DNA of 16,876 nucleotides. Source: a virus. Positions 1-16,876 of this stretch are shown in pieces. The notes beneath the pieces were generated by a model. The model was not told the DNA's origin, made no database searches, and saw only the letters and a list, made by a program, of their open reading frames with translations. The translations under genes and the position numbers were made by a program. The first letter of the stretch is position 1; the number at the start of each line of letters is the position of its first letter. The DNA is taken from the IMG/VR virus record IMGVR_UViG_3300009514_000122; one strand, given 5' to 3'.

Positions 1-7358: not shown

Positions 7359-7500
7359 AATATATGTTCCAAAGTAAAAGTAAGGTATGGTCTATCCGAC
7401 AAGAAGTTGCGTGGCACCCTCTCAGGGTATTATCCCACATACCATGTTACTAGAACATATATTTTAGAAGCGGGTTACTAGCCCGTTTTTTGGACTTTTC

Positions 7501-7668
7501 TTACCAGTGGTGGGGCTGGTGGCCAGCCTTGGCCCGTTGATTTCTCTCACAAGTTACACAGTAATGCAACCCATGTTCACTGACATATATGAAGTGTCCA
7601 GCCTTCACACAGGTAGTTAAGCTGGTCACCTGTTCAACCAGTTTTTGTTTATCTTTTTCTTTGCTCAT
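7501..7668 (-). CDS. small Cys/His-rich protein, 55 aa (MSKEKDKQKLVEQVTSLTTCVKAGHFIYVSEHGLHYCVTCERNQRAKAGHQPHHW)
   Basis: This ORF was translated by hand. ATG is at 7668 with no SD. Its 3' end contains a GC-rich palindrome. Confidence 0.3.
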   Translation of the reverse strand: MSKEKDKQKLVEQVTSLTTCVKAGHFIYVSEHGLHYCVTCERNQRAKAGHQPHHW

Positions 7669-7680
7669 AACAAAAATAAT

Positions 7681-7733
7681 GGGTGGGGTGTCATCCTAGA
7701 TAGGATTTGTCGGCAGACACAACACCCACACCC
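7681..7733 (-). terminator. candidate terminator hairpin after the exchanger/membrane-protein pair
   Basis: GGGTGGGGTGT (7681-7691) pairs with ACACCCACACCC (7722-7733) with one bulge. On the minus strand it is followed by ATTATTTTTGTT. Confidence 0.3.
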
Positions 7734-7755
7734 ATCACTCCATTGGTAGTAGATT

Positions 7756-7953
7756 CTACTTGGTGATTTCGACTTTCAAACCTTTCTTCTGTTCTGATGT
7801 AAGGATGACTTTGTAACCAAGCCAGTGGTGTTCCCTGGTGAAAACCAGTTTCTTCTGGACACCTGCGAACACCCAAATGGCAAAGCCCCAAAATGATACC
7901 CCACTCAGGAACATGAATAATTTGAAAATGATCCAAAGGGCTGATGTTATCAT
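7756..7953 (-). CDS. small membrane protein, 65 aa (one or two TM segments)
   Basis: ATG at 7953 lies 3 nt after the exchanger stop, with GGAGG 7 nt upstream inside the exchanger 3' end. The overlapping ORF 7691..7936 is rejected. Confidence 0.55.
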   Translation of the reverse strand: MITSALWIIFKLFMFLSGVSFWGFAIWVFAGVQKKLVFTREHHWLGYKVILTSEQKKGLKVEITK

Positions 7954-7956
7954 GGT

Positions 7957-9090
7957 TTAACCTCCAATGATGTTAAGTGTTTTTTGTAAATAAAATCCAA
8001 TGGTGTTTGCCACTGGCGTTTCTGTTGCTCTGCCAATGATGTATAACACGAACCCCGCATATATCAGGAGCATTATATATCCTTTCAGCTTTCCCATTTT
8101 CTCACCTAGAAAGATAAGAAATAAGACTATCGTGATTACCAGTAACAAAACCCTTAGTTCAGCTACCGATCCTTTATCTGCCAGCCCTATGTTGATACTG
8201 TCACCTGTCAAGAGGCAATATATAAACAGGGGTAAACCCAAGCAGATACATATATCAAAAATGTTGGAGCCTAAAGCATTGGCCACCGCATCATCATAGT
8301 TACCCGCCTTTGCATCCTTAATGGAAAGAATTGTATCAGGTACACTGGTGGCACCAGAGGCTAGGATAACGGCCACGAAATAAGTTCGGATACCAAGGGA
8401 GTCACCTAGAGCGTAACAGGATTCTACCAGTATCCAACAGGCCACAGCGATAACACCTGTAGCAACCGCCAGTAACCCCCATGCATTTTTAGTAGTCCTT
8501 TCCTTGTTGCCGATAACGGCAGAAGTCAAATCCAACTTGAGGAAGTTCCCTAGAAACCCGCCCGAACTAGGATTATCATCAACTTCTTCAAATTCTTCTT
8601 CAGATTCGGATTCTCCCATTGTACGGAACATCACCACTATATAGAACAGGTAAAAGAATATCAGGAAAAGACCATGCATCCAAGTTACTTGGCCTTTGGA
8701 TAAGAGAACGATAAGTAAAAATTCAGCACCGATTAAACATAGACCATCCCGCAAAATCACTTTTCTGGAAACCATAATTACGGGAGCTAGTTTGGCAAAT
8801 TGCACTACCATGAGAATTACAAGGCCAGGGATCACCGCACTGTTAAAGACCGCACTTCCCGCCGTAGTTCCGATACCAAAAGCAAACCCTTCTTTGTTGG
8901 CATATATAAGAAGGGCAATGCTGGTGGCTAGGAGTTCTGGCAGAGAACTGCCAATGGCATTTATGGTGGCACCTCTGACTCCATCAGATAGATTTCTACC
9001 GATAAAGCCAGAGGCATCTTCAAAGCCATCACAGGCTCTCCAGATGATTAACATGGAGCCTATGATACCTATCAGAGATAAAACCAACAT
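7957..9090 (-). CDS. Na+/Ca2+ exchanger, CaCA family (YrbG/NCX_Mj-like)
   Basis: The two alpha-repeat signatures GATINAIGSSLPEL and ASGATSVPDT are present. About 10 TM segments sit around an acidic central loop. The track start at 9171 is TTG and overlaps TerD by 77 nt. The in-frame ATG at 9090 lies 4 nt past the TerD stop and aligns with the YrbG N-terminus. Confidence 0.85.
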   Translation of the reverse strand: MLVLSLIGIIGSMLIIWRACDGFEDASGFIGRNLSDGVRGATINAIGSSLPELLATSIALLIYANKEGFAFGIGTTAGSAVFNSAVIPGLVILMVVQFAKLAPVIMVSRKVILRDGLCLIGAEFLLIVLLSKGQVTWMHGLFLIFFYLFYIVVMFRTMGESESEEEFEEVDDNPSSGGFLGNFLKLDLTSAVIGNKERTTKNAWGLLAVATGVIAVACWILVESCYALGDSLGIRTYFVAVILASGATSVPDTILSIKDAKAGNYDDAVANALGSNIFDICICLGLPLFIYCLLTGDSINIGLADKGSVAELRVLLLVITIVLFLIFLGEKMGKLKGYIMLLIYAGFVLYIIGRATETPVANTIGFYLQKTLNIIGG

Positions 9091-9094
9091 GGTT

Positions 9095-9670
9095 TTAATT
9101 ACCCCCAAAGAAACGGCCAATGGCTCTACCGATACCACCGCCAGAATTGCTCTGGCCAGCAGAGTCACCAAACATAGTCTGTTCAGTTACCTGTCCACCA
9201 GTTTCGTTGATGTTAAGAAGTTGGGGTGAGATTCCGTTGTTGTTGAAATGTGCGATAACACACCACGCACCTCTTTCTTCAGAGATCAGAGGAACATCAA
9301 ACTGAGTGTTACCTGCAATAATTTCTACGGCACCGTCATATTGTTTGAAAGGCCCGTTTCCACCATATATGTTAGCAACAATATATACATCACTGAATTC
9401 ATCAAGACTCTGGATAGTCATGTTTTCTTCATTGTCACCAGCAGTACCGCCGATACCTGAATCCTTGTCTAGCTTGATGCCGTCACCACGTTTGTTGCCG
9501 AAATAAATGTGACCAGTTCCACCATTCTTTTTCTTGTAGAAACAGTGAAGGTCTAAATCCACACCCATCTTCCATCTGAGTCTTGCGTGAAGATTTGTGG
9601 CACTCTCAAGCATACCTGCCTGATTCTTGTCTGCCAAAACAATCTTGTTATTTATCTGAGGCTGATTCAT
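9095..9670 (-). CDS. TerD-domain protein (tellurite-resistance/Ca2+-binding TerD family), 191 aa
   Basis: ATG at 9670 has AAGGAGA with an 8-nt spacer. Motifs GVDLDLHCFY, GDNEENM and YDGAVEII match the TerD DLDASAFLL / GDNRTGEGDGDDE / FGQV blocks. Confidence 0.85.
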   Translation of the reverse strand: MNQPQINNKIVLADKNQAGMLESATNLHARLRWKMGVDLDLHCFYKKKNGGTGHIYFGNKRGDGIKLDKDSGIGGTAGDNEENMTIQSLDEFSDVYIVANIYGGNGPFKQYDGAVEIIAGNTQFDVPLISEERGAWCVIAHFNNNGISPQLLNINETGGQVTEQTMFGDSAGQSNSGGGIGRAIGRFFGGN

Positions 9671-9711
9671 TTTTGATTCTCCTTTAAGTGTTGATTTTTT
9701 TTGTGTTAAAA

Positions 9712-9734
9712 ATGGGGGATAAAATATCCCCCAT
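9712..9734 (-). terminator. perfect 9-bp hairpin (ATGGGGGAT-aaaat-ATCCCCCAT) with a T-run on the minus strand, between TerB and TerD
   Basis: It sits about 25 nt after the TerB stop and about 20 nt before the TerD SD. On the minus strand it is followed by TTTTAACACAAAAAAAA. Confidence 0.4.
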
Positions 9735-9758
9735 CAATATATGTTTTTGGAAACGTGT

Positions 9759-10211
9759 TCAGGTGTTTTCGCTGATGAAGGTTTCCAGAGTAGCATCCAT
9801 TCCCATCGCTCTTTCCTTGATTGTGGTAAGGAGTTCTCTTTCGGCATCATCTACCTGTCCGTCACCCTGGATCTTGTCAATGATATACTGGGCTTCGGTT
9901 TCATCAACCACGTTTGGAGTATCATCATCAGCCAGCACGAAATCGGAAATTGCTCTTGCGAACAGCTTTCCCCATGCGGGTGAGTTTTCTTTTCCCGATA
10001 CGGCATCGTTGAGTTCAAAAAGGAAGTCAGCTTCTTCCTTGTCAACTTTGCCATCTTCGTAGACTCTGGCTTCGATTCTCTGGACTTCATCATCATCAAT
10101 GACTCCATCTTCAAGAATCTCTGCTTTGAAATCTTCAAAGGTTTGTGTTGAGTTTTCTTCAGAAGATCCCTGTTCGGAACTTTCTGGTGTCTGGTTTTCT
10201 TCGGTATCCAT
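9759..10211 (-). CDS. TerB-like protein, acidic, 150 aa
   Basis: ATG at 10211 has ACGGAGG with a 7-nt spacer. The repeated EDGVIDDDEVQRIE / EDGKVDKEEADFLFEL / QGDGQVDDAERELL motifs match the TerB DG-x-x-(D/S)-x-E-E helix-pair repeats. Confidence 0.7.
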   Translation of the reverse strand: MDTEENQTPESSEQGSSEENSTQTFEDFKAEILEDGVIDDDEVQRIEARVYEDGKVDKEEADFLFELNDAVSGKENSPAWGKLFARAISDFVLADDDTPNVVDETEAQYIIDKIQGDGQVDDAERELLTTIKERAMGMDATLETFISENT

Positions 10212-10305
10212 TTAGGAACCTCCGTTTTTTTGATGTTATTGGTTCTAGTTTAAAGTTCGGTTTTGGAAAGACCCGAAAACTTTTTTGGCATGAAATTGGT
10301 TAAGA

Positions 10306-10905
10306 TTATTTGGTTAAAGCATCTGCCCCTGGAATATCCTGGACATACTTGGCCAAATCCATGACCTCACTGGAGTTCTGGATGGTGGGCGTGATACCGC
10401 CGTTTTCGATCTTGGCAATCACCGCACCTACACCCATTTCACTGGAGTTCAGCGGAACCTCAAATTCTGATTTTTCATTGTTAGCCATGAAAATGAAATT
10501 GATTTTGGCATCATACTGAGAAAAGGCAACATTGTTGCCGTTCTTGGCTTCAGTGTAGTTCAAGGCACAGATGTATATAGATTCAACCGTTTCGTCAATT
10601 TTGGCGATAACAAGATCCTCTTTGTTATCCCCGCCTTCGGCACCGACACCCGCATCACCGCTGAGTTTCATGAAGGGGAAAGCGTTCAGGTCACCATAGT
10701 TTCCGTTCGGCAGTTCTTCAGAGAAGATTCCCGTAATCCTGCCGTCCTTTTGTTTGATGAAAGCCTGAAGATCGAGATCGACAGCGGATTGCCAACTTAG
10801 GGTCACCTTGGCCTGTTCCACCTTGCTGGCATCAGACAGATCGGGGATGTTAGCATCTGCACCCTTGTCGTTCAGAGTGATTTTATCTTTTATTGCGACA
10901 TTCAT
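10306..10905 (-). CDS. TerD-domain protein, second copy, about 199 aa
   Basis: The track start at 10962 is TTG. The in-frame ATG at 10905 has AGGAG with a 7-nt spacer. Motifs AVDLDLQAFI, GGDNKEDL, ICALNY and YDAKINFI are TerD signatures. Confidence 0.85.
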   Translation of the reverse strand: MNVAIKDKITLNDKGADANIPDLSDASKVEQAKVTLSWQSAVDLDLQAFIKQKDGRITGIFSEELPNGNYGDLNAFPFMKLSGDAGVGAEGGDNKEDLVIAKIDETVESIYICALNYTEAKNGNNVAFSQYDAKINFIFMANNEKSEFEVPLNSSEMGVGAVIAKIENGGITPTIQNSSEVMDLAKYVQDIPGADALTK

Positions 10906-10982
10906 GATGTTGCTCCTTTTGTTTAGGGTTAAAAAATTCGTCTTTCCGAATGTCAGCTTCAAAGATGTATTTAACGAGAGTG

Positions 10983-11132
10983 TTATTTTGAAGCATCAAT
11001 AACATCCCCATTATGTTTGTTTTTATTAATTTCCATAATCTTTACCCTTGTCAAAGTACCCGCCCAATATCCAAGGGTGATAGCAAAAAAAACTAGTGCT
11101 ATAACATATCGAACTGAAATCTCTCCGCACAT
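10983..11132 (-). CDS. small membrane protein, 49 aa (MCGEISVRYVIALVFFAITLGYWAGTLTRVKIMEINKNKHNGDVIDASK)
   Basis: This ORF was translated by hand. ATG at 11132 has AGGAGA with a 4-nt spacer. It has one clear TM helix. Confidence 0.45.
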   Translation of the reverse strand: MCGEISVRYVIALVFFAITLGYWAGTLTRVKIMEINKNKHNGDVIDASK

Positions 11133-11232
11133 GTTATCTCCTATTGAAAAACTTGAACCAAAAACGTAAGTGTATAGGCAATCAGGTTCAAGATAGCCCC
11201 CACCTTTTCTCCCTGCTTTTCAAAGAAACTTT

Positions 11233-11493
11233 TCATCTTACGAAATCTCCTTTAATGATGTTGTCAATTTCATTTTCAATGATTTCTTGATGATATATTT
11301 CCTTGAGCACTTCTTGAAATATACCCACTACTTCTTTTCGGGAATACCCTATTTTAAATAGGATAACCTTTCCATTAACATCATATATTGCTATTTTCTT
11401 CCACGAAAAAAGCCAACCAAACAACGATGCCAGAACTGATTTTAAGTGTGTAATTTCTTTCTTTGTTTTATCAACCATAATGCTATCATCCAT
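11233..11493 (-). CDS. hypothetical protein, 86 aa
   Basis: ATG at 11493 with no clear SD. It is the first gene after the 11494-11671 intergenic region. Confidence 0.5.
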   Translation of the reverse strand: MDDSIMVDKTKKEITHLKSVLASLFGWLFSWKKIAIYDVNGKVILFKIGYSRKEVVGIFQEVLKEIYHQEIIENEIDNIIKGDFVR

Positions 11494-11588
11494 ATTACAG
11501 AGAAATATAGAATTGTCTAATATGGCAAAGCAACAAAAAAGATCAATTTTTTTGAATTAATTTCGAGCCGTATCTGGCCAGAGGTTTT

Positions 11589-11610
11589 GGGGGAGGGTAT
11601 GGGTAGGGGG
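11589..11610 (+). other. canonical G-quadruplex motif G5-A-G3-TAT-G3-TA-G5 on the + (template) strand in an intergenic region
   Basis: The sequence ggggg a ggg tat ggg ta ggggg was read directly. It is highly atypical in an AT-rich context. Confidence 0.35.
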
Positions 11611-11671
11611 AAAGACAGAATCCCTTATATATCAAGCCCTTGTGCTTGTTAAGGGGTAATTTCTGCCCCGT

Positions 11672-11950
11672 CTAGTCTGAGGTTTTAGTGCTGTCAGATA
11701 ATTTCTTCCATGTCAAATATACCAAATTAGACTTCATAATTATTTTCTTAGTCCAATCTCTCCTTATTAGAACATAGGTTCTGCTGTCCTCCACTAGTAC
11801 AGTGCCAGTATCAAACATAAAAGTTCCATACTTTTCCTTGAAGGTGATAGCTAATCCTACCGAATCCTTTTCTACATGGGTGTACTTCGGGGAGCGGTTG
11901 CTAGACAGGCTCAAACTGAACACTAATAATATGATGTACAGAAACTTCAT
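11672..11950 (-). CDS. secreted small protein with an N-terminal signal peptide, 92 aa
   Basis: The N-terminus MKFLYIILLVFSLSLSS is signal-peptide-like. ATG is at 11950. Confidence 0.55.
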   Translation of the reverse strand: MKFLYIILLVFSLSLSSNRSPKYTHVEKDSVGLAITFKEKYGTFMFDTGTVLVEDSRTYVLIRRDWTKKIIMKSNLVYLTWKKLSDSTKTSD

Positions 11951-12124
11951 TTATCCACCAGTACCCAAGTCCGAACCCAATTGATCAAAGTATTCTTTCA
12001 GGGCAACACCAGTTTTCATCCTGCATTTTTCAGAACAGTAAAATGGGTATATAGGGTCTGTTGATTCTATTAATGGTTGATGACAATATATACAAGTGAT
12101 GGTTTTTGTTTTTATCTTTTCCAT
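11951..12124 (-). CDS. zinc-ribbon protein, 57 aa (MEKIKTKTITCIYCHQPLIESTDPIYPFYCSEKCRMKTGVALKEYFDQLGSDLGTGG)
   Basis: This ORF was translated by hand. ATG at 12124 lies 1 nt from the upstream stop, and its stop abuts the next ATG. It has CxxC...CxxxC. Confidence 0.4.
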   Translation of the reverse strand: MEKIKTKTITCIYCHQPLIESTDPIYPFYCSEKCRMKTGVALKEYFDQLGSDLGTGG

Positions 12125-12125
12125 G

Positions 12126-12581
12126 CTAGGCCAGGGTTTTAAGGTTTACTATTTTTTCTTCTCCTTGATCAAATCTATCATTGGGGGTTGTGTATAAAAT
12201 CTTATTCACTCTAGGTGGTAATATGGATTTTACTTTATCTCTCACAGTCTTGACTTCATCTGTAGTGCTTCCCCACTGTTTCCAGATAACCAGCATATCG
12301 GGATTGTGTTTGTTATCGTATGTTAGGTGAAAGGCATCTTTCTTTTTCTTCTTTATGGCATCCAGTATGGTATCGTGAAAGTAGCTCCCATCCCAAGCAT
12401 AAGTTTTGCCATCAGGATTAAGCACCGCTCTAACTCCGTTATCGGATTGTCTTACAATACCATCTATTTCTTTTTTATTGGGATTAACGAAAACTTCAAC
12501 AGTCTGATCAACTGAAGAAAAAGGTGCTTTGACTTGCACCGTATCTATCCATCTTTCGTTTAACAAATCTCTGAAGTTCAT
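12126..12581 (-). CDS. hypothetical protein, about 151 aa; paralogue of the 4081..4524 gene
   Basis: The track start at 12590 is GTG. The ATG at 12581 (MNFRDLL...) aligns exactly with the N-terminus of the paralogue and has AAGGATGG upstream. Confidence 0.6.
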   Translation of the reverse strand: MNFRDLLNERWIDTVQVKAPFSSVDQTVEVFVNPNKKEIDGIVRQSDNGVRAVLNPDGKTYAWDGSYFHDTILDAIKKKKKDAFHLTYDNKHNPDMLVIWKQWGSTTDEVKTVRDKVKSILPPRVNKILYTTPNDRFDQGEEKIVNLKTLA

Positions 12582-12606
12582 ACTGGCCACCCATCCTTAC
12601 CAGTAT

Positions 12607-13344
12607 TTATATTTTGGACTTCGCAACAGCCTTTTCGTAGTATTTGACTTTCTTATCGTATTTCTCGTAATGGGTCTGAGCGGTAAGCCATTTCTTATCC
12701 CATTTATTTCGTAGCTTTTTGAATTTCTCCAGTTTATATTCTACGGTATTTCTGATCTGTTTCAGGGATTTATGTTTCTCCTTTTTCTCCCACATCTTCT
12801 GTTTCAGGGCTTCTTTCTTCTTTTTCCGTTTTGCTTTTTCCTTATTAATATTCTCCAGTATTTTGTTGTTGGCCTTGTGTTCCTTTCGCATGTCTTTCAT
12901 GATTTTCTTCCAGGCGGTTTCCTGTTCTTCCCTGAATTTTCTCACCACTTTGTAGGAATGATCGTTGGCAACAAATTCCGTTCTGGAACTGGAAGCGGTT
13001 TCGATGTTCGGATCAACAATGTGGTATATCTCATGAGCAATTACATGAAGTAGATATTCTGTTCTGTTGTGAACAATAAAAACGGGGGAGTATTTATATC
13101 TGCGGTCTGCAATATTTCTAGGATAATTCCCAAAACTTTTTTTCTTTCTATTAAAGTTAAGAGTTATCTCACCGCTATGATAAGCATAGCCACTGTAACC
13201 GCCGTAATTTTTATTCTTGACTGTAATGGGGAGTTTGTAAAAAGAACCTATCTCCGTATGCTTGATTGCGAAATCAATCAGGCACTTGAGATATGCCGTT
13301 GAGTATTTCGAGGTATTCTTAATGGTGTAAGTTTTGTTTTTCAT
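12607..13344 (-). CDS. SprT-like/zincin HExxH metallopeptidase with a Lys-rich coiled-coil C-terminal tail
   Basis: The track start is TTG. ATG at 13344 has AAAGGAGA with a 4-nt spacer. The sequence carries LLHVIAHEIYH (HExxH), preceded by an NYGGYSGYAYHSGEITLN block resembling the SprT N-terminal strand region. The C-terminal 80 aa are K/E-rich. Confidence 0.55.
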   Translation of the reverse strand: MKNKTYTIKNTSKYSTAYLKCLIDFAIKHTEIGSFYKLPITVKNKNYGGYSGYAYHSGEITLNFNRKKKSFGNYPRNIADRRYKYSPVFIVHNRTEYLLHVIAHEIYHIVDPNIETASSSRTEFVANDHSYKVVRKFREEQETAWKKIMKDMRKEHKANNKILENINKEKAKRKKKKEALKQKMWEKKEKHKSLKQIRNTVEYKLEKFKKLRNKWDKKWLTAQTHYEKYDKKVKYYEKAVAKSKI

Positions 13345-13373
13345 CAAGTCTCCTTTACTAACCTTATACTACT

Positions 13374-13402
13374 AATATACATTATTATTTCTTGATCGTC
13401 AA
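13374..13402 (-). promoter_or_regulatory. sigma70-like promoter TTGACG -17 nt- TATATT for the metallopeptidase gene
   Basis: The -35 is the reverse complement of 13397-13402 and the -10 the reverse complement of 13374-13379, with an exact 17-nt spacer. The SD/ATG follow about 30 nt downstream. Confidence 0.4.
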
Positions 13403-13434
13403 CTATGTTATCATGATGTTAGTATGATGTTATC
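13403..13434 (-). repeat. direct repeats of ATGATGTTA(TC) at an 11-bp period immediately upstream of the -35 (candidate operator or activator site)
   Basis: Copies at 13413-13421 and 13424-13432 are joined by a partial copy at 13405-13412. Confidence 0.3.
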
Positions 13435-13630
13435 TTCTTAAATGTTTCCTAATGTTCTTACCTGCCAATTCCTTTGTTCGTTGACTGATCTTAACATTGA
13501 TTTTGTTAAGATTCTCATGGAATTCTTTTTTCACATTTTTGAATTCATCAGTCAAGGCTTTTCTTTCATCCAAAAACTTTTCCAGAACTTTGTCCAGTTC
13601 TCTTTTCTTTTCTTCTTTAACATATTTCAT
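13430..13630 (-). CDS. small coiled-coil protein, 66 aa, K/E-rich
   Basis: ATG at 13630 has GAGGAA with a 5-nt spacer. Confidence 0.5.
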   Translation of the reverse strand: MKYVKEEKKRELDKVLEKFLDERKALTDEFKNVKKEFHENLNKINVKISQRTKELAGKNIRKHLRR

Positions 13631-13639
13631 TTTCTTTCC

Positions 13640-13828
13640 TCAAGGAGTTGGCAAGGACAATACAAAAAGGATAAAAAGTTGTATGACAACAGCACTAATC
13701 ATCCATTGACCGAAATTTCCAAAAACAATTCCCAGGATGACCCCAACAGGTATCCAATTAAAACATACAGTAAGAAAAATAACCCACCCAAGGGTGTTTT
13801 TAAATAGCCTGATTCTTTCTTTACTCAT
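13640..13828 (-). CDS. small membrane protein with two TM helices, 62 aa (holin-like topology; function unknown)
   Basis: The hydrophobic segments WVIFLTVCFNWIPVGVILGIVFG and WMISAVVIQLFILFVL are present. ATG is at 13828. Confidence 0.5.
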   Translation of the reverse strand: MSKERIRLFKNTLGWVIFLTVCFNWIPVGVILGIVFGNFGQWMISAVVIQLFILFVLSLPTP

Positions 13829-13833
13829 TTATT

Positions 13834-14121
13834 TTAGAAACTGGTGTAGAGGCCAGTGTGTTCTTTAATGACTTCATTTAGATTGTCATTATAAACATCC
13901 GACACTTCGGACACCACTTTGTATTCCCCGTTCGCTAGGATTCCGAACTCCAAGTCATAGAGATCCTTTCCGTTCAGGGTGATTTTAATGTGGTTGGATT
14001 TTGACGAACCACGAATATTGAACGATAATTCGTTTTCGTGTTCCATCAGATTGGTAGCACCCAACATCATAAGTGCCATCTTTCCAACATGCGCTTTTGT
14101 GTTGCTTGCTATTTCATTCAT
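13834..14121 (-). CDS. hypothetical protein, 95 aa
   Basis: ATG at 14121 has AGGAGA with a 6-nt spacer and a strong promoter upstream. Confidence 0.55.
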   Translation of the reverse strand: MNEIASNTKAHVGKMALMMLGATNLMEHENELSFNIRGSSKSNHIKITLNGKDLYDLEFGILANGEYKVVSEVSDVYNDNLNEVIKEHTGLYTSF

Positions 14122-14151
14122 TTCGTTTCTCCTTTCCTTGTCTCTATTATT

Positions 14152-14180
14152 AGTATAGCATAATATCTCTAATATTTCAA
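14152..14180 (-). promoter_or_regulatory. sigma70-like promoter TTGAAA -17 nt- TATACT
   Basis: The -35 is the reverse complement of 14175-14180 and the -10 the reverse complement of 14152-14157, with an exact 17-nt spacer. It sits about 30 nt upstream of the SD of the 13834..14121 gene. Confidence 0.45.
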
Positions 14181-14225
14181 GTCTCTAAATTAGCTCAAAA
14201 AGGGGAAAAACGTAAAATAATGCAT

Positions 14226-16876: not shown

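Follow-up and report, generated by a model that had tools for sequence, protein, structure and literature searches.

A divergent TerD-TerB-TerD gene set adjoining a CaCA-type antiporter gene on a probable phage contig

Gene content and organization of the locus

The features of the locus are listed in Table 1. The window, i.e. the whole stretch of 16,876 nt that was analysed, carries five minus-strand ORFs in the order TerD, TerB, TerD, exchanger and small ORF, exactly where the original prediction had placed them. The tight gene junctions described there are confined to the downstream half of the module: TerD2 and the exchanger gene are 4 nt apart and the exchanger gene and the small ORF 3 nt, whereas the gaps between TerD1 and the TerB-like gene and between the latter and TerD2 measure 94 nt and 88 nt, respectively. 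As predicted, the exchanger ATG follows the TerD2 stop by 4 nt (TAA, AACC, ATG), and a Shine-Dalgarno motif for the small ORF (GGAGG) lies in the last two codons of the exchanger gene, whose TAA is followed by ACC and the ATG of the small ORF. AGGAG is found 7 nt ahead of the TerD1 ATG, and the start codons of the module are backed by homolog alignment.

Table 1 Features of the locus
Feature	Position	Strand	Length	Remarks
TerD1	10306..10905	-	199 aa	divergent TerD-fold protein
TerB-superfamily protein (TerB-like)	9759..10211	-	150 aa	
Terminator-like hairpin	9715..9732	-		GGGGGATATTTTATCCCC, then T-rich run; between TerB-like gene and TerD2; consensus scan only
TerD2	9095..9670	-	191 aa	divergent TerD-fold protein
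Exchanger	7957..9090	-	377 aa	CaCA-superfamily (YrbG/NCX-like) cation/Ca2+ antiporter
Small ORF	7756..7953	-	65 aa	one N-terminal hydrophobic segment
Major-vault-protein homolog	782..3385	-	867 aa	outside the module coordinates; Pfam MVP_shoulder 1.3e-21

Because the 88-nt gap contains the terminator-like hairpin, the module may consist of two transcription units, with TerD1 and the TerB-like gene parted from TerD2 and the CaCA gene. In a promoter scan, matches were no better than in shuffled sequence. The Rfam scan detected neither riboswitches nor other RNA elements in the module, and in particular no Mn2+ riboswitch such as those regulating TerC genes. No phage record matched the module at the DNA level.

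The 65-aa product had been described as a membrane protein of the module. Hydropathy agrees insofar as a single hydrophobic segment is present, but the ORF is an ORFan that is otherwise unsupported: the homolog search retrieved no relative anywhere, and at related loci CaCA is followed by other genes that bear no relation to it. It is unproven both as a gene and as a module member.

Divergent Ter-type proteins and the exchanger

Assignment by the profiles PF02342 (TerD), PF05099 (TerB) and PF01699 (Na_Ca_ex) held directly for the exchanger only; the TerD and TerB proteins fall below the respective thresholds and were recovered by more sensitive methods. By the letter of the refutation criterion given with the original prediction, the TerD and TerB calls would therefore not have held. 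TerD1 scores 16.9 bits against PF02342 (gathering threshold 25.3) and TerD2 has no match in Pfam. Compared as single sequences with the PDB, TerD1, TerD2 and the TerB-like protein gave chance matches only, and the TerD2-family profile found no useful match among PDB sequences; a comparison of folds was therefore needed. Profile-profile and fold comparison identify TerD1 and TerD2 as two paralogous proteins of the TerD beta-sandwich fold. TerD1 is matched by the TerD2-family HMM at 1.5e-39 and matches phrog_5698 at 1.1e-7, and its family (A8) aligns with 11 Pfam-positive TerD proteins (hhalign: 97.3%, E 2.1e-11, 133 columns). The top Foldseek match of the TerD2 model is 9a6r_B, labelled SCP2, which we take to be YceC of Bacillus subtilis. 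The clade to which both proteins belong comprises 757 cluster representatives, and PF02342 matches just 19 of 136 members at 1e-3.

Klebsiella TerD (PDB 2kxt), a Ca2+-binding protein according to the title of the entry, carries the acidic loops DxD and GDN..GDGDDE. These canonical loops align with VDLDL and LDKDSGIGGTAGDNEEN in TerD2 and with SGDAGVG..GGDNKED in TerD1 (within LSGDAGVG..GGDNKED), the motif being altered in both. D38, D40, D70, G72 and E82, located in the segments aligned to the DLD and GDN..GDGDDE loops, are nearly invariant in the clade. TerD1 is acidic (D+E 31 vs K+R 17), and TerD2 ends in a disordered, Gly-rich tail, ...GGGIGRAIGRFFGGN.

The TerB call stands by way of homologs. 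The only Pfam match of the protein itself is a sub-threshold one to DUF533 (17.3 bits, cutoff 29.6), but P0024 and P0079, which are 50-52% identical to it, pass Pfam TerB with 26.5 and 25.5 bits (cutoff 24.4), and P0079 passes DUF533 as well. Sequence relationships thus place the protein in the TerB superfamily; a fold search for the helical-bundle TerB fold returned non-specific matches. It is very acidic (D+E 43 vs K+R 12) and contains three DG-x-[IV]-D-x-x-E repeats. Its family comprises 404 proteins matched at E <= 0.001, and in every context examined a gene for TerD, vWA/TerY, TerC or a Ca2+-type transporter adjoins.

The exchanger, predicted to be a YrbG-type Na+/Ca2+ exchanger, is clearly a CaCA protein with NCX-type ion-site residues. 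Na_Ca_ex matches in two stretches (E 4.4e-36, 124.6 bits, cutoff 24.9), while the scores against TIGR00367 (126.1 bits, cutoff 179.65) and NF008005 (58 bits, cutoff 432) are below the equivalog cutoffs. By homology, the protein represents a clade related to YrbG/calcium-sodium antiporters and not the equivalog itself. The alpha-repeat signatures GSSLPE (47-52) and GATSVPD (246-252) each contribute an acidic residue (E52 and D252), and GSNIFD is found at 274-279. The 12 ion-coordinating positions of NCX_Mj are A47, T50, S51, E54, S77, N81, A206, T209, S210, E213, S236 and D240. This list is reportedly that of Liao et al. 2012. In an alignment with NCX_Mj and NCX1, the equivalents are A45, S48, S49, E52, S79, N83, S245, T248, S249, D252, S275 and D279, i.e. 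nine identical residues and three conservative changes. Two Na_Ca_ex repeats and conserved ion-coordinating residues are thus shared with NCX_Mj/YrbG-type exchangers. In contrast to NCX_Mj, the second repeat has Asp in place of Glu, as in mammalian NCX1 and NCKX, and the window exchanger further differs in being apparently phage-encoded and Ter-linked. Since it remains under the NCBIfam equivalog cutoffs, its specificity for a given substrate cannot be taken for granted; other cations can also be transported by CaCA members. An acidic central loop spans residues of about 158-200.

Conservation of the TerD-CaCA linkage

The gene-neighbourhood comparison proposed with the original prediction showed that the linkage of TerD and CaCA recurs in isolated marine phages as well as in IMG/VR contigs. 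TerD genes are located just upstream and on the same strand in all 13 viral loci of the CaCA clade with visible upstream DNA, seven of which also carry a TerB-like gene. Among control viral loci, TerD was found upstream in 1 of 20 (Fisher p = 2.4e-8), so the arrangement is far from chance. The linkage is seen in the isolated phages J2-1, D69, D93, 1.084.O and D505. Beyond the 13 loci, two isolated phages show it as well, one with three TerD genes in this position and the other with a canonical TerB instead. CaCA identity across the linked loci is just 33-58%, which indicates that the linkage is old and that the loci do not represent one recent lineage. The TerD-CaCA linkage is therefore conserved over highly diverged phages, and it also occurs in bacterial Ter operons. 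No description of it was found in the searchable literature; an earlier mention is possible in a 2012 comparative paper on Ter systems.

The phage 'sodium/calcium symporters' of Vibrio phage 1.084.O and Pseudoalteromonas phage J2-1 in the accessible text of Greiner et al. 2018 belong to the same clade (36-37% identical to the window exchanger). That text catalogues transporters alone and does not use the terms TerD and TerC, whereas TerD genes were found here directly upstream in both phages. For gut jumbo phages (Jug), a Ca2+-translocating P-type ATPase, which belongs to a transporter family different from CaCA, has been reported along with TerD operons (Sci Adv 2026). In the accessible part of that report, TerD is treated as a set of stress genes and the ATPase separately, with no functional link drawn.

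In cellular genomes, the TerB-like family is found in TerD/TerY-phosphatase-kinase operons ending with CaCA or a P-type cation ATPase. A Tenacibaculum operon has the order TerDx3-vWA-TerB-like-vWA-TerY-PP2C-kinase-CaCA, and further CaCA-containing Ter operons were found. Such TerY-P triad operons of Tenacibaculum and other marine Bacteroidota share the TerB-like family and TerD genes with the window, and their last gene belongs to the same CaCA clade (44-55% identity). The predicted absence of TerC, TerA and TerY partners from the window was confirmed: profile searches of the window found no TerC-like protein, and neither a TerA/TerZ/TerF-type vWA protein nor the TerY-P triad (vWA-TerY_C, PP2C phosphatase, kinase) is present. 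The window module thus corresponds to a stripped-down core, and because the cellular relatives carry the TerY partners, what phages have is a reduced version of a larger system and not a separate invention. The exchanger itself needs no Ter partners: for 68 of the 80 cellular homologs closest to it, no TerD is encoded within 8 kb.

Two further contexts bear on the transported ion. At one related locus, the pair of dTerD and TerB-like genes adjoins TerC, so CaCA takes the place of TerC in the window. The TerB-like family also adjoins a P-type ATPase with Cation_ATPase_N/C domains, at one locus along with a Bax1-I protein; that the TerB-like/TerD set is wired to this unrelated transporter is an independent pointer to Ca2+.

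Among known systems, terZABCDEF of IncHI2 plasmids and E. coli O157 islands has in common with the module several TerD paralogs, a TerB-type protein, one integral membrane protein and a link to phage biology. The membrane protein is TerC there and a CaCA antiporter here, and the window TerD and TerB proteins come from divergent clades mostly missed by Pfam. In yceCDEFGH of Bacillus subtilis (three TerD-family genes, the TerC-family gene yceF and a TelA-like gene), TerD paralogs are likewise co-transcribed with a divalent-cation exporter, which is of the TerC and not the CaCA family.

The vault-protein homolog is encoded 4.4 kb downstream of the module and is 40% identical over 860 aa to a gene at locus L006 that is flanked by TerD2 and CaCA within one operon. 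At L103, a vault gene is paired with dTerD-TerB-like-dTerD. The vault homolog was rejected as a core part, since Ter and CaCA genes are missing from the neighbourhood of MVP at 19 of 20 other viral loci and also in two huge phages; it may be an accessory part of the module. By analogy, one might speculate that it replaces TelA of yceCDEFGH.

Possible function and origin of the module

Gene identities and recurrent linkage back the core of the original prediction, a TerD-TerB-TerD set coupled to a viral CaCA protein with a putative role in Ca2+ handling. The module probably represents a pared-down Ter-type stress system carried by a phage, in which a Na+/Ca2+-type CaCA antiporter and not TerC serves as the membrane component. 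Recurrence of the linkage in every related phage examined suggests that phages may adjust host calcium during infection, with Ca2+ extrusion presumably assisted by TerD and TerB. The genes would be expressed in the infected cell and the exchanger would enter the inner membrane, where it could spend the inward Na+ gradient to extrude Ca2+ leaking in at a perturbed envelope. The soluble TerD and TerB-like proteins would bind Ca2+ in the cytoplasm and act as buffer, sensor or delivery partners of the exchanger, the roles usually proposed for TerD/TerB beside TerC. The phage would benefit from a cytoplasm in which Ca2+ stays stably low while it replicates, and it might in addition dampen ion-triggered host suicide or hold back rival phages.

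The last point leads to an alternative with overlapping parts and a different purpose, in which the module serves inter-phage conflict or superinfection exclusion: the exchanger would alter envelope or periplasmic ion conditions required for the entry of a rival, so that the infected cell would resist other phages or colicins. Ter operons (terZABCDEF) are known for phage inhibition, with the classical Phi/PacB phenotypes, and the module is located among early-type small ORFs and not among structural genes. Exclusion of other phages has been proposed for phage Ter genes in a jumbo-phage review. Nothing in the sequence bears on exclusion, however, and exclusion alone does not explain why a Ca2+-type transporter is invariably the conserved partner; this purpose is considered unlikely.

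Calcium handling could also be the wrong reading of the ion. TerC-family proteins are Mn2+ exporters, so by analogy TerD/TerB might handle Mn2+ or another divalent cation with a CaCA protein in the TerC position and below its equivalog cutoffs. Against this, the ion-site residues match those of Na+/Ca2+ exchangers, the partner found elsewhere instead of CaCA is a P-type ATPase with Cation_ATPase_N/C domains, a type described in phages as Ca2+-translocating, and the structure entry of Klebsiella TerD is that of a Ca2+-binding protein by its title. Another ion is thus an improbable substrate.

The contig probably derives from a large phage, although its viral origin is not proven. The 16.9 kb contain no capsid, tail or terminase gene, the contig was not retrieved in an IMG/VR scan, and related operons are present in cellular genomes; the window could instead stem from a bacterial island or a plasmid and contain an ordinary cellular Ter operon variant. 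Several features make this unlikely: a match to phrog_7485 at 8e-81 (a BCS1-like AAA protein, 36% identical to that of Tenacibaculum jumbo phage pT24), further matches to phrog_1017, phrog_9437 and phrog_5698, a tRNA-Leu gene, an array of ORFan genes on one strand, and the lack of the TerY/PP2C/kinase genes of the cellular versions. Viral origin is also favoured by the closest syntenic locus, which is on a 136-kb contig with an intein-bearing RNR and a dCMP deaminase. A Bacteroidota host, suggested by the best cellular matches, is at most a possibility in view of strong Shine-Dalgarno motifs in most well-supported genes.

That unrelated auxiliary genes lie side by side by coincidence, as the two upstream junctions of about 90 nt, one with a hairpin, might suggest, is hardly credible given conservation at 13 of 13 loci between such dissimilar exchangers and the tight or overlapping start and stop codons in several of them.

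A broader reading, offered tentatively and rather unlikely as a whole, joins these observations. TerD/TerB-type proteins would be dedicated cytoplasmic partners of Ca2+ exporters, and the minimal phage core would curb a Ca2+ rise that otherwise triggers abortive responses of the host. In the window, L006 and L103, the vault homolog would join as a sub-membrane or shell component, and TerD2 might attach to it through its Gly-rich GRFFGG tail.

As a by-product, the analysis delineates a large TerD-fold clade and a TerB-like family largely missed by current Pfam models. To our knowledge, the actual role of Ter proteins has been unclear for decades, despite their wide occurrence and their ties to phage resistance and virulence plasmids. 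In bacteria and phages alike, two unrelated families of Ca2+-type transporters are found coupled to the TerD/TerB-like set, which constitutes strong comparative evidence that Ca2+ would be the physiological ligand of Ter proteins. The module offers a minimal four-gene test system for this question. Knock-outs and Ca2+-shift work are feasible because several of the marine phages that carry it can be cultured, among them Vibrio phages 1.084.O and D93 and Pseudoalteromonas phage J2-1. The result joins recent evidence for phage manipulation of host Ca2+ and, if Ter proteins are indeed dedicated partners of Ca2+ exporters, would settle what Ter systems sense.

Layout of the module and nature of the contig

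The window is a complete metagenome contig of 16,876 bp, and its credible genes are encoded on the minus strand throughout. All five ORFs of the module were found at the predicted positions. The exchanger ATG is located 4 nt past the TerD2 stop codon and the ATG of the 65-aa ORF 3 nt past the exchanger stop, with a GGAGG motif within the last two exchanger codons. The tight junctions of the original prediction are confirmed for these genes only, as the upstream gaps measure 94 nt (TerD1/TerB-like) and 88 nt (TerB-like/TerD2), the latter holding a terminator-like hairpin. The G+C content of the module (window 7500-11000) is 0.42-0.44 vs 0.35-0.38 elsewhere on the contig, compatible with acquisition from a higher-G+C genome. 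Just downstream of the module, a Cys/His-rich 55-aa ORF (C20, C37, C40 and several His) without family match could encode a small zinc-binding protein. The 327-nt gap upstream of TerD1 contains two short ORFs with hydrophobic stretches (sequence read by eye).

Features of the window
Feature	Position	Strand	Basis
MVP homolog, 867 aa	782-3385	-	Pfam MVP_shoulder 1.3e-21
55-aa ORF	7501-7668	-	
65-aa ORF	7953..7756	-	ORF call
Exchanger	9090..7957	-	ORF call
TerD2	9670..9095	-	ORF call
TerD2 C-terminal tail	9095-9160	-	
TerB-like	10211..9759	-	ORF call
TerD1	10905..10306	-	ORF call
Gap with two short ORFs (~31 and ~49 aa)	10906-11240	-	
BCS1_N + AAA ATPase	15044-16396	-	phrog_7485, 8e-81; 36% identical to Tenacibaculum phage pT24
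tRNA-Leu(CAA)	16369-16444	-	
NADAR-domain protein	16452-16868	-	1.2e-48

The contig is probably viral, based on PHROG matches (the BCS1-like AAA protein, the NADAR protein and others), the tRNA-Leu gene between the genes of these two proteins, numerous ORFans, the absence of housekeeping genes from the window, and its nearest syntenic relative, located on a contig of 136 kb that encodes a ribonucleotide reductase with an intein. The lack of a structural phage gene within the window counts against this origin. The closest relatives of the BCS1-like protein are found in Tenacibaculum jumbo phages. Shine-Dalgarno-like motifs precede 13 of the 31 window ORFs, among them the homolog of the eukaryotic major vault protein (MVP) and all module genes except the exchanger, which speaks against taking a Bacteroidota host for granted on the basis of the best cellular protein matches.

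In the related locus L006, the gene of a 40% identical counterpart of the vault homolog is flanked by those of TerD2 and the exchanger, with overlapping stop/start codons. In another related locus, L103, a vault homolog is located 1.2 kb from a trio of divergent TerD, TerB-like and divergent TerD genes. Such Ter/exchanger neighbours were not found at nineteen other viral MVP loci or in two huge phages.

Assignment of the module proteins

At the sequence level, the assignment of the exchanger to the CaCA superfamily is unambiguous. It passed the Pfam Na_Ca_ex profile check (4.4e-36, two repeats), and its top NCBIfam match is a calcium/sodium antiporter model, with a score under the equivalog cutoff. 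In the alignment with NCX_Mj, each of the twelve ion-coordinating positions of the 2012 structure is retained or conservatively replaced (A45, S48, S49, E52, S79, N83, S245, T248, S249, D252, S275 and D279). An Asp in the second repeat is shared with mammalian NCX1.

The TerD and TerB calls of the original prediction do not reach Pfam cutoffs for the window proteins, which read literally is an outcome named in advance as refuting the prediction, but they were rescued by more sensitive methods. TerD1 scores 16.9 bits against Pfam TerD (cutoff 25.3) and TerD2 has no Pfam match. A profile of 13 TerD2 homologs matches TerD1 at 1.5e-39; the two are therefore paralogs. In profile-profile comparisons with eleven Pfam-positive phage TerDs, the TerD1 family matched at 97.3% (E 2.1e-11) and the TerD2 family at 96.3% (E 1.8e-9). 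The large divergent TerD clade to which both belong comprises 757 representatives when clustered at 50% and for the most part escapes the Pfam model, which detects only 19 of 136 sampled members. Its genes neighbour canonical TerD, vWA-TerF and TerC, and some members are fused to vWA-TerF, Copine, HSP70, SAP or TM2 domains. The C-terminus of TerD2 forms a Gly-rich, disordered tail (...GGGIGRAIGRFFGGN) that is shared only by its L006 ortholog (L006 8001-8597; ...SSSRTGFFGGLFR) and might be a docking peptide. These two loci are also the ones having both exchanger and vault homolog.

The TerB-like protein itself has only a weak DUF533 match in Pfam. Homologs 50-52% identical to it exceed the Pfam TerB cutoff, weak TerB matches occur in 12 of the 16 family members, and the top PDB profile match is the TerB-like 2h5n; a fold search was uninformative.

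Linkage of Ter genes and exchangers

The exchanger clade was found in 38 isolated marine phages by protein search of phage records. In Pseudoalteromonas phage J2-1, the exchanger is preceded on its own strand, at a distance of a few genes, by Pfam-positive TerD genes; in Vibrio phages D69, D93 and 1.084.O, such genes are directly upstream, with one ~150-aa gene between. The intervening genes (139-153 aa; L003 4425-4886, L002 4440-4859, L125 5399-5854) form a small family of their own (BLASTP 1.5e-10 and 7e-4) without Pfam match; to judge by their size, position and acidic helices, they may encode another TerB-like protein. The D505 type carries a canonical TerB gene upstream of the exchanger where other phages have TerD. 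In this Vibrio phage type (L126, ~78 kb), TerB (5446-5874) lies directly upstream and shares 42% identity with the Pfam-positive TerB of L006, which is encoded downstream of the exchanger; TerD genes are lacking up to 6 kb away. The D69 locus also encodes a potassium-channel-type protein two genes past its exchanger (L002 6363-7010, Ion_trans_2 2.5e-9), and thus combines a K+ channel with the Ca2+-type exchanger and three TerD genes.

Viral loci with visible upstream sequence were surveyed using home-made profiles on six-frame ORFs. TerD-family genes are found upstream of the exchanger in 13/13 loci, seven of which also have a TerB-like gene, at pairwise exchanger identities of only 33-58%. 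Among 20 control viral loci picked via an unrelated gene, one has Ter genes (Fisher's exact p = 2.4e-8 for TerD linkage).

At least 569 cellular exchanger homologs (44-55% identity) are known, mostly from marine Bacteroidota, with TerD within 8 kb in 12 of the best 80. The full operon, present on a Tenacibaculum contig, comprises TerD, TerD, TerD, vWA, TerB-like, vWA, a small ORF, TerY (vWA + TerY_C), PP2C phosphatase, kinase and CaCA. Neighbourhoods of TerB-like homologs contain a CaCA exchanger or a P-type ATPase with Cation_ATPase_N/C domains, and one very abundant contig type adds a Bax1-I protein. The 125-aa TerB-like protein P0115, 56% identical to that of the window, is extremely abundant (585 index blocks); on its contigs (L127-L129), its gene is clustered on one strand with a pair of divergent TerD genes, a gene for a membrane protein of the Bax1-I (BI-1) family and one for a P-type ATPase of 996 aa that bears a DKTGT motif. 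Another phage-like contig has the same pair of divergent TerD and TerB-like genes ahead of TerC. The window therefore contains a stripped Ter-type core with a Ca2+-type transporter in TerC's place.

Proposed role in Ca2+ handling

Parts, TerD folds, residue conservation and linkage are shown by the analysis; the working steps below are inferred. The exchanger would extrude Ca2+ by the Na+ gradient, which would be effective in sea water, the habitat of all isolated carriers. The acidic soluble proteins may bind Ca2+ and act as its buffer or sensor, or deliver it to the exchanger. Phage replication could thereby be helped, or ion-triggered host responses or rival phages countered. Ca2+ is favoured over other metals above all by the recruitment of two unrelated Ca2+-type transporter families to the same TerD/TerB-like partners. 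By analogy with TerC, another divalent cation such as Mn2+ is a less likely alternative.

Phage 'sodium/calcium symporters' are listed in a 2018 survey whose available text gives no genomic context (Greiner et al. 2018), and Ter genes are discussed as anti-superinfection tools in a jumbo-phage review. Gut jumbo phages have been described that encode TerD operons as well as a P-type Ca2+ ATPase, the two being treated separately in the available text (Sci Adv 2026). In the searchable literature, nothing relevant was found that combines TerD with an exchanger, an antiporter or another transporter, or with calcium.

Ca2+ handling by a TerD-TerB-TerD set and its exchanger, as originally predicted, is supported as a well-founded hypothesis that is directly testable in culturable phages.

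Follow-up and report, generated by a model that had tools for sequence, protein, structure and literature searches.

All credible genes in the window, the stretch of 16,876 nt of viral DNA analysed here, lie on the minus strand, and the strand that carries two G-rich islands in intergenic DNA is, as the preliminary description stated, their template strand. That description had reported a canonical G-quadruplex (G4) motif in one island, further G-rich DNA in the other and a series of CTGG..CCAG palindromes. All the sequences that it quoted were found where it placed them, but the GC content of the contig was measured at 38% rather than about one-third. The two islands are real and not due to chance. 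Both belong to a single colinear intergenic module of about 190 nt, present in two copies (A and B) that are 7.8 kb apart, in which the order on the minus (coding) strand is stop codon, small hairpin, C-tract, 4-bp GC hairpin (GGCC-N6-GGCY), sigma70-type promoter (TTGCWT-N17/18-TAAATT or TATATT) and a GGATGATAG motif. We are confident of this anatomy, the parts of which are given below together with the quoted palindromes.

Positions 3631–3653, minus strand: palindrome TTCTGG-N11-CCAGAA, a 5'UTR hairpin UUCUGGUUA-GCAGG-UAGCCAGAA with a 9-bp stem, present in the MFE and centroid folds.
Positions 3666–3674, minus strand: GGATGATAG motif of module A.
Positions 3689–3717, minus strand: sigma70-type promoter of module A, TTGCAT (3712–3717), N17 and TAAATT (3689–3694), with CTTTTTGTTGC before it.
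Positions 3734–3741, minus strand: GTCCAAAA motif of module A, between the GC hairpin and the promoter.
Positions 3751–3797, plus strand: G-rich sequence GGGCCGTTACGGGCCG..GGGGATGGGG..GGGGGG.
Positions 3752–3765, minus strand: GC hairpin of module A, GGCC-CGUAAC-GGCC (GGGCCGTTACGGGCCG on the plus strand).
Positions 3773–3797, minus strand: C-tract of module A, CCCCCCATACCAGAACCCCATCCCC (the island GGGGATGGGGTTCTGGTATGGGGGG on the plus strand).
Positions 3800–3812, minus strand: GCTGGTAACCAGC hairpin, quoted as palindrome GCTGGTTACCAGC, 14 nt past the stop codon (3827–3829) of an 83-aa gene.
Positions 7515–7527, minus strand: palindrome GCTGGTGGCCAGC, a GGCTGGCCACCAGCC hairpin followed by CCCACCAC, in the last codons of ORF 7501–7668 and just before GTCCAAAAAA.
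Positions 11483–11491, minus strand: GGATGATAG motif of module B, start-site or initial transcribed region.
Positions 11504–11533, minus strand: sigma70-type promoter of module B, TTGCTT (11528–11533), N18 and TATATT (11504–11509), with CTTTTTTGTTGC before it.
Positions 11566–11579, minus strand: GC hairpin of module B, GGCC-AGAUAC-GGCU, immediately 3' to the C-tract and paired in both the MFE and centroid folds.
Positions 11573–11582: palindrome TCTGGCCAGA.
Positions 11589–11610, plus strand: canonical G4 motif G5-A-G3-TAT-G3-TA-G5.
Positions 11589–11610, minus strand: C-tract of module B, CCCCCTACCCATACCCTCCCCC, the complement of the G4 motif.
Positions 11653–11669, minus strand: weak hairpin GGGG-N9-CCCC of module B, with no U-run, directly after the stop codon (11672–11674) of a 92-aa gene.

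Relative to GGATGATAG, the C-tract lies 99–123 nt upstream in module A and 98–119 nt upstream in module B; the corresponding distances are 91 and 88 nt for the GC hairpin, 43 and 42 nt for the -35 hexamer, and 20 and 18 nt for the -10 hexamer. The GC hairpin of module B aligns with that of module A, yet the stretches that separate the conserved blocks are now almost as different as random sequence, with the extreme base composition kept in both copies; the genes downstream of the two modules share no homology with each other. The C-tracts start within about 30–60 nt of the stop codon, and the C-rich untranslated stretch as a whole extends from right after the stop codon to about 50 nt before the next promoter. 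In module B, GGATGATAG overlaps the first ATG of ORF 11233–11493, and the second ATG (11476–11478) is therefore probably the true start of this ORF. The C-tracts of both modules are unpaired in the predicted RNA folds (MFE and centroid). Folds of the two gaps are not more stable than those of shuffled sequences (z of −0.65 and −1.19), on which grounds a structured RNA spanning the islands was rejected. A tRNA, a tRNA remnant or a known non-coding RNA at the islands was rejected as well: ARAGORN and Rfam were negative there, focused Rfam scans of both gaps stayed at chance level (no score above 16 bits, where the gathering scores are 45–105), and the only Rfam match in the window is a tRNA at 16370–16443. 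An nhmmer profile of the module found no further copies in any fetched locus.

The motif at 11589–11610 is the sole strict G4 motif on either strand (four runs of at least 3 G, loops of 1–7 nt), its loops being 1, 3 and 2 nt long; this one occurrence compares with 0.09 expected per shuffled window, which, taken alone, gives P=0.09. With loops of up to 12 nt admitted, both islands pass, and the three matches exceed the 0.33 expected (P=0.003). The island at 3751–3812 is indeed G-rich, as had been described, but holds no canonical G4, which would require two 9-nt loops. The two 30-nt windows with the strongest excess of G over C in the contig are 3771–3800 and 11581–11610 (z of 5.2 and 4.7), both in the islands. 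The G4 scoring that the preliminary description had proposed singled out the islands as the only two regions with G4Hunter values of at least 1.5; the maxima are 2.36 (3768–3806) and 2.32 (11579–11619), and shuffles attain such a maximum with P=0.004. According to the energy model, the single-strand MFE structure of module B is a three-tetrad G4 (−42.8 versus −28.2 kcal/mol without G4), whereas for the island at 3751–3812 ViennaRNA yields only a two-tetrad G4.

Searches for related sequences met with few matches. Neither megablast with the entire window nor blastn with the two gaps gave a meaningful match to GenBank phages, and IMG/VR pattern searches with the exact G4 22-mer and two promoter architectures returned either nothing or three chance matches in unrelated contigs. 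No close relative was found for the TerD-like protein in IMG/VR, for the MVP protein in metagenomes (the MVP alignment search recovered relatives at 33–51% identity only) or for the BCS1-like protein in GTDB genomes, and no homolog of the 154-aa neighbour gene among 5.8 billion proteins. Further relatives are a 16-kb contig carrying P0003 and a contig carrying a 75%-identical P0123. The gaps could be compared with those of three relatives, L001, L044 and L045; the GC content of the relatives is 29–34%.

The gap at 3185–3430 of L001 is the ortholog of the module A gap, with a downstream gene that is 48% identical, and it retains the promoter (TTGCAT-N17-TAAGTT), GGATGATAG and the 5'UTR hairpin. 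In L045, a similar promoter (TTGCAT-N16-TATATT) has the layout shared by modules A and B and L001, but a tRNA gene replaces the C-tract ahead of it. The -35/-10-like hexamers are 16–18 nt apart in all four cases, which is consistent with predicted sigma70-type promoters. Where the C-tract would be expected in L001, the one true ortholog compared, there are no G-runs but TATATTACCATGTCAGACTACCTTA instead, and the G4Hunter maxima of the relatives (1.24 in L001, 0.8 in L044 and 1.16 in L045) are all below 1.5. Yet the same spot (L001 3197–3274) is the top C>G window of L001 (z of 3.8, C/G of 5.0) and the sole locus there with C/G of at least 3, a skew that runs against the genome-wide G>C bias of the coding strand. 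Since L001 is without G-runs but keeps the C excess, the property that appears to be conserved, judging from this single ortholog, is the C-richness of the untranslated RNA and not the G4 potential.

The window contains the GTCCAAAA motif four times, each time on the coding strand, and there are more copies in L001 and L044; all of them follow a stop codon or a terminator. In L044, a canonical terminator with an 11-bp stem and a U7 run fills the equivalent slot, which runs from the stop codon to GTCCAAAA ahead of the MVP gene. A second promoter class, CTTGAA-N17-TATAnT-AATAATAGA, is found in gaps 607–781 and 14122–14225 and has no C-tract. A generic promoter scan gave no excess of sites (50 versus 52 expected from shuffles), and 6-mer enrichment in intergenic DNA returned only generic ribosome-binding-site and AT-rich promoter words.

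The count suggested for the palindromes gave nine occurrences of CTGG-N0-11-CCAG, against 1.5 in dinucleotide shuffles and 3.9 expected from the actual numbers of CTGG and CCAG (P=0.018). The CTGG arm family ranks second of 256 in the contig and, likewise, second of 256 in the independent relative L001; five of the nine palindromes are in intergenic DNA or in the final 30 nt of a gene (P=0.012). The proposal of a single palindrome family bound by a regulator holds only in part, as the copies are mixed rather than homogeneous. Their spacers are 0, 3, 5, 6, 8 and 11 nt, and a single CTGG..CCAG operator family was rejected on this variability and on paralog and ortholog comparisons. TCTGGCCAGA supplies the 5' arm of the GC hairpin in module B; its counterpart in the alignment with module A, CGGGCCGA, is not a palindrome. 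The 5'UTR hairpin at 3631–3653 stands just upstream of the AAGGAG ribosome-binding site (3623–3628) of gene 3401–3619; L001 has GCTGGTAACCAG in its place, in which the base of the hairpin is kept and an 8-nt insertion at the centre extends it, which is easier to reconcile with a hairpin in RNA than with an operator bound by a dimer.

The palindromes are a mixture of a boundary hairpin, a 5'UTR hairpin and an arm of the GC hairpin, with coincidental copies inside genes. Among them, GCTGGTAACCAGC(C) is genuine: it is a short hairpin that marks gene boundaries and is specific to this lineage. At up to two mismatches GCTGGTAACCAGC produced 12 strand-hits in 24.5 kb versus 0.5 expected at the rate of 0.022 per kb that other low-GC jumbo-phage loci show, and the identical 15-mer AGCTGGTAACCAGCC follows the stop codon of a non-homologous gene of L001 (1296–1310), where it folds with z=−3.7. 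The sequence at 7515–7527 is possibly a short third copy of the unit of hairpin and C-rich sequence.

The islands are the complement, on the template strand, of untranslated, unstructured RNA stretches that are rich in C and poor in G and that lie equally far upstream of the two promoter copies. As to the function of these stretches, we tentatively favour, as plausible though short of probable, that the C-tract and the pause hairpin act as a rut-like Rho-loading site that separates transcription units. The program RhoTermPredict looks for a 78-nt window with C/G above 1 and regularly spaced C, followed within 150 nt by a GC-stem hairpin with a 4–8-nt loop; its 23,930 predictions in E. coli illustrate the low specificity of rut prediction (PMC6407284). 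In module A, the 78-nt window 3773–3850 has a C/G of 3.6, and the module B windows 11538–11615 and 11581–11658 (78 nt each) have values of 3.9 and 3.2; C spacing is regular in both modules, with 14–15 YC dimers. Coding-strand windows with C/G of at least 3 amount to 0.36% and are confined to gaps A and B and one intragenic spot. The C-tracts, predicted to be unpaired, lie downstream of the stop codons at 3827–3829 and 11672–11674 and would thus be both unstructured and free of ribosomes, the GGCC-N6-GGCY hairpins (3752–3765 and 11566–11579) follow within 150 nt downstream, and the C>G skew is conserved in L001, the single ortholog. No intrinsic terminator (hairpin and U-run) was found on the minus strand of 3620–3826 or 11494–11671 in either the scan or the folds, whereas minus-strand terminators of this type are present in gaps 607–781, 9671–9758 and 14469–14634. 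On this reading, ribosomes would leave at the stop codon and expose the C-tract RNA, the tract with its C>G surroundings would load Rho, the adjoining GC hairpin would make the polymerase pause, and read-through from the upstream genes would end before the next promoter; the G4-forming potential of the opposite strand would be a by-product of the C-runs. Several observations sit less easily with a rut site: the concentrated C5–C6 runs exceed what rut needs, L045 has a tRNA gene where the C-tract would be, the RNA folds are no more stable than those of shuffles, and the near-identical spacing to the promoter is not required of a terminator and would be explained just as well by an element linked to the promoter or by a recent duplication.

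This fixed spacing speaks for another explanation, in which the C/G-tract and the GGCC element are bound, as double-stranded DNA, by a transcription factor of the phage or the host that controls the TTGCWT...GGATGATAG promoters from about −90 to −115. Measured from the promoter, the tract and the GC element are placed alike in the two copies, to within 1–4 nt, although the intervening sequence has diverged, both tracts contain the core CCCATACC (GGTATGGG on the plus strand), and the other promoter class lacks such a tract. L001, however, kept the promoter while having at the tract position TATATTACCATGTCAGACTACCTTA, which bears little similarity, and no motif can be defined from two copies, to which nhmmer added none in the fetched loci; we regard a regulator site as rather unlikely. 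We would give similarly little credence to the view that the tracts have no dedicated function, having been inherited along with a duplicated promoter cassette or left over from a GC-rich insert, kept by chance and eroded in an AT-richer relative. There are only two copies, both in one cassette, the L001 ortholog is without C-runs, and at the low GC content of the relatives such runs may simply decay. Against such a relic speaks the retention of the extreme composition in both copies of a cassette that is elsewhere near-random between its conserved blocks, as does the C>G skew that persists in L001 in spite of the opposite genome-wide bias.

Template-strand G4s can impede RNA polymerases, and the preliminary description had put forward G4 roadblocks that punctuate transcription. 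The location of the islands, past a stop codon and ahead of a conserved promoter, agrees with punctuation, but L001 lends no support to the G4 version of it. A structural DNA switch, in which a template-strand G4 and/or a coding-strand i-motif would form on unwinding of the region and either stop polymerases that come from upstream or insulate or tune the promoter that follows, could appeal to the textbook four-run G4 of module B, to the dominance of the three-tetrad G4 in its single-strand MFE, to G4Hunter values of 2.3 in both islands that are the maximum of the contig, and to the presence of both islands on the template strand at the same place between transcription units. Neither the orthologous gap of L001 nor any of the three relatives, however, shows this G4 potential, module A is non-canonical with two 9-nt loops and only two predicted tetrads, and a lone strict motif in 17 kb falls short of significance by itself (P=0.09), so that we consider such a switch unlikely. 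Its more specific form, in which the C/G-tracts are supercoil-sensitive switches (template G4 and/or coding-strand i-motif) at a fixed position of about −100 of one jumbo-phage promoter class, insulating the promoter from upstream read-through or tuning it when extruded, is more doubtful still. Upstream G4 and i-motif promoter elements occur in eukaryotic genes, and the supercoil-sensitive switch, if true, would be their analogue in a bacterial virus. The islands had also been considered as replication or packaging signals. They are GC-rich within AT-rich non-coding DNA, and some cos ends are G-rich, but a cos/pac site or a replication origin is highly improbable given two copies 7.8 kb apart that are each tied to a promoter, the lack of iterons and tandem repeats, a cumulative GC skew that is monotonic and shows no switch, and a neighbourhood in which neither terminase nor replication genes were found.

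Compared with known Rho-dependent intergenic terminators, the modules share a ribosome-free post-stop stretch of about 78 nt, with a C/G of 3.2–3.9 here (PMC6407284). They resemble them further in the regular C and many YC dimers, in being predicted to be unstructured and in the GC hairpin with a 6-nt loop immediately downstream. They differ in that C is packed into a 22–25-nt tract with C4–C6 runs instead of being spread, and in the fixed spacing to the next promoter. The stop-to-promoter slot is the same as that of intrinsic terminators, real ones being carried by L044 and by other gaps of the contig, but a stable hairpin followed by a U-run is missing from the coding strand of gaps A and B. 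Putative G4 sequences are known in bacterial and phage regulatory regions, including from surveys and E. coli reporter studies. The match of 11589–11610 to (G3+N1-7)x4, G4Hunter values above 2 in both islands and the non-coding location near a promoter are in line with these, in contrast to the lack of conservation in the nearest relative and the non-canonical second island. Repeated intercistronic stem-loops and extragenic palindromes (REP-like elements, phage intergenic stem-loops) are likewise known in phages and bacteria. GCTGGTAACCAGC(C) is comparable to them in recurring at non-orthologous gene boundaries in two diverged genomes, but GCTGGTAACCAGC is very short (arms of 5–6 bp), has few copies and is not followed by a U-run on the coding strand.

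Of the readings weighed, the preferred one is that the islands belong to Rho-type termination signals at gene boundaries rather than to dedicated G-quadruplex devices; we take them for ordinary regulatory punctuation in a novel phage lineage. Should the G4/i-motif reading be true instead, they would join a very small number of candidates for structural-DNA regulators in phages. With a rut-like function, the modules would offer a compact example of an AT-rich phage that marks operon boundaries without hairpin and U-run terminators. A textbook G4 motif could then be the by-product of selection for C-rich RNA from the opposite strand, which would call for caution in G4 surveys of phage and bacterial genomes. 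The two promoter classes, GGATGATAG, GTCCAAAA and the boundary hairpin GCTGGTAACCAGC are the first regulatory landmarks for a lineage without a cultured or annotated relative.

The sequences quoted in the preliminary description were each found at their coordinates, and its proposal of a G-quadruplex (G4) motif unlikely to be chance was borne out by most measures. The strict motif at 11589-11610 is the sole one on either strand of the window, against 0.09 expected (P=0.09, suggestive only). When loops of up to 12 nt were allowed, both G-rich islands (3771-3800 and 11581-11610, + strand) qualified (P=0.003). The islands are also the top two 30-nt windows ranked by G-over-C skew (z 5.2 and 4.7) and the only regions with G4Hunter scores of at least 1.5 (2.36 and 2.32), a maximum this high being reached in 0.4% of dinucleotide shuffles. 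A single-strand energy model allowing G4s gave a three-tetrad quadruplex in the minimum free energy (MFE) structure of the 11.6-kb island and only a two-tetrad one for the 3.8-kb island. The 11.6-kb site formally belongs to the class of putative quadruplex sequences.

The intergenic gaps around the 3.8-kb (A) and 11.6-kb (B) islands were read on the coding strand and then aligned with each other. The two islands are corresponding parts of one colinear module, in which the stop codon is followed, 5' to 3', by a small hairpin, a C-tract, a 4-bp GC hairpin, AT-rich DNA, a promoter and GGATGATAG.

Elements of the module in gaps A and B (minus strand; distances are from GGATGATAG)
After the stop codon: small hairpin, GCTGGTAACCAGC in A, GGGG-N9-CCCC in B
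C-tract: 99-123 nt in A, 98-119 nt in B
3' of the C-tract: GC hairpin GGCC-N6-GGCY, 4 bp; 91 nt in A, 88 nt in B
After the AT-rich DNA: (C)TTTTTGTTGC, overlapping the -35-like TTGCAT or TTGCTT; -35 at 43 nt in A, 42 nt in B
17-18 nt past the -35: -10-like TAAATT or TATATT; 20 nt in A, 18 nt in B
13-15 nt past the -10-like hexamer: GGATGATAG, the last element

Only two copies of GGATGATAG exist on the coding strand of the window, and the chance of both top G-rich windows lying at one offset from this pair is negligible. Since the genes downstream of the two modules are unrelated to one another, the shared unit is a regulatory cassette. An nhmmer profile retrieved no third copy from the window or any fetched locus, Rfam gave no family match for the gaps, and no DNA similar to the gaps was found in GenBank phages. 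In module B, GGATGATAG and the first ATG annotated for ORF 11233-11493 overlap, so that the true start is probably 11478.

Three relatives were read for comparison, given here with the identity of their major vault protein (MVP) homologues: L001 (MVP 67% identical; 29% GC), L044 (60%) and L045 (52%). Gap 3185-3430 of L001 is the orthologue of module A, its operon including a homologue 48% identical to gene 3401-3619. Retained in this gap are TTGCAT-N17-TAAGTT, the 40-nt spacing, GATGATAG and CTAGTTTT, as well as a CTGG..CCAG hairpin ahead of the ribosome-binding site. At the C-tract position it reads TATATTACCATGTCAGACTACCTTA, with neither C-runs nor G-runs, and the highest G4Hunter score across the three relatives is 1.24. 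Positions 3197-3274 of L001 are the top C>G 78-nt window of that contig (z 3.8; C 26% vs G 5%) and the only place in it where C/G is at least 3; on the coding strand of our window this ratio is reached in 0.36% of 78-nt windows, namely in gaps A and B and at one intragenic spot. As L001 has the skew without the G-runs, the sequences indicate that what is common to the two paralogues and the orthologue is a C-rich, G-poor transcript right past the stop codon, rather than a template strand able to form a quadruplex. In L044, the stretch between the stop codon and a conserved GTCCAAAA upstream of the MVP gene holds an intrinsic terminator (11-bp stem and T7), and in L045 a tRNA gene precedes a similar promoter, TTGCAT-N16-TATATT. 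Several tRNA genes lie within intergenic gaps of L045. The AUG within GGATGATAG opens a short upstream ORF in the window (3666-3640, minus strand; MIDLASFLVSR*) and in L001 (3363-3440, plus strand; MIGLTSFMVKLV...); the alike beginnings may reflect conservation at the nucleotide level (CTAGTTTT).

Among known kinds, the intergenic Rho-dependent terminator comes closest in function. A Rho-utilisation (rut) site can be defined as about 70-80 nt of C-rich, G-poor, unstructured and ribosome-free RNA with regular C, followed by a pause hairpin (PMC6407284). Both gaps conform to this definition, although rut prediction is an unspecific method: the candidate stretches lie immediately past the stop codons, have C/G of 3.2-3.9 and regularly spaced C with 14-15 YC dimers, their C-tracts are unpaired in predicted MFE and centroid folds, and a GC-stem hairpin with a 6-nt loop stands directly 3' of each C-tract. 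No coding-strand hairpin with a U-run was found in gaps A and B, whereas canonical terminators of this kind are present in gaps 607-781, 9671-9758 and 14469-14634. These (minus strand, ~700-735, 9715-9732 and 14489-14519) follow the MVP gene, 9759-10211 and 14635-15042, so that the phage also uses intrinsic termination. Given the fit to the rut definition and the lack of an intrinsic terminator, we favour gaps A and B as candidate Rho-type boundary terminators ahead of a promoter. The C-rich RNA past the stop codon would act as a rut-like site and the GC hairpin as the pause, and the G4 motif would be a complementary-strand by-product of the C-runs.

Rut function alone, however, leaves the concentrated C5-C6 runs unexplained and does not account for the fixed distance between C-tract and promoter. 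On account of these two features, two rivals stay in contention: a regulator site in double-stranded DNA at about -100, and a G4/i-motif structural switch at this fixed position of one phage promoter class, the latter of which we regard as improbable. Alternatively, the C-tracts may have been carried along neutrally when the cassette was duplicated. The packaging or replication signals also proposed in the preliminary description are unlikely, as there are two copies, each promoter-linked, iterons are absent and GC skew is monotonic.

The excess of CTGG..CCAG palindromes stood, albeit reduced: nine CTGG-N0-11-CCAG sites were counted where shuffles give 1.5, but CTGG and CCAG are themselves common, making 3.9 the fair expectation (P=0.018). 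The arm family ranks second of 256 4-mer arm families both in the window and in the independent relative L001, and 5/9 copies are intergenic or fall within the final 30 nt of a gene (P=0.012). Their treatment as one family did not hold, since the members differ in kind.

Palindromes of the window
3631-3653: TTCTGG-N11-CCAGAA, 5'UTR hairpin with a 9-bp stem just upstream of the ribosome-binding site
3800-3812: GCTGGTAACCAGC, boundary hairpin, a recurrent element judged real
7515-7527: GCTGG-tgg-CCAGC, within the final codons of ORF 7501-7668
11573-11582: TCTGGCCAGA, giving the GGCC arm of the module B GC hairpin
4618, 7835, 8345, 9152: intragenic copies, apparently coincidental

For 3800-3812, the identical 15-mer AGCTGGTAACCAGCC recurs in L001 past the stop codon of a gene that is not homologous, where a 5-bp triloop hairpin is predicted (z=-3.7), and L001 has two more near-copies. 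With up to two mismatches, the 24.5 kb of window and L001 give 12 strand-hits, against a background of 0.022 per kb in other jumbo-phage loci of low GC (406 kb). The L001 counterpart of 3631-3653, GCTGGTAACCAG, carries 8 additional nt at its centre that make the stem longer, which argues for an RNA hairpin over a fixed-spacing operator. TCTGGCCAGA aligns to the non-palindromic CGGGCCGA of module A. Because 7515-7527 precedes a short C-rich segment and GTCCAAAAAA, it may represent a shortened version of the hairpin and C-rich unit. TGGCCA has nine sites (e.g. 4619, 7520, 9153, 11575) against roughly two expected by our own estimate from base composition, and CTGGCCAG three against roughly 0.1; codon usage is among the possible causes of both.

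The gaps of the window contain recognisable sigma70-like promoters and strong ribosome-binding sites of the AAGGAG type. Promoters of a second class, CTTGAA or TTGACG, N17, (TG)TATAnT (minus strand), occur in gaps 607-781 and 14122-14225, with a looser case in 13348-13429; AATAATAGA directly follows (TG)TATAnT, and the RATRATAG start region resembles the first-class GGATGATAG. GTCCAAAA, flanked by A-runs, lies at 3734-3741, 7488-7495, 12612-12619 and 14621-14628 (minus strand), and at L001 7555 and L044 1014. All four copies in the window are on the coding strand, each directly past a stop codon or terminator, a placement kept in two relatives; it may belong to a promoter, or signal processing or termination. 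The 142-nt gap 7359-7500 (minus strand) has a long multi-branch predicted fold (-38.6 kcal/mol, z=-2.8, equalled by 1/200 shuffles) and matches no Rfam family; it could serve as a structured leader or small RNA. Much of an apparent 270-nt gap is occupied by an unlisted 49-aa ORF (10983-11132, minus strand; MCGEISVRYVIALVFFAITLGYWAGTL...) with a hydrophobic helix and an upstream AGGAG site.

The window makes up a whole JGI metagenome contig (16,876 bp), has 38% GC, and all its credible ORFs are on the minus strand.

Identified genes (minus strand)
782-3385: MVP-like gene, 867 aa, MVP shoulder domain (1e-21)
7957-9171: Na/Ca exchanger
9095-9670 and 10306-10962: two paralogous proteins matching one PHROG only (5698, function not assigned)
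15044-16396: BCS1-type AAA ATPase
about 16369-16444: tRNA, anticodon CAA (Leu)

The paralogues look TerD-like by eye, with no confirming match in the libraries. They cluster with the exchanger and an acidic protein of 150 aa that weakly matches DUF533 (7957-10962, minus strand) in what looks like a phage-borne calcium or tellurite-resistance-style module. The tRNA (74-76 nt) has a variable loop of 5 nt, where bacterial tRNA-Leu typically carries a long variable arm. The best cultured-phage matches of the ATPase are Tenacibaculum jumbo phages (33-36% identity), 27 viral contigs in IMG/VR (13-436 kb) carry MVP homologues (33-51% identity), and GenBank phages gave no nucleotide match; we therefore treat the contig as part of a phage that is unsampled and probably large. 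Bacteria have thousands of MVP homologues, and our literature search on MVP in jumbo phages returned nothing beyond a tangential preprint mention.

Rho-dependent intergenic terminators and putative quadruplex sequences are both already known kinds. The novelty lies in this particular module with its motifs, in a phage lineage not sampled before, where the conserved variable appears to be the C>G skew of the transcript and not G4 potential.
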